DNA from: Nannocystis sp. | GTDB taxonomy: Bacteria; Myxococcota_A; Polyangia; Nannocystales; Nannocystaceae | Direction: 5' to 3' (one strand) | Length of the DNA stretch: 64,000 nucleotides | Assembly: GCF_016717175.1 (NCBI RefSeq) | Contig: NZ_JADKFZ010000004.1 | In this document: positions 1 through 64,000 of the stretch, one piece after another | Layout: the number at the start of each line of letters is the position of its first letter | Numbering within the stretch: position 1 is the stretch's first letter | Program-made: the position numbers and the translations under genes | The notes under the pieces: model-generated | What the model saw: only the letters and a program-made list of their open reading frames with translations | Told to the model about the DNA's origin: nothing | Databases searched by the model: none

Positions 1-1088
1 CGCTCGATCATCGTCTCGTTGTGCAGGGAGATCGAGCCCCAGCCCATGGTGCCCGAGAGGCTGATCGCCATCGCGTAGCGCTGCGGGTAGAGGTCGGCGA
101 TCACCAGCGAGACCAGTCCGCCGAGCGAGGAGCCCATGGTGCCGACCACCGCGGCCTCGCCGTAGGCGGCCTCCATGCGCGGCCGGATGACGCCGTCGAC
201 CAGCTCCGCGTAGGCCTCGGCCTGCCCGCCGATCATGTCGATGTCGATGATGTCGGGGACGTGGGTGTACTCGTCGAGGCGGGCCGGGGTGTTGTCGACG
301 CCGATCAGCAGCAGCTCCGGCGGGGCGCTCTCCTGCAGCTTCCAGTAGCCGAAGGCGGCCTCGGGATCGAAGAGGTTCTGGCCGTCGTGGACGTAGAGCG
401 CGTGGGTGAAGGCGCCGTCCTGGGGGACCAGCACCTGGAGATCCCGTGGGCCGAGGCCGGCGCCCTCGAGGCCGAACCAGCGCTCGAGGTGGGCCGCGCT
501 GGCGCGCACGAGCGAGATGCGACCGTTGGCGTCGTAGTCGTAGCGGCGGCCGAGCGGGTCGGCGATCCAGTCGTCGGCGGCGAGGTCGTGGAACTTGTAG
601 CGGCTGCCGTCGGGCGCGGGCAGCTCCGCCTCGGCCCACCACAGCGCGCCGGTCTGCTGCAGGTCGGCGCCGGCCCAGGCGTCGTGGTCACCCGCGAGCT
701 GCCACTGACCCGGGCCGCACAGGCAGGCGAACAGGTAGCTGCCGCCCTGGCTCTGCACCGGCAGGCCGCCGCGCCCGGCGATCGTCTGCAGTGCCTCGTC
801 GGGGTCGACCTCGCCGGCGATCGCCATTCGCAGCAGCGCCTCGTCGTCGGGCAGCGCCGGGCCGCCGGTGGTGGCGTCGTCGGTGGTGGCGTCAGTGGTG
901 GCGACGTCGGTGGTGGCGCTGCTCGTGCTCGCGTCGGTGGTCGGGGTCGGCTCGCCGGTGCTCGTGGCCACGGTCGTGGCCCACGAGTCGGGGCCGTCGG
1001 TCGAGCTGGCCTGGGTGGTCGAGGGGCCGCCCGCGTCGGGGGAGCAGACTGTGAGTGCCAGCGTGGCGAGGAGCGGGGGGAGGCGCAC
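1..1088 (-). CDS. Secreted lipoprotein esterase (putative esterase / alpha-beta hydrolase, PF00756-like), 3' end truncated by window edge
   Basis: Reverse-strand reading frame is open to position 1 and absent from the ORF track because it runs off the edge. It translates to a GTG-start signal peptide with lipobox (VRLPPLLATLALTVCS), a T/D/A-rich linker, then an esterase fold with a GSSLGG nucleophile-elbow motif and an enterochelin-esterase/esterase-D-like tail. Confidence 0.6.
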   Translation of the reverse strand, partial: MRLPPLLATLALTVCSPDAGGPSTTQASSTDGPDSWATTVATSTGEPTPTTDASTSSATTDVATTDATTDDATTGGPALPDDEALLRMAIAGEVDPDEALQTIAGRGGLPVQSQGGSYLFACLCGPGQWQLAGDHDAWAGADLQQTGALWWAEAELPAPDGSRYKFHDLAADDWIADPLGRRYDYDANGRISLVRASAAHLERWFGLEGAGLGPRDLQVLVPQDGAFTHALYVHDGQNLFDPEAAFGYWKLQESAPPELLLIGVDNTPARLDEYTHVPDIIDIDMIGGQAEAYAELVDGVIRPRMEAAYGEAAVVGTMGSSLGGLVSLVIADLYPQRYAMAISLSGTMGWGSISLHNETMIE

Positions 1089-1189
1089 GCGCGCGCTTGT
1101 AGCAGCTTCGTCGCCGAAAATCACAAGGCGCCCGGCCGCAGTGCGGTCGGACGCCTCGAAGTGAATGGCGGAGGAAGTGCCAGCGAAGG

Positions 1190-1573
1190 CTAGCGGAGCG
1201 CCTCGCGCAGACGCGGGAGGGTGTCGGGGATGACGACGCTGACGAGGATACCGAGCGAGGCCTTGCTGCAATCGACGGCCATACCCCAGCGGTACTTGGG
1301 GTCGAGGTCGATGACGACGATCATGACCTGACCGTCCTCACCGAGGCGCAGCATGGTCTGGTGGAGGTAGTCAGGCACGGGGAGGCCGGACTTCTTGATC
1401 GTCTCGCCGATGCGCTCGCACAGGATGTTGAAGAGGGCGCAGGCCTTGGGGGAGCTGCGGATGCCGGCGACGGACATGCCAGACGATTTGCTGAACACGT
1501 CCGCGGCAGCCAAGCCGCCCTGCAAGCCGTCTTCGACCTCGGCCATCAGTGCATTTACGGTCTTCAGGTTCAT
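1190..1573 (-). CDS. Roadblock/LC7-like (MglB-like) small protein
   Basis: 127 aa with size and hydrophobic pattern typical of the roadblock/LC7 fold. Diverse composition, unlike GC-shadow ORFs. Confidence 0.45.
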   Translation of the reverse strand: MNLKTVNALMAEVEDGLQGGLAAADVFSKSSGMSVAGIRSSPKACALFNILCERIGETIKKSGLPVPDYLHQTMLRLGEDGQVMIVVIDLDPKYRWGMAVDCSKASLGILVSVVIPDTLPRLREALR

Positions 1574-1786
1574 TTCGAGGTTCCTTCGTGATCTCTGGCG
1601 GTCGCGGTCTCGCGGCCCAAGCCGAACGCCCCGGCATCCTAACTCGCTTCCGGGGCTGACTCCATCAAATTTTCAACCCGGGCCCAGGTGGCGCTGGACT
1701 GTCGCGGGCGGCCCCAGGCTGGCCAAATCAGGCCAGGAAAACGACGTCTGCTGGCGCGTTCGCGGGCCCGGCGGGTCGCCGAGCGT

Positions 1787-2254
1787 TCAGAAGCTCAGGC
1801 CCCGGATCGGGTCTGGCTCGTCCTTCTGGCTCTCCTTGAGGTAGTGCTGGGCCGCGCGGCGAAGCAGCGTCTTCAGCTCTTCGGTGTCCCAGGGCTTGGT
1901 GACGTACTGCCACATGAGGCCCTCGTTGAGACCGCGGATAACCACATTGATGTCCGCATAACCAGTGATGAGGATGCGGACGGGCGTCGGGTTGATCGCC
2001 TTGAGCTTGCCGAACAGCTCGACGCCGGTCATCTCCGGCATGCGCTGGTCGCTGAGGACGAGGTGGATCTCCTGGTCGCGGAAGATCTGCAGCGCCTCGG
2101 CGCCCGAGTTCGCGGTGTGGACCTTGAACATGTCGCGGAAGCTCTCCTCGAGCGTGTTGAGGATGCCGCGCTCGTCGTCGACGATGAGCAGGGTCAGCGT
2201 CTTCTTGTTCTCGGTCCCGAGGGCGCCGGTCTTCTGGTATTCCTTCCAACTCAT
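1787..2254 (-). CDS. Single-domain response regulator (CheY-like receiver)
   Basis: LLIVDDE...D...LVLSDQRMPEMTG...TGYAD...K receiver motifs. 155 aa with ATG start. Confidence 0.85.
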   Translation of the reverse strand: MSWKEYQKTGALGTENKKTLTLLIVDDERGILNTLEESFRDMFKVHTANSGAEALQIFRDQEIHLVLSDQRMPEMTGVELFGKLKAINPTPVRILITGYADINVVIRGLNEGLMWQYVTKPWDTEELKTLLRRAAQHYLKESQKDEPDPIRGLSF

Positions 2255-2384
2255 GCGATACCTCGCTGTCTCGGCCTGCGCCGCGGACGGGCCGAATGTC
2301 GGGGAACCAATTGGGCATGGGCATGGGCACGGGCCGGGCTGGCCGTGGCGGTCCCAATGGTGTCATTCGTTGGGGAGAGCGCGC

Positions 2385-3803
2385 TCACGGTAGGTCTCCT
2401 GTACCACCGTCCGCGCCGCGTACGTAGCGAAATGTGGACGCGAAGTGGCGGATTCCCGGCGCCTCGACCTCGAATCGCAGGCCGTGGCGCAGTTTGGGGC
2501 CCTTCTCCTCGAACACGCTGCGGATTACGTCGGCGACGTATTCGAGGTGCTCAAAGGTGTAGACGCGCCGGGGGATGGTGACGCGGCACAGGTCGAGGTT
2601 CGGGCGGATGTTCTCGCCGGTGTCGGGGTCGCGGCCGATGAGCACGCTGCCGACCTCGACCGCACGCACGCCGCCCTCCTTGTAGAGCTCGGCGCACAGC
2701 AGCTGCGCGGGGAACTCGTCCTCGGGGACGCCGGGGAAGAACTTGCGGGCGTCGATGAAGACCGCGTGGCCGCCGATCGGCTCGACGATCGGCACGCCGA
2801 ACTTCTGCAGGAGCTCGCCGAAGCGGCGGACCTGGCCGATGCGGTAGGCCAGGTACGACTCGTCGGTGACCTCGCGCAGGCCCTGGGCCAGCGCCTCCAT
2901 GTCAGCGCCCGACATGCCGCCGTAGGTGTAGAAACCCTCGAACAGGATCGTCGGGGCCTTGAGGCGCTCGTACAGGAGGTCGTCGCGCACCGCGATGAAG
3001 CCGCCCATCGGCACCAGCGCGTCCTTCTTGGCGCTCATGATGCACGCGTCGGTGTACGAGCACATCTCCTGCACGATCTCTGGCACGGACTTGTGGGCGT
3101 AGCCGGTCTCGCGGGTCTTGATGAAGTAGGCGTTCTCGGCGAAGCGGGCGGCGTCGAGGACCACGAGCAGGCCGTACTGGTCGGCGACGCGGCGGACCTC
3201 GCGGATGTTGGCCATCGACACCGGCTGGCCGCCGCCGGAGTTGCAGGTCACGGTGACGAGCACGTAGGCGACGTGGCGGGCGCCGTACTCGCGGATGACG
3301 CTCTCGAGGCGGGGGATGTCGATGTTGCCCTTGAAGGGGTGGTAACCCTCCGAGGTGCGGCCGGCGTCGATTGTGCAGTCGATCGCGCGACCGCCCGCGA
3401 ACTCGATGTGGGCCTTGGTCGTGTCGAAGTGCGAGTTGCCGGGCACGATCATGTGCTTCTTGATCAGCACGAAGTCGAAGACCCGCTCGCCGGCGCGGCC
3501 TTGATGGACCGGGATGGTGTAGCGGTAGCCCATCGACTCGCGGATCTGCCGCTCCATCTCGAAGAAGGAGCGCGAGCCGGCGTAGGCCTCGTCGCCGATC
3601 ATCATGCGGCCCATCTGATGGACCGAGAGGGCCCCGGTGCCGCTGTCGGTGATGAGGTCGATGTAGACCTCGTGCGAGCCGAGGCGGAACAGGTTGTTGC
3701 CGCAGGCTTCGATCCTGCGGACCCGCTCCTCGTACGGCAGCAGCGAGATCGGTTCGACGACCTTGGCCCGGTACGGGATGATCTGTCGCTCAGGTTTCCT
3801 CAT
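2385..3803 (-). CDS. Beta-eliminating lyase: tryptophanase / tyrosine phenol-lyase family (PLP-dependent)
   Basis: 473 aa from the internal ATG at 3803 ([19 protein letters not shown]...). Strong similarity along the whole length to TnaA/Tpl, including the SAKKD PLP-lysine region. The long R-rich N-terminal extension of the listed ORF is rejected. The ATG overlaps the upstream kinase stop as ATGA. Confidence 0.85.
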   Translation of the reverse strand: MRKPERQIIPYRAKVVEPISLLPYEERVRRIEACGNNLFRLGSHEVYIDLITDSGTGALSVHQMGRMMIGDEAYAGSRSFFEMERQIRESMGYRYTIPVHQGRAGERVFDFVLIKKHMIVPGNSHFDTTKAHIEFAGGRAIDCTIDAGRTSEGYHPFKGNIDIPRLESVIREYGARHVAYVLVTVTCNSGGGQPVSMANIREVRRVADQYGLLVVLDAARFAENAYFIKTRETGYAHKSVPEIVQEMCSYTDACIMSAKKDALVPMGGFIAVRDDLLYERLKAPTILFEGFYTYGGMSGADMEALAQGLREVTDESYLAYRIGQVRRFGELLQKFGVPIVEPIGGHAVFIDARKFFPGVPEDEFPAQLLCAELYKEGGVRAVEVGSVLIGRDPDTGENIRPNLDLCRVTIPRRVYTFEHLEYVADVIRSVFEEKGPKLRHGLRFEVEAPGIRHFASTFRYVRGADGGTGDLP

Positions 3804-5815
3804 GTGCTCCCCACGGAGGTGGTCTTCGGCGCCTCCGCATCCACCGGGAAGCGGATGAGGAAGGTGACGCCGGTCGGATCGTTGCGCCGCACCGAGATGG
3901 TGCCGCGGTGCTCCATGATGATTCGGTAGCTGATCGAGAGGCCGAGCCCCGTGCCCTTGCCGACCGGCTTGGTGGTGAAGAACGGGTCGAAGATCTTCGA
4001 CATGTTCGCCTCGCTGATGCCCTCGCCGTTGTCCGAGACCGTGATCTCGACGAAGCCCTCGTTCTCGCGTGTGCGCACCGCGACCTCCCCTCCACGCTGA
4101 CACGCGTCGATGGCGTTGTTCACAAGGTTTAGTACCACCTGGTTCAGCTTCGCTGGGAAGCACGAGTGCGGGCGTGCCAGCCGCAGCTCGGACACCAAAG
4201 TCACGCCTTTGTCGCGCGCGTTGTTGCCGAGGATCATCAGCGTCTGGCGGATGCCCTCGTCGATGTCTGCGGTCTGGAATTGCGCCTCGTCGAGTCGGGC
4301 GAAATTGCGCAGCCCGAGCACGATCTCCGCCATGCGATCGAGGCCGATGAAGCTCTCCTCGAGCACCTTCTGCGTGCGCGCGAGCAGCTCCTCGATCGAG
4401 CCCTCGTCTGCCTCCTTGCGGCGCAGGACGTAGGTGAAGAAGTCGCGGAGCATGTCGAGCTGCCGCGGCGGCGGGAGCGAGCCGAGCTCGTTGCTGACGT
4501 CCTTCACGTCGGCGGCGAGGGCCTTGTCCTGGGCCAGCTTCTCGAGCGTGGTGCGGCCGGCGGCGATGCGCTCCGACTGCGGGCCGTCGACCCGCGCGAG
4601 CCAGTTCGTGGCGGCCAGGCGGCGGCTGACCGAGGTGACGCGGGCGTGGGCGAGGTGGGTGTTGTTGCGGCTGAAGGCGAGCGGGTTGTTGATCTCGTGG
4701 GCGACGCCGGCGGTGAGCTGGCCGAGGCTGGCGAGCTTCTCGCTCTGGACCAGCTGGGCCTGCGAGGTCTTGAGCTCGTGCAGCTGCTCCTTGACGGTGT
4801 CGTAGAGCTGGTTGTTGGTCAGCGAGACGGCGGCCTGGCTGGCCAGCGAGAGGGTGAGCTCGAGCGACTGGTCGTCGTAGGGGATGACGACCTCGTCGAT
4901 GTTGCCGGCGCGCAGCTCGGCCGCCCGCGAGGTCTTGCGGTTGATGAGCTGGAGCACCCCGATCACGCGGTCCTCCTGGTTCTTCATCGGCAGGACCAGC
5001 ATCGAGCGGGTGCGGTAGCCGGTGCGCTGATCGAAGGCGGGGCTGAAGCTGAACTCGGCGCGCGGGTCGAGCTCGTAGACGTTGGGGATGTTGAGCGGCT
5101 CACCGGTGGCGGCGACGTAGCCGGCGAGGGTCGACTTGCTGACGGGGATGGCGAACTTGACGAGCTCGAGGTCGGGCAGCGAGTCGTTCTGCGAGCTGGT
5201 GAAGCGCAGGCGACCCTGGCCCTCGTCGTCGCGCTCGAGGATGTAGAGCGAGCCGGCGTCGGAGCTGGTGAAGTCGCGGGCCGTGGTGAGGATGAAGTTG
5301 AGCAGGCGCTCCGGGTCGCGCTCGGCGGACAGGGCGATGCCGATGCGGTTGAGCTTGGTGATCTCGCCGGCGAGGCGGCGGCGCTCGTGCTCGAGGGCGA
5401 AGCAGCGGTCGGCGGCGGCGGCCTCGCGCACGGCGCAGCGCAGCGCGACGGCCAGCGCCTGCGGGTCGCCGTCGGGCGGGAGGATGAAGGAGAGGGCGTC
5501 GCCGAGGCGCTCGCGCAGGTTCGCGGCCGCGGGCGCGGGCAGCAGCGCGAGCACCCGCAAGGTGTGTCCGGGGGCGACGCGCAGCTCGGTGCCCTGCAGC
5601 GCCTCGTCGAGCAGCACGACGAGCGGCCGGCCGCGGCGGTTGCTCAGGGCCCGCTCGAGCTCGGCACGGTCGAGCGCTCGCAGCTCGCCAGGGAGGCCGG
5701 CGCCAGCCGCCGCGAGCGGGGACTCGGCGAACGAGCGCGAGCACAGCACGAGCGGTCTGGACTCGTCGGGGGCATGCACCGAAGCTGTCTCATTCGAATG
5801 CACCTGGGTGGCCAT
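3800..5815 (-). CDS. GAF-domain sensor histidine kinase
   Basis: Internal ATG at 5815 (MATQVHS...). Contains a GAF domain, the H-box HEINNPLAF, and a C-terminal HATPase_c with N, G1 and G2 boxes. The R-rich N-terminal extension is rejected. Confidence 0.85.
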
Positions 5816-6087
5816 GGTCGGGGATGCGGACGGCAAACACAAGCGAAACGGCGGCGCTGCGGCCCACAGCGGACGCCGGTGTATGCACACAGGTCGCGTG
5901 GGGCCGCGAGGCCGCGGTGATGTGAGCGAGGCTCGCGGCGGGCGCATGTGTTCGCCGCGCGGCTCGGCACACATCGTCCGCGGATGCACGTGGCTGCGGC
6001 GCTGGGCTCGGCATCGGCGATGCGCCCGGGTGCATCGCGCGACGTCGCGCGCCGCGGCGTTGCGTTCGGTGGCGACACAAAGGGCGC

Positions 6088-6180
6088 CGCATTGGCCGAC
6101 GCATTGGCCGACGCAATGGCCGCCGCAATGACACATTGGCCGCCGCATTGGGAGCCGCATTGGCCGCCGCACTGGCTGAC
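6088..6180. repeat. 12-bp minisatellite (GCATTGGCCGCC-like) x~7 in the HK upstream region
   Basis: cattggccgacgcattggccgacgcaatggccgccgcaatgacacattggccgccgcattgggagccgcattggccgccgcactggctgac. Confidence 0.8.
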
Positions 6181-6240
6181 GTCGGTGGCGACGCCGGTGC
6201 ATTGCACGTGCCCGCTGGCGCGGCGGGCACGTGCAGGATC

Positions 6241-7608
6241 TCAGTCGACCTTGGGCAGGGCCGCCATCGCGGCCTCGATCGCCTCGGCCGGGTACTCGTA
6301 GTCGGCGAGGCTGCCGTTGTTGAACGCGTCGTAGGCCGACATGTCGAAGTGGCCGTGGCCGCAGAGGTTGAACAGGATGACGGGCGATGTGCCGGCCTCG
6401 GTGGCCTTGGTCGCCTCGCGGATGACCTGGGCGATCGCGTGGGAGGCTTCGGGGGCCGGGACGATGCCCTCGCTGCGCAGGAACACGCGGGCCGCGGTGA
6501 AGGCCTCGAGCTGGCGGACCGCGTGGGCCTCGATGATCTTCTGATCGTAGAGCTCGCTGATGATGCTGGCCATGCCGTGGTAGCGCAGGCCGCCCGCGTG
6601 CACCGGCGGCGGGATGAAGGCGGCGCCGAGGGTGTGCATCTTGATCAGCGGGGTCATGCCGGCGACGTCGCCGAAGTCGTAGGCATAGACGCCGCGGGTG
6701 AGGCTCGGGCAGGCGGCCGGCTCGACGGCGAGGATCCGGATGTCCTTGTCGTGGGCCAGCTTGTCGCGCACGAAGGGCAGGGCGATGCCGGCGAAGTTGC
6801 TGCCGCCGCCGGTGCAGCCGATGACGATGTCGGGGTAGTCGCCGGCGCGTTTGAGCTGCAGCATCGACTCCTGCCCGATGATGGTCTGGTGCATCAGGAC
6901 GTGGTTGAGCACCGAGCCGAGGGCGTACTTGTACTTGCCGCCGCTGGTCGCCGCGGCCTCGACGGCCTCGCTGATCGCCATGCCGAGCGAGCCGGTGTTG
7001 TGCGGGTCCTTCTCGAGGATGGCGCGGCCGCAGTTGGTGAGGTTGCTCGGGCTCGCGTTGACCGTGGCGCCGAAGCTCTGGATCATCGAGCGGCGGTGCG
7101 GCTTCTGGTCATAGCTGACGCGCACCATCCACACGAAGCACTCGAGGCCGAAGAAGTTGCAGGCCTGCGAGATGGCGGTGCCCCACTGGCCCGCGCCGGT
7201 CTCGGTGGTGAGGCCCTGCACGCCCTCTTGCTTGTTGTAGAACGCCTGCGGGACGGCCGTGTTGAGCTTGTGGCTGCCGCTCGGCGAGCCGCCCTCGTAC
7301 TTGTAATAAATCCGGGCGGTGGTCCCGAGGGCCTTCTCCAGCCGGCGCGCGCGCAGCAGCGGCGTCGGGCGCCACAGCTTGTAGATCTCACGGACCTCCT
7401 CCGGGATCTCGATGAAGCGCTCGCGGCTGACCTCTTGCTTGATCAGCTCCATCGGGAACAGCGGGGCGAGGTCCGCGGGTCCGATCGGCTGATGCGTCCC
7501 CGGGTGTAGCACCGGGGGTAGCGGTCGCGGCAGGTCGGCCTGGATGTTATACCAGCGGGTCGGGATCGCACTCTGTGGCAGGTCGAATCGCGTCACGGAC
7601 TCAGTCAT
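6241..7608 (-). CDS. trpB: TrpB2-type tryptophan synthase beta subunit-like PLP enzyme
   Basis: 455 aa, ATG at 7608. The N-terminus MTESVTRFDLPQSAIPTRWYNI and HK..N PLP-lysine region are typical of the TrpB2 (indole-salvage) clade. The upstream 600 codons of the listed ORF are rejected. Confidence 0.85.
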   Translation of the reverse strand: MTESVTRFDLPQSAIPTRWYNIQADLPRPLPPVLHPGTHQPIGPADLAPLFPMELIKQEVSRERFIEIPEEVREIYKLWRPTPLLRARRLEKALGTTARIYYKYEGGSPSGSHKLNTAVPQAFYNKQEGVQGLTTETGAGQWGTAISQACNFFGLECFVWMVRVSYDQKPHRRSMIQSFGATVNASPSNLTNCGRAILEKDPHNTGSLGMAISEAVEAAATSGGKYKYALGSVLNHVLMHQTIIGQESMLQLKRAGDYPDIVIGCTGGGSNFAGIALPFVRDKLAHDKDIRILAVEPAACPSLTRGVYAYDFGDVAGMTPLIKMHTLGAAFIPPPVHAGGLRYHGMASIISELYDQKIIEAHAVRQLEAFTAARVFLRSEGIVPAPEASHAIAQVIREATKATEAGTSPVILFNLCGHGHFDMSAYDAFNNGSLADYEYPAEAIEAAMAALPKVD

Positions 7609-7855
7609 TCGCGGCTCCAATGCGGCCCATGATATCGCGGTCACAAGCCCGCGGGAACACTCGATCGTCGATCGCTTGCACGGCGAGCGGCGCGACTTCG
7701 CGGCGGAGCGTGGTCGTCGCGATGGGTCGATGCGCGTACACGCGTCGGTGCGGCGCGCGGCGGTGCTCGCAGGATGACTCTTGGGACATGTCCCAAGGGT
7801 CACTGGCAGAATCGCCGCGTCGCGCGCGAACGCCCGAGGGGTGCTGGACCGGGGC

Positions 7856-7912
7856 GGCCTGATCGGCGGCCTGATCGGCGGCCTGATCGATGGCCCGATT
7901 GATGGCCCGCGG
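7856..7912. repeat. 12-bp minisatellite (GGCCTGATCGGC)x3 + (GGCCCGATTGAT)x2 between the AGCS and trpB2 genes
   Basis: Direct reading. Confidence 0.8.
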
Positions 7913-7928
7913 TGGCCAGTCAGGCGGG

Positions 7929-9710
7929 TCAGGGGCGGGGCTGGTGGGGGCGGACGGGGAACTCGCCGGCGCGCAGGCGCGCGAAGTATCCGCGGTAGGC
8001 GGTCATCGTGACGCCGCCGAAGAGCAGCATGATCGGGATGTTGACCCACAGCATGATGCCGGTGCCGACGGCGGTGATGTTGTCCAGCTCCTCCTCGGTG
8101 GTGATGACACCGGCGCAGGCGACGACGATGCTGACGCAGTAGAAGATCTTGTAGGGGAGGACGCTGCGTCGGCCGGCCATGTAGACCATGCCCTGCTCGC
8201 CGTAGTAGGCCCACGAGATCATGGTCGAAACCGCGAACAGCCACGAGGCGATCGCGACCATCCATTTGCCGAGGCCCGGTGAGACGCGATCGAAGGCGTG
8301 GCTGGTGAGGGCGGCGCCGACGTAGTCCTTGTAGACCTCGGTTGTGTGGAGCGTCGGCGCGACGGCGAGCGGGCCACCGGGGGCGCCCACGGGGGCCCAC
8401 GTGACGGCAAGGCGATCTCCCTCGTCGGGCCCGTTGGTGTCGTCGGGCCCGTGGGTGTCGACGCGGACGACGGTGCCGGTGACGCGGCGCAGGTCGGTGC
8501 CGCTGCCGACGTCGACGGCGCCGTAGCGGGCGAGCAGGAAGACGTTGTCGCCGAGGCGCCAGTCGCTGCCGCTGATGGCGAGGCTCTCGGGGCGCTTGGG
8601 CGGGAGCGGGGTGTCGGGCAGGTCCCACACGCCGGGCTCGACGGCGACGAAGCCCGGCGGCGTGACGAGGGCGGCCTCGCCGTCGCGGTTCCAGGCGCCG
8701 CTCGAGAGCACCACCAGAGAGGTGAGGGTGCAGACGACGATGGTGTCGATGAAGGGCTCGAGGCCGGCGACCACGCCCTCGCGCACGGGCTCGGTGGTCT
8801 TGGCGGCGCAGTGGGCGATCGGCGAGGAGCCCTGGCCGGCCTCGCAGGAGAACAGGGCCCGCTTCATGCCCCACAGCACGGCCATGCCGAAGGTGCCGCC
8901 GACGAAGGCGCCGCTGGCCTCGGCGGGGTTGAAGGCGCTGACGACGATGAGGCGGAGGATGCCGGGGACCTCGCCGATGGTGTGGCCGAGCACGTAGAGC
9001 GCGGCGATCAGGTACATGCCGCACATCGCCGGGACGATCGCGCCGGCGAAGGCGCCGATGCGCTTGATGCCGCCGAGGATCACGAGGCCGACCAGCACCG
9101 CCAGGATCACGCCGACGATCGGCTGCGGCACGCCGAAGGACTCCTCGGTGACGACGCCGACGTTCCAGGCCTGGAACATGTTGCCGCCGGTGATGGTGGA
9201 GATCAGCAGGGTGATGCAGAACAGGACGCCGAGGGTGCGGCCGAGCCAGGCGAGCTTGGGGCTGCGCTGGCGCAGGCCGTCGTCGATGACCCACATCGGG
9301 CCGCCGCTCGGCTCGTCGGGGTTGTCGGTGCGGCGAAACAGCATCGACAGGGTGACCTCGGTGGTCTTGAGGGCCATGCCGGCGAGGCCGACGACCCACA
9401 TCCAGAACACGGCACCCGGGCCGCCGAGAGCGATCGCCACGGCGACGCCGCCGATGTTGCCGAGGCCGACGGTGGCCGAGAGCGCGGCGGAGAGGGCCTG
9501 AAAGTGGTTGATGGCGCCGGGGTCGCGGGCGTCATCGTAGGCGCCGGTGATGACGCGGACGCCGTGGGTCAGCGCGTGGTACTGGCAGAAGCCGCTCCAA
9601 ATGGTGAACAGGAGGCCGACCGCGAGGACGATGTAGAGCACGCTGTCGTGCCAGATCACCGCGTTGATGGCGGTCAGCCAGTCGTTGAGGCCCGTGCGCA
9701 GCGCGTCCAT
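7929..9710 (-). CDS. Alanine/glycine:cation symporter (AGCS family) with a large inserted soluble loop
   Basis: AGCS signature regions (GLGNIGGVAVAI, multiple TM helices). An insertion of about 110 aa (VTPPGFVAVEPGVWDLPD...APTLHTTEVYKD) lies between TM segments. Confidence 0.85.
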   Translation of the reverse strand: MDALRTGLNDWLTAINAVIWHDSVLYIVLAVGLLFTIWSGFCQYHALTHGVRVITGAYDDARDPGAINHFQALSAALSATVGLGNIGGVAVAIALGGPGAVFWMWVVGLAGMALKTTEVTLSMLFRRTDNPDEPSGGPMWVIDDGLRQRSPKLAWLGRTLGVLFCITLLISTITGGNMFQAWNVGVVTEESFGVPQPIVGVILAVLVGLVILGGIKRIGAFAGAIVPAMCGMYLIAALYVLGHTIGEVPGILRLIVVSAFNPAEASGAFVGGTFGMAVLWGMKRALFSCEAGQGSSPIAHCAAKTTEPVREGVVAGLEPFIDTIVVCTLTSLVVLSSGAWNRDGEAALVTPPGFVAVEPGVWDLPDTPLPPKRPESLAISGSDWRLGDNVFLLARYGAVDVGSGTDLRRVTGTVVRVDTHGPDDTNGPDEGDRLAVTWAPVGAPGGPLAVAPTLHTTEVYKDYVGAALTSHAFDRVSPGLGKWMVAIASWLFAVSTMISWAYYGEQGMVYMAGRRSVLPYKIFYCVSIVVACAGVITTEEELDNITAVGTGIMLWVNIPIMLLFGGVTMTAYRGYFARLRAGEFPVRPHQPRP

Positions 9711-9809
9711 TGCATGTGCCCTTCGCCGGGCGACCGGGATGATGACAGGGGGCCGGCGCGCTGCGCAACGCCGGCGATGGCGGCCGCCCTACGCGGGGTG
9801 GCGGCGTCT

Positions 9810-10853
9810 TCAGGGCTTGCTGGTGGGCTCGGGCGCGGGTGCGGGCGCGGGCGGGGCGGCAGCGGGCGGGGCAGTTGCATCGCTCGGGGCAGCTGCATCG
9901 CTCGGGCCTGCTGCCGACGCCGGGGTTGGCGTGGGCGGGGCCACCTTGCCGTCGACGAAGCGCGGGGCGTCGGGGCGGAGGCCGTGCGGGACCTCGACGC
10001 GCTCACCGATCGTGACGAGGTCGCCGTAGCGGAGGATGTTGACGCGCGCGAGCAGGTCGGCGAACTCCCACGAGCTCTCGTAGTTGATGGCGCCGGGGAA
10101 CTCGACCTTGCCGTCCTTGTCGGGCTTCGGGAGCTCGGCCTTGAAGGTCTTGGTGGGCGGGCCGTAGAGGCGGGTGAAGTTGGCGCTGGTCTCCTCGAAG
10201 TCCTTGAGCGCGAGGGCCTGATCCTTGTGGGTGCGCTGGTAGGAGGCGTGGCGCAGCGGGTAGCTGGCGTCGTCGAAGACGTAGAGGAGGCGGCCCGTCG
10301 AGGGCGTGCGGGCGCGGTCGCCGAGCTGGTCGCTGGAGACCTTGGGGCAGCTGAAGCGCAGCTGCGGGTTGGCCTCCCGCTTGCTGCGCTTGTTGACCCA
10401 CGAGGCGGCGGTGACTGCATCCTCGCCGCGGGCCTTGGCGTCGGCGATGCGGGCCTTCTCGGACTCGCGGCGCTTGTCCATCATGGCCCGGATCGAGGTG
10501 TCGGCGCACTTGAGGTTGCGCTTGTAGACGAGGCTCTCGATCTCCGGGAACATCGAGCTGCCGATCGTGGCCTCGAAGGCGACGGTGACCGGGGCGCGCG
10601 GGCCGGGGCCGGGGTCCTTGAACTCGAACTTCCACGCCTCGGGCGCCTGGCCGGGCAGCAGCGAGGACAGGCCGGCGAGCGGGTTCTTGTCGGTTGTGGG
10701 CGCGGTGTTCTCGGCGGGCGGCGGGGCCTGGGGCGTGGGCTCGCTGCAGGCGAGGAGGCCGAGCGCGAGGCCCGTGACGCCGACGAGGCCGGCGAAGTGA
10801 ACGAGGCCAGGGACAGGAACGGAGCGGGTGCGCGAGCGGAGCGATGGGTGCAT
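9810..10853 (-). CDS. Hypothetical lipoprotein
   Basis: ATG at 10853 gives a signal peptide with lipobox (MHPSLRSR...GLALGLLACS). Low-complexity P/A-rich C-terminal tail. Sits in an operon with the upstream globin-like lipoprotein. Confidence 0.6.
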   Translation of the reverse strand: MHPSLRSRTRSVPVPGLVHFAGLVGVTGLALGLLACSEPTPQAPPPAENTAPTTDKNPLAGLSSLLPGQAPEAWKFEFKDPGPGPRAPVTVAFEATIGSSMFPEIESLVYKRNLKCADTSIRAMMDKRRESEKARIADAKARGEDAVTAASWVNKRSKREANPQLRFSCPKVSSDQLGDRARTPSTGRLLYVFDDASYPLRHASYQRTHKDQALALKDFEETSANFTRLYGPPTKTFKAELPKPDKDGKVEFPGAINYESSWEFADLLARVNILRYGDLVTIGERVEVPHGLRPDAPRFVDGKVAPPTPTPASAAGPSDAAAPSDATAPPAAAPPAPAPAPEPTSKP

Positions 10854-10954
10854 GGCCAGGGGTGAAGCTACCCAAAGTGCGGCGAAACGGAAAGCGCCGC
10901 CGGAAAGCGCCGCCGTCGGCACGAGGTCGACGGCGGCGCGCGGAGGGCGAAGCC

Positions 10955-12013
10955 CTAGCACTTGTCGGGGTCGACGGTGACGATGTCGGCGCACAGCGGG
11001 CCGAGGGCGCCGGCGATGGCGTTCTGGTCGTCGGGGGTCACGCCCTTGTTGGTCATGGCGGTGAAGAGGTGACCGACGAGGGCGTCGAAGTCGGCCTTCT
11101 CGATGCCCATGGCCATCCCGTCGAGGAGGTCCTTGTGCGAGGTGATCATGTCGAGGCAGGGCTTGGCGGCGCCGACGTTTGGATCGGCGGGGGCCGGGGC
11201 GTCGACCTCCTTGCCGTAGATGTCGGCGATCGGCTTGGCGCCGCCGACGGTGGCGCTGGCGACCTGGCGGACCAGGCAGGTCTTGAGGCGCGTGAGGTCC
11301 GAGGTGGCGAAGAAGCTGTTGATGGTCGCGTCCATGGCCACGAGGGGGACGAAGCTGTCGGCGTCGTCGATGCCGCCGATGACGCTGGCGATGCCGGGCT
11401 TGCGGCCGATCCGCTGGTAGACCGTGACGTCGTTGTTGGCGTCCTCGACGATGTCGGGGGCCATGCCGGCGAGCACGTCGATCACGGCGGCCTTGTCCTC
11501 GGCCGTGAGGGTCGCGACCTCGTCCATCGCCGCGCCGAAGTCGGTGGCGAGGTCGGTGAAGTCGGCGGTCGAGATGCCCATGCCCGCGTGGGCGGTCTTC
11601 ATGTCCATGCAGCCGTAGACGACGCCGGCGCAGCCGACCGCCGCGCCGACCTGGGTCGCGAGGCAGTTGGTGAGGTTGCCGCCGTCGACGTCGGTGGTGA
11701 GGAAGTAGGCGTTGATGCCCTCGTTGACGAGGACCTTGCCCACGAAGCTGTTGATCACGGCCTCGACGCCGGCCTGGCCGCCGAAGTTGGTGCAGATCGG
11801 GCCGTCGGCGGGCTCACCGGTGGAGCCGCTGCCGGTCGGGGTGTCGGTGGCGCTGCCGGTCGGGGTGTCGGTGGCGCTGGCCGTCTCGGTCGCGCTGGTC
11901 GGGCTGCCGGAGGTGCTTGCGTTTTCGGTGTCGTCGCCGCCGCCAACCACGCAGGCTGGCAGGAGGCCAACGGCGCCGACGAGGGCGAGGGATGTGAAGA
12001 TTCGAAGGGCCAT
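10955..12013 (-). CDS. Lipoprotein with two truncated-hemoglobin (2/2 globin, group I-like) domains
   Basis: ATG at 12013 preceded by AGGAGAAG. Lipobox signal peptide (MALRIFTSLALVGAVGLLPACV). Two repeats carry the trHb F-helix-like motif (DMKTAHAGMGISTADF and DGMAMGIEKADFDALV). Confidence 0.6.
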   Translation of the reverse strand: MALRIFTSLALVGAVGLLPACVVGGGDDTENASTSGSPTSATETASATDTPTGSATDTPTGSGSTGEPADGPICTNFGGQAGVEAVINSFVGKVLVNEGINAYFLTTDVDGGNLTNCLATQVGAAVGCAGVVYGCMDMKTAHAGMGISTADFTDLATDFGAAMDEVATLTAEDKAAVIDVLAGMAPDIVEDANNDVTVYQRIGRKPGIASVIGGIDDADSFVPLVAMDATINSFFATSDLTRLKTCLVRQVASATVGGAKPIADIYGKEVDAPAPADPNVGAAKPCLDMITSHKDLLDGMAMGIEKADFDALVGHLFTAMTNKGVTPDDQNAIAGALGPLCADIVTVDPDKC

Positions 12014-12347
12014 GGGTTCAACTTCTCCTGGGTTAGTGGGTCGCAAGGTGCTTCGCGGGCGAACGCGGCCGGAGGACCCCGCGAGCGGGTCCGGCGTCCA
12101 AGAATGTGTCATGCGCTGCAGCGTCGCCCGGGCGCGAAGTACCTCCGCCCGCGGGCCAGTGTGCCACGGGTCGAGGGGCGAGTGCGTGTCGTGGGCCGCG
12201 TCGAGCTCGCGCTGGTGCGCTGGCAGTTGCGAGCGCGGCGCCGATGCGCAGCGGCTTGCGCGGGGTGTGGCGTGAGGGGCGGCGAGGATCATGGTCGCGG
12301 AGGTGCAGCGCCACGGCGTGGCCCGGGCGGCGGATCGCCGCGAGGGA

Positions 12348-12803
12348 TCAGCCGCGGCCGAGCATGATCCGCGCGCCGGCGATGAGCTGCTTGAGCTCCG
12401 GATCGGCGACGGCATCGAGCGCGCGACGGGTCTCCTCGTCGGGCTCGGGCGAGAAGCGGGGCGCTGGCAGGGGCGGCGGGAGCTGCGTCTCGGGCGGGCG
12501 GCGGATCGCCAGGGGCGGGACCTCGCCGAGCCGGACACGCAGGCTACGCAGGCGAATGCCAGGCGCGAGCTCGCCGAGGCGGCGCAGCAGATCCTGGCGC
12601 AGATAGGTCAGTTCGTGTAGCCACTGGCTGTCATGCACGTTCAAGGTGAGCAGATCGCCGGAGACGCTGGCGGGCCAGCTGTGGGCCTCGAGGGCGGCGC
12701 CGCCGGGGCCGGCGATCCGCGGCCACAGCTCGCGCACCTGCATGAGGCGGATGGTGTCGTCGCCGACGTGGCGGCGCACGAGCTCCCACAGCGCCGCGGC
12801 CAT
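12348..12803 (-). CDS. DUF721 / DciA-like protein
   Basis: The core (LWPRIAGPGGAALEAHSWPASVSGDLLTLNVHDSQWLHELTYLRQDLLRRL) matches the DUF721 consensus (WPEIVGP..A.HT.P..L..G.L.V.V.SS.WAQEL). ATG at 12803 chosen, start uncertain. Confidence 0.5.
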   Translation of the reverse strand: MAAALWELVRRHVGDDTIRLMQVRELWPRIAGPGGAALEAHSWPASVSGDLLTLNVHDSQWLHELTYLRQDLLRRLGELAPGIRLRSLRVRLGEVPPLAIRRPPETQLPPPLPAPRFSPEPDEETRRALDAVADPELKQLIAGARIMLGRG

Positions 12804-13253
12804 GGGCGAGGGGGCCTGGGGTCTTCCACGGGCGCGGGCGCGGGCCATGTCCGGGCAATCTGCCACATCCTCGCGGCGCTGGTGGTGCTGGCGGGGGGCT
12901 GCGCCGGGGACGGGGCGTGGCGACGGGTGTCGTCCTCGGCCTGCGCGCCCGATGGGCCGCCGCGGCTGTGTGTGTTGGCGGGGCCGGACGCGCCGCAGGT
13001 GCTGCGGATCGGCGGCGCGGCGCTGGTGCCGGGCGAGTGCGCGGAGGGCTCACGCGCCCGCGGTGGCCGTGTTCGCGTCGAGGTCGGCGATGGTCGAGAC
13101 GGTGGTCGAGACGGTGGTCGCGTGGCCCGGCGCGTGCGGCTGCGTCGGGGGGAGACGGCGATGCTGGCGGCGCCCGCGGGGGAGATCGCGGTCTACGAGC
13201 GCCGGGCCTGCGTCGCGGGGCCGTGAGCGAAGGGCCGGGCGCGGTCGGGAACT

Positions 13254-13375
13254 CAGGTGCGAAGGTCCCGAGGGACAGGTGCGAAGGGGCAGGTCCCGAG
13301 GGACAGGTGCGAAGGGGCAGGTTGCAACGGACAGGTGCGAATGCGCATGTCCCGAGGGACAGGTGATCGGGAGCA
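13254..13375. repeat. Cluster of REP-like palindromic repeats (GTCCCGAGGGACAGG units, about 29-bp period x3.5) immediately 3' of the lipoprotein gene
   Basis: Direct reading: ggtcccgagggacaggtgcgaaggggca repeated. Member of the CTGTCC-N-GGACAG family seen elsewhere in the window. Confidence 0.7.
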
Positions 13376-13380
13376 GGCTG

Positions 13381-14913
13381 TCAGCGCGGGAGCAGGCGGG
13401 CGTCGCGAGCGGCGAGGGCGAAGGCGCGGCGGCGGGCGTCGTCGCTGGCCGGGCTGTCGTCGATCGGGGCGGCGGCGGCGACGCGGAGGCGCAGGCCGGC
13501 GAGGCTCTCGTCGTCGAGGCGGGCCAGGAGATCGAGGAGCAGGCCGACGCGCATGGGATCGCGGGCGGGGGCGTCGAGCTCGCGGCGGAGCAGGGCGCGG
13601 GCGGCGTCGGGGCGGTCGCGCAGCAGCAGCGCGGCGCGGGCGAGGGCGTGGCGGCGGGTGAGCTCGGTGGGGCTGTTGGCGGCGGCGGTGGCGGTGGTGG
13701 TCGCCGTGGGGCTGCTCGCGGCGGTGCGCAGCCAGGTCGCGGCGAGCTCGGCGATCGCCTGGTCTTCGGGCCAGGTGAGGGGGACGCGGGGCGGTAGGGG
13801 GCGGCTGCCCTGCTCGGGCGGCGCGGGGCTCAGGGCGCGGGTCTCGTCGATGCGGCGCTCGAGCAGGTCGGCGTACTCGAGGAGGTCGCGGTCGGCGAGC
13901 TGGGCGCGCAGCATCTCGGCGACGGGGGCGACGCCGTGCGGGCTCGGGGGTTCGCCGGCGAGGAAGAGGGCGCGCTGGAACACGAGCTCGACGAAGCGGT
14001 GGTCGAACAGGCGGTCGAACTCGTGGAGGAGGGGGAGCAGGGCGCTTGGGCCCGGGCCGCCGCTGCGGGCGAGGCGTTCGGCGACGCCGCTGCCCTGGAG
14101 GTGTCGGCGGGTGCGCTGGTGTTCGACGGCGAGGAGGGCGTCGGCGCTGAAGTGAGGCGTGCGCTCGAGGGCGAGGACGGTGGTGAGGAGCTGGGCTTCG
14201 GTGCTGGCGAACAGGGCCTCGAGGCCGGCGACGCGGCGTTGCCAGTACATGCGACACAGCTCGCGGCCGAAGTGGAGGAAGCGACCGGCGAGCACGCGGG
14301 CGAGCGGGGGCAGGGGCTCGTCGGCGAGGCCGAGCTGCAGGAGGGCCTCGTGGTGGACGCGGGCGAGGTAGGCGGTGGCGCGGGTGCGTTGGTCCTGGGA
14401 CAGGCCGCTCTGGGTCTGCTGGACGATCGCCAGCTGCACGGCGGCCAGCACCGCGTCGGTGACCGGGCTGACGGTGGCGGTGACGGGGTCGGGGAGCTCG
14501 GTGAGCGGGGCGAGGCTGGGGTCGGCGCGATCGAGGGCGACGAGGCGGGCGATGCCGGCGAGGTCGGGGGTGGCGGCGAGGCGGGGGGCGAGGGCGGCGG
14601 CGGCGGCGGGCGAGTCGGCCATGCGCAGGGCGTGGCGGAGGATCGCGGGGGTCGTGGGCGTGGTCGGGCAGAGGTCGAGGAGGATCGCGGCGTCGGGTGG
14701 GTGCACGGCGGCGGCGACGGCGAGCTGCTCGCAGGTGTCGATGCGCGCGGGCAGGGCGGCGGGCGCGGGGGCGGCAGGTGGTGGGACGGCGGCGACGGTG
14801 TGGCGCGCGAGCGGCTCGGGCAGGCCGGTGGGGTCGGGCTCGTCGGCGCAGGCCGACAGGGCGACCAGCGAGGCGACCAGCGAGGCGAGGACGAGGCGGC
14901 GCATGCGAATCAC
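13381..14913 (-). CDS. Hypothetical lipoprotein (510 aa)
   Basis: Signal peptide with lipobox (MIRMRRLVLASLVASLVALSAC). Helical, non-repetitive body. GTG start overlaps the stop of the PilZ gene (GTGA). Confidence 0.6.
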   Translation of the reverse strand: MIRMRRLVLASLVASLVALSACADEPDPTGLPEPLARHTVAAVPPPAAPAPAALPARIDTCEQLAVAAAVHPPDAAILLDLCPTTPTTPAILRHALRMADSPAAAAALAPRLAATPDLAGIARLVALDRADPSLAPLTELPDPVTATVSPVTDAVLAAVQLAIVQQTQSGLSQDQRTRATAYLARVHHEALLQLGLADEPLPPLARVLAGRFLHFGRELCRMYWQRRVAGLEALFASTEAQLLTTVLALERTPHFSADALLAVEHQRTRRHLQGSGVAERLARSGGPGPSALLPLLHEFDRLFDHRFVELVFQRALFLAGEPPSPHGVAPVAEMLRAQLADRDLLEYADLLERRIDETRALSPAPPEQGSRPLPPRVPLTWPEDQAIAELAATWLRTAASSPTATTTATAAANSPTELTRRHALARAALLLRDRPDAARALLRRELDAPARDPMRVGLLLDLLARLDDESLAGLRLRVAAAAPIDDSPASDDARRRAFALAARDARLLPR

Positions 14914-15527
14914 TCGTCGACGAGGCGGCGGATGACCTCGCGGAGGCGGGTGACGCCGCCCATGTCGCGGGCCATGAACTCGATGCCGGCGCCGTGCTCG
15001 TGATCGGTGTTGCGAATGATCGCCTGGACCTCGAGCGGGCGGGCGCTGCCGGGGGGCGTGATCTCGACGATGAGCTCCTCGCCGACGGTGAGCGGGGTCG
15101 GCGTGAGCAGCAGGGCGCCGACCTCGGAGATCTCGGAGATGGTGGCGGCGGTGAAGTCGGACTCGCCCTGACGGCGCAGGCGGATCTCGACGAGCACGGG
15201 CTGACGGATGTGGCGGCGGCGCTGGTCGAACTTCGTGCGGCCGCTCGCGACATCACGCAGGAACTGCAGCTTGCGCCACTCGCTGCCGACGCAGCGGAGC
15301 ACCCCGCCGGCGCGCACGCGCAGGCGCGGGCGGGCGTTGTGCCACTTCTTGCCGACGGCGCGGACCATCAGCTTGCCGGGCAGGCCGGTGAAGAAGACCT
15401 CGCAGAGCAGCTCCTCGCCGGGCTCGAAGCGCTCGGTGGTGTAGACCTGCAGGCCCTGCTCCTCGCTGGGGAGCAGCGCGGCGATGAAGGCCTCTCCGGA
15501 GAGGTAGTGACAGCGGATTCTTCGCAA
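14910..15527 (-). CDS. PilZ-domain protein (YcgR-N-like plus PilZ)
   Basis: PilZ c-di-GMP motifs RRRHIR...D-x-S-x-x-G (QRRRHIRQPVLVEIRL ... TISEISEVGALLLT). No ATG is available, so a TTG at 15527 is proposed. Upstream part of the listed 496-aa ORF is rejected. Confidence 0.55.
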   Translation of the reverse strand: MRRIRCHYLSGEAFIAALLPSEEQGLQVYTTERFEPGEELLCEVFFTGLPGKLMVRAVGKKWHNARPRLRVRAGGVLRCVGSEWRKLQFLRDVASGRTKFDQRRRHIRQPVLVEIRLRRQGESDFTAATISEISEVGALLLTPTPLTVGEELIVEITPPGSARPLEVQAIIRNTDHEHGAGIEFMARDMGGVTRLREVIRRLVDE

Positions 15528-15620
15528 CGTGGAGTACGGTCCTGGTGCCCGGCGTGGGCGAGAGGCGATGCTCGTCGGCCGGCAAGGTAACAGCACCGGG
15601 CTCGCGCTCGCAAGCGCGGC

Positions 15621-15775
15621 GAGCGAGGATCGGCGCGGGCCGACGCGCGTGAGCGGCGCAGGCGGATCTTGCGGACCACGAGCGGCGGGCGCCGCGAGCG
15701 AGGATCGGCGCGGGCCGACGCGCGTGAGCGGCGCAGGCGGGTCTTGTGGTGTGGCGGGGCGGCGGGTCTTGCGGC
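15621..15775. repeat. Two copies of a ~56-bp direct repeat in the divergent promoter region between the PilZ and GT2 genes
   Basis: gcgagcgaggatcggcgcgggccgacgcgcgtgagcggcgcaggcggatcttgcgg occurs at 15621 and again at 15695 with 2-3 mismatches. A third partial copy (gggtcttgcgg) follows. Confidence 0.7.
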
Positions 15776-15803
15776 GGGGCGGGGCGGCTGCCAAGGTGGC
15801 GGC

Positions 15804-16529
15804 GTGTCCGAGCCGAGCGAGCAGCGGCCGCTGGTCCTGATCCCGACGTACAACGAACGCGAGAACCTCGCGGCGATCGTGGCGGCGACGCTGGTCGCGT
15901 TGCCGACGGGGCGGATCCTCGTGATCGACGACGCGAGCCCCGACGGGACGGGCGCGCTGGCCGACGAGCTCGCGCTCGCCGAGCCGCGGGTGTCGGTGCT
16001 GCACCGGGCGGGCAAGCAGGGGCTCGGGCGGGCGTACCTCGACGGGTTTCGGCGCGGGCTCGCGGACCCGTGGCGGGCGACGCACTTCGTCAGCATGGAC
16101 GCCGACTTCTCGCACGATCCGAAGTACCTGCCGGGGTTGCTGGCGGCGTGCGCGGCCGGGGCCGACGTGGCGATCGGGTCGCGCTACGTCCGCGGCGGGG
16201 GCACGGTCGACTGGGGCTTCGGGCGGCGGCTGATCTCGCGGGCGGGCGGGCTGTACGCGCGGGCCCTGCTGGGCGTGCCGGTGCGCGACGTGACGGCGGG
16301 CTTCGTGTGCTACGCGCGGGCCGTGCTCGAGGACCTCGATCTCGCGGCGGTGGCGGCCAGCGGCTATGGGTTTCAGATCGAGATGAAGCACCGGGCGCAC
16401 CGCCGCGGCTTCGTGCTGCGCGAGCTGCCGATCGTGTTTCCGGACCGTACGCGCGGGACCTCGAAGATGACGCCAGCGATCGCGGCCGAGGCGCTGCGGC
16501 TGGTGTGGCGGCTGCGGCGAGCGGCGTGA
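15804..16529 (+). CDS. GT2 polyprenol/dolichol-phosphate mannosyltransferase-like glycosyltransferase
   Basis: VLIPTYNEREN...VIDDASPDGT...DADFSHDP motifs. GTG start at 15804 preceded by AAGGTGG. Confidence 0.85.
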   Translation: MSEPSEQRPLVLIPTYNERENLAAIVAATLVALPTGRILVIDDASPDGTGALADELALAEPRVSVLHRAGKQGLGRAYLDGFRRGLADPWRATHFVSMDADFSHDPKYLPGLLAACAAGADVAIGSRYVRGGGTVDWGFGRRLISRAGGLYARALLGVPVRDVTAGFVCYARAVLEDLDLAAVAASGYGFQIEMKHRAHRRGFVLRELPIVFPDRTRGTSKMTPAIAAEALRLVWRLRRAA

Positions 16530-16545
16530 GCGGAAGGAGTGAGGC

Positions 16546-17439
16546 GTGGCGAGTAAGGTCTATCTGTCCAGCGCGGGGCGTGTGCTCGATCCAGGGGAGG
16601 CGAGCGTCAGCGTGTTCGACCGCGGGTTCCTCTACGGCGACAGCGTGTACGAGACGCTGCGTACGGCGGGCGGGCGCCCGGTCGAGCTGGCGCGCCACCT
16701 CGATCGCCTGCGCCGCAGCGCGCTGGGGATCGGGCTCGAGATCCCGTTCACGGACGTGGCGTTGCGGGCGGCGATCGCCGAGACGCACGCGGCCTCGGGC
16801 AACGCCGACAGCTACGTGCGGGTGATCGTGACCCGCGGGACGGGGCCGCTGATGCTCGACCCGCGGGTGTCGTCGTCGCCGCTGCTGGTGGTGCTGGTGC
16901 AGGAGCTGAAGCTGCCGACGGCGGCCCTGTACGAGGCGGGGCTGTCGGTGCGCATCGTCGATGTGCACAAGATCAGCGCGCGCTCGCTGGACCCGACGCT
17001 GAAGACGGGCAACTACCTCAACAGCATCCAGGCGCTGCGGCAGGCGGCCGAGAGCGCGGCCGAGGACGCGATCCTGTGCAGCCCCGCGGGCGACGTGGCC
17101 GAGGGGGCGACCAGCAACGTGTTCATGGTCCGCGCGGGCGAGCTGCTGACGCCGGCGCTGGCGACCGGGCTGCTCGAGGGGATCACGCGGGCGCTGGTGC
17201 TGGCGCTGGCGACGGAGCTGGGGATCGGGTGGCGCGAGACGAAGATCTGGCCGGACGAGCTGCGGGCGGCGGACGAGGTGTTCCTGACCTCGTCGGTGCG
17301 CGGGGCGATGCCGGTGACGACGCTCGACGGGCAGCGGGTCGGCGCGGGCGGGGTCGGGCCGGTGACGCGGCGGATCTTGACGCGGTATCAGGCGTACATC
17401 GACGCGGTCGCGGGCGGGGCCGACGACCTGCTGCGCTGA
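16546..17439 (+). CDS. PLP fold-type IV aminotransferase (branched-chain / D-amino-acid aminotransferase or ADC lyase family)
   Basis: 297 aa, class IV aminotransferase pattern (FDRGFLYGDSVYET ... TSNVF ... G.TR). The 3' end lies in a 56-bp tandem duplication. Confidence 0.85.
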   Translation: MASKVYLSSAGRVLDPGEASVSVFDRGFLYGDSVYETLRTAGGRPVELARHLDRLRRSALGIGLEIPFTDVALRAAIAETHAASGNADSYVRVIVTRGTGPLMLDPRVSSSPLLVVLVQELKLPTAALYEAGLSVRIVDVHKISARSLDPTLKTGNYLNSIQALRQAAESAAEDAILCSPAGDVAEGATSNVFMVRAGELLTPALATGLLEGITRALVLALATELGIGWRETKIWPDELRAADEVFLTSSVRGAMPVTTLDGQRVGAGGVGPVTRRILTRYQAYIDAVAGGADDLLR

Positions 17440-17496
17440 GGCGGTATCAGGCGTACGTCGAGGTCGCGGGCGGGGTTGACGACCTGCTGCGCTGAC
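17382..17496. repeat. 56-bp tandem duplication spanning the last 19 codons plus stop of the aminotransferase gene
   Basis: gcggtatcaggcgtacatcgacgcggtcgcgggcggggccgacgacctgctgcgctga is repeated immediately, with 4 mismatches. Confidence 0.75.
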
Positions 17497-17497
17497 G

Positions 17498-19141
17498 TCA
17501 CGGGGCGTACTTGGTGAGCCAGACGTCGGCGAACTGGCCGACGCGGTACTCCTCGCCGGCGGCGTAGATGTGGCCGCTCGCGTCGATGGCGACGGCGCGG
17601 GCGATGTCGTTGCCGGCGTCGACGCCGTCGTGGATCTGCGTCCACAGCTCGTCGCCGGCGGGGCTGTGCTTGCGGACCCAGGTGCGGGCGAAGTCGTTGG
17701 CGGTGTACTCCTCGCCGACCGCGATGAGGTTGCCGCTGGCGTCGAAGGCGACGCCGTGGCCGATGTCGTTGTCGCCGCCGTCGCTGTCCTGGATCTTCGC
17801 CCACACCTCGAAGCCGGAGGCGTTGTACTTGGCGCTCAGGATCGCGGCGAGGCCGGCGACCTCGTAGACCTCGCCGACGAGGCCGATGTTGCCGTCGTTG
17901 TCGACGGCGACGGCGTGCCAGAGGTCGTTGCCCTTCATGTGGTCGGCGGTGCGGGTCCACAGCTCCTTGCCGGCGGCGGAGTACTTGCGCAGCCACAGGT
18001 CGGCGAGGCCGATCGGGACGTAGATGTTGCCGGCGACGATGAGGTCGCCGCCTTCGGTGAAGGCGACGGCGTTGCCGGCGTCGTTGCCGGCGTTGGCGTC
18101 GTAGGTGTCGGTCCAGATCTCGAGGCCGTCGGGGTCCATCAGGCGGGTCCAGACGTTGTGCAGGCCGATGAGCTTGTACTCCTCGCCGGTGACGGCGATG
18201 TTGCCCTGGGGATCGACGGCGACGCCGAAGGCGCGGTCGCCGAGGCCGGAGTCGCTGCTGTAGGTCATCTGCCACACGGGCTTGCTGTCGGGGCCGAGCT
18301 TGAGGAAGAGCATGTCGGCGCCGTCGCCCGCGACGTAGGTCTCGCCGACCATCACGAGGTCACCGTCGGGGGCGACCGCGACGGCGTGGAGGATGTCGTC
18401 GCCGTTGCTGTCGCCGTTCCAGCTGAAGCTCCACAGGATGTCGCCGTCGGGGCTGTACTTGCGGGCCCAGGCGTTGGCGTTCTCGCCGACGACGAACTCC
18501 TCGCCGACGATGATCACGTTGCCGTCGGCGTCGACCGCGGCCCCGCGGGCGCGGGCGTTGCCGGCGTCGTCGCCGGGGTAGTACTCCGTCCACAGCTCGC
18601 TGCCCGACTGGACGCAGTCGACGTTGCAGCCGTCGCCGTCGACGGCGTTGCCGTCGTCGCAGGCCTCCGGTCCGTTGACCTCGGCGTCGCCGCAGTGCGG
18701 GCCGAGGGCGCTGCAGTCGGGCAGGCAGCCGCCGTAGGCGCCGTCGTTGGTGCCGTCGTCGCAGGCCTCGGCGCCGTTGACCTCGCCGTCGCCGCAGACC
18801 GACTCGGGGCAGACGCAGGGGCCGAGCTCGTCGCCGCCGTCGCTGCAGGTCTGGGTGCCGACCTGGCCTTCGGGACAGTCGCAGGCGACGGTCTGGCCGG
18901 GCTCGCAGACGGGCGTGCCGCCGCTGCTGCTGCCCGCACTGGCGCTGGCGCTGGCGCTGGTGGTGGGGATGTCGCCGGTCGGGGTGTCGTCGCTGTCGCT
19001 GCTGGTGGTGGCGTTGCTCGTGCCGGTGCCGCTCTCGGAGGCGGAGGCGCTGCCGGAGGCGGAGCTGCTGTCGCCGCAGGCGGCGGCGAGGAGCAGGGTG
19101 GAGGCGAGGGTGGTGCGGGTGCGTGCGAGCATCGCCCGCAC
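17498..19141 (-). CDS. Lipoprotein with Myxococcus cysteine-rich repeats and beta-propeller-like repeats
   Basis: Signal peptide with lipobox (LLLAAACG). Three CGDGEVNGAEACDDGN-type repeats. Then about seven repeats of GNDIAxAVAxDASGNIxxAGEEY (propeller-like). Confidence 0.8.
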   Translation of the reverse strand: MRAMLARTRTTLASTLLLAAACGDSSSASGSASASESGTGTSNATTSSDSDDTPTGDIPTTSASASASAGSSSGGTPVCEPGQTVACDCPEGQVGTQTCSDGGDELGPCVCPESVCGDGEVNGAEACDDGTNDGAYGGCLPDCSALGPHCGDAEVNGPEACDDGNAVDGDGCNVDCVQSGSELWTEYYPGDDAGNARARGAAVDADGNVIIVGEEFVVGENANAWARKYSPDGDILWSFSWNGDSNGDDILHAVAVAPDGDLVMVGETYVAGDGADMLFLKLGPDSKPVWQMTYSSDSGLGDRAFGVAVDPQGNIAVTGEEYKLIGLHNVWTRLMDPDGLEIWTDTYDANAGNDAGNAVAFTEGGDLIVAGNIYVPIGLADLWLRKYSAAGKELWTRTADHMKGNDLWHAVAVDNDGNIGLVGEVYEVAGLAAILSAKYNASGFEVWAKIQDSDGGDNDIGHGVAFDASGNLIAVGEEYTANDFARTWVRKHSPAGDELWTQIHDGVDAGNDIARAVAIDASGHIYAAGEEYRVGQFADVWLTKYAP

Positions 19142-19145
19142 GATA

Positions 19146-21584
19146 TCACGCGGTCGCGGGCGGCTTGAGGGGACGGGCGCGGCCGACCTCGGGGCTGTCG
19201 CTCATGATGTCGTCGAAGGCGACCGGGCTGGCCTCCTTGAGGACACCGCCGGGGGCGTCGGCGGTGCCGATGAGGGCGATGACTCCGCGGGCCGAGCCGT
19301 AATAGTTGCTCTGCGCGTGGTCCTCCTCGTCGATGCAGCGGCGGACCAGCGAGCGCGAGAGGCGGGGCATGCGGAGCATGTCGAGGGCCTGCTCCCACAG
19401 GCCGTCGAGGAGGTTCGGGTCGGCGGGGAACTCGAGCAGGCCGGCGAGCAGGAGGAGGAGGCCGGCACGCTGACCGCCGCGGGTGTCGAGCGGGGCGTCG
19501 GCGAGGTAGCCGAGGTCGACGGCGCGCCAGTAGGCGTCGGCGCCGACCAGCAGGCGCTTGAGCTCCTGGGCGGCGTGGGCGAGGGTCGCGTGGACCATGA
19601 CGTCGGCGGAGAGGCCGTCCTTGACCCGCGGGTCGGGGATGTAGCGGACGACGGCGGGAGCGCTGGCGAGGTCGACGGGGGGCGCGGGGCGGGTGGGCCT
19701 GCCCGAGGGGACGTCGCGCGGGGGATCGACGGCGTCGTAGAAGCCGGCGGCGCGGAACACATAGAAGTTCTCGGCCTGGCCGGGGAGGCCGTCCCACAGC
19801 TCGGAGTACTGGGCGACGCGGTTGAGGCTGCCGGCGGCCCAGCTGAGGCCGCGGGCCGCGTCGCCGCCGATCTGCGAGGCGGCGACGCCGGGGTTTCGCG
19901 GGGTGGCGGAGTCGCGGATGGCCTCGGCGATCTCGACGACGCGGAGATCGAGGAAGCCGTCATAGAAGTCGGCCTTGCCGTCGCGGTTGATGTCCTCGTA
20001 GCGGGCGACGATCAGCGGGTGGGCCGGGCCGATGAACTGCACGAAGCCGGGGGTGCGGCTCTGCTTGTGGTGCCACTGGGCCTTCTGGATGCGGAGGTCG
20101 ATCGCGGCGAAGTCCTCGCGGGCGGCCATGCCCTGGAGGATCGCGTGGAAGCAGTCGATGCCCTCGGAGGCGGTGGTCTCGTCGTTGCTGCCGGTGCTGA
20201 AGTAGGTCGAGTCCCACGAGGAGTAGATGTCGGCGTCGGGGAACATCCGCGAGATCGCGAAGCGGGTGGTGAGGCCGGCGCACTGGCAGTTCATCATCAG
20301 CTTGTAGCCGACCTGGGTGACCTGGGTGAGCGAGGCCCGCATGTCGAAGGCGCCGAGGTTGGCGTGGCGGCTGATGACGACGCCGTGGAAGTAGGCGCTG
20401 CCCATCTCGACGTTCTCGTCGCGCGGCGAGGCGGAGCGGACGAAGAGCAGGATGTCCTGGCCGTCGGGGCCGCGGAAGGGGGCACGCAGGACGTGGTAGC
20501 CGTCGCCCCACGAGAGCGGGCTGGCGGGGGCGTCGGCGGGGAGCTCGGCCTTGGTGAAGTGGTACTTGTTCTCGAGGATCTTGACCTCGCCGGGGAAGAA
20601 CTCGGAGGCGGAGTTGAGGACGAAGCGCCAGGTGCCGGTGAGCTCGGCGTAGGGCGGGGCGGCGCGTCGGAGGCCGCGCAGCAGCGCCTCGGCCTGCTTC
20701 TGATCGTCGGGGCGCAGGGCCGGGCCGCGCATCGACAGCAGCGAGATGGCGTGGGCCCGCAGATCGGGGCGCGCCTTGGGGCCGGTCTCGGCGGCGATGA
20801 GGGCGAAGATGCGGGCGGCGGCGAGGTCGGCGACGGCGCGGAAGCTGGGATCCTTGAGCACGGTGGCGACGATGTGCGAGAGCACGGTGAGCGCCGCGGA
20901 GCGCAGCTGGGCGGCGTCGAGCGGATCGATGTTGGCGGCTCCGGGGGCAGCAGCCGAGAGCACCGCGTTCAGCTGGGCGAGCAGGGCCTGGGCCTGGGTC
21001 GGGCTCAGACGCTCGGGGCGCAGCGGCTCCTCGGGGTGGAAGGGGCTGGCGGGGAACAGGCACTCGAAGCTGGTGGTGCGGCGGGTCGAGACCCAGCGCG
21101 CCGCGGTGACGAGGACGGGCAGGGCGTCGAGCCACACCGGGGCGGGGCCCTCGGCGTTGCCGGCGAGGGTGCCGTCGGCGAGCAGGAAGAGGGGCGGTGC
21201 GCCGTGCACGGCGGCGGTGAGGTCGAGGGCGCTGCGCGGGGCCTCGGGCGCGGCGGGGGTGGGCGCGGCGACGGGGCGCGGGGGCAGGCCGCCGATGGCG
21301 ACGAGGTGGCGACGCACGCTGCTGCTGCGGCCGGCGAAGTGCACCTGCACGCGCTTGCCGAGGGCGAGCGAGAGGATCGTGCGGGCGTTGTCCGGGGCGG
21401 GGCTCAGCTGCACGTGGTAGTCGCGCTCGCCGATCAGGAAGAGGTGCACGCCGACCGCGGCGCGGGCCGTGTTGAAGCTCTTGCGGGCCGCGGATCCGCT
21501 GGCCATCAGCTCGGCGGGGAAGGTGTGAACGACGGCGACGAGGCCATCATCGCTGCGTACTTGCACTTCAAGACGATTCGCCAT
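19146..21584 (-). CDS. Hypothetical protein (812 aa), no recognizable domain
   Basis: Complex, non-repetitive composition and an ATG start. The antisense 1005-aa ORF is G/A/V/E-rich shadow. Contains a Cys/His-rich segment NCQCAG...SSWDS...CFH of unknown function. Confidence 0.65.
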   Translation of the reverse strand: MANRLEVQVRSDDGLVAVVHTFPAELMASGSAARKSFNTARAAVGVHLFLIGERDYHVQLSPAPDNARTILSLALGKRVQVHFAGRSSSVRRHLVAIGGLPPRPVAAPTPAAPEAPRSALDLTAAVHGAPPLFLLADGTLAGNAEGPAPVWLDALPVLVTAARWVSTRRTTSFECLFPASPFHPEEPLRPERLSPTQAQALLAQLNAVLSAAAPGAANIDPLDAAQLRSAALTVLSHIVATVLKDPSFRAVADLAAARIFALIAAETGPKARPDLRAHAISLLSMRGPALRPDDQKQAEALLRGLRRAAPPYAELTGTWRFVLNSASEFFPGEVKILENKYHFTKAELPADAPASPLSWGDGYHVLRAPFRGPDGQDILLFVRSASPRDENVEMGSAYFHGVVISRHANLGAFDMRASLTQVTQVGYKLMMNCQCAGLTTRFAISRMFPDADIYSSWDSTYFSTGSNDETTASEGIDCFHAILQGMAAREDFAAIDLRIQKAQWHHKQSRTPGFVQFIGPAHPLIVARYEDINRDGKADFYDGFLDLRVVEIAEAIRDSATPRNPGVAASQIGGDAARGLSWAAGSLNRVAQYSELWDGLPGQAENFYVFRAAGFYDAVDPPRDVPSGRPTRPAPPVDLASAPAVVRYIPDPRVKDGLSADVMVHATLAHAAQELKRLLVGADAYWRAVDLGYLADAPLDTRGGQRAGLLLLLAGLLEFPADPNLLDGLWEQALDMLRMPRLSRSLVRRCIDEEDHAQSNYYGSARGVIALIGTADAPGGVLKEASPVAFDDIMSDSPEVGRARPLKPPATA

Positions 21585-21639
21585 GGGGGGTTCTCACCTT
21601 CGTTTCGGGCGCATCGTATCGTGATACCGTGCCTTCCGC

Positions 21640-22689
21640 ATGCGCTTCAAACTGCTCGGACACAGTGGTCTCCGCGTCTCGGAGATCTGCCTCGGAACGA
21701 TGACCTTCGGCAACACGTGGGGGGCGATGGGGGCCGAGCCCGCGGTGTGTCGCGCGATTTATGACGCCTATCGCGCGCGCGGGGGCAACTTCGTCGACAC
21801 GGCGAACAAGTACATGGAGGGCATGAGCGAGCGCATCGTCGGCGAGTGCATTGCGGGAGATCGCGACCGGGTGGTGCTGGCGACCAAGTACTCGCTGAGC
21901 ACGGCCAACGGGGATCCGAACGCCAGCGGCAACAGCCGCAAGAACATGGTCCAGGCGGTCGAGAAGAGCCTGAAGCGGCTCGGTACCGATTACATCGATC
22001 TGTATTGGGTGCACATCTGGGACTTCGTGACGCCCACGGAGGAGGTCCTGCGCGGGCTCGATGACCTCGTGCGGGCGGGCAAGATCCTCTACATCGGGGT
22101 GTCGGATACGCCGGCCTGGGTGGTCTCGCGCGCCAACACGATCGCCGAGCTGCGCGGGTGGAGCCGCTTCGTCGGGCTGCAGGTCGAGTACAGCCTGATC
22201 GAGCGCGCGGTCGAGCGTGAGCTGCTGCCGATGGCCGCGGCGCTCGACGTGACGGTCACGGCGTGGTCGCCGCTGGGGGCCGGGCTGCTGTCGGGCAAGC
22301 ACACCGTGACCGACGGCGCCGCGGTCGACACCGGGCGCTCGCAGATGGCGGGTGGTCGCCTCAACGCCCGCACCCGCGGGGTGATCGAGGCGCTGACGCA
22401 GGTCGCGGGCGAGCTCGGCAAGCCGCCGGCGCAGGTGGCCCTGAACTGGCTGCGCCAGCGGCCGACGTCGGTGATCCCGATCGTCGGGGCGCGCAAGCTG
22501 GCGCAGGTCGAGGACAACCTCGCCTGCCTCGACTTCACCCTGGCGCCCGAGGCCATCGCTCGCCTCGACGCGGCCTCGGCGATCGAGCTCGGCTTCCCGC
22601 ACGACTTCGCGGCCGCCGACTGGGTGCAGAAGGTGACCTTCGGCGACGCGCCCCACCTCATCGATCGGCGGCGCGGCGGCGGGGTCTGA
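21640..22689 (+). CDS. Aldo/keto reductase
   Basis: AKR motifs GTMTFG, DTANKY, YIDLYWVH, IGVSD. Confidence 0.9.
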   Translation: MRFKLLGHSGLRVSEICLGTMTFGNTWGAMGAEPAVCRAIYDAYRARGGNFVDTANKYMEGMSERIVGECIAGDRDRVVLATKYSLSTANGDPNASGNSRKNMVQAVEKSLKRLGTDYIDLYWVHIWDFVTPTEEVLRGLDDLVRAGKILYIGVSDTPAWVVSRANTIAELRGWSRFVGLQVEYSLIERAVERELLPMAAALDVTVTAWSPLGAGLLSGKHTVTDGAAVDTGRSQMAGGRLNARTRGVIEALTQVAGELGKPPAQVALNWLRQRPTSVIPIVGARKLAQVEDNLACLDFTLAPEAIARLDAASAIELGFPHDFAAADWVQKVTFGDAPHLIDRRRGGGV

Positions 22690-22740
22690 TGGTTGGGGAG
22701 CTGGTGCTCAGCACATGTCTGCCAGGACATGTCCTGAGGG

Positions 22741-23742
22741 TCAGCCATCGAGCAGGCGCGTGAGCCAATCGGCGAAGCCGGCGTCGACGAAGAGGCGGCG
22801 CAGGTGGTGCTCGAGCTCGCCGTGCAAGGGGGCGCGCCAGGCGTCGACCTGGCCGGGCCCGAGCAGCTCGCCGACGCTGCGGGCCTCCAACTCGTCGACC
22901 AGGGACTGGAGGACGGCGCTGGCCTCGTCAGGGAGGCGGTCCCACTCGGCGAGGGCCCGGGCCGCGGCGTGCAGGTCGGCGGCGAGGGCCTGCGGGTCGA
23001 GCTTGTGGAGCTCGGCGAGGAAGACGGAGCCGGGCAGGGCGAGGACGGAGCGGACGGCGTCGCCGCGCCAGGCGGCCATGTCGGCGGCGTAGCGCGGGTC
23101 GCTGGCTCGCTCGACGATGAGGTCGAGGGCGCGGCCGAGGGCGCCGTCGACGAAGCTGCGCACGCGGTCCTCGAGCTGATGTTCGACCTCGGCGCCGACG
23201 ACCGAGGCGACGCCCTTGGCGACGCCCATGAGCTTGGAGCGGATGCCGGCGCCGGGGATCCACCCGGTGTCGGGCATGGCGGTGCGCAGGCGGGTGGCGA
23301 AGTCGAGGATGGTCGTCTGCAGGACGCTGCGGAGCAGCGCCCGCATGCCGGCGTGGTCGATGGCGGCGCGCACGAGCTCGCGGCTGGGGGTGAAGGGCCG
23401 GCGCAGGGCGGTCTGCAGGGCCTTCTGGAGCTCGGGCGGGAGCTGGGCGGCGAGCGGGCCGGGGCGGGCGACGGCGGCGGCGCGGCGGCGGGCGATCGCG
23501 GCGGCGAGCTGCTCCGGGTCGATCGCGGCGACGCTGCGGCGCAGGCCGGCGACGAAGGCGGGGACGATGCGGGTCGGGGCGATGAACTCGCGGACCGGCG
23601 TGGCGAGGACGGCGTCGAAGATCACGCGCGCGAGCTCGGTCGCGAACGCAGGCTGGTCACGCAGGCGCGCGATGGCATCGGTGGCAGACGACACGCCGCT
23701 GCTATAGCAGGCTTGCCACGGGCTGAGATACGCTGGGTTCAC
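22741..23742 (-). CDS. Hypothetical protein (333 aa)
   Basis: ATG start and diverse helical composition. Converges on the AKR gene. No domain recognized. Confidence 0.5.
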   Translation of the reverse strand: MNPAYLSPWQACYSSGVSSATDAIARLRDQPAFATELARVIFDAVLATPVREFIAPTRIVPAFVAGLRRSVAAIDPEQLAAAIARRRAAAVARPGPLAAQLPPELQKALQTALRRPFTPSRELVRAAIDHAGMRALLRSVLQTTILDFATRLRTAMPDTGWIPGAGIRSKLMGVAKGVASVVGAEVEHQLEDRVRSFVDGALGRALDLIVERASDPRYAADMAAWRGDAVRSVLALPGSVFLAELHKLDPQALAADLHAAARALAEWDRLPDEASAVLQSLVDELEARSVGELLGPGQVDAWRAPLHGELEHHLRRLFVDAGFADWLTRLLDG

Positions 23743-23798
23743 GCACGCGGGCCCGGAGTTTGAGAACGCCGGGCCGAGACACGCGTTCGCCCGCCGCC

Positions 23799-24617
23799 AT
23801 GCGAAGCAGCACGCTCCCGATCGCCAGCCCCTGCCACGAGTCCTGGGACGCCATGTCCGGCGAGGCGGAGCGTCGCTTCTGCGGCGTATGCCAGAAGGAC
23901 GTGCACAACCTCTCGGCGATGAAGCACGAGGAGGCGCAGGCGCTGCTGCGCGAGAAGGCGGGCGAGCACCTGTGCGTGCGCTACACGGCCGAGGCGGACG
24001 GGACGCTGCGGTTTCGCGATCTGGTGCCGCGGGCGAGCCTGACGCGGAAGATCGTGCGGACGGCCTTCGCGGCGTCGCTGCTGGCCGCCTGCACGCCGCA
24101 CGGCGAGGGGCCGGTGGGCGAGCTGGGTCAGGAGGTCATCGAGTCGATCCGCAAGGAGACGGTGCCGACGCCGGACGGCGGCTGCGACTACACGACCGGG
24201 CCCTTCACGACCTTCCACTTCCCTCCGGGCCACGCGCTGTGCAAGGGCGTGCTCGAGGCGGTGCGCATCGAGTCGGAGCCGATGCCGATGATGGGGGCGC
24301 CGCCGCCGATGCGGGTGATGGACGAGCCGCCGTTGCCGCCGCCGACCGTCGCGCCGGTCGAGCAGGTGAAGATGGGCGAGGCGATCGCGGTGCCTCCGCA
24401 CGTGAGCCCGTTCGAGCCCTGCGATCCGAAGCCGGGCTTCGCTCCGCCGCCGCCGGGCGAGCCGGGCCACGAGAAGATGGGGGACATCGCCCCGCCCGAG
24501 CCGCCCCGGCCGCCGAAGCAGCCGCAGGAGCGCACGCCCCTGATGGGGGACATCGCGGCGCCGGAGCCGGAGCCCGAGCGCGAGCTGATGGGGAAGATCG
24601 CCCCGAGCCACGATTGA
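23799..24617 (+). CDS. Cys/His zinc-finger-like N-domain protein with proline-rich tail (paralog A)
   Basis: SPCHESWDAM...RRFCGVCQKDVHNLS...LRFRDLVPRASLTRKIVRTAFAA..LAACTPHGE is 80% conserved with the downstream paralog. ATG at 23799 chosen by alignment with paralog B. The stop lies inside an 11-bp microsatellite. Confidence 0.6.
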   Translation: MRSSTLPIASPCHESWDAMSGEAERRFCGVCQKDVHNLSAMKHEEAQALLREKAGEHLCVRYTAEADGTLRFRDLVPRASLTRKIVRTAFAASLLAACTPHGEGPVGELGQEVIESIRKETVPTPDGGCDYTTGPFTTFHFPPGHALCKGVLEAVRIESEPMPMMGAPPPMRVMDEPPLPPPTVAPVEQVKMGEAIAVPPHVSPFEPCDPKPGFAPPPPGEPGHEKMGDIAPPEPPRPPKQPQERTPLMGDIAAPEPEPERELMGKIAPSHD

Positions 24618-24721
24618 GCCACGATTGAGCCACCACGATTGAGCCACGATTGAGCCACGATTGAGCCACGATTGAGCCACGATTGAGCCACGATTGAGCC
24701 ACGATTGAGCCACGATTGAGC
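24605..24721. repeat. 11-bp microsatellite (GAGCCACGATT)x~10 between the two zinc-finger paralogs
   Basis: Direct reading. One unit carries an extra cca. The first unit supplies the TGA stop of paralog A. Confidence 0.85.
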
Positions 24722-24762
24722 TGGGAGAACCAGCCATCGACCCGCACGTTAGCGAGGCCGCC

Positions 24763-25488
24763 ATGCACAGCAACACCGTGACGATCGACAGCCCCTGCCA
24801 CGAGTCGTGGGAGGCGATGCAGGGCGACGCGGCGCGTCGCTTCTGCGGGGTGTGCCAGAAGCACGTCCACAACCTCTCGGCGATGGCGCACGACGAGGCG
24901 CAGGCGCTGCTCGCGGCGAAGGCGAAGGAGCACCTGTGCGTGCGCTACAGCAGCGAGGCCGACGGGACCCTGCGCTTTCGCGACCTGGTGCCGCGGGCGA
25001 GCCTGACGCGGAAGATCGTGCGGACGGCGTTCGCAGCCGCGGCGCTGGCCGCCTGCACGCCGCACGGGGAGGCGCCGCTGCAGGGGCTCGGCGAGGCGAT
25101 CATCGAGACCGTCCGCGAGAGCACGGTGGCGAGCGTGGACGGTGGATGCATCTACACGACGGGGCCCTTCACGAGCTTCCACCTGCCGGCCGGGCACGCG
25201 CTGTGCCGGATGTCGGGCGAGGGCGAGACGATCGCCGAGCCGGTGGTGGAGGAGGGCCGCGTGCCGGTGATCGAGGCCCAGCCGGAGCGCGAGGTGCAGG
25301 GGCTGGTGATGGCGGCGCCGGAGCCGAAGCCGACGCTGGTGCCCTGCGACCCCGCGGCGAAGGATGAGCCCGCGACCAAGCAGCCCGATGACCCGCCGAG
25401 GCGGCGGCCGATGATGGGCGGCAAGCGGCCGGCGCGGGACGTGGCCGAGAAGATGGGCAAGATGCAGCTGCCGGTCGACGAGCTGTAG
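24763..25488 (+). CDS. Cys/His zinc-finger-like N-domain protein (paralog B)
   Basis: MHSNTVTIDSPCHESWEAMQGDAARRFCGVCQKHVHNLS..., tandem paralog of 23799-24617. Confidence 0.65.
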   Translation: MHSNTVTIDSPCHESWEAMQGDAARRFCGVCQKHVHNLSAMAHDEAQALLAAKAKEHLCVRYSSEADGTLRFRDLVPRASLTRKIVRTAFAAAALAACTPHGEAPLQGLGEAIIETVRESTVASVDGGCIYTTGPFTSFHLPAGHALCRMSGEGETIAEPVVEEGRVPVIEAQPEREVQGLVMAAPEPKPTLVPCDPAAKDEPATKQPDDPPRRRPMMGGKRPARDVAEKMGKMQLPVDEL

Positions 25489-25507
25489 CCCGCTCGGCGC
25501 GAGGCGA

Positions 25508-28762
<3,255 letters not shown>

Positions 28763-28839
28763 CGGCGCAGGTGCCCGCGGCTTGCGTTCGCGCGGGGCCG
28801 CGGAGTAGGGTGTGCGCCCGTTCGCCCCAGGAAATACTC

Positions 28840-29421
28840 GTGAAGCCGATCCAGATCTGTCAGCACCTTGGCCAGGGACACATCGACGCGTACTACGACG
28901 AGCTGTCCGGCAAGGAAGTCCGTGCCGTCCTCAAGGCGGGTGGTTGCAGCGTCAACGTCCCGGAGACCGCGTACACCCAGTCCGCCCGCCGTCGCGCGTG
29001 GCGCAAGCGCTTCGACGCCGAGTTCGGCGGGGGCAACGATCAGCTGGCGCTGGCGCTGCTGCTCGAGTGGTTGATGCGCCACCACCGGAGCATGCTGGTC
29101 GACTACCTCGACTTCCTCGGCGTGAAGCACCGCCAGGGTGAGACCGACGAGGACTTCTGCGCCACGCGCGACGAGGCCCAGCTGCGCGAGGGCGTGGCGG
29201 AGCTGCTCAAGAAGTACCCGGCGGCGCATGTGGCCACCTACCTGCTGCTGGTCGGTCACCTGCAGGAGACGCCGGTCTACGACCAGACGCCCGAGGTGCT
29301 CACCTCGCTCGGGATGCCGGCCGACGCGGCGGCGAAGTACGTCGAGGCGCACAAGCTCTCGTACAAGCCCAAGGCCCAGCGCTCGCCGACGCCGATGATC
29401 ACCACGCAGCCGGCGGCCTGA
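28840..29421 (+). CDS. Hypothetical protein (193 aa), first gene of the MVP-containing co-directional group
   Basis: GTG at 28840 preceded by AGGAAA. Helical, charged and non-repetitive. Confidence 0.5.
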   Translation: MKPIQICQHLGQGHIDAYYDELSGKEVRAVLKAGGCSVNVPETAYTQSARRRAWRKRFDAEFGGGNDQLALALLLEWLMRHHRSMLVDYLDFLGVKHRQGETDEDFCATRDEAQLREGVAELLKKYPAAHVATYLLLVGHLQETPVYDQTPEVLTSLGMPADAAAKYVEAHKLSYKPKAQRSPTPMITTQPAA

Positions 29422-29435
29422 GCCGAGGAGCACGC

Positions 29436-29747
29436 GTGATGGATCGCCTGGCGCTGCTGCAGAAGTTCGTGGCCGACAAGCCAGACGACCCCTTCGCCCG
29501 CTACGGGCTGGCGATGGAGCTCAGCAAGCGGGGTCTGGCGGCCGAGGCCGACGCGGCGTTCGTGGAGCTGATGACGCGCCACCCGAGCTACGTGCCGGCC
29601 TACCTGATGGCGGGCAACGCTCGCCTCGCGCGGGGCGACCGCGATGGCGCGCGCGAGGTGTTCACGCGGGGCGTCGCCGCGGCGACTGCGGCCGGGGACA
29701 GCCACGCGCTCGGCGAGCTGCAGGCCGCGAGGGCGGCCCTGGATTGA
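29436..29747 (+). CDS. Small TPR-like protein
   Basis: 103 aa, two TPR-like helix pairs (ARYGLAMELSKRGLAAEADAAFVELMTRHPSYVPAYLMAGNARLARGDRDGAREVF). Stop overlaps the next start (TTGA). Confidence 0.55.
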   Translation: MMDRLALLQKFVADKPDDPFARYGLAMELSKRGLAAEADAAFVELMTRHPSYVPAYLMAGNARLARGDRDGAREVFTRGVAAATAAGDSHALGELQAARAALD

Positions 29748-30643
29748 GCGAGCTCCCGCCCGAGCTGGTGTTCGCCAGCCCGCGCAAGCTGCCGCGCGCG
29801 GCGGACCTGCGGGGGCGGGTGGTGGTGCTCGACCTGGCCTTCGCGGCCGACGGCATGGGCGGGCCGGGCTTCGCCAAGATCACCGGCCGCTTCCTCAAGG
29901 AGCTCGGGCCGCGCCTGGCTCGCTGGGTCGACCACCACGACCACGACCTGCACGCGCAGTACCGCGGCGACGCCCGCTTCGTGCTGCACACCAAGGCCGA
30001 GCACGGCGCGTGCCCGGAGATCATCACCCCCGAGCTGGTCGCGCGGACCGGCCCGATCGACACGATCGTCGCCCACTTCGACCTCGACGGGCTGTACGCG
30101 GCGGCGAAGTGGATCCTCGGCGGACGCGAGCCCTACCCGGGGGCCGACGCCGACGCCCGCGCGGTCGACACCCGCGTCGGCGAGGTGAGCCCGCGGGCCC
30201 AGCTGATCGACAAGGCGCTGCGGGTGCACTTCGACGACGCGGTGCTCAAGCAGCGCATCGTCCACTGGCTGTGCCGCGGCCTGCGACCCGGGGTCGAGCA
30301 CGACACGATCGTCGCGGCGGCGGCGGACTTCGACCAGCGCGCGAGCGAGGCGGTCGCGCTGGCGTCGCGCTACACGGTCGAGGATGACATCGCCCTGCTG
30401 CACCTGCCGAGCCACCCGCGGCCCTTCGACAAGACGGAGCTGCTGCTGCTCGGACAGCGGCGGGCGAGCGTGGCGATCGTGGTCGACGGGACGACCGTCA
30501 ACATCGCGGCGGGCTTCGACAGCGGGCTCAACTTCGTGACGCTGCTCGAGCTCGGTGGCGGGATGCCGACGCGGGTGTCGGTGCCGCTGGCTCGCCTCGA
30601 CCTCGCGCTGACCAAGATCCGCGAAGCGCTGCGCTCGCGCTGA
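29744..30643 (+). CDS. Hypothetical protein (299 aa)
   Basis: TTG start overlapping the upstream stop. Contains a HHDHDLH segment but no confidently recognized domain. Confidence 0.5.
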   Translation: MSELPPELVFASPRKLPRAADLRGRVVVLDLAFAADGMGGPGFAKITGRFLKELGPRLARWVDHHDHDLHAQYRGDARFVLHTKAEHGACPEIITPELVARTGPIDTIVAHFDLDGLYAAAKWILGGREPYPGADADARAVDTRVGEVSPRAQLIDKALRVHFDDAVLKQRIVHWLCRGLRPGVEHDTIVAAAADFDQRASEAVALASRYTVEDDIALLHLPSHPRPFDKTELLLLGQRRASVAIVVDGTTVNIAAGFDSGLNFVTLLELGGGMPTRVSVPLARLDLALTKIREALRSR

Positions 30644-30863
30644 GCTCGTCCTGCAGGCACGCGCCGCTGTATCGTTTCGGTGCAGCGCGCCGGGCTGCAT
30701 CGAAACGATGCAGTCGTGCATCCAGGTCGCGCGCGCGAGTGCCCGCTCGCGTGCGGTTCTGGGTATTTCGCGGCGGCCCGCGGCGGCCTATCCTGGGCGC
30801 CTTCTGCGGGCCTTGCAGTGTGCCTGCCCACAGGAAGCCACACGGGAAGCCAGACGGGAAGCC

Positions 30864-40222: not shown

Positions 40223-41179
40223 TCACAGCGCGCTACGAGTCGCCGAGTGGGCCGCGTGGAACGCCGCCTTGAGCCCGGCGACGCGCGGCGCGTCCTCGAG
40301 GTCGATCGGCGGGATGGTGTCGTAGGCCTCGTAGAAGATCGTCGGCTTCAGGTCATCGGCGATCTCGAGGGCGCGGCGGATCTTGCGGTTGTCGGGCACG
40401 AAGCCGCGGGGCACCAGCGACTCGATGCACTGGCCGATCGTCCCCTGCAAGCCGCAGATCAGGATCTGCACCGCGCTCGGCAGGAAGCCCCCGCGCGGCA
40501 GCCCGAGCAGGTCCTCGAGGCCGTCGATGCGCCCGGGCCCGAAGAAGCTCTCGGCGCGGCCGCTGTGGCCGCGCCAGTTCGGGTCCTGCTGGGGTCGGCT
40601 GACGGTCGGCAGGTAGTGCAGGCCGTGGTTGCGGACCAGCGCCTCGAGCTCGTCGCGGTAGCCGAGGTCGGCGCTGTAGCTGGCGCCGTGGATGATCACG
40701 TAGTCGGCCAGCGAGCGCCGCGGGTCCTGGTTGACCTCGCTGCGCACCATCGACAGGAACGGCGCAAGTCCGGTGCCCGCGGCCACGCACACCTTGATCC
40801 TGCGGTCGTCGATGCCGACGGTGTCGGGCACCGTGAACTTGCCGGTCGGGTGCACGCGCACGTACATGCGGTCGCCGGCCTTGCGGGTCCACAGCAGGTG
40901 CGTGAAGGGGTTGTCCGACTCGGGCCGCTCGACGTAGCGGATGTAGAACTCGACCAGGTCGCGGCGCTCCGGCGCCGACGCGATCGACATCGGGCGGCGC
41001 ACCCCGCCGAGCTCGACCTTCACCTCGTTGTTGAGCCCGAGGACCATGTACTGTCCGGGCACGAACCACGAGCCGGTGCCCGGCAGGGCCTCGTCGGGAC
41101 GGATGCGAAACACACCCAGCGCGGATGTGAGGTCCTCACGCTCCACCAGCGTCGCGTTGTATTCGAGCGGCTTGGCCAT
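40223..41179 (-). CDS. Ferredoxin-NADP+ reductase-like FAD/NAD(P)-binding oxidoreductase
   Basis: 318 aa from the ATG at 41179. FAD-binding RPMSIAS and NAD-binding VCVAAGTGLAPF motifs. The upstream 258 codons of the listed ORF are rejected. Confidence 0.8.
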   Translation of the reverse strand: MAKPLEYNATLVEREDLTSALGVFRIRPDEALPGTGSWFVPGQYMVLGLNNEVKVELGGVRRPMSIASAPERRDLVEFYIRYVERPESDNPFTHLLWTRKAGDRMYVRVHPTGKFTVPDTVGIDDRRIKVCVAAGTGLAPFLSMVRSEVNQDPRRSLADYVIIHGASYSADLGYRDELEALVRNHGLHYLPTVSRPQQDPNWRGHSGRAESFFGPGRIDGLEDLLGLPRGGFLPSAVQILICGLQGTIGQCIESLVPRGFVPDNRKIRRALEIADDLKPTIFYEAYDTIPPIDLEDAPRVAGLKAAFHAAHSATRSAL

Positions 41180-41302
41180 AGGCGCCGCATCATGCACCAG
41201 GGGCGCGCTCGTCGCCAGGCCCGTGAGGCGGCCCAGAGAGCCACGAAACGAAGTTACTAATGGTGGCATCTGGCCCAGGATCGGGTTGGCGCGGCGCTTG
41301 CT

Positions 41303-42109
41303 GTGGGGGCGGCCCACACCATGTCTGCCGCCCTTGAAGCCCCGCGGATCCTCGCGGTCGATGACGACGCCGACGCCCTCTGCGAGCTCGTGCGGGCGCT
41401 CGAGGGTAGCGGCTGCGTCGTGCTCATCGCCCGCGACGCCGACGCCGGGCTGCGGCTGGCGATCGAGCAGGTGCCCGACCTCATCGTCGCCAGCGTCGAT
41501 CTGCCCGGCGTCGACGGCTGGGCCCTCGCCAAGCACGTGCGCAGCCGGCCGCGTCTGGCCCTGATCCCGTTCATCTTCCTCACCCGCGGCGACACCCACG
41601 AGGATCGCCTGCGCGGCTTCCAGCTCGGCGGCGACGACTTCGTGCGCAAGCCGCTGCGGGCCGCGGAGCTCGGCGCGCGCGTGCAGGGCTCGCTGCGTCG
41701 GCAGGCGCGCATCGTCGGCGCCGTCCAGCAACATCTGCGCGAGGTCTCGGCCCGGCCCGCCCCGGAGCCTGGTCGCCTCGGCATCGCCGGGACCCTCGAG
41801 CAGGTCGGCCTCCCGGCGCTGCTGACGATGCTGGAGCTCGAGCACAAGACCGGTGTCCTGACCCTGCTGCGCCGCGATCCGCCGCGCGAGGCTTGCCTGT
41901 ACATCGTCGCGGGTCGGGTCCACGGCGCCCATCTCGCCGGACGTCAGCCGCTGCACCGCGCGGCCGCCGTCTACGAGCTGCTGCGCTGGGACAGCGGCCG
42001 CTTCGAGTTCGTCGCCCGGCCGGTCGCGCAGCGCGACGAGATCGGGCTCAGCACTGGCGAGCTACTGCTCGAGGGGGCGCGCCGCATCGACGCCGACGTG
42101 CGCTGTTAG
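41303..42109 (+). CDS. Response regulator receiver fused to a DUF4388 (PATAN-like) domain
   Basis: ILAVDDD...D...LIVASVDLPGVDGW...FLTRGD...K receiver, then GTLEQVGLPALLTMLELEHKTGVLTL (DUF4388). Confidence 0.8.
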   Translation: MGAAHTMSAALEAPRILAVDDDADALCELVRALEGSGCVVLIARDADAGLRLAIEQVPDLIVASVDLPGVDGWALAKHVRSRPRLALIPFIFLTRGDTHEDRLRGFQLGGDDFVRKPLRAAELGARVQGSLRRQARIVGAVQQHLREVSARPAPEPGRLGIAGTLEQVGLPALLTMLELEHKTGVLTLLRRDPPREACLYIVAGRVHGAHLAGRQPLHRAAAVYELLRWDSGRFEFVARPVAQRDEIGLSTGELLLEGARRIDADVRC

Positions 42110-42137
42110 CTGTCCGCGGGGACAGCTGTCGCGGACG
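42109..42137. repeat. REP-like hairpin AGCTGTCCGCGGGGACAGCT immediately after the regulator gene stop
   Basis: Direct reading. Family member. Confidence 0.7.
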
Positions 42138-42166
42138 CCTGCCGGACGCGGGCCGCATGTGCCGCC

Positions 42167-42448
42167 TCACGGCCCGCCGGTCGTCTCGCCGTCGGTCGTC
42201 CGGGCGTCGGTGTCGACGCTGCATCGTCCGGTCCCGACCTCGAAGCTGGCCCACACGCCGGCCTCGCAGCGCAGCCCGTGGTACAGCCCGCAGCTGTCGC
42301 GCTCGGGCGCACAGACCTCGCCGTCCTGCGGGCACAGGCTGCCCTCCTCGGGCAACTCCTCGCACGCCTCCGTCGCCGGCGGCGACGCCTCGCAGGCGCC
42401 GTCGGCGAGCGCGACGGTCAGCAGCAACAGCGCGCGGTGCAGCCTCAC
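42167..42448 (-). CDS. Small secreted cysteine-rich protein (93 aa)
   Basis: Signal peptide (MRLHRALLLLTVALADGA) followed by eight Cys. Could be a short shadow ORF. Confidence 0.4.
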   Translation of the reverse strand: MRLHRALLLLTVALADGACEASPPATEACEELPEEGSLCPQDGEVCAPERDSCGLYHGLRCEAGVWASFEVGTGRCSVDTDARTTDGETTGGP

Positions 42449-42575
42449 GCCGCATCCCTAGCAAAGCCAGTCGCGCTGTCGAATTTGTGGCGGCGGCGAG
42501 TGCCCACCCGGCCCGCGTGGATGTGCCACGGGTGACCTGAGGAGTGCCTGGCGAAGGACTGCGCGACGAGGCCGC

Positions 42576-45563
<2,988 letters not shown>

Positions 45564-45656
45564 GGGCGAGGCCGGGTTTTCCCACGGATCTCGGGTGGAC
45601 GCCACCACCACGACCCCCCTTGCCGAGACGCGGCCGCGGGCTAACACTGGCCCGCC

Positions 45657-46667
45657 GTGAAGGACCTCTACTCCACCCTCGGCGTCGCCAAGACGGCGGA
45701 CGCTGCCGAGATCAAGCGCTCGTATCGCAAGCTCACGCAGCAGTTTCACCCGGACAAGAACCCGGGCGACAAGCAGGCCGAGGACCGCTTCAAGGAGGTC
45801 TCGTCGGCCTACGAGGTGCTGAGCGACGCCGACAAGCGCAAGAACTATGACGAGTTCGGCGACATGAGCCTGACCCAGGGCTTCGACGTCGAGCGCGCCC
45901 GCGCCTACAAGAACGCGACCCGCGGCGGCGGCGGTGGTCGGCGCCCGCGCGGCGCTGGCGGCTTCCCGGGTGGCGGCGGCGGCTTCGACGAGAGCATGTT
46001 CTCCAACATGGGCGACGCCCGCGGCACCTCCTTCGACGACCTGCTCTCGCAGCTGTTCGGCGGCGGTCGCGTCGTCGATCCCTTCGGCGCTGGCGCTGGC
46101 GCTGGCGGCGGGCGTGCGCGTGGACCGGTGAGCCGCCGCGGCCACGACATCGAGGGCGAGATCACGATCGACTTCATGGACATGCTGCGCGGCAAGGTCG
46201 TGCCCCTGCGCATCGAGTCCGAGTCCGGCAGCGGCCGCACCCTCGACGTCAAGGTCCCGCCCGGCATCGCCGACGGCGGCAAGCTGCGCATGCGCGGGCA
46301 GGGCGGGCAGGGCGACCCGAACGGCGACATCCTCCTCACCGTCAAGGTCGCGCCGCACCCTCGCCTCAAGCGCGACGGCCAGCACCTCCTCCTCAGCCTC
46401 CCCGTCACCGCCCTCGAGGCCTACCGCGGCGGCCCCATCGACGTCCCGACCCCCGGCGGCACGGTCACCCTCAAGCTCAAGCCCGGCAGCCAGAACGGCC
46501 AGACCCTGCGCCTCAAGGGCAAGGGCATCGCCAGCCCCGGCCAGGAGCCCGGCGACCTGCTCGTCACCCTCGACCTGCGCCTGCCGCCGCCCGGCGACGC
46601 CGCCCTGCTCGCCGCGTTGGAGCAGCTCCAGGCCGACGAGGATCCGCGCGCTGACCTCGATCTGTAG
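45657..46667 (+). CDS. DnaJ-domain protein (CbpA/DnaJ-like, no zinc finger)
   Basis: J-domain YSTLGV...HPDKN with a G/F-rich region and C-terminal DnaJ_C beta domains. GTG start. Confidence 0.85.
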   Translation: MKDLYSTLGVAKTADAAEIKRSYRKLTQQFHPDKNPGDKQAEDRFKEVSSAYEVLSDADKRKNYDEFGDMSLTQGFDVERARAYKNATRGGGGGRRPRGAGGFPGGGGGFDESMFSNMGDARGTSFDDLLSQLFGGGRVVDPFGAGAGAGGGRARGPVSRRGHDIEGEITIDFMDMLRGKVVPLRIESESGSGRTLDVKVPPGIADGGKLRMRGQGGQGDPNGDILLTVKVAPHPRLKRDGQHLLLSLPVTALEAYRGGPIDVPTPGGTVTLKLKPGSQNGQTLRLKGKGIASPGQEPGDLLVTLDLRLPPPGDAALLAALEQLQADEDPRADLDL

Positions 46668-46668
46668 A

Positions 46669-46686
46669 CCTGTCCGGAGGGACAGG
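46669..46686. repeat. REP-like hairpin CCTGTCCGGAGGGACAGG, 2 nt after the DnaJ stop
   Basis: Direct reading. Perfect 7-bp stem. Confidence 0.75.
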
Positions 46687-46721
46687 TCACGTGGTCGCCG
46701 CAGCTCGGGACACCGTGCTAT

Positions 46722-47687
<966 letters not shown>

Positions 47688-47699
47688 GCCTGGGCGGCC

Positions 47700-48740
47700 C
47701 GGGTGTCGCCCGATACGAGCTTCGTCGCACGGGGTGCTGCGGTCTGGCGGCCGATACGGGCCGCTGCGGTCCGGTGGCCCGATACGAGCTCCGTCGCACG
47801 GGCCTGGAGGTGGCCCGATACGAGTTCCGTCGCACGGGCCGCTGCGGTCCGGCTGGGTGCCCGCGCAGGCTCGAGAAGCCGGAGGTCCGAGAGGGGGGTC
47901 GCCCTCAAACACGGCCTGACACACCGTCGCCGGGGCGATTCCCGGGTCTACGCCGAACTCGGTCGACCCCCCTCTCGGCCCTCCGGCGCGGCAAGCCTCC
48001 GCTCAAGGACGGTGCGGTCGGCGTCGCCGAAGCCGGACCACAGCGGCCCTGAGGGCACGCCAGGGTGGCGCGGACATGTCTCTCGGGACAGTCGTTCCGT
48101 GCGTGGGTGGCAGCTGTCCGCGGGGACATGTCGCGCAGCTGTCCGCGGGGACATGTCGCGTGTTTCCCGAGGCAGCTGTCCGCGGGGGCATGTCGCGTGG
48201 TTCCTGAGGCAGCTGTCCGCGGGGACATGTCGCGTGTTTCCCGAGGCAGCTGTCCGCGGGGACATGTCGCGTGTTTCCCGAGGCAGCTGTCCGCGGGGAC
48301 ATGTCGCGTGTCTCCCGAGGCAGCTGTCCGCGGGGGCATGTCACGTGGTTCCTGGGGCAGCTGTCCGCGGGGACATGTCGCGTGTCTCCCGAGGCAGCTG
48401 TCCGCGGGGACATGTCGCCTACACCGGAGCCGTCTCGGCGCGGATGTCCGAGCGGACATGACGTGGCTTTCAGGGCCGATGCGGGTCCGGCTTCGGCGAG
48501 CCGACCGCACCGTCCTTTAGCGAAGGCCTCCCGGGCCGGAGGCCGACGGAGGTCTCGACCGAGTCCGGCGTAGACCCGGGCATCACTCCGGCGACGGTGT
48601 GTCAGGCCGTGTTTGAGGGCGAGACCTCCGTCGGTCTCCGGCTTCTCGAGGATGCGCGGGCGCCCAGCCGGACCCGCGTCGGCCCGTGCGACGGTGTCGG
48701 TATCGGGTCAGCAGAGGCTCGTGCGACAACAGGCCAGAAG
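47700..48740. repeat. Complex non-coding repeat element: imperfect long inverted repeats (~47700-48060 and ~48470-48740) flanking about eight tandem copies of a 37-bp unit (48095-48425)
   Basis: The unit gaggcagctgtccgcggggacatgtcgcgtgtttccc repeats head-to-tail with minor variants. The left arm (...ggtcgccctcaaacacggcctgacacaccgtcgccggggcgattcccgggtctacgccgaactcggtcgacc...) is the reverse complement of the right arm (...ggtcgagaccgagtccggcgtagacccgggcatcactccggcgacggtgtgtcaggccgtgtttgagggcgagacc...). The ccgatacgag...gtcgcacggg subrepeats are mirrored too. Track ORFs here are artefacts of the repeat. Confidence 0.8.
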
Positions 48741-48747
48741 AGGCAGA

Positions 48748-49371
48748 TCAGGCCGTCGTGATCAGCCCGGCCGGCAGGTGGCCGGTGTCGTTGTAACTGA
48801 TCAGGGCCTCGAAGCCCTCGGGGTAGACGCGCAGCTCGGTGATGCCGCAGTGGCAGCAGTCGAAGCGGCTCCACGCCTCGTAGGGGAGGCGCAGCGTGCT
48901 CGTGACGAGGTAGCGGATCAGGTTGCCGTGGGTGAAGATGACGCAGAAGCTGGTCTGCTTGGGCGTGCGAAAGAAGCGCTCGCGGACGCGTTCGATCTGG
49001 CGGACGGTGACGGCGCGCTCCTCCGCGGTGGTGAAGGGCAGGCCGGGGTGGGCGCCGAACTCGGCGATCTTGTCGGCGTCGAGGAGGGGCAGGACCTCGT
49101 GCAGGTACGGCTTCACCTTGATGCGGTCGATGTTCAGCTCGTGCGCCGCGATCTCGGCCGTCTGCAGGGCGCGCGGCCAGGGGCTGGCGAACAGGCCCTC
49201 GAACTTGCCCTGCGCGGCCTCGATGAGCTGGACCAGGCGGCGGCCGGTGCGGGCGGCCTGGCGGCGGCCGAGGGCGGTCAAGCCCCATACGGTGTCGCCC
49301 TGGTCGCCGATGCGCTCGTAGTGTCCGTGTCTGACGAGCAGGATCCGGCTGTAGACGACTTCGAGGCTCAT
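48748..49371 (-). CDS. Histidine phosphatase superfamily protein (phosphoglycerate mutase-like)
   Basis: RHG catalytic motif ([10 protein letters not shown]) and a C-terminal H at [13 protein letters not shown] at 49371. Confidence 0.75.
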
Positions 49372-49721
49372 GGACGCGGAGGGTTGCTTGTAACACGACG
49401 GGCCCTGCTTGGGGTGGCCTGTGCGATCGATGCTGGCGGGGTGATCGCGGCGCGTCGGAGGCGGCGCCACAGGGCCAGGTCGCCGGCGATCAGGCGCTCC
49501 TTGTCGCAGCGGGGGAGGGCCTTGATCGCCCGCTCGAGCTGACGGGCGGCCCGCGGGGTCTGGCGGCCGCGCTTCCAGACCAGCACGACCGGGCCGCGGC
49601 CGCGGGTGTACTTGGCCCCGGCGCCGCGGTTGTGCAGGGCGATGCGGGCCGCGAGGTCGCGGGCGATCCCGGTGTAGAGGCTGCCGTCGGCGCAGCGCAG
49701 GACGTAGACCGAGTAAGTCAC
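49368..49721 (-). CDS. GIY-YIG nuclease-domain protein (YhbQ/UPF0213-like)
   Basis: [46 protein letters not shown] matches the GIY-YIG consensus. GTG at 49721 proposed. The 5' end is tandemly duplicated upstream. Confidence 0.65.
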
Positions 49722-49795
49722 CGGGCGGGCCTGTCGTGGCGGCTGCCGTCGGCGCAGCGCAGCAGGTAGACCGAGCAGGTCACCGGGCGGCACCG
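49679..49795. repeat. ~60-bp tandem duplication covering the 5' end of the GIY-YIG gene
   Basis: ggctgccgtcggcgcagcgcaggacgtagaccgagtaagtcaccgggcgg is repeated as ggctgccgtcggcgcagcgcagcaggtagaccgagcaggtcaccgggcgg 62 nt upstream. Confidence 0.75.
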
Positions 49796-51819
49796 CCGTG
49801 GGTGGCGCCGCTGTGTTCGGCGATCACCGCCAGCAGATCGGCGCCGTACTTCTCGGCCTTGGCCGGGCCGATCCCGTGGGCCAGGAGCAGCTGTTCACGC
49901 GAGCTCGGGCGCAGCAGCGCGAGGTCGCGCAGGCTGCGGTCGCTGGCGACGACGTAGGGCGGCACGCCGTCGCGGCCGGCGAGCTCCATGCGGCGGCCGC
50001 GGAGGCGCTGGAACAGGGCCAGGCCGGCGGCGTCGAGGGCCACCTCATCGCTGGTCTCGGCCGGGCCGCGGGTGGGCCTGGGCATCGACTTGCCGCTCGT
50101 GTGGGGCAGCATGCGGGTGACGCTGAGCGCGGGGAGCAGGAGGCGGGCCGGGGCCTCGCCCTTCATCACGCGGCGGCCGGCCTCGGTGAGGACCGCGAGG
50201 GGTTTGTCGTCGCCGGAGAACTCGACCCAGCCGGCGACGATGCAGCGCCGGAGCAGGCGCATGAGCCAGGCGGGGTCGTACTCCTTGAGGCTGGCGAAGG
50301 TGGGGGTGTGGATCAGGCCGGAGCGCTCGAGGCGGTCGTCGGCGCGGCCGGCGAGGAGGTTGGCGGCCGCGGCGAGGCCGAAGCGGCGGTGCACGCGGGC
50401 GACCGCGCTGAGGGCCTTGCGGACGATGAGGGTGACGGTCGCGGGGTCGGCTGTCCCGCGGGCCAGGTCGAGACAGACGTCGCAGCGGCCGCAGCCGCCG
50501 AGCGCCTCGCCCTCGTCGCCGAAGTAGCGGAGGATCGCGTCGTGGCGGCACGAGCCGCCCTCGGCCCAGCGCATGAGCTCGAGGAAGAGGTTCCACTTGT
50601 GCTCGACGACGGCGGGCTGGGGCGGGCTGTCCTCGCTGCCGCGCTCGATCAGGCGCCGGCGCAGCGGCATGTCGCCGGGGGCGATCAGCATGAGCGCGTG
50701 GGCGTCGGCGCCGTCGCGACCGGCGCGGCCGACCTCCTGGTAGTAGGCCTCGAGCGAGCTCGGCGGGGCCAGGTGGATCACGGCGCGCACGTCGGCGCGA
50801 TCGATGCCCATGCCGAAGGCGTTGGTGGCGACGACGACGTCGAGCTGGCTGAGCATGAACTGCTCCTGCGCCCGCTCGCGGACCTGGGGCTCGAGGCCGG
50901 CGTGGTAGGCCTTGCAGCGCCAGCCCTGGCCGGCCAGGCGGGCCTGCTCCTGCTCGGCGGACTTGCGGGTCGGGGCGTAGACGATCGCCGTTCCAGAAAC
51001 GAGGCTGCGGCTGAGGGTCTTGCTGGGGCCGCGGCCGAGTGCTTGCGCGAGCAATTGATCGACGGCGTGGTCGCGGCTGCGGCGGTCGTCGTCCTCGCGG
51101 ACCTGGAGGGCGAGGTTGGGGCGGGCGAAGCCCTGGATCAGCTGCGGGGTGTCGCTGTGGAGGCCGAGGCGGGCGAGGATCTCGTCGCGGACGATCGGCG
51201 TGGCGGTGGCGGTGCAGGCGAGCACGCGGGCGTGGGCGTGCTCGCGCACCAGCTCGCCGATCTGCAGGTACTCGGGGCGGAAGTCGTGGCCCCACTCGCT
51301 GATGCAGTGGGCCTCGTCGATGGCGAGCAGGGGGACGTGGATCTTGCGCAGGATCTCGCGGAAGGCGGGCGAGCCGAGGCGCTCGGGGGCGGCGTAGATC
51401 AGCTTGTACTGGCCGCGGGCGAGGCCGGAGAGGCGGGCGCTGATCTCGTGGCCGGGCAGGGTGCTGGCGAGGAAGGTCGCCGCGACGCCGCGGGCTTGCA
51501 GGGCCTGGACCTGGTCGGCCATCAGGGCGATCAGCGGCGAGAGCACCACGGTGGTGCCCGGCAGCAGCAGCGCCGGGAGCTGAAAGCTGAGGCTCTTGCC
51601 GCCGCCGGTCGGGGCGATCAGCAGGAGGCGGCCGGCGTCGAGCAGGGTGGTGATCGCCTCGCGCTGGCCGGGGCGGAAGCTCTCGAGGCCGAGCTGGCGC
51701 AGGGCGGCCTCGAGGTCGAAGCCGTGATCATGATCGAGGCCATGATCGAGGCCATGATCGAGGCCGTGATCGAGGGCTCGAACATCCGCGTCGACGTCCA
51801 TGTCGGCTGGGGCGCTCAC
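49780..51819 (-). CDS. recQ: ATP-dependent DNA helicase RecQ
   Basis: Helicase motifs I-VI ([12 protein letters not shown]), the RQC zinc-binding cysteines and a C-terminal HRDC domain. The N-terminus carries [12 protein letters not shown] encoded by a 12-bp tandem repeat (51716-51778). Confidence 0.9.
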
Positions 51820-51885
51820 AGGCGGCGAGGATGATCTGCGGCGTGCTCGCGCGCAAGTGGCGGATCGCAGATCACGGCGATGCGA

Positions 51886-53937
51886 TCAGGGCGCGGGCTT
51901 CGGGGTGCTGCGGGCGAGCTGGAATTCGAGGCGCAGGCGGCCGTCGACGATGTCGGCGGCGAGCCGGGCGGAGCGACCGGTGAGCCAGCCCTGGGCGAAG
52001 TTCAGCTCGCGCTGGGCGTCGTCGATGGTCGCGAACAGCTGCCAGAGATCGGGGAGCTCGAGGTAGAAGGCGGGCAGCACCGCGGCGCTGCGCTCCAGCC
52101 CGAGCATCCACGATAGGCGGTCGTTGCTGTCGGCGACCATGGCCCAGCCGGCCTCGATGTCGCGGTCGCCGGCGCGGACGGTGCCGGGGTCGGTCATGAG
52201 GTAGAGCGAGGCGGGGACCTCGGCGTCGGGGATCTGGGCCTGTTCGACCTTGCCGGTGATCTGCGGCAGCGTGACCGGCGAGAAGCGGACCCCGCCGAGG
52301 CCCATCAGCGAGCGCAGCAGCGCGAGGTCCTGACCTTGCAGGCGCATGTAGCCGATGAAGTCGCCGCTCGGGTTGCCGCGCTGGATGTGGAGGCTGCGCA
52401 GGCTGCCGCCGAGGCCCTCGATGCGGCCGACGGCCTCGAGCGCCTGGCCGAGCATGACGGTCTCCATGCGGCCGCCCTGCTGCTTGGGCCAGCGCTGGGC
52501 GGCGCCGAAGAAGTTGGGCCAGGTCTCGAGGAAGAGGACCAGCGCGCCCCACTCGTCGGCGCGGTTGATCGTGTCCATGAGCTCGCGCTCGGGCTTGGCG
52601 TAGAGGCCGGCGGCCAGCTCGTCGAAGCCCGACAGCGCCGGGAAGCCGGCGGTGCGCAGGCAGGCGAGGCTGCCGTCGCACAGGCCGGAGATCGTCGGCA
52701 CGCTGGCGGCGGCGGGGCTGCGGGTGAGCAGGCGGGTCAGCGTCTCGCGGGCCGCGTCGTCGCGCGGCTCCCACTGGAAGGTCGCCTGCAGGGTGTCGCC
52801 GTCGACGACGACCTCGAGGCGGGCGCCGGAGAACAGGCGTCGGGTCTCGCGCAGACTGCTGAGCGCCGCGGCCTCGGCGAGCGAGGACTGCACGCCCTCG
52901 GTGTACCAGCGCTGGCGGCCCACGGCCTCGGCGACCGACATGACCTCGTGGATCGCGGGCACGGCGTCGGCGTCGGCGTAGACGACGAAGTCGCCGCGCA
53001 GGGTGCTGAGCGGGGCGAGCGAGGCGATCGGCGCGGACAGGGCCTGCTGGACCACGGCCAGGCGCTCGGGGTCGAAGGCGGCGCCGGTGCCGGCCTCGAA
53101 GGTGAAGAAGTCGATCGCGACAGCGCCGTCGGCGGCGCGGATGAGCAGGAGCTCGCGGCTTCCGCCGGTGCACAGCTCACTCGGGCCGAGCTGGCCGCAC
53201 AGGCTGTCGGTCTCGGGGGAGCGGTTCTTGCCGGCGAGGCGGCGCAGCGGCGCGAGCATCAGGCCGAGGTCCTTCACGGGCACGTGGACCCGCGAGTGCG
53301 TGCCGAGAGCGCCGGCGCGGCGGGCCAGCTCGCCCTGATCCGCCGTCGGCTTGGTGATCAGCGGCGGGGGGGGCGGCGGTGGTTGTTGAAAGATCGGGCT
53401 CGGCAGGGGCTCGATCTGCGGCGGGGTGATCGGCGGCGGGATCATGCGGTCGTAGTCGCGGGGGCCCGGGCCGACATCGGAGGGGGTGATGCCGGGGAAG
53501 GGGTCGGGCGGGAGGTTGGTGCCGCGTTGCAGCAGGGCCCGCACACCGGCCGCGTCGCCGAGCGGGCGCATCAGGGTGGCGGTGATCACGGCGTCGGGGT
53601 CGAGGCCGAGGCGGGCGGCGACGTCGTCGACGCGCGGGTCGAAGCCGAGTTCGTTGCCGGCGCGGGCGAGGTCGCGGACGACGTCGGGGCCGAGCGGGAG
53701 CGCCTGCAGCCACCGCTGCGCCTTGCCCGGGCGCAGGCCGATGTAGACGAGGCCGCCGGCGAGGAAGCCCGGCGCGGCGCCGAGATCGGCGGCGGGCAGC
53801 GGCGGGATCCGGGCCTGGATGGCCGCGAGCGCCGGGTCGTCGCTGCCACCCACACCGCTGCCCGACTTGCAGGCCGACAGCGCGAGGGTCAGGGCGGCGA
53901 GGCCACACAGCGACGACGAGACGGATGGGCGTGACAC
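51886..53937 (-). CDS. Hypothetical lipoprotein (683 aa) with proline-rich linker
   Basis: Signal peptide with lipobox (LAALTLALSACKS). PPPPPPP linker. Non-repetitive body. Confidence 0.65.
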   Translation of the reverse strand: MSRPSVSSSLCGLAALTLALSACKSGSGVGGSDDPALAAIQARIPPLPAADLGAAPGFLAGGLVYIGLRPGKAQRWLQALPLGPDVVRDLARAGNELGFDPRVDDVAARLGLDPDAVITATLMRPLGDAAGVRALLQRGTNLPPDPFPGITPSDVGPGPRDYDRMIPPPITPPQIEPLPSPIFQQPPPPPPPLITKPTADQGELARRAGALGTHSRVHVPVKDLGLMLAPLRRLAGKNRSPETDSLCGQLGPSELCTGGSRELLLIRAADGAVAIDFFTFEAGTGAAFDPERLAVVQQALSAPIASLAPLSTLRGDFVVYADADAVPAIHEVMSVAEAVGRQRWYTEGVQSSLAEAAALSSLRETRRLFSGARLEVVVDGDTLQATFQWEPRDDAARETLTRLLTRSPAAASVPTISGLCDGSLACLRTAGFPALSGFDELAAGLYAKPERELMDTINRADEWGALVLFLETWPNFFGAAQRWPKQQGGRMETVMLGQALEAVGRIEGLGGSLRSLHIQRGNPSGDFIGYMRLQGQDLALLRSLMGLGGVRFSPVTLPQITGKVEQAQIPDAEVPASLYLMTDPGTVRAGDRDIEAGWAMVADSNDRLSWMLGLERSAAVLPAFYLELPDLWQLFATIDDAQRELNFAQGWLTGRSARLAADIVDGRLRLEFQLARSTPKPAP

Positions 53938-54068
53938 GGCCGCGAGTATGCCACGCGGCGTCCGCCCGCGGGCCGTGGCGTGGGCGCGCTCCGAGGCGTT
54001 CCAGGAGCGCGCGGGCCTGCGCCCGTCCTGGCCCCGCGAGGGCGCCGGTGATCGTGTAGGGTGGGCCC

Positions 54069-55577
54069 ATGGTTTGCGGGACGACAGGGCGCGTGGGTCG
54101 CTCGCTCGCGCTGCTCCTCGCCTGCGCGCCGGCCTGCGCCGGCGGGGCCGGCCTGGGCGACGAGACGGCGGCGGAGCAGACGAGCGGGAGCGGCGGTCAG
54201 GCTGCGAGCACGAGCGCGAGCGGCGATGTGCCGACGGGCCCGGGCGACACGACCACCGGCGATCCGGGCACCAGCACCGGCGACGTGTCGACGGGCACCG
54301 GCGACACCGGCGACGAGACGGGGGGCAGCAGCGGTGACGCGACCACCACCGGCGCCGACGAGCCCCACCCCGAGCTCTACCCGACCGACCGCACGCACTC
54401 GCCGATCAGCGCCTACGTGGCCGATCACCTGCGCGAGATAGCGATGGCGCCGGCCGGGGTCGACAAGAACGCCGCGGTGTTCGCCAAGATCGGCGGCACG
54501 AGCACGGCCAACGCCGACTACATGCAGTGCTTCCAGAGCGACGCGGCGATCAAGGACCTGCCGGTCGAGCTGATGCCGGCGCTGACCCACTTCCGCTCGG
54601 TCGACCTCGGCATGGGCGTGACGGACTTCGATCGCGTGAGCCTGGCGGCGACCGTCGGGGTCACCTCGACCGGGCTCGTGGCGGGCGCGCCGACGCCGAT
54701 CAACGCCGAGGTCGAGGCGATCAAGCCGCGCTTCGCTCACCTGCTGGTCGGAAGTCACGACCTCGAGAAGGACCAGCCGGCCGAGCTCTACACCTTCGCC
54801 GATAACCTGCTCGGGGCCGTCGACGCGCTGCTGATCAACGGGGTCGTGCCGATCCTTTCGACGATCCCGCAGCGCCAGGACCTCGGGCTCAAGGACGCGT
54901 ATGTGCCGCGCTACAACGCGGTGATCCGCGCGGTCGCGCAGGGCCGCCAGATCCCGCTGGTCGACCTGAACCGCGAGCTGGCGCCGCTGCCGAACCTCGG
55001 CGCGACCGACGGCGGCGGCCTGACCGTGTTCGTGTCGGCGAACCTCGATCGCCCGTGCCACTTCTCGGAGTCGGCGCTGATGTACGGCTACAACGTGCGC
55101 AACCTCGAGGACCTGCGGGCGCTCGACCGCGTGAAGCAGGTGGTGGTCGACGCGGTCGCCGAGCTCGACCCTGCCAGCCCGGGGCTCGCGGGCGCGGGCA
55201 CGCCGGAGAAGCCGTACCTGATCCCGTCGCTGCCCTTCGTCGATCTGCGCAGCACCGCCGACAGCCCGAGCGACAGCTTCGACAGCTACATGGGCGCGTG
55301 CGACGGCGCCAAGGACGAGAGCGGTCCCGAGCGCGTGTATCGCTTCGAGGCGCCCGACGACATCAATCTTCGGGTCATGGTCTTCGACCGCGGCATGGTC
55401 GACGTCGACGTGCAGGTGCTCAAGGACGCCGCGCCGGAGACCTGCCTGCAGCGCAACGACAAGGAGATCGCCGGACCGCTGCCGTCCGGGACCTACCACG
55501 TGGTGGTCGACAGCTACGCCGGCAACGTGCCGAAGGGCGCGTCCGGCGAGTACATGCTGGTCGTGATGGCAGAGTGA
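54069..55577 (+). CDS. Secreted lipoprotein, possible SGNH/GDSL-like hydrolase with C-terminal beta-sandwich
   Basis: Lipobox (LLLACAPACAG), a T/G/D-rich linker, then a catalytic-like domain. Assignment tentative. Confidence 0.6.
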   Translation: MVCGTTGRVGRSLALLLACAPACAGGAGLGDETAAEQTSGSGGQAASTSASGDVPTGPGDTTTGDPGTSTGDVSTGTGDTGDETGGSSGDATTTGADEPHPELYPTDRTHSPISAYVADHLREIAMAPAGVDKNAAVFAKIGGTSTANADYMQCFQSDAAIKDLPVELMPALTHFRSVDLGMGVTDFDRVSLAATVGVTSTGLVAGAPTPINAEVEAIKPRFAHLLVGSHDLEKDQPAELYTFADNLLGAVDALLINGVVPILSTIPQRQDLGLKDAYVPRYNAVIRAVAQGRQIPLVDLNRELAPLPNLGATDGGGLTVFVSANLDRPCHFSESALMYGYNVRNLEDLRALDRVKQVVVDAVAELDPASPGLAGAGTPEKPYLIPSLPFVDLRSTADSPSDSFDSYMGACDGAKDESGPERVYRFEAPDDINLRVMVFDRGMVDVDVQVLKDAAPETCLQRNDKEIAGPLPSGTYHVVVDSYAGNVPKGASGEYMLVVMAE

Positions 55578-55603
55578 CAAGCTGATATGCTGGCCTGGCG
55601 ACC

Positions 55604-57028
55604 ATGAAGCAACCGCAGGATGAGATGGTGTGGATCGACCACAACGGCGTCGCGCACCCGCTCGGCGAGGTGGCGACGGCCCGGATGGGCCAGCGCGAGG
55701 GGGCCTATCGGATGCTGCCCACGCCGGGCCACGTGGTGCTGCTGCGCTTCACCGGCAACGACGGTCGGCGCGACCTCGAGGACGGTCCGATCGTGCGGAT
55801 GGCCGGTGAGATCACGGCCAGCGGCGACATGGCCGACGTGCTCGCGGTGCTCGGGCACATCGGCACGCGCGGCGAGCTGGTGGTGATGGATGGCGAGGTC
55901 ACGCGCAGCGTGTTCTTCGAGCACGGCAACATCGTCGGCGTGCAGACCAACGCGGAGGACGAGCGCATCGGCATGCTCCTCTACAAGTACGGGGTGCTCA
56001 GCGAGGAGCAGATCCTCCCGGTGCTCGAGCGGGCCCGCAAGGGCGACCTGTTCGGCATGGCCGCGGTCGAGCTCGGCCTGGTCTCGCAGGATGTCATCTA
56101 CAAGTATCTGGCGCGCCAGGTCGAGGAGGTGGTGTTCGCGGTGCTCGCCGCGGCCGACGGCGCGTACTGCTTCCTCGACGGCTTCGACGAGGCGCGCCTG
56201 GCCTCGCGGCAGGTCGTCAGCGCGACCGCGCTGCTGATGAATCACCTCACGCGAATCGACGAGATCCGGCATCTTCGGCCCTGGATCCCGTCGGCGGAGT
56301 ACGTGCCGCTGCGCCTGGCGCCGCGCTCGGCGGTGGCCAGCGAGCAGGCGGTGGTGTGGGACGCGATCGACGGCATCAGCAGCGTCGGCGACATCGGTCG
56401 CGGCACCGGGCTCGGCGAGTTCGAGGTGACCAAGCAGCTGTTTCACCTGAGCCAGGCCCAGCTGGTGGCGATCCATCCGCCGAAGCTGCGCGGCGGGATC
56501 GGTGAGGTCGTCGAGCTGGCCAACGCCGGTCTGCGGGCGATCCACCAGGCCGCCGACGCGGGCGGGCGCGGCACGGCGCTGCGCAACAACCTCATCGCCT
56601 TCTCCCGCGGCGACTACGAGGCGCTGCTGCGCGGCGCCGGGCCCTTCGAGCACGGGGGCTTCGGCGCGCCCGCGCTCGTGGTCAACAGCGCGGGCCTCCG
56701 CCCCGCCTCCGAGGTCGAGACCTTCGTGCGCGAGATGCTCTACGACTACGTGTCCTTCGCGCTGTTCAGCGCGACGGCCTCGCTGGCCAACACCACGTTG
56801 TCGGCCGAGGTCGAGCCGCTGCTGGCCCGGCTGCGCCCGCTCGGTCAGTCGGGGCGCTATCTGGTCGGGCGTCGCCAGCCAGGTGGTCCCGGTGGCGGCG
56901 GTTTCGGGGGTGGCTTCGGTGGGGCCGGGGCGTCTGGGTCGGGCGTTCGCTCGAGCGAGGACTCGGACCCGGGCGGGGCGGGCTCGTCGGGCTCGGGCGG
57001 GGCGGACTCGTCGGGCGCGGCGCTCTGA
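55604..57028 (+). CDS. DUF4388 (PATAN-like) domain protein with G/S-rich C-terminal tail
   Basis: LAVLGHIGTRGELVVMDGEVTRSVFFEHGNIVGVQTNAEDERIGMLLYKYGVLSEEQ is a DUF4388 core. Confidence 0.75.
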   Translation: MKQPQDEMVWIDHNGVAHPLGEVATARMGQREGAYRMLPTPGHVVLLRFTGNDGRRDLEDGPIVRMAGEITASGDMADVLAVLGHIGTRGELVVMDGEVTRSVFFEHGNIVGVQTNAEDERIGMLLYKYGVLSEEQILPVLERARKGDLFGMAAVELGLVSQDVIYKYLARQVEEVVFAVLAAADGAYCFLDGFDEARLASRQVVSATALLMNHLTRIDEIRHLRPWIPSAEYVPLRLAPRSAVASEQAVVWDAIDGISSVGDIGRGTGLGEFEVTKQLFHLSQAQLVAIHPPKLRGGIGEVVELANAGLRAIHQAADAGGRGTALRNNLIAFSRGDYEALLRGAGPFEHGGFGAPALVVNSAGLRPASEVETFVREMLYDYVSFALFSATASLANTTLSAEVEPLLARLRPLGQSGRYLVGRRQPGGPGGGGFGGGFGGAGASGSGVRSSEDSDPGGAGSSGSGGADSSGAAL

Positions 57029-57044
57029 CGTATCCTCGCGGGCG

Positions 57045-58169
57045 ATGCCGGTCGACGACCCCCACGACCCCGCGGCGCCGACGACCCGCAAGCAGGTGTT
57101 CCCCTGCGGCCAGTGCGGATCGTCGCTGGAGTTCAAGCCGGGCAGCGACAGCATGCGCTGCCCGCATTGTGGGCACACCCAGGCGCTGCCCGGCGGCGCG
57201 GGCGGGGTGATCAGCGAGCACGACTTCCACGAGGGCATCGCTCGCGCGCGCCGCCAGCCGAGCGCCGCGCTCGTCGAGGGCGGCCACAACGTGCAGTGCG
57301 AGGGCTGCGGCGCGCAGACGGTGGTCGCCGGTCAGGCCGCGCGCTGCCCCTTCTGCGGCTCGCCGGTGGTGATGGCGATCCAGGAGCTCGGCGAGATCTT
57401 CACGCCCGAGAGCCTGCTGCCGTTCAAGCTCGACGCGCGCGCGGCCAAGGACCGCTATCAGAAGTGGGTCGGCGGCCTGTGGTTCGCCCCGAATGACCTC
57501 AAGACGCTGGCCAATCAGCACGGCATGGACGGCGTGTACATGCCGTACTGGTCGTACGATTCGAACACCACCACCCGCTACACCGGCGAGCGCGGCGAGT
57601 ACTACTACGTCAGCGAGACCTACCGCGACAGCAAGGGCGAGACGCAGACCCGCCAGGTCCGCCACACCCGCTGGTACCCGACCTCGGGCACCGTGCACGT
57701 GAGCTTCGACGACGTGCTGGTGTGCGGCTCGCAGACCCTGCCGCGCAAGCTGCTCGAGGGGCTGGAGCCGTGGGACCTGCCGGAGCTGCGGGCCTTCGAC
57801 GCCGGCTACCTCAGCGGCTTCGTCGCCGAGCGCTACAAGATCGGGCTGGAGGAGGGCTTCGTCGCCGCCGAGGCGCGCATGGTCCCGAAGATCCGCAGCG
57901 CGGTCGAGTCGGACATCGGCGGCGACGATCAGCGGATCGGCAACCTCAACATCCATCACGCCGATGTCCGCTTCAAGCACCTGCTGCTGCCGCTGTGGAT
58001 CTCGAGCTTTCGCTACAAGGAGAAGGCCTACCGCTTCACCGTCAACGCCCGCAGCGGGCAGGTCTCGGGCGAGCGGCCGTGGAGCGTGGTGAAGATCGTG
58101 CTGGCGGTGCTGGCGGTGATCGCGGTGATCGTGACGATCGCGGTGCTGGTCCAGAAGTACAAGCAGTAG
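57045..58169 (+). CDS. Double zinc-ribbon protein with unknown middle domain and C-terminal transmembrane anchor
   Basis: CGQCGSS...CPHCGH and CEGCGAQ...CPFCGS zinc ribbons. C-terminal TM (VVKIVLAVLAVIAVIVTIAVLV). ATG at 57045. Confidence 0.6.
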   Translation: MPVDDPHDPAAPTTRKQVFPCGQCGSSLEFKPGSDSMRCPHCGHTQALPGGAGGVISEHDFHEGIARARRQPSAALVEGGHNVQCEGCGAQTVVAGQAARCPFCGSPVVMAIQELGEIFTPESLLPFKLDARAAKDRYQKWVGGLWFAPNDLKTLANQHGMDGVYMPYWSYDSNTTTRYTGERGEYYYVSETYRDSKGETQTRQVRHTRWYPTSGTVHVSFDDVLVCGSQTLPRKLLEGLEPWDLPELRAFDAGYLSGFVAERYKIGLEEGFVAAEARMVPKIRSAVESDIGGDDQRIGNLNIHHADVRFKHLLLPLWISSFRYKEKAYRFTVNARSGQVSGERPWSVVKIVLAVLAVIAVIVTIAVLVQKYKQ

Positions 58170-58212
58170 GGTTGTCGCGGCCCCGGGGTTCCCCCTGCGA
58201 GGCCGCGCTGTT

Positions 58213-59400
58213 ATGCTCGCGGCCCGCATGCGGCCCGTCCCGATCACCGCGCTCAGCCTGTGCAACGGCATGGGCATGACCACCGCGGAGGTGCTGGCGG
58301 GGCTGCGCGCGGGTCGCTCGGGGCTCGGGCCCTGTCCGCCGGAGATCGGGCTCGCGGGCGCGGCGACGGTCGGGGCGATGCCGGGGCCCTTGCCGCCGCT
58401 GCCGGCCGAGTTCGCCGCCTACGACACCCGGCAGGCCCGCATCGCCGCGCTCGCGCTGGCCGAGCTGGCCGGGCCGATCGAGCGCGCCAAGGGCCGCTGG
58501 GGCGCGCGTCGGATCGCGGTGATCCTCGGCACCAGCACCGGGGGCATCGGCGCGAGCGAGCTGGCCTACGCGCATCACCAGGCGCACGGCGTGCTGCCGG
58601 ACTGGTACTCGGTGGAGACCTCGCACGCGCTCGACGCGGTGCTGCCGGTGGTGTGCGGGCTGGCCGGGCTCGCGGGGCCGGCGTACATGCTGTCGACCGC
58701 GTGCTCGTCGTCGGCCAAGGTGTTCGCGGCGGCGCAGCGGCTCATTCACCTCGGGGTGTGCGACGCGGCGCTGGTCGGCGGGGTCGACAGCCTGTGCCAG
58801 CTGACGCTGCGCGGCTTCGCCGGGCTCGAGGTGCTGTCGCCGGCGCCGTGCCGGCCGTTCTCGGCGCTGCGGGCCGGCATCAACATCGGCGAGGGCGCGG
58901 CGCTGTGCCTGCTCGAGCGCGAGGGCGAGGGCCCGGCCCGCCTGCTGGCGGTCGGCGAGAGCTCCGACGCGTTTCACATGACCAGCCCGCACCCGGAGGG
59001 GCTCGGCGCGCGCCTGGCGATGGAGCGGGCGCTGGCTGGCGCGGGGCTGTCGCCCGGCGATGTCGACCACGTCAACGCCCACGGCACCGGCACGCGCCAG
59101 AACGACAGCGCCGAGGGGGCGGCGATCGCTGCGCTGTTCGGGCCGGGCATGCGGGTGGTCGCGACCAAGGGCTACACGGGGCATCAGCTCGGGGCGGCGG
59201 GCGCCACCGAGGTCGCGTTCACGGCGCTGGCGATCGCCCACGGCTTCGTGCCGGAGAGCGTCGGAGCGGCCCCGCCGGACCCGGAGATCGCGGTCCGGGT
59301 CACGACCCAGTTCGAAGCCTTGATCACGCGCGCGGCGATCAGCAACTCCTTCGCCTTCGGCGGCTCGAACGTCAGCGTGCTCGTGGGGGCGCCGGCATGA
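58213..59400 (+). CDS. Beta-ketoacyl-ACP synthase (KAS I/II-like)
   Basis: Active-site Cys in STACSSS and His/His in HMTSPHPEG / NAHGTGT. GFGG C-terminal motif. Real start probably at 58228. Confidence 0.85.
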   Translation: MLAARMRPVPITALSLCNGMGMTTAEVLAGLRAGRSGLGPCPPEIGLAGAATVGAMPGPLPPLPAEFAAYDTRQARIAALALAELAGPIERAKGRWGARRIAVILGTSTGGIGASELAYAHHQAHGVLPDWYSVETSHALDAVLPVVCGLAGLAGPAYMLSTACSSSAKVFAAAQRLIHLGVCDAALVGGVDSLCQLTLRGFAGLEVLSPAPCRPFSALRAGINIGEGAALCLLEREGEGPARLLAVGESSDAFHMTSPHPEGLGARLAMERALAGAGLSPGDVDHVNAHGTGTRQNDSAEGAAIAALFGPGMRVVATKGYTGHQLGAAGATEVAFTALAIAHGFVPESVGAAPPDPEIAVRVTTQFEALITRAAISNSFAFGGSNVSVLVGAPA

Positions 59401-60308
59401 GCGACGGTGGTGGCATCTCCTCAGCAGAGCGTGGGCCGGAGCGTGGGCTCGGGCTGTCGCTGCGCGGGCTCGGGCTGTGGACCCCGGGCTACCCCGACGC
59501 GCTCAGCTGGTCGCAGCGACATGTCCGTGGGGACAGGTCCAACGAGGCTGCTCCGAGCGCCCCGTCTGCGCTGGGCGCCGACGCCCCGCGGGCCGAGCTG
59601 CTGCCGCCGATGCTGCGCCGCCGGACCAGCCTGCTGACCCGCATGGCCGCCGAGGTCGCGGCCCAGGCGATCGCCAGCGCCGGCTTCGATCGCGCCGAGG
59701 TGACGACGATCTACGGATCGGTCTACGGCGAGATCCGGACCACGCTCGATCTCCTGGCCGCGCTGCAGGACCCGGCCGCGCCGCTGTCGCCGACCAAGTT
59801 CCACAACAGCGTGCACAACACGGCCGCCGGCTACGTGTCGATCGCGACCCAGAACCGGCGCGGCAACGCGGCCCTCACCGCCGGGCGCTCGACCCTGGCG
59901 ATGGGGCTGATCGAGTGCGCCGGGCTGATCGCGGCGGGGCAGGGGCCGACCGTGCTGGTGATCGCCGAGGAGACGCTGCCCGAGCCGCTGGCCGCCGGCC
60001 GCAGCTACGCGCCGCTGGCCGCCGCCTTCGCGCTCGCTGCCGCGGGCGCCACGGATGTTGGGGCTGTCCCGGGGGACATGTCCTCGCGGACCTGTCGCCT
60101 GGTACAGGCGAGCCGCGGCGACCCGGCTGTGCCAAGGCTGCCGGCCGCGCTGCTCGGCAACCCCTGCGCGCTGGCGCTGGCGCTGTGCGAGCTGGCGCTG
60201 CAGCCGGGCGCCGCGTGCCTGTCGCTCGAGCCGCACCTGCCCGCGGGCGGCTGGTGCATCGAGCTCGACGCCCGCGACGGCGCGAAGGGCCCGGAGGCGG
60301 CCGCGTGA
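59397..60308 (+). CDS. KS-like partner protein (chain-length-factor-like, active-site Cys not evident)
   Basis: Thiolase-fold similarity ([16 protein letters not shown]...) without the C-H-H triad. Start ATGA-coupled to the upstream KS and stop GTGA-coupled to the downstream dehydratase. Confidence 0.6.
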
Positions 60309-60856
60309 GCGAGTTCCCGCCCGTGCAGGAGCTGGTGCCCCAGCGGCCGCCGATGCTGCTGCTCGACGCGGTCACGGCCTGGGACGGCGTCTCGCTCGAG
60401 TGCGTCACCACCGTGCGCGCCGACTGGCTGCTGGTCGAGGCCGGGCGCATGCCGGCGGCCGGGCTGCTGGAGGTGATGGCGCAGGCGGTCGCGGCGATGC
60501 ACGGACTGCAGGGCCACGCGCGCGGCGAGCCGGTGCGCGTCGGCCTGCTGACGGGCTGCCGCGAGCTGCGCCTGCACGCGCCGGCGGTGCCGGTCGGCAC
60601 GTCCCTGCGGGTGCGGGCCCGCCAGGTCGTCGACCTCGAGGCGGCGGCCGAGTTCGCGTGCAGCGTGGTCACGGCCGAGGGCCGCGCGCTCGCCGAGGGC
60701 GCGCTGCAGGTGGTGCGGGGCGAGCCAGCGGCCGCGGGCGTAGCGACGGCCGCTGGCTCCGCTGGATCCGCTGGATCCGCTGGATCCGCTGGATCCGCTG
60801 CATCCGCTGCATCATGGACCGCGCCCGGCGGACCCGAGGAAGCGCAATCAACATGA
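60305..60856 (+). CDS. Hotdog-fold (FabA/FabZ-like) dehydratase with an (AGS)n C-terminal tail
   Basis: [11 protein letters not shown]...LLEVMAQA hotdog motif. The tail [18 protein letters not shown] is encoded by a 9-bp tandem repeat (60751-60812). Confidence 0.65.
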
Positions 60857-61575
60857 GACCGAGAGCACTCGTCACCGGCGCGAGCCGTGGCATCGGCGCG
60901 GCGATCGCAGAGGCGCTCGCCGCCGCCGGACACCCCGTCCTGATCAACTACCGCAGCGGGCACGCGGCCGCGGAGGCGGTCGCCGAGAAGATCCGGAGCG
61001 CCGGCGGGCAGGCCACGCTGTGCCCCTTCGACGTCGCCGACGCGGCGGCCAGCGCGGCCGCGATGGCGGAGATCCTCGCCGACGCGGCGCCGCTCGGGAT
61101 CGTCGTCAACAACGCCGGGGTCGCGCGCGACAACCCCTTGCCGGCGATCGAGCCCGACGACTGGAACCTGGTCCTGCGCACCACGCTCGACGGGTTCTAC
61201 AACGTGACCCGGCCGGCGGTCATGCCGATGGTGCGGCGCAAGTGGGGCCGCATCGTCAACATGAGCTCGGTGTCGGCGCTGATCGGCAACCGCGGCCAGG
61301 TCGCCTACGCGGCGGCCAAGGCCGGGATCCTCGGCGCGACCAAGTCGCTGGCGCTGGAGCTGGCGCGGCGCGGCATCACCGTCAACGCGGTCGCTCCCGG
61401 TCTGATCGAGACGGACATGATCAAGGACGTCCCGCTCGAGCACGTGATGCCGCGGATCCCCGCGCAGCGGCTCGGTCAACCGCACGAGGTCGCGGCGCTG
61501 GTGGCATTTTTGTGCAGCGACGCGGCCGGCTACATCACCGGGCAGACGATCGGGATCAACGGCGGGATGGCATGA
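60853..61575 (+). CDS. fabG: 3-oxoacyl-ACP reductase (SDR, FabG-like)
   Basis: TGASRGIG Rossmann motif and the S...YAAAK catalytic triad. 240 aa. Confidence 0.85.
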
Positions 61576-62801
61576 ACGACGACGCATACGAGGTGATCAT
61601 CGTCGGCAGCGGGCCCGCGGGCTCGACCGCCGCCAACCTGCTGGCCCAGGCCGGGCGCCGGGTGCTGGTGCTCGAGCGCGAGAGCTTCCCGCGCTTCCAC
61701 ATCGGCGAGTCGCTGCTGCCGATCGACCTGCCGCTGTTCGAGCGCCTCGGCCTCACGATCGACGCCAGCGCCTACAAGTTCAAGCAGGGCGCCGAATTTT
61801 GGGACGAGCGCACCGGCGACTTCGCGTTCTTCAGCTTCGCCGACGCGATGCCCGGCACGCCCTCGCACGCGTGGCAGGTCGAGCGCGCGCTGTTCGACGA
61901 CCTCCTGGCCCGCCAGGCGATCGCCCGCGGCGCGGAGATCCACTTCGGCGAGGCGGTCACGGCGATCGAGCTCGGCGCCGAGGCGGTGGCGGTGCGCAGC
62001 GAGCGGGCCAGCTACCGCGCCCGCTTCGTGTTCGACGCGACCGGTCAGGACGCGTGGTTCGCCCGCCGGGCCCGGACGGTCGCGCCGATCCGCGAGCTCG
62101 GTCGCGCCGCCGTGTTCACCCACTTCGAGGGCCTGTCAGCGGCCGCGATCGACGAGATCGGGGCCCAGGGCAACATCAAGGTGCTGCTGGTGCCCGACGG
62201 CTGGCACTGGATCATCCCGCTGGTCGGCGGCCGCCTGAGCGTCGGCCTCGTGAAGTGGCGCGGCAAGCTCGACGAGGAGGCGCTGGAGGCCGCGCTCGCC
62301 GCGTCGCCGCTGATCCAGCGCCTGTGCGCCGGGGCGCGGCGCGGCCCGACGCGGACGATCGCCAACTGGTCGTACAAGAACCTGCGCCCGCACGGCCCGC
62401 GCTGGGCCTGCATCGGCGACGCGGCCGCGTTCCTCGATCCGGTGTTCTCGTCCGGCGTGTCGCTGGCGATGCTCGGCGCCGAGCGGGCCGTCGACCTGCT
62501 GCTCCCGGCGCTCAGCGCTGCCGACGAGGCGGCGCCCGAGCTGATGGCGCCGTGGTCGTCGCACATGCAACCAGCCTACGACGCGTTCGAACAGCTCATC
62601 CGCCGCTTCTATCACACGCGGATGGTGCACCACCTGTTCTTCGCCGCCGAGCCCGACCCGGCGCTGCGCCGCGGCCTCATCAGCGTGCTCGCGGGCGACG
62701 TGTGGCGCCGCGATAACCCGTTTCAGGCGATGCTGGAGAGCTCCCGTCTGCAGCCCCGAGCACCCACGATATTGCCAGACCCGGAGACACAACAAGATTG
62801 A
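61572..62801 (+). CDS. FAD-dependent oxidoreductase of the halogenase / geranylgeranyl-reductase-like family
   Basis: [11 protein letters not shown] dinucleotide motif. GD..A/F motif ([15 protein letters not shown]). Start overlaps the fabG stop. Confidence 0.75.
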
Positions 62802-62884
62802 TACGTAATCCGCATTACGGAACTTACCGAATGTGATGTTGATGCGCCCCTGGCCAGGGTTGTTGCAATTTCGCGCCAAAGATT

Positions 62885-62912
62885 GTTCTCTCGACATGTC
62901 GCATGTCGAAGC
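62885..62912. promoter_or_regulatory. Palindromic operator-like site TCGACATGTCGCATGTCGA just upstream of the FReD lipoprotein start
   Basis: Direct reading. Shares the GACATGTCGC core with the 37-bp repeat units at 48095-48425. Confidence 0.3.
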
Positions 62913-64000
62913 CGCAAGCCACCCCCGAGGTCCTTCGTTCGATCACCGCGCCGATGCTGGCCACGCTGGCCGTATTGCTGGGCGCCTGCCTGTCGCCCAA
63001 CGGTGGCGACACGAGCACCGATGTGAACCTCAGCAGCGACACGGGCGGTGTGCTGTCGACCAGCGGCGCGAGCGGGTCGTCGACCTTCGACGAGATCATG
63101 ACGACGACCGAGGACTGGGACACCAGCGCGGGCTCGGGCTCCGAGTCGAGCGAGTCGAGCGCGGCCGAGGGCAGCAGCGGCAGCGGCAGCACGAGCGACA
63201 CCCCCGCGAGCTGCGGCGACGGCGTCGTCCAGGCGCCGGAGGAGTGCGACTTCGGGATCGATAACGCCAACGACGCCGGCTGCACCGCCGACTGTCACCT
63301 CGCCACCTGCGGCGACGGCCTCGTGCAGAAGGACGTCGAGGCCTGCGACGACGGGCTCAACGACGGCGCCTACGGCGGCTGCGCGGTCGACTGCAAGGCG
63401 CTCGCGCCCCACTGCGGCGACGGCGAAGTTCAGGACGACTACGAGGCCTGCGACCAGACCGACCCCAAGACCGGCTGCATCGCGTCCACCTGCGAGTACG
63501 CGAAGAGCTGCAAGCAGATCCGCGACGCCCGTCCGGACGACCTGATGCTGCAAGACGGCCTTTACTTCATCAAGCCGCTCGACGCCAAGCTCAAGGTGCT
63601 CTGCGATATGGACGCGGACGGCGGCGGCTACACATTCCTGAAGGTCGCGCTGCCAGGGATGGTCAACTACAACGCCGCGCAAGCCGAGGCCAAGTGCAAG
63701 GAGTACGGCATGCAGCTGCTGGTCCCACGCTCGCCGGAGCACGTCGCTGCCGCCGTGATGATCGCCAATTCGACGCTGCTGGTGCCGCTCGGCGGCGGCA
63801 GTGCCAAGAGCGATCTGAACTACATGAAGATCCTCGGCATCTACCCGGCCGTCGAGAACATGACCTGTATGGACAAGCCGCTCAACAGCACGGATTGTCC
63901 GCAGTGGAAGGCCGCTGGCGACAAGTTCTGGGTCACCGACAAGGGGGTCCCCGGGGCGCCCGGGGCCAAGAATTGTGTGAAGTGCTCCAACGCCTACTAT
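62903..64000 (+). CDS. Lipoprotein with Myxococcus cysteine-rich repeats and C-terminal fibrinogen-related domain (5' partial, runs off the window)
   Basis: ATG at 62903 gives MSKPQATPEVLRSITAPMLATLAVLLGAC (lipobox). Three CGDG...ECD/CDDG repeats. Then DGLYFIKP...LKVLCDMDADGGGYTFLKV matching the FReD signature (CDM..DGGGWT). This frame is not in the ORF track because it runs off the window end. Confidence 0.7.
   Translation, partial: MSKPQATPEVLRSITAPMLATLAVLLGACLSPNGGDTSTDVNLSSDTGGVLSTSGASGSSTFDEIMTTTEDWDTSAGSGSESSESSAAEGSSGSGSTSDTPASCGDGVVQAPEECDFGIDNANDAGCTADCHLATCGDGLVQKDVEACDDGLNDGAYGGCAVDCKALAPHCGDGEVQDDYEACDQTDPKTGCIASTCEYAKSCKQIRDARPDDLMLQDGLYFIKPLDAKLKVLCDMDADGGGYTFLKVALPGMVNYNAAQAEAKCKEYGMQLLVPRSPEHVAAAVMIANSTLLVPLGGGSAKSDLNYMKILGIYPAVENMTCMDKPLNSTDCPQWKAAGDKFWVTDKGVPGAPGAKNCVKCSNAYY

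Follow-up and report, generated by a model that had tools for sequence, protein, structure and literature searches.

A tryptophanase gene in the 64,000-nt stretch of Nannocystis sp. DNA that we analysed (the window) lies between the genes of a soluble sensor kinase and a stand-alone receiver, and the same order occurs in 13 distinct related Myxococcota loci from Nannocystaceae, Polyangiaceae-labelled and unclassified genomes. We propose, with a probability of about 0.45, that a conserved operon of myxobacteria of the Nannocystaceae and Polyangiaceae type expresses an indole-forming tryptophanase together with a dedicated, cytoplasmic two-component pathway. Since relatives keep the arrangement, the making of indole seems to be firmly wired into a signalling pathway. 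The locus is a non-canonical tna locus assembled from known parts; the input ligand of the kinase and the output of the pathway are what we infer for it.

Gene order and the kinase-lyase junction

All genes of the finding are encoded on the minus strand, as judged from a GC3 frame plot and the translations. The soluble GAF histidine kinase identified with Pfam (3800..5815) is followed by the tryptophanase (2385..3803, 472 aa), a CheY-like receiver (1787..2254, 155 aa; PF00072, 9e-23) and a Roadblock/LC7-fold protein (1190..1573, 127 aa). Kinase and lyase share an ATGA at 3800..3803 on that strand, as the earlier note had stated: in ...GGGGAGCACATGAGG... the ATG of the lyase occupies 3803-3801 and the TGA of the kinase 3802-3800. 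A Shine-Dalgarno-like GGGGAG lies within the kinase gene, 5-10 nt upstream of the tryptophanase start. A single ATGA overlap is frequent in bacterial operons and is weak proof by itself. Of 14 related loci, the window counted, 10 have the same 4-nt overlap (L001, L002, L081, L087, L089, L090, L091, L171 and L172 being the others), at kinase identities as low as ~52%, and L088, a near-duplicate of L087, has it too; L083, L085, L086 and L170 have a gap of 2-24 nt in its place. Such retention is more than chance would give, and the coupling of kinase and lyase claimed earlier is borne out.

The receiver gene is directly 3′ of TnaA in every locus with the triad, the synteny extending over L001, L002, L081, L083, L085-L087 and L089-L091. 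In the converse test, TnaA and a receiver follow immediately downstream of the kinase gene in three of three distant orthologues, which are 51-53% identical, and kinase orthologues adjoin TnaA in every locus examined. Among 150 more distant TnaA loci, just two have a kinase upstream, in both cases one without a GAF domain, and one close TnaA (L082, 80% identical) has neither kinase nor receiver. These comparisons of sequence show triad order and the stop/start overlap to be conserved over deep divergence. The spacer between TnaA and the receiver is enlarged in Nannocystis (82-238 nt), so it may hold an internal promoter or terminator.

The encoded proteins

The lyase (PF01212, 4e-75) scores 627 bits against the tryptophanase subfamily model NF009709, for which the cut-off is 285 bits. 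The model for the Bacteroidota type of TnaA (NF053783) gives it 567 bits and that for the E. coli type (TIGR02617) 485 bits, so by score it is nearer to the former; both values lie under the equivalog cut-offs. The PLP-binding Lys in SAKKD is kept, as are the catalytic Tyr and Arg residues. At the positions that separate indole-lyase from tyrosine phenol-lyase, taken from PMC5805759, it has D/F/V/V/H where phenol-lyase has T/M/M/R/F; all five match indole-lyase, with one conservative Ile-to-Val. The phylogeny, proposed earlier as a means of telling TnaA from Tpl, places the lyase within a Myxococcota TnaA clade, adjoining Bacteroidota TnaA and distant from TPL, and the kinase-linked TnaAs form one subclade. 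Of the two products suggested earlier, indole is predicted and phenol is not expected, the lyase being of the tryptophanase type with the specificity residues of an indole-lyase.

Two starts are available to the kinase, ATG 5815 (671 aa) and GTG 5779 (659 aa, 3800-5779), the latter being used for the 100% identical NCBI protein P0217. A promoter-like block (see below) overlaps ATG 5815, so that GTG 5779 is the likelier true start; residue numbers here refer to the 671-aa form. The protein comprises a pseudo-receiver (aa 20-140), a cNMP-type GAF domain (aa 165-335), a DHp domain, which carries H373 and a conserved ~100-aa insert, and a catalytic ATPase domain (aa 555-659). H373 and the N, G1, F and G2 boxes are invariant across 22 kinase orthologues, and by its residues the catalytic core is intact. 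In the pseudo-receiver only Asp70 is left, the acidic pair, Thr and Lys being gone. The N-terminal model (pLDDT 87.6) gave mainly receiver domains among the Foldseek matches listed, led by the REC-GAF-HK "dual sensor" kinase 6oap. Like 6oap, 6oaq and 6ob8, the kinase has a receiver fold, then a GAF domain, then the kinase core; according to the PDB titles, however, the GAF domain of 6oap is light-sensing (green-absorbing) and its receiver binds BeF3-, whereas here the GAF domain is of the cNMP type and the receiver is degenerate. The N-terminal pseudo-receiver and the cyclic-nucleotide-binding type of the GAF domain had both been overlooked in the earlier note.

The best PDB sequence matches of the GAF domain are the cAMP/cGMP-binding GAFs of CyaB2 (1.7e-27), PDE5, PDE2A and PDE10A. 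It shares the motif DQxTGYRTxS...QLxNK(K) with the CyaB2/PDE domains, and the helix α4 motif and NK segment are common to it and the GAFs of Anabaena CyaB2, PDE2A, PDE5A and PDE10A; it differs in being a putative nucleotide binder carried on a histidine kinase and not on a cyclase or phosphodiesterase. The kinase has compatible residues at five of the six CyaB2 contacts, T293, I308, T309, D356 and N359 corresponding to S189, F205, T206, D262 and T265. The adenine-N1-binding Arg291 of CyaB2 is replaced by Ala and the NKFDE motif is merely approximate (N292-R-K ... Y/F-D314 ... E319), so nucleotide binding is not assured. The nearest full-length relatives of the domain are uncharacterised GAF-HD-GYP proteins. 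Since the GAF is of the cyclic-nucleotide-binding type, a nucleotide second messenger would be no less likely than indole or tryptophan to be the input.

The single-domain regulator described earlier downstream of the lyase is confirmed, and it keeps the canonical D26-D27, D69, T97 and K120 in its translation, residues by which it would be phosphorylatable. The solved receivers closest to it are those of the HD-domain regulators 3hv2 and 2rjn, plus HupR.

The 127-aa protein has no match in Pfam or NCBIfam even at E<=10, including none to Robl_LC7. Its AF2 model (pLDDT 92.9) has the topology α-β-β-α-β-β-β-α, and the best PDB matches found with Foldseek are Asgard Roadblock3 and Myxococcus MglB (TM 0.75-0.79). 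The earlier assignment as Roadblock/LC7, unrecoverable from sequence, is thereby confirmed by a confident structure model. Its gene is 3′ of the regulator in the window, L001, L087, L090 and L091, and upstream of the kinase in L002, L081, L089, L171 and L172; it was not detected in L083, L085, L086 or L170. Confined to Nannocystaceae-type loci, the protein is an accessory to the module in that family, and because it is missing from Polyangiaceae-type loci and occupies two different positions it cannot be a universal output. The pairing of a kinase-type ATPase with a Roadblock protein recalls CvnA and CvnB of the Streptomyces conservons (CvnA-D); eight triad loci list no small GTPase or DUF742 protein in their gene tables, nor do the window genes at 1-22.7 kb include one, four further loci (L001, L002, L090 and L091) having been screened by tblastn using window proteins only. 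MglB and MglC of the Myxococcus polarity module share the Roadblock/LC7 fold, MglB being among the top matches, and MglC resembles the present protein in being encoded with a response regulator, RomR. The part of RomR that MglC contacts is the C-terminal helical region and not the receiver domain (PMC10329633), and MglC is therefore only a loose precedent for contact between receiver and Roadblock protein.

Upstream neighbours and transcription units

TrpB2, a stand-alone TrpB-like PLP enzyme (6241..7608, minus strand, 455 aa; NF009057, 717 bits, cut-off 366 bits; TIGR01415, 611 bits), and an AGCS amino acid:cation symporter (7929..9710, minus strand, 593 aa; PF01235, 1.7e-113; TIGR00835, 406 bits, cut-off 273 bits) lie upstream on the same strand, as previously described. 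The symporter carries an insert of ~130 aa that is not in the family profiles. Their inclusion in one module with the kinase and lyase is not supported. Apart from the window, only the five closest Nannocystis loci (L001, L087, L088, L090 and L091) have TrpB2 upstream of the kinase, only L001, L090 and L091 have AGCS beside the module (as far as the contigs extend), and neither gene accompanies kinase, TnaA and receiver at the other Nannocystaceae and Polyangiaceae-type loci with the triad. A trpS gene is near the module in relatives and absent at the window locus. By their distribution, TrpB2, AGCS and, in relatives, trpS are genus-level neighbours outside the conserved core.

The interval 5816-6240 is intergenic, as had been stated, yet it holds several elements. 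Directly 3′ of the TrpB2 stop codon is a terminator-like hairpin on the minus strand (6203..6233) with a perfect 13-bp stem (RNAfold dG -27.8 kcal/mol); GC-rich inverted repeats were seen by eye at the equivalent site in L001 and L087. Between it and the kinase promoter-like block, TRF finds ~8 copies of a 12-nt tandem repeat of the GGCCAATGCG type (6088..6181), and L091 has at the equivalent site a different 8-nt repeat, GATGCGGT, in ~10 copies. The block itself, CTTGTGTTTGC-N-TCCCCGACCAT (5814..5843, minus strand), consists of TTGTGT, 17 nt and GACCAT; it is kept in five genomes (the window, L001, L087, L090 and L091) within a spacer that is not conserved, and we infer for it a promoter function.

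TrpB2 has elements of its own: a GATATA -10-like box and a Shine-Dalgarno-like GGAG precede its ATG and are conserved in five genomes, and the spacer between AGCS and TrpB2 contains a perfect 18-bp palindrome, CTTGGGACATGTCCCAAG (7780..7797), a candidate operator upstream of TrpB2; L090 and L091 conserve its core GGGACATGTCC and the flanking TCTGCCAGTGAC, and L087 does so in part. The hairpin after TrpB2, the promoter-like block and the elements of TrpB2 make several transcription units in the same direction likelier than one, and TrpB2 and the kinase are probably in separate units. An intrinsic-terminator-like hairpin right after the Roadblock gene (1118..1167, minus strand; RNAfold dG -28.7 kcal/mol), followed by TTGTGATTTTC, is the probable 3′ end of the operon.

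Proposed pathway, alternatives and known systems

In the proposed operon, transcription would run from the promoter-like block before the kinase to the hairpin after the Roadblock gene, and translational coupling would fix the ratio of kinase to TnaA. The soluble kinase would use its GAF pocket to sense a small molecule in the cytoplasm; as this pocket is of the type that binds cAMP or cGMP, a cyclic nucleotide is the likeliest ligand. The kinase would pass phosphate to the receiver, which, having no DNA-binding domain, would have to act through protein contacts; the Roadblock dimer would be the obvious candidate partner. TnaA would cleave tryptophan to give indole along with pyruvate and ammonia, and overall indole, which is membrane-permeant, would be released in step with the same signalling state inside the cell. 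In Nannocystis the probably separately transcribed TrpB2, AGCS and, in relatives, trpS could plausibly recapture indole into tryptophan. In Stigmatella aurantiaca, according to a citation in PMC3126691, myxospores are induced by indole.

This sporulation response of another myxobacterium would also suit an autoinducer loop, in which the GAF kinase would serve in the cytoplasm as cognate sensor for the product (indole) or the substrate (tryptophan) of the co-translated TnaA, much as in the signal-synthase-plus-receptor pairs cqsA/cqsS, the lqs cluster and rpfF/C/G. Kinase and TnaA are strictly linked both ways, the tryptophan-related TrpB2 and trpS cluster around the module in Nannocystis, and, since indole crosses membranes, a soluble sensor would be enough. 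We nevertheless hold such a loop to be unlikely: the pocket is like those of nucleotide-binding GAFs, down to residues aligned with the helix α4 cAMP contacts of CyaB2, the receiver has no DNA-binding output with which to close a transcriptional feedback, and we know of no GAF domain that binds indole or tryptophan.

TnaA might instead be a trigger enzyme that binds the kinase and reports tryptophan turnover, or it might be gated post-translationally by kinase or receiver, the coupling setting the stoichiometry of the complex. Docking sites could be offered, for example, by the Asp70-only pseudo-receiver or the DHp insert, two conserved regions with no assigned role, and 4-nt overlaps such as those at 10 of the 14 loci typify complex subunits; but ATGA overlaps are common for non-interacting proteins too, four loci have gaps of 2-24 nt, and this TnaA, with all catalytic residues kept, resembles free-standing ones. 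We find a complex quite improbable. No more credit can be given to plain catabolic co-expression, with TnaA yielding pyruvate and ammonia from tryptophan during starvation or predation under a promoter shared with a two-component system unrelated to indole. Every part belongs to an ordinary family, the nearby AGCS symporter suits amino-acid scavenging, and tnaA of E. coli is a catabolic gene under starvation and cAMP control. Against this, the enzyme stays fixed between kinase and receiver despite complete turnover of the flanking genes, which is unlike what passive hitch-hiking predicts, and the kinase orthologues examined are never without TnaA.

Signal-synthase cassettes are known from Vibrio (cqsA-cqsS), Legionella (lqsA-lqsR-hdeD-lqsS) and Xanthomonas (rpfF-rpfC-rpfG). 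There, as here, an enzyme that makes a small molecule, PLP-dependent in CqsA and LqsA, adjoins a sensor kinase and receiver, and the present receiver is most like those of HD-domain (RpfG-like) regulators. The enzymes are, however, non-homologous; in place of a membrane receptor there is here a soluble kinase that has GAF and pseudo-receiver inputs, and the enzyme lies between kinase and receiver, translationally coupled to the former.

Gene content and order also bear out the view that the locus departs from the canonical tnaCAB operon. Unlike enterobacterial tnaC-tnaA-tnaB, it has no TnaC leader peptide, for which the overlap of the kinase gene with the tnaA start leaves no room, and no TnaB/Mtr-type permease, the neighbouring transporter being the AGCS symporter, two genes off and probably transcribed separately; the enzyme is instead inside a two-component operon. 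Both encode a tryptophan indole-lyase whose catalytic and specificity residues agree, so that the same chemistry is expected, and the cAMP dependence of tna expression in E. coli parallels the cNMP-type GAF input proposed here.

Organization and conservation of the kinase-TnaA-receiver unit

The window has a G+C content of approximately 72%, and a third-position GC frame plot places every gene of the locus on the minus strand. In the direction of transcription, profile searches identified an AGCS symporter (7929-9710; 593 aa), TrpB2 (6241-7608; 455 aa), a GAF histidine kinase (3800-5815), a beta-eliminating lyase (TnaA; 2385-3803; 472 aa), and a receiver-only response regulator (1787-2254; 155 aa). 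These are followed by a 127-aa protein (1190-1573), to which a structure model gives a Roadblock fold. An NCBI protein from "Nannocystis sp." (P0217), 100% identical to the kinase, has its start 12 codons later, at the GTG at 5779; kinase residues are numbered here from the ATG at 5815. The ATGA overlap of kinase stop and lyase start reported in the earlier note is correct in the sequence, coordinates included: the lyase ATG lies at 3803-3801 and the kinase TGA at 3802-3800, with GGGGAG preceding them.

Kinase, TnaA and receiver, in some lineages together with the Roadblock protein, constitute a conserved operon-like unit. The closest genome is that of Nannocystis punicea FL3 (locus L001), where TnaA is 88% identical and the gene order (lipoprotein gene, AGCS, TrpB2, kinase, TnaA, receiver, 127-aa protein) matches that of the window. 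Apart from the window, the three core genes were found together in 13 distinct loci (L001, L002, L081, L083, L085, L086, L087, L089, L090, L091, L170, L171, and L172), a count which leaves out L088, a near-duplicate of L087 from a sister sample. The source labels of these loci include Nannocystis, Nannocystaceae, Myxococcales, Polyangiaceae, and Deltaproteobacteria. Among the loci fetched through TnaA, with this protein at least 58% identical, 11 of 19 carry all three genes, and the TnaA proteins of such loci form one subclade in a neighbour-joining tree. The converse test started from kinase orthologues at only 51-53% identity, and all three of these have TnaA and the receiver directly downstream. 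Ten of the 14 loci, counting the window, have the four-nucleotide stop/start overlap, and the other four have gaps of 2-24 nt. The genes flanking the three are completely different between lineages, so what selection keeps is the triad itself.

In several Nannocystaceae loci a divergent gene for a regulator with PatA_N (PATAN) and receiver domains is located just upstream of the Roadblock-kinase-TnaA-receiver genes (L081, 4200-4958; L089, 6305-7066; L171, 3218-3976; L172, 3256-4005). Beyond it lie genes for an S41 peptidase and a cNMP-binding protein, and in these surroundings the module has another conserved neighbourhood, its second. In locus L170 the gene immediately after the receiver encodes a flavin reductase (8982-9470). 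The TnaA of locus L082 (8001-9449), 80% identical to that of the window and nested within the kinase-linked subclade, adjoins a Kup potassium transporter; kinase and receiver are absent there, which looks like a coupling lost or relocated.

Of 150 TnaA loci at greater distance (from Bacteroidota, Firmicutes, and other groups), only 2 have a kinase upstream of the lyase. One is a Bacteroidota MAG (L013, 2823-7404), whose kinase, directly upstream of tnaA, consists of HisKA and HATPase only, and where a PALP-family enzyme lies downstream of tnaA; the other is a Bacillota MAG (L015, 7584-11356), with a PAS-containing kinase in the same position. Neither kinase has a GAF domain and neither tnaA is followed by a receiver, and on these grounds the two were rejected as instances of the same system. 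Kinase and tnaA seem to have become adjacent independently in these two.

Properties of the encoded proteins

The catalytic residues of the lyase, the kinase and the receiver are intact. The lyase matches PF01212 (4.4e-75) and the tryptophanase/tyrosine phenol-lyase (TPL) subfamily model NF009709 (627 bits; cut-off 285). In alignments to solved TnaA and TPL the catalytic columns read Y, R, K, R; the protein retains the PLP-binding Lys (SAKKD), the catalytic Tyr (DEAY), and both Arg residues equivalent to R100 and R404 of TPL. Sequence scores alone are ambiguous, because the enzyme falls below the cut-offs of both TnaA equivalogs (NF053783, 567 bits versus 750; TIGR02617, 485 versus 826) and of the TPL model (TIGR02618, 535 versus 721); its PDB matches are likewise ambiguous between TnaA and TPL. 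The residues that discriminate the two activities are D137, F304, V394, I396, and H463 in the E. coli indole-lyase and T124, M288, M379, R381, and F448 in the phenol-lyase (PMC5805759). At these five positions the window lyase has D, F, V, V, and H, four being identical to indole-lyase and one a conservative Ile-to-Val exchange, and at none of them does it carry the TPL residue. Phylogenetic placement between TnaA and Tpl, which had been put forward as a check, locates it by neighbour joining in a Myxococcota clade adjoining the Bacteroidota-type TnaA and far from TPL. The enzyme belongs to a distinct Myxococcota TnaA clade. Taken together, the five residues and the tree position rule out a tyrosine phenol-lyase and bear out the tryptophanase-type call of the earlier note, and we predict that the protein is an indole-lyase, forming indole and not phenol.

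In the kinase the H box with H373 (AHEINNPL) and the N, G1 (DxGxG), F (FDPFFTTK), and G2 (GTGLGL) boxes are invariant in 22 orthologues. HATPase_c is matched at 2.7e-26, and Pfam HisKA scores 24.1, just under its gathering score of 26.9; a conserved insert of about 100 residues separates the two DHp (dimerisation/phosphotransfer) helices. No Pfam family was matched by the first ~140 residues, which are modelled as a (beta-alpha)5 domain (pLDDT 87.6). A Foldseek comparison of this model with the PDB returned mainly receiver domains among the matches listed, at modest TM values of 0.5-0.6, the best listed being 6oap, a REC-GAF-kinase "dual sensor". Of the receiver residues only Asp70, invariant and located where strand 3 ends, is retained, with no acidic pair, Thr or Lys; a receiver fold lacking these makes the domain a pseudo-receiver.

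The GAF domain resembles cAMP/cGMP-binding GAF domains most, its best PDB matches being Anabaena CyaB2 (E = 1.7e-27), PDE5A GAF-A, PDE2A GAF-B, and PDE10A GAF-B. In GAFb of CyaB2, cAMP is contacted by R291, T293, I308, T309, D356, and N359 (PMC4411481), which map to A187, S189, F205, T206, D262, and T265 of the kinase. Five of these six positions are compatible, while the adenine-N1 residue Arg291 is replaced by Ala; the NKFDE-type motif is approximate only (N292-R-K, Y/F313-D314, E319). Because of the likeness to CyaB2 and the phosphodiesterases, the five contacts and this approximate motif, a cyclic nucleotide is most likely as the candidate ligand. The kinase of this locus is a defined bacterial example in which a histidine kinase combines a GAF domain of the cAMP/cGMP type with a pseudo-receiver domain.

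The 155-aa receiver (PF00072, 8.8e-23) shows D26-D27, D69, T97, and K120-P121 in its translation and is without an output domain; the solved structures closest to it are receivers of HD-domain regulators. That the kinase and this receiver are phosphotransfer partners is a prediction drawn only from their conserved adjacency.

Attempts to assign the 127-aa protein from sequence failed, with no Pfam match at E ≤ 10 and no NCBIfam match at E ≤ 0.01, and a structure model was needed, although UniRef names the members of its cluster "Roadblock/LAMTOR2 domain-containing". The AF2 model (pLDDT 92.9) has the alpha-beta-beta-alpha-beta-beta-beta(-alpha) topology of the Roadblock type, and Foldseek matches it to Asgard Roadblock3 and Myxococcus MglB with a probability of 1.00 and TM values of 0.75-0.79. 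The proposed Roadblock/LC7 identity is thus right at the level of the fold. The gene follows the receiver in Nannocystis loci, precedes the kinase in L002, L081, L089, L171, and L172, and is undetectable in L083, L085, L086, and L170. Small ORFs beside the triad in L085, L170, and L083 were considered as divergent Roadblock proteins and discarded (hhalign probability <1%).

A small GTPase is absent from the gene tables available for eight triad loci and from the window genes at 1-22.7 kb, and a DUF742 protein from every locus with a gene table or Pfam annotation; for L001, L002, L090, and L091 the screen was a tblastn search that used only proteins of the window. A Streptomyces conservon comprises the kinase-like CvnA, the Roadblock protein CvnB, the DUF742 protein CvnC, and the GTPase CvnD, whereas here only the kinase and the Roadblock protein are found. 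Since the gene tables covered show neither a GTPase nor a DUF742 gene alongside, a conservon and an MglAB-type module are both ruled out; the locus provides a Roadblock protein without a GTPase partner encoded nearby. MglC contacts the C-terminal helical region of RomR and not its receiver (PMC10329633), so that this pair was set aside as a precedent for a receiver-Roadblock contact and is a loose analogy only.

Transcription units and tryptophan-related neighbours

TrpB2 is assigned by NF009057 (717 bits; cut-off 366), with the canonical TrpB model TIGR00263 reaching only 150 versus 392. The earlier note had joined TrpB2 and the AGCS symporter with the kinase and the lyase in one module, and this part of it did not hold. 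Only the closest Nannocystis loci have TrpB2 upstream of their triad, and AGCS was seen only where the contig extends far enough; a hairpin and a promoter-like block intervene between these genes and the kinase. AGCS has an insert of ~130 residues (approximately aa 365-500) outside the Pfam and TIGRFAM profiles, which is conserved in N. punicea.

The hairpin, a perfect one of 13 bp (dG -27.8 kcal/mol), is situated directly 3' of the TrpB2 stop codon, and GC-rich inverted repeats are visible by eye at the equivalent site in L001 and L087. The promoter-like block before the kinase, CTTGTGTTTGC...TCCCCGACCAT, is readable as TTGTGT-17 nt-GACCAT and is kept in five genomes, while the remaining spacer is not; a sigma-54 promoter was rejected because the spacing, judged by eye, is unsuitable. 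Between hairpin and block lies a 12-nt tandem repeat (6088-6181; GGCCAATGCG-type, ~8 copies). The equivalent site of L091, the closest relative in this comparison, has a different 8-nt repeat (~2760-2840; GATGCGGT, ~10 copies), and the arrays at this site are hypervariable simple repeats. Another 12-nt tandem repeat (GGCGGCCTGATC, ~4.4 copies) occupies 7853-7907, in the second of two consecutive intergenic spacers.

A conserved GATATA box and GGAG motif precede TrpB2. Further upstream is a perfect 18-bp palindrome (CTTGGGACATGTCCCAAG, 7780-7797), which shares its core with L090 and L091, and in part with L087, and is a candidate operator. The Roadblock gene is followed by a strong hairpin (dG -28.7 kcal/mol) and then a T-rich run. 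A consensus scan for sigma-70 promoters and terminators gave sites no commoner than in shuffled sequence and missed the hairpins found by folding; a search of the spacers against Rfam at E ≤ 1 for riboswitches, attenuators and known RNAs gave only two chance-level matches. The likely transcription units are AGCS, TrpB2, and kinase-TnaA-receiver-Roadblock. The spacer between TnaA and receiver measures 82-238 nt in Nannocystis versus 13-20 nt in other lineages, and the long form may contain an internal signal.

Next after the Roadblock gene, and on its strand, a tryptophanyl-tRNA synthetase gene (trpS) is found in L001 (12877-13962; TIGR00233, 248 bits versus a cut-off of 177), L087 (6772-7851), its near-duplicate L088, and L091 (7911-8960). 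Synteny of the window ends at ~1190, where an esterase-like gene (PF00756) occupies the place of trpS, and no trpS is present anywhere in the window. These tryptophan-related neighbours are a genus-level addition in Nannocystis. In the archaeon Thermococcus, TrpB2 enzymes have been connected with the salvage of indole (Hiyama et al. 2014, cited in PMC11085991), and it is therefore plausible that TrpB2, outside the conserved device, recaptures indole beside an indole producer.

Relation to known systems and possible function

In the canonical tnaCAB operon a TnaC leader with a Rho-dependent attenuator precedes tnaA and a TnaB/Mtr-type permease lies downstream. Here the start codon of tnaA falls inside the end of the kinase gene, leaving no leader region, and Rfam revealed nothing relevant to an attenuator upstream; downstream are the receiver and the Roadblock protein, and the sole nearby transporter is AGCS, upstream. 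Without leader peptide and TnaB a canonical tna operon is ruled out, as the earlier note had judged. All parts of the cassette come from known families; in the full-text literature, as covered by titles and abstract openings and with subscription journals mostly outside, no description of a kinase-tnaA-receiver operon was found.

We propose that kinase, TnaA, receiver and Roadblock protein are expressed from a single transcript, and that translational coupling would link TnaA output with kinase output. The kinase would sense a ligand in the cytoplasm, for which a cyclic nucleotide is the favoured candidate, and would phosphorylate the receiver, which would work via protein contacts; in the Nannocystaceae the Roadblock protein is the candidate partner. 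The release of indole would in this way be tied to that signalling state. The cassette may also work like the signal-synthase-plus-receptor cassettes cqsA/cqsS, lqs, and rpf, a working analogy only and one without homology, with the kinase hypothetically sensing the product of the enzyme.

The same gene arrangement could be explained by plain catabolic co-expression of TnaA with two-component genes. Other rivals keep a signalling role: the kinase itself, in place of binding the cyclic nucleotide to which its GAF domain points, could sense indole or tryptophan, or TnaA and the kinase could form a trigger-enzyme complex. Signalling readings are biologically plausible because indole induces myxospores in Stigmatella aurantiaca, a member of the same group (cited in PMC3126691). 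Their strongest form is a dedicated tryptophan/indole signalling device, a TnaA-kinase complex with receiver and Roadblock protein relaying to the motility, polarity or sporulation machinery, and with either TnaA as trigger enzyme or the kinase as indole receptor; we consider this unlikely. If true, it would be the first case in bacteria of an indole synthase fused in function, at the genetic level, with the pathway of its own receptor, and myxobacteria would have a system resembling quorum sensing.

The main value of the coupled cassette we propose is a testable candidate link from indole production to a phosphorelay in myxobacteria. Bacterial indole perception is still poorly defined, and we know of no indole sensor that is genetically linked to tnaA. 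CpxA and IsrR are the sensors named in the parts of the literature consulted; a tnaA embedded in a conserved, translationally coupled two-component pathway offers a concrete protein pair linking indole production and signalling. Should the module govern development or predation behaviour in Nannocystis, an enzyme of great age would be under a new regulatory logic; if not, the locus still neatly exemplifies a tna arrangement specific to one lineage.

Elsewhere in the window, the minus strand encodes a lipoprotein-like protein with a truncated-haemoglobin (Bac_globin) region (10955-12292) and a PilZ protein (14910-15596), and the plus strand a 1237-aa nSTAND1 NTPase with a beta-propeller (34593-38306) and a PATAN/DUF4388 protein (55604-57028). 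An 842-aa MVP-like protein (30864-33392, plus strand) has a major-vault-protein shoulder domain (2e-28), a Vault_3 repeat, and a Band_7/SPFH region; to our knowledge, such proteins are rare in bacteria.

Follow-up and report, generated by a model that had tools for sequence, protein, structure and literature searches.

The non-coding stretch between the converging genes for lipoyl synthase (lipA) and a histidine phosphatase of this Nannocystis sp. is probably a mosaic, in which lineage-specific repeats of a new BOX-, REPIN- and MITE-like family have piled up between two gene ends, and not one element. We put the probability of this reading at about 0.65; the sequence analysed, called the window below, comprises 64,000 nt of contig NZ_JADKFZ010000004.1. 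Each of the two genes would carry one sense-oriented foldback copy of about 270 nt directly past its stop codon, composed of one to several tandem 5' units, a hairpin body of about 215 nt and a tail with the motifs GACATG / TGTCC-N4-GGACA. With their host genes convergent, the copies meet tail to tail, which gives them the look of long inverted arms. The 37-nt array that separates them would be the tail module, amplified through slippage or unequal exchange. The original prediction had suggested a MITE-like mobile element. The arms it described are indeed members of a dispersed, MITE-like family with many copies, but the 1-kb region as a whole is not one unit bounded by terminal inverted repeats, given that solo arms exist and that the two arms of the window are not sisters.

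The gap between the two genes covers 1,060 nt (47688-48747), and the lipA stop codon lies directly 5' of the left composite. As predicted, the gap is non-coding: GC at the three codon positions is 0.69/0.70/0.75, with no periodicity, vs 0.73/0.47/0.96 in lipA, and none of its ORFs matches a Pfam family above threshold. The histidine-phosphatase gene was re-delimited to 207 aa, its ATG start being picked from the translation. Exactly this 207-aa protein is encoded on 13 public contigs, and the exact lipA protein is encoded on public contig L001. Aligned with its own reverse complement, the whole region returns a 967-nt alignment (E = 8e-127), partly because the array unit is itself quasi-palindromic. 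An assembly artefact was rejected, since an independent public contig, L016, reproduces the right arm, the array and the left hairpin. Short-read assemblies break at this locus, with ten public contigs terminating within the arms and one in a foldback chimera, and the presence of a repeat family in the arms accounts for these breaks. The features of the locus are collected in Table 1.

Table 1. Features of the region between lipA and the histidine-phosphatase gene (positions of the window).
Feature	Position	Strand	Basis or remark
lipA (lipoyl synthase)	46722..47687	+	Pfam Radical_SAM + LIAS_N; host gene of left copy
Left 5' module array	47696..47853	+	Direct repeats D2-D4, TRF row 47729-47786, pattern search
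Left copy body	47828..48056	+	BLAST boundaries vs 12 other loci; nhmmer E = 1.4e-80; inverted repeats I4, I12; covariation
Left body, outer stem	47836-47854/48031-48049		
Left body, long helix	47863-47904/47961-48002		
Left body, hypervariable mirrored segment	47887-47901/47964-47978		
Left body, conserved apical region	47905-47960		
Left copy tail module	48057..48109	+	GGACATGTC / GGGACAGTCG motifs; aligns with family tail, A3 columns 243-287
Minisatellite	48110..48418	.	Nine copies of core GCAGCTGTCCGCGGGGACATGTCGC
Right copy tail module	48419..48469	-	Perfect hairpin ATGTCC-GAGC-GGACAT at 48444-48459
Right copy body	48470..48693	-	BLAST boundaries; nhmmer E = 2.9e-67; inverted repeats I9, I10
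Right body, outer stem	48473-48492/48666-48685		
Right body, long helix	48535-48560/48617-48642		
Right body, hypervariable mirrored segment	48543-48557/48620-48634		
Right 5' modules	48674..48745	-	Inverted repeats I5-I7 and alignment
Histidine phosphatase	48748..49371	-	Pfam His_Phos_1; host gene of right copy

The two inverted arms extend over about 47793-48063 and 48470-48727, as delimited by the collinear inverted-repeat pairs I1, I2, I3 and I5 and by alignment. They are reverse complements of each other, as had been claimed, with 83.3% identity between their bodies; their length is about 270 nt each and not the 360 nt first given. Each arm is a long hairpin in itself, and the DNA fold of the left body reaches -88 kcal/mol (z = -4.8). 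On the left, the 5' array consists of three imperfect units of about 27-40 nt, CCCGATACGAGyTCCGTCGCACGGGCC(GCTGCGGTCCGG), the first base lying 9 nt past the lipA stop. On the right there are two units, a clear one (GGCCCGTGCGACGGTGTCGGTATCGGG on the + strand, 48681-48707) and a degenerate one, which end 2-3 nt from the stop codon of the histidine-phosphatase gene, where strain variation takes the form of an 11-nt indel. The right body, found with the same sequence in eight independent public contigs, is a more diverged member of the repeat family than the left one. The left body is 94.9% identical to copies L010a and L006b of another genome, vs 83.3% to the right body. Judged by these identities, the two arms of the window are best taken as independent copies, one per gene, and not as the ends of one element.

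A single non-autonomous transposon of about 1 kb, with long terminal inverted repeats and the 37-bp array as internal cargo, would fit the quasi-palindromic character of the whole region, as well as the defined outer ends of the arms near both stop codons. We regard it as very unlikely. The two arms of the window are not sister copies, arms are often found solo and then obey the upstream-gene rule described below, and no 37-nt unit occurs in 96 kb of the other element-bearing genome. Moreover, the DNA inside other facing pairs is unrelated: it is unique at L006, holds a STAND NTPase/metallophosphatase gene at L007 and a decayed IS3 orfA fragment, with unrelated ends, at L008. A cargo or a transposase between paired copies was rejected on these grounds.

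The dispersion of the arms was observed by scanning a 20-mer from their apical region over one genome per prokaryotic species. It occurs at 14 places in 11 loci of the wastewater Nannocystis sp. MAG EsbW MAXAC.145, and once more in another Nannocystis MAG, where the match lies at the end of a contig. When the window was compared with those loci by BLAST, homology was limited to 47828-48056/48090 and 48470-48693, with sharp ends and unrelated flanks. An nhmmer profile finds 15 copies in EsbW MAXAC.145, two of them diverged and devoid of the 20-mer. A search of metagenomes with the 3' end pattern gave mostly chance matches; the true members, all on contigs of the JGI sample Ga0073899, are further copies of the family. 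The apical 20-mer was not found in viral contigs, and the element had no blastn match among plasmid and phage records. A literature search on Nannocystis or myxobacterial interspersed repeats or MITEs returned nothing relevant, and the family appears not to have been described before. The copy-number comparison suggested originally thus gives a divided answer: the arms are multi-copy, and the 37-nt unit is confined to this locus in the DNA examined.

With about 270 nt, no coding content, terminal inverted repeats and many dispersed copies in unrelated flanks, the repeat has the general features of a MITE. The alignments contain no consistent short direct repeat that could represent a target-site duplication, and the borders are obscured by the tandem 5' and tail modules. 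A 68-nt tandem duplication at L004, which includes the last 22 nt of the gene, is not a classical target-site duplication. No transposase, RAYT (Y1_Tnp), integrase or reverse transcriptase was found among the window ORFs tested or beside the copies in about 160 kb of element-bearing genomes, the IS3 fragment at L008 being the sole transposase trace. REP units are short (about 20-40 nt) and high-copy; here the body measures about 215 nt and the copies seen are in the tens.

The family is built from modules. A 5' module of about 36-42 nt, present once or up to four times in tandem, has the consensus GGCGCGGAnGACGTCGCACGGGCCGGTGCGGTCCGGCTGG; its first part reads CCCGATAC... in the species of the window. 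The body is closed by a terminal inverted repeat of 18-19 bp and contains a long helix around a near-invariant apical region of about 55 nt. In the terminal inverted repeat, GGGCCGGTGCGGTCCGGC ... GCCGGACCGCACCGGCCC, 95% of the cells are paired over 17 pairs, and the right copy of the window has a compensated 1-nt indel. One subtype, L010b/L032b, has a different apical sequence. The tail carries the motifs GCGACATG, GGACATGTCC and TGTCC-N4-GGACA and is itself tandem in some loci, with two 73-nt units in L010 vs three in its orthologue L032. At L009, a 14-nt tail-motif array is joined directly to reversed 5' units, with no body.

Base pairing in the body is under strong constraint. In the alignment of 17 copies on which the pairing statistics were computed, 96.3% of the cells are paired, and double changes occur at 17 pairs, vs 6.7 +/- 1.3 in shuffles (0/500 as high) and 5-7 in slid controls. 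In helix 4, 13 of the 24 pairs show double changes and none a one-sided change; 99.3% of its cells are paired, with 404 Watson-Crick cells and no G-T. Helix 4 includes a hypervariable segment of 11-13 nt, with at least nine haplotypes among 24 copies, that is matched by its exact reverse complement on the other arm in all complete copies but one. A conserved T-C mismatch lies immediately beside this segment, so a blanket correction of the palindrome does not account for the mirroring. We also considered a guide-target role for the hypervariable segment and rejected it, as there was no match with <=1 mismatch within 1.5 kb of any copy.

Copies of the family obey a rule of position and orientation. 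A same-strand ORF with high GC3 stops 11-182 nt upstream of the body in 18 of 21 copies (16/18 independent sites), and the interval between stop and body is filled by 5' units that start 1-32 nt after the stop codon. The opposite arrangement was found 0 times among the 21 copies. Solo copies lie between co-directional genes (L003, L004, L005), and facing pairs are found only where genes converge (the window, L006, L008, L010/L032), as expected if each copy is sense to its own upstream gene. Each member of a convergent pair follows its own gene, so the orientation goes with the gene rather than with the direction of replication. The host genes are functionally unrelated: apart from lipoyl synthase and histidine phosphatase, they encode an MFS transporter, RPE65, an M48 peptidase, a NUDIX protein, a DUF3556 protein, an esterase, an FG-GAP protein, a VWA protein and an HU-like protein. 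Such a strict sense placement just past stop codons is atypical for MITEs, and insertion tolerance alone does not explain it.

The same placement is what would be expected of a functional 3'-end element, that is, a hairpin in the 3' UTR of the upstream gene that terminates transcription, protects the mRNA or binds a dedicated protein, its spread being secondary. We consider this alternative possible, with some doubt. The strong pairing constraint and the near-invariant apical region agree with it, and SPRITE repeats near the 3' ends of CDSs have been proposed to be co-opted terminators (PMC3049150). It is also favoured by the one site common to two lineages (L041 vs L013), where the element is 95.7% identical vs 85.6% for the adjoining coding flank, which points to selection or homogenisation and not to neutral junk; synteny at this site is lost about 88 nt beyond the tail. 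However, the wobble pairs do not single out a strand. There are 7 sense-compatible G-T cells vs 13 antisense-compatible A-C cells, so that an RNA strand preference was rejected, and this lack of asymmetry, together with the absence of G-T from helix 4, suits a constraint acting on DNA or on two strands. Nor are there sigma-70 promoters in the region, or any terminator-like site with a T tract in 47500-48900 (0 sites); hairpins are abundant at the locus, without the T tracts of intrinsic Rho-independent terminators. The Rfam 15 covariance models gave no match at gathering score across the whole window, and in the region itself only chance-level noise of miRNA type (E >= 0.2). Finally, close relatives have gene junctions of 4-16 nt without the element. 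The functional 3'-end alternative overlaps the mosaic-repeat reading and differs from it only in what maintains the copies.

The region may also be a large structured RNA, as had been put forward. RNA folding, a check recommended at the time, gave z = -8.4 for the array. However, nothing in the pairing data favours the transcribed strand, and no Rfam family answers to it.

The array at the centre of the locus is a minisatellite with a TRF period of 37 (7.7 copies, 92% matches, score 498) and one 25-nt period at its start. Its 25-nt core is present nine times (0.00 expected), so the estimate of about eight tandem copies was too low. The first two cores abut, and the others are spaced by 12-nt linkers, resulting in the period of 37. 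Each core holds the hairpin TGTCC-GCGG-GGACA, and the array is self-complementary. A CRISPR array was rejected, in agreement with the original prediction, since the linkers are variants of a single sequence, two cores abut and there are no unique spacers. Compared with the family tail module, the core shows 18/21 matches and a score of 27 vs 13.1 +/- 2.2 in shuffles (0/1000 as high). The length of the array is polymorphic: in contig L016 it is 62 nt shorter, which equals one 37-nt and one 25-nt unit. As the core is homologous to the tail and its copy number varies between samples, we take the array for a tail module that has been amplified and now behaves as a variable-number tandem repeat.

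The nine evenly spaced palindromes could instead form a protein-binding array, acting as an iteron- or centromere-like site or as an origin. The regular spacing of a dyad-symmetric 14-mer is in line with this, and so is the recurrence of this dyad motif across the genome, far above chance (17 vs 0.04 expected). Even so, we find this highly improbable, and the origin-like region proposed earlier with it. The copy number varies between samples, the unit derives from the tail of a repeat, and array and arms are both missing in relatives whose neighbouring proteins are 94% identical. In addition, the surrounding genes are chromosomal housekeeping ones, and the ORFs tested include none for replication or partition. 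A separate hairpin, CCTGTCC-N4-GGACAGG, is also present genome-wide; it would be a better match for the short, high-copy REP feature than the foldback repeat is.

Comparison with close relatives, another check that had been recommended, covered both gene ends. About 58 kb from seven related loci contain no family member, and these loci include a relative with a 94% identical histidine phosphatase. In relatives, the histidine-phosphatase gene lies 16 nt from a convergent NAD_binding_1 gene (L024; also L027/L028), and lipA lies 4 nt from a convergent gene for an MVP-like protein (L048). At neither junction do relatives L024, L027, L047 and L048 have a family member, but the junction partners differ from those of the window through an inversion, which confounds the reading of these sites as empty ones. 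In L021, similarity is lost 2 nt past the stop codon. The window segments that match the partners of the relatives' junctions are 40251-42095 (NAD_binding_1) and 33393-30876 (MVP-like). These gene junctions imply that a 7.5-kb block (40.25-47.69 kb) was inverted in place in the lineage of the window, the repeat region being one of the two junctions of this lineage-specific inversion. The other junction (40130-40250) has two CCTGTCC-N4-GGACAGG hairpins and no family member. The arms were rejected as the cause of the inversion, given that simple recombination or replicative transposition predicts a copy at each breakpoint.

An inversion between the arms seemed at first to be present in contig L001 (sample ERZ965210), which matches the window exactly across the lipA flank and then switches, within a shared 15-mer, CTCGAGAAGCCGGAG, to the inner sequence of the right arm. 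This join is what an invertible DNA switch would produce, with the arms as recombination sites and the intervening segment flipping between them. We hold this to be the least credible of the alternatives. Contig L015, from the same sample, has the histidine-phosphatase flank joined to the same inner sequence in normal orientation, and no recombinase gene is found among the neighbouring ORFs. Moreover, L001 and L015 share one end coordinate, which lies about k-1 bases beyond the last base that tells the two apart; this is the behaviour of a de Bruijn assembler on two copies with an identical inner segment. Going by these two contigs, both copies in that strain carry the same inner hairpin as a result of gene conversion or homogenisation and not of inversion.

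Returning to the mosaic-repeat reading, the analysis shows the membership of the arms in a family, its modular build, the rule of position and orientation, the constraint on pairing, the polymorphism of the array and the absence of the repeat from relatives, whereas the mobility of the family, its mobilising enzyme and any effect on RNA are what we infer. We hypothesize that the family acts, or until recently acted, as a non-autonomous DNA element of the sort represented by REPINs, BOX elements and MITEs. An enzyme whose gene lies elsewhere, and which probably recognises the hairpin, would copy it to new positions at gene 3' ends, and the copies would exchange sequence by gene conversion. The GC-rich hairpins would be co-transcribed with the upstream gene and may act as 3'-end structures, either as terminators or as exonuclease blocks. 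It is tempting to go further and propose an element that seeks gene 3' ends, or a 3'-UTR module, in which the apical domain is a protein handle and the mirrored segment of 11-13 bp is an address or identity code kept by active copying, insertion being coupled to transcription or translation instead of resulting from selection after random insertion. This extension is speculative, and we think it improbable.

For annotators of Nannocystis and related myxobacterial genomes, the family can be masked instead of calling the ORFs that repeats generate. It is a myxobacterial addition to the few known modular interspersed repeats (BOX, BIME/REPIN), and in two respects it is more clear-cut than the classic ones: the near-absolute sense placement right past stop codons and a hypervariable stem segment that stays perfectly Watson-Crick. 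The locus also illustrates how junctions of convergent genes collect repeats and coincide with rearrangement breakpoints. If a partner enzyme were found, the family could show how hairpin repeats select gene ends.

Among known systems, bacterial MITEs such as Correia elements, Nezha and ERIC are small, non-coding and multi-copy, have terminal inverted repeats, fold tightly and are co-transcribed with their neighbours. The Nannocystis repeat shares their size class, lack of coding content, copy multiplicity, terminal inverted repeats and tight folding. It differs in that neither a target-site duplication nor a parent IS with matching ends was identified, and in that its ends carry arrays of tandem modules. 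These arrays recall the MIRU-type minisatellites of mycobacteria, whose intergenic tandem units of 40-100 nt are oriented with the flanking genes, abut stop codons and vary between strains. The 5' unit arrays and the 37-nt array are likewise intergenic tandem units of variable number. However, MIRUs are found within operons and contain small overlapping ORFs, whereas the arrays described here lack a coding signal and are attached to a foldback body.

REPINs, the REP-BIME elements that RAYT (TnpA_REP) transposases mobilise, resemble the family in several respects: both are extragenic, lineage-restricted hairpin units that form inverted doublets and higher-order clusters, both have a variable paired segment in which compensatory changes, common in REPIN hairpins, are frequent, and in both the family may persist for long (Bertels & Rainey 2011, PMC3116915). 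They differ in the length of the body (about 215 nt vs about 70-110 nt), in the most conserved part (the apical region here, the ends in REPINs) and in copy number, which is in the tens so far and not in the hundreds. Furthermore, no RAYT was found among the ORFs tested, and REPINs do not show the rule of sense placement behind stop codons.

There is also a likeness in architecture to the pneumococcal repeats BOX, RUP and SPRITE, which are modular, clustered and over-represented between convergent genes (Croucher et al. 2011, PMC3049150). As in BOX (boxA, a variable number of boxB, boxC) and in RUP/SPRITE, the Nannocystis family is a modular mosaic with tandem modules of variable number and a length that varies between strains. 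Its end modules pair into a stable stem-loop, and its copies cluster and are enriched between convergent genes, near the 3' ends of CDSs; neither for BOX nor for this family has a target-site duplication or an empty site been established. Unlike in BOX, where the variable modules lie inside the hairpin, they lie here outside the body, on its 5' and 3' sides, and the strict sense orientation to the upstream gene contrasts with the mild strand bias of BOX. The two come from different phyla, and the likeness does not imply a relation in sequence. Overall, the Nannocystis family is an ordinary kind of bacterial interspersed repeat.

With respect to relatives, the gene block ending in lipA is reversed in orientation without a change of place, and the gap with the two facing repeat copies forms one of its two junctions. 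NAD_binding_1 adjoins His_Phos in L024 and L027, and an MVP-like gene adjoins lipA in L048, all three being related loci without the repeat. Orthologues of this MVP-like, vault-domain protein, which the window encodes, adjoin lipA in relatives. A second synteny break at a repeat is found at a site common to two lineages (L041 and L013), where the repeat is 95.7% and the upstream coding flank 85.6% identical, and where homology ends about 88 nt beyond the repeat tail.

Further variation was observed next to the His_Phos stop codon. A public contig (L021) encodes an identical 207-aa histidine phosphatase and diverges from 2 nt past the stop codon, where the repeat is replaced by a convergent gene with an NYN domain at a distance of 14 nt. 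Consequently, L021 represents a further structural variant of this junction. Immediately 3' of the same stop codon, a run of CTGGCCTnTT-like units contains an 11-nt indel that distinguishes strains. Another public contig (L016) ends in the left hairpin folded back on itself, with a Nextera adapter (CTGTCTCTTATACACATCT) behind it; the hairpin has induced this terminal foldback as an artefact of assembly or of the library.

Coordinates of the features described (window positions unless a locus is named)
Feature	Position	Details
Inverted block	40251-47689	NAD_binding_1, response regulator/DUF4388, Radical_SAM_N2-like gene, DnaJ, lipA
Inversion junctions	40130-40250; 47688-48747	
MVP-like protein	30612-33392	926 aa; major-vault-protein shoulder, Vault_3 repeat domains, SPFH/Band 7
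11-nt indel	48727-48747	L014, L017-L020, L023
His_Phos variant	L021 1147-1687	
Terminal foldback	L016 1923-2052	
Site in two lineages	L041 1422-2290; L013 3491-4433	
IS3-family fragment	L008 about 3375-4640	
Intergenic tandem arrays	L005 91-231; 1870-1973	GGGACAGGTCG-type units
Mosaic without body	L009 6367-6531	
68-nt tandem duplication	L004 3062-3199	
62-nt tandem repeat	49679-49801	2 copies, 86% match; GIY-YIG / RecQ gene boundary
Short hairpin	13348, 40141, 40191, 42111, 46671, 59522, 60065	
Short hairpin, intragenic	34991, 35500	

Other repeat-bearing loci show how the modules vary. In L008, an IS3-family fragment has inserted between two facing copies; it is decayed, with a lower GC content, frameshifts and an orfA containing HTH_Tnp_1. 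L009 carries a repeat mosaic 3' of a convergent gene, in which ATGTCGCTACCGCC, repeated about 5.5 times as a 14-nt array, is fused straight to two reversed 5' units. The duplication in L004 comprises a 5' unit and the final 22 nt of the upstream gene with its stop codon; thus, 5' arrays expand by local duplication regardless of the gene border. The arrays of L005, a Nannocystis MAG locus, have periods of 36 and 14/28/42 and are additional minisatellites made of the (C)CTGTCC-N4-GGACAG(G) hairpin motif.

This short hairpin, which is also the motif within the 37-nt array unit, occurs 17 times against 0.04 expected, and several of its copies lie immediately 3' of stop codons, namely those of OPT, NAD_binding_1, the response regulator and DnaJ. 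The EsbW MAG loci also carry it (10 in 96 kb), and closer relatives (about 58 kb) are almost devoid of it. (C)CTGTCC-N4-GGACAG(G) looks like a lineage-specific hairpin of the REP-like or terminator kind.

Follow-up and report, generated by a model that had tools for sequence, protein, structure and literature searches.

A five-gene aryl polyene-type polyketide core with a putative halogenase, probably separated from the rest of its gene cluster in Nannocystis

Towards the end of the window, by which we mean the whole 64-kb stretch of Nannocystis sp. DNA analysed here (contig NZ_JADKFZ010000004.1), five tightly packed genes resemble parts of a type II polyketide pathway, and the question arises of which pathway they serve and whether they can serve it alone. 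An earlier note, made from the sequence, had described five genes overlapping start to stop, and this was read exactly as claimed: five ORFs on the plus strand span positions 58213-62801, with a 4-nt stop/start overlap at each of the four junctions (ATGA at 59397, GTGA at 60305, ATGA at 60853 and ATGA at 61572). The same overlaps are called in the homologous loci L001-L004 and L092, and thus are conserved and not a product of chance. The window also lacks an ACP, an acyltransferase and an exporter, as the note had stated, since tblastn with ACP, ligase, acyltransferase, LolA and MMPL homologues over the 64 kb (E <= 1) returned noise and one generic GT2 match. We consider it likely that these genes make up a single operon, coupled in translation, which encodes the iterative chain-building core of an aryl polyene (APE) type II polyketide pathway together with a tailoring halogenase, and which has become detached from the other genes of its cluster in a Nannocystis-like lineage. 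The APE-like type II PKS character proposed in the note is borne out by the best solved-structure matches of the four PKS proteins, which are ApeO, ApeC, ApeP and ApeQ instead of FabF, FabB, FabZ or FabG.

The first gene (58213-59400) encodes an ApeO-type ketosynthase (KS) of 395 aa with the domains PF00109 and PF02801, scoring 441 bits on the NCBIfam model NF006618 (cutoff 407). Its catalytic triad, formed by Cys164 (TACSSS), His290 (HGTGT) and His324 (GHQLG), is invariant in six orthologues. Among solved structures the ApeO chains 6qsp_A (248 bits) and 7f28_B (232 bits) are the closest, with FabF structures at no more than 160 bits and FabB at about 98. The second gene (59397-60308) encodes an ApeC-type half-size chain-length factor (CLF) of 303 aa, which matches PF13723 (Ketoacyl-synt_2, E = 6e-34), shows no C-terminal PF02801 domain in the domain search and has no invariant Cys among nine homologues. 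The top structures of its profile are the ApeC chains 7f28_A and 6qsp_B, and NCBI names its homologues 'beta-ketoacyl synthase chain length factor'. The CLF is thus predicted to be a non-catalytic partner, and the pair of an active KS and a degenerate KS-like protein, as first suspected, is found intact on the KS side.

The presence of a dedicated hotdog dehydratase and an SDR reductase was likewise confirmed. The ketoreductase (KR; 60853-61575, 240 aa) is an ApeQ-type, NADPH-dependent SDR with the Ser...YxxxK motif readable in the translation; it reaches 336 bits on the FabG-named NCBIfam model NF004200 (cutoff 273). Its best PDB matches (231-249 bits) are 7czc, the Acinetobacter baumannii ApeQ structures 7CAW, 7CAX and 6NRP, and 4IIU from Escherichia coli CFT073; A. 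baumannii ApeQ (7CAW/6NRP) gives 244 bits and 4IIU 231 bits, whereas A. baumannii FabG (7CAZ) gives only 166 bits. The dehydratase subunit (DH; 60305-60856, 183 aa) is of the ApeP type, with 44 bits on PF22817 (ApeP-like, cutoff 27) and ApeP itself (6qsr_B) as best structure. It keeps the FabZ-type Glu (LLEVMAQ) and has an Arg at the site of the catalytic His; among 27 homologues this site is R, K, E or Q in most, and the Glu is conserved. A 9-bp tandem repeat (60750-60813, plus strand; 7.1 copies, 96% matches) encodes a low-complexity (Gly-Ser-Ala)n tail at its C-terminus, which is missing from the homologues of 144-153 aa. No ApeI-type partner is found in the 64-kb window; in N. bainbridge, N. 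radixulma and the locus L093, a ligase fusion with an intact His motif lies at a second locus. The ApeI-like domain of this ligase gene carries GHFDGAPVLPGV, with the His present, and lacks an acidic residue where the Glu/Asp would sit. Since the catalytic His missing from the DH would be supplied by the domain of the distant ligase gene, the cassette is probably unable to function on its own, and we infer an ApeP/ApeI dehydratase pairing across the two loci.

The last gene (61572-62801) encodes an FAD enzyme of 409 aa which the earlier note had called flavin halogenase-like, and in which all the flavin-halogenase motifs are present. It matches PF04820 (Trp_halogenase; E = 5e-28, 98.6 bits, cutoff 21). 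The FAD-binding motifs G12-S-G14-P-A-G17 (GxGxxG) and G282-D283, the WxWxIP motif (W211-H-W213-I-I-P216) and Lys71, which is matched by a Lys in Bmp2, 8zop and 3nix, are all invariant in six orthologues. A Lys equivalent to PrnA K79 and the WxWxIP motif set halogenases apart from monooxygenases. The matching structures include 3nix, 8zop, Bmp2, CndH, ChlB4, CmlS, Mpy16 and PltA, and tryptophan halogenases align at the N-terminus only. From these motifs and matches the protein is predicted to be a halogenase of the phenol/pyrrole, carrier-protein-dependent class. It resembles Bmp2, Mpy16, PltA and CndH in length (about 410 aa) and motifs and aligns with them from end to end, but E-values of 1e-31 to 1e-39 mark them as distant paralogues; the predicted substrate here is an aryl- or polyenoyl-ACP, instead of the pyrrolyl- or tyrosyl-carrier protein of the known carrier-dependent halogenases. 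Halogenation by this enzyme would be a dispensable step of the pathway, since two relatives of the same synteny (L012 and L096) have no halogenase gene.

Comparison with known pigment systems places the cassette nearest to the E. coli/Vibrio-type APE clusters and to the Nannocystaceae APE clusters with an aromatic ammonia-lyase. As in the APE systems of Xenorhabdus doucetiae, A. baumannii and E. coli CFT073, a KS with a half-size CLF, an ApeP-type DH and an ApeQ-type KR are found, and the accessory set, thioesterase included, occurs in relatives. In contrast to these systems the core is detached, the ApeR-like KS is absent and a halogenase is added, and the remaining half in the relatives has an aromatic ammonia-lyase and just one ACP. 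In marine Nannocystaceae (Enhygromyxa salina, Enhygromyxa sp. and strain ST9) contiguous APE clusters were reported by antiSMASH (PMC6226438), and these carry the orthologues in the same order with identities of 57-60% (KS) and 51-54% (halogenase); those clusters are single-locus with a second KS between KR and halogenase, a gene that the split window type does not have.

The earlier suggestion of an aryl polyene- or xanthomonadin-like cassette is supported, with xanthomonadin proper as the more distant system. The xanthomonadin/Lysobacter 'yellow' pigment cluster pairs the KS ORF17 with the novel CLF ORF16 and has a halogenase in Xanthomonas (PMC3691225). The always-adjacent KS and PF13723 pair, the often adjoining halogenase and the aryl polyene product class are common to both. 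Those loci, however, have a GT2 gene after the KS-CLF pair with DH and KR elsewhere in the cluster, their starter is 3-HBA from XanB2 where relatives carry an aromatic ammonia-lyase, and the halogenases inside the Xanthomonadales clusters share just 24-28% identity with that of the window; a xanthomonadin cluster in the strict sense was thus rejected. The same holds for a flexirubin cluster of Bacteroidota: the KR reaches 280 bits on the FlxB model but stays under its cutoff of 340, and neither half in the relatives showed dialkylresorcinol (DarA/DarB) genes. Flexirubin biosynthesis starts from ammonia-lyase-derived 4-coumarate, and Cytophaga hutchinsonii, the source of the best solved relative of the window halogenase (3nix), is a producer of flexirubin-type pigments.

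Where, then, are the missing functions encoded? In the contiguous clusters of Enhygromyxa (L007, L013-15, L017) and of Nannocystaceae strain ST9 (L010/L016) the gene order is ACP, ACP, ligase-ApeI, GT2, acyltransferase, lyase, LolA, MMPL, DUF3261, KS, CLF, DH, KR, KS2 and halogenase. In Nannocystis the first half stops directly after DUF3261 (L009 in N. bainbridge, L091 in N. radixulma, and L093), and the KS-CLF-DH-KR-halogenase block stands at a separate locus (L004, L092). This first half, the second locus of the relatives, comprises a single ACP, the ligase-ApeI fusion, an aromatic ammonia-lyase, a thioesterase, a glycosyltransferase (GT2), a lipid-A-type acyltransferase, LolA, MMPL and DUF3261. 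No dedicated ACP or aryl-acid ligase is found in the window, nor in any close relative within 10 kb of the cassette, and the acyltransferase, GT2, LolA, MMPL and DUF3261 for lipid anchoring and export are likewise missing at the cassette; all of these lie at the distant locus in the relatives. The KS-less first half was found at three loci (L009, L091, L093) and both halves within one genome in N. radixulma only, where a single contig, JAQNDN010000024.1, carries them on opposite strands with about 380 kb in between. Orthologues of the ligase-ApeI gene with 80-86% identity occur in each of the named Nannocystis species that the ligase search brought up, and we infer that the genome of the window organism holds the second locus as well. 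The earlier note had named a FabF/FabB-like KS pair and a lack of ACP and accessory APE genes in the surroundings as what would speak against its reading. The KS pair is not FabF/FabB-like, and the ACP and accessory genes are literally absent within 10 kb on either side in every close relative; as the same genomes carry them at a second locus, this local absence does not refute the APE reading. The second, FabB-like ketosynthase (ApeR/KS2), present in all contiguous Myxococcota clusters, is missing from all split-type loci; here the KR and halogenase genes overlap and leave no gene between them. ApeO-ApeC alone makes full-length polyene in vitro, where ApeR is dispensable and only boosts throughput (PMC8358021), so the absence of KS2 is compatible with function.

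Thus, we propose a mechanism in which the KS and half-size CLF heterodimer would repeatedly condense malonyl-ACP onto an aryl-acyl-ACP, the ApeQ-type reductase would reduce the beta-keto group in every cycle, and the ApeP-type subunit, contributing the Glu, together with the ligase-fused ApeI-like hotdog domain, contributing the His, would dehydrate each unit to give a conjugated polyene. The halogenase may place Cl or Br either on the chain or on the aryl (phenol) head group while this is bound to the carrier, and the second locus would provide priming, lipid anchoring and export. The ammonia-lyase would likely convert Tyr to a 4-coumarate starter; the literature searched documents no product, pigment or halogenated APE from Nannocystis. 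The pathway itself, leading to an APE pigment-lipid, is a known one, and the modest twist is its two-locus gene layout. We hold it doubtful, though conceivable, that the operon works in trans in a two-locus pathway with an obligate DH heterodimer whose His- and Glu-bearing partners come from genes separated by hundreds of kb, with all elongation left to one KS-CLF without ApeR and with a halogenated coumarate-primed APE lipid as product, or else that it has been re-wired to another carrier protein and product. If true, the halogenated coumarate-primed APE lipid would be a first for myxobacteria, in which it is not yet described.

Several other explanations were weighed against this operon. Housekeeping type II fatty-acid synthesis genes (FabF/FabB, FabZ, FabG) would share the generic domain families, and the KR indeed passes a FabG-named model; the KS, however, stays far under the cutoffs of the FabF (200 vs 494 bits) and FabB (107 vs 630 bits) models, its obligatory PF13723 partner is absent from fatty-acid synthesis, the best structural relatives are APE enzymes and the block has a halogenase gene coupled to it in translation. 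This reading is refuted, in agreement with the earlier note, and has practically no likelihood left. That the FAD enzyme is no halogenase, and instead a flavin monooxygenase hydroxylating the aryl ring or a reductase acting on a double bond, is unlikely. The closest solved structure, 3nix, has no function assigned to it and is annotated just as 'flavoprotein/dehydrogenase', sub-threshold matches to geranylgeranyl reductase and QhpG monooxygenase models occur, and the CmlS halogenase model gives 152 bits against a cutoff of 900; against this stand the invariant Lys and WxWxIP, the PF04820 score and the fact that, of the ten top-ranking solved structures, eight are named as halogenases on experimental grounds.

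It is also possible, and we think quite unlikely, that the cassette is autonomous, having been co-opted after detachment for another carrier protein (e.g. the fatty-acid AcpP) and starter; its product would then be some other unsaturated acyl compound, possibly halogenated, made with no contribution from the distant APE genes. The chromosomal neighbourhood, in the order RecQ, Zn-ribbon, cassette, DUF4215 and SHMT, is indeed stable and unrelated across lineages with 48-73% CLF identity, in N. pusilla the cassette is called as overlapping glyA/SHMT, and the KS2 gene is missing. Autonomy is opposed by the DH, whose lost His the distant ApeI-like domain carries, by the retention of ligase-ApeI across the named species, by the three KS-less first halves, coexisting with the second half in the N. 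radixulma genome only, and by the nanomolar affinity with which A. baumannii ApeO-ApeC binds its cognate ACP1 (PMC8358021). A decaying, non-functional remnant of an APE cluster rearrangement might explain the locally missing essential partners, the loss of KS2 and, in some relatives, of the halogenase, and the repeat-encoded tail gained by the DH gene. We find this very improbable, as the five ORFs are all intact with their catalytic residues, the gene overlaps are conserved and the block is kept in at least nine loci of several lineages. Moreover, dN/dS values of 0.15-0.37 against L001 show that the cassette is under purifying selection.

Of the flanking genes, the one at 57045-58169, described earlier as a zinc-ribbon gene directly upstream, is indeed the neighbour, but its zinc-ribbon matches are weak and it is no conserved part of the cassette, being syntenic in L001-3, L012 and L096 and not in N. 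pusilla or N. radixulma. The downstream gene, from about 62903 to the end of the window, encodes an unrelated Cys-rich lipoprotein of the DUF4215 type.

The five genes of the cassette are all read from the + strand, with the ketosynthase (KS) at 58213-59400, the chain-length factor (CLF) at 59397-60308, the dehydratase (DH) at 60305-60856, the ketoreductase (KR) at 60853-61575 and the halogenase at 61572-62801, and the four junctions are the ATGA, GTGA, ATGA and ATGA start/stop overlaps which the earlier note had read at 59397, 60305, 60853 and 61572. Overlaps of 4 nt are likewise called in the homologous loci of other organisms, so the coupling is conserved and not a chance product of GC-rich sequence (the GC content of the window is ~72%). 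The best matches of the window proteins are Nannocystis and Nannocystaceae-like metagenome sequences. Compared with L001, the homologous locus of a close relative, all five genes show dN/dS values of 0.15-0.37, which are approximate as a GC3 of ~95% compresses dS, and the purifying selection thus indicated supports their function. At a genomic GC content of 72%, a scan for sigma-70 promoters and intrinsic terminators was of no help: its two calls, a terminator-like site within the KR coding sequence and a promoter-like site on the wrong strand, do not exceed chance level. Visual inspection showed a short AT-rich inverted repeat, CGTAAT-CCGC-ATTACG (62803-62818), directly 3' of the halogenase stop; it is not among the calls of the terminator scan, and the GC content is locally down to 68% at this site.

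The cassette had been read from sequence as aryl polyene (APE)-like and not as fatty acid synthesis. This reading is borne out, as the KS pair does not cluster with FabF/FabB and every PKS component has an aryl-polyene enzyme as its nearest characterised relative. The KS contains both KS domains, scores above the cutoff of NCBIfam NF006618 (441 bits vs 407) and remains far under the cutoffs of all FabF and FabB models. Its closest solved structures are the ApeO chains 6qsp_A (248 bits) and 7f28_B (232 bits), compared with at most 160 bits for the best FabF-type chain, ~100 for ApeR-type chains (4ewg, 7f27) and ~98 for FabB; the catalytic residues Cys164, His290 and His324 are present and invariant in six orthologues. 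The CLF has PF13723 (Ketoacyl-synt_2, E = 6e-34) as sole domain match, and its profile gives the ApeC chains 7f28_A and 6qsp_B as top structure matches. The description of this partner as catalytically degenerate agrees with the missing C-terminal KS domain and with the lack of any Cys invariant among nine homologues, the two features on which the call is based; the active-site Cys of the KS could not be placed on the CLF by BLASTP or by hhalign of small alignments. The KR is a FabG-like SDR by domain, matching the structures of A. baumannii ApeQ (7CAW/7CAX/6NRP, 244 bits) and E. coli CFT073 4IIU (231 bits), versus 166 bits for the A. baumannii housekeeping FabG 7CAZ. In the homologues P0033, P0035, P0039, P0045 and P0071 a CLF (PF13723) and an ApeP-like DH (PF22817) are fused in one polypeptide of ~405 aa, these being separate overlapping genes in the window.

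The DH scores above the PF22817 (ApeP-like) cutoff and its top structure match is 6qsr_B, the ApeP-type partner of chain 6qsr_A, which carries the label 'AMP-dependent synthetase and ligase'. In hotdog dimers of the FabZ/FabA type the active site is made up of a His from one subunit and a Glu/Asp from the other. The window DH keeps the Glu and has an Arg in place of the His, a position occupied by R/K/E/Q in most of 27 homologues. The ligase-fused ApeI-like domain of N. radixulma, which aligns to FabA, FabZ and 6qsr_A, reads GHFDGAPVLPGVAQLT, with the His present and a non-acidic residue at the Glu/Asp site. Thus, an ApeP with Glu and without His and an ApeI with His and without the acid represent complementary half-sites, in line with the solved ApeI-ApeP heterocomplex. 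We infer from these residues that the window DH depends on a partner encoded at another locus, seen in relatives, and that the cassette is probably unable to work alone. The (Gly-Ser-Ala)n tail of the DH, encoded by a 9-bp tandem repeat (60750-60813; 7.1 copies, 96% matches), brings the protein to 183 aa compared with 144-153 aa in all homologues.

The lack of an ACP, acyltransferase or exporter remarked in the earlier note was confirmed by tblastn over the 64 kb of the window, in which no homologue of an APE ACP, ligase, lyase, thioesterase, acyltransferase, LolA, MMPL, DUF3261 or second KS was found. The note had proposed to look for such partners in the flanks; nothing APE-related lies within 10 kb of the cassette in close relatives, either in L001-L003, which share the window synteny, or in N. 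pusilla (L004) and N. radixulma (L092), which have other flanks, and the partner genes are present at a separate locus in Nannocystis relatives. In Enhygromyxa (L007, L013-L015, L017) and Nannocystaceae strain ST9 (L010/L016) the cassette block is the distal end of a single contiguous cluster with the order ACP, ACP, ligase-ApeI fusion, GT2, lipid-A-type acyltransferase, aromatic ammonia-lyase, LolA, MMPL, DUF3261, KS, CLF, DH, KR, KS2 and halogenase. The first part of this order ends in Nannocystis directly after DUF3261, followed by unrelated genes, as observed in N. bainbridge (L009), N. radixulma (L091) and a metagenomic relative (L093). The ligase-ApeI fusion has orthologues of 80-86% identity in N. 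pusilla, N. punicea, N. exedens, N. radixulma and two further strains. Protein searches and genomic-context look-ups located both parts in N. radixulma on one 829,612-bp contig, on opposite strands and ~380 kb apart, with the first half at ~745.7-756.0 kb and the five-gene cassette at ~359.9-364.2 kb; a profile search of genome contigs with the CLF alignment had no Nannocystis species genome among the matches listed (at least 600). In a tblastn architecture table of 93 sequences, to which L096 was added later, the stand-alone cassette is found only in the window, L001-L004, L011, L012, L092 and L096, and the other lineages with enough flanking sequence have an ACP, ligase, LolA or MMPL no more than 10 kb from the KS-CLF pair. 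We conclude that the cassette is a real and ordinary APE core in an organisation of two loci, the second being taken from relatives. In Nannocystis-type genomes a second SDR/KR-like gene, ~40% identical to the window KR, stands at the head of the first half and is divergent from the ACP (L091 8096-8875 and L093 2064-2843, both on the - strand). The contiguous cluster of strain ST9 contains two tandem MMPL exporter genes (L010 7565-12397), with one in Enhygromyxa sp. (L007) and Nannocystis.

The FAD enzyme scores above the PF04820 (tryptophan-halogenase family) cutoff and has FAD-binding signatures. Among solved structures it is closest to 3nix, a Cytophaga hutchinsonii flavoprotein with no assigned function, and 8zop ('Halogenase'), on which we found no usable literature (PDB entries 3NIX and 8ZOP), followed by Bmp2, CndH, ChlB4, CmlS, Mpy16 and PltA; tryptophan halogenases align over the N-terminal FAD fold only. 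GxGxxG, Lys71, W211xW213xIP216 and GD are all present, and none of the four varies among six orthologues of 52 to 85% identity. Judged by its sequence, the enzyme is a genuine flavin-dependent halogenase and belongs to the carrier-protein-dependent phenol/pyrrole type, with an activity predicted from these motifs. The gene is present in the window, L001-L003, L004, L092 and L011 and absent from L012 and L096, a pattern which fits an optional tailoring halogenase. These last two loci, from MAGs (L096 from GCA_016712315), keep the window synteny of RecQ, Zn-ribbon gene, KS-CLF-DH-KR, DUF4215 and SHMT but without the halogenase gene. Such naturally halogenase-minus cassettes, set beside those of halogenase-plus strains in the lineage, offer a natural comparison for tracing a halogenated product.

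In the pathway we propose, the ammonia-lyase would convert tyrosine into 4-coumarate, as suggested in relatives by the lyase gene and by ligase annotations to the 'photoactive yellow protein activation family', and the ligase would charge the ACP with it. The polyene would then be built by iteration of KS-CLF, KR and the ApeP/ApeI dehydratase, the halogenase presumably acting on the carrier-bound aryl head or chain. By analogy with the E. coli APE system, thioesterase, acyltransferase, GT2, LolA, MMPL and DUF3261 would serve lipid release, anchoring and export.

Among the families of bacterial biosynthetic clusters that of the APEs is regarded as the most widespread, and, to our knowledge, its clusters are treated in the literature as single compact loci. 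In this lineage the APE catalytic core is separable from the carrier-protein, starter and export genes and is yet conserved under purifying selection, so both halves would be miscalled by cluster-finding software; the understanding of aryl polyene synthesis itself is unchanged by the two-locus layout. Like the halogenase, the ApeR ketosynthase is a naturally dispensable module of the lineage at the cassette locus: the ApeR-like KS2 follows the KR in every contiguous Myxococcota cluster and is absent from every split-type cassette, and the overlap of the KR and halogenase genes in the window leaves no gene hidden between them. As a fully elongated polyene is obtained in vitro from ApeO-ApeC alone, ApeR only raising throughput (PMC8358021), the loss of KS2 is tolerable.

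By its four core proteins the cassette belongs to the APE type II PKS family, although locally it does not make up a complete APE cluster. It differs from a xanthomonadin cluster proper in the starter route, and the in-cluster halogenases of Xanthomonadales are only 24-28% identical to that of the window. Flexirubin is not indicated, as the FlxB model is not passed, and we found no paper linking flexirubin, ammonia-lyase and halogenase. For Enhygromyxa and Plesiocystis, APE clusters were already on record from antiSMASH (PMC6226438); our literature search found no report of a Nannocystis APE cluster, split or otherwise.

Upstream of the cassette lie a DUF4388/PatA_N protein, with a weak match to a c-di-GMP-binding (MshE-like) motif, and a 374-aa protein matching zinc ribbons weakly (55604-58169, +). 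This pair is found upstream in the window, L001-L003 and L012; L096 has a 372-aa gene without Pfam match at the zinc-ribbon position and no DUF4388 gene was seen there, and Nannocystis sensu stricto has neither gene. Neither gene lies beside the cassette in N. pusilla, N. radixulma or L011, and both were for this reason ruled out as cluster members. A GT2 match at 15.8 kb of the window, 42 kb away, shows 36% identity over 106 aa and was also rejected, as a generic glycosyltransferase. The downstream neighbour is an unrelated Cys-rich lipoprotein, and in the window-type synteny SHMT lies downstream of the cassette on the opposite strand. In N. pusilla (L004 7552-10004) the stop of glyA (serine hydroxymethyltransferase), as called, overlaps the KS start by 4 nt, and the cassette may there be co-translated with this primary-metabolism gene. 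Elsewhere in the window, a 926-aa ORF (30612-33392, +) matches domains of the major vault protein, which is typical of eukaryotes, namely MVP_shoulder (2e-28), Vault_3 (1e-8) and Band_7, and has as neighbours an nSTAND1 NTPase/beta-propeller protein (34557-38306) and a Ser/Thr kinase-TPR protein (25508-28930, -).
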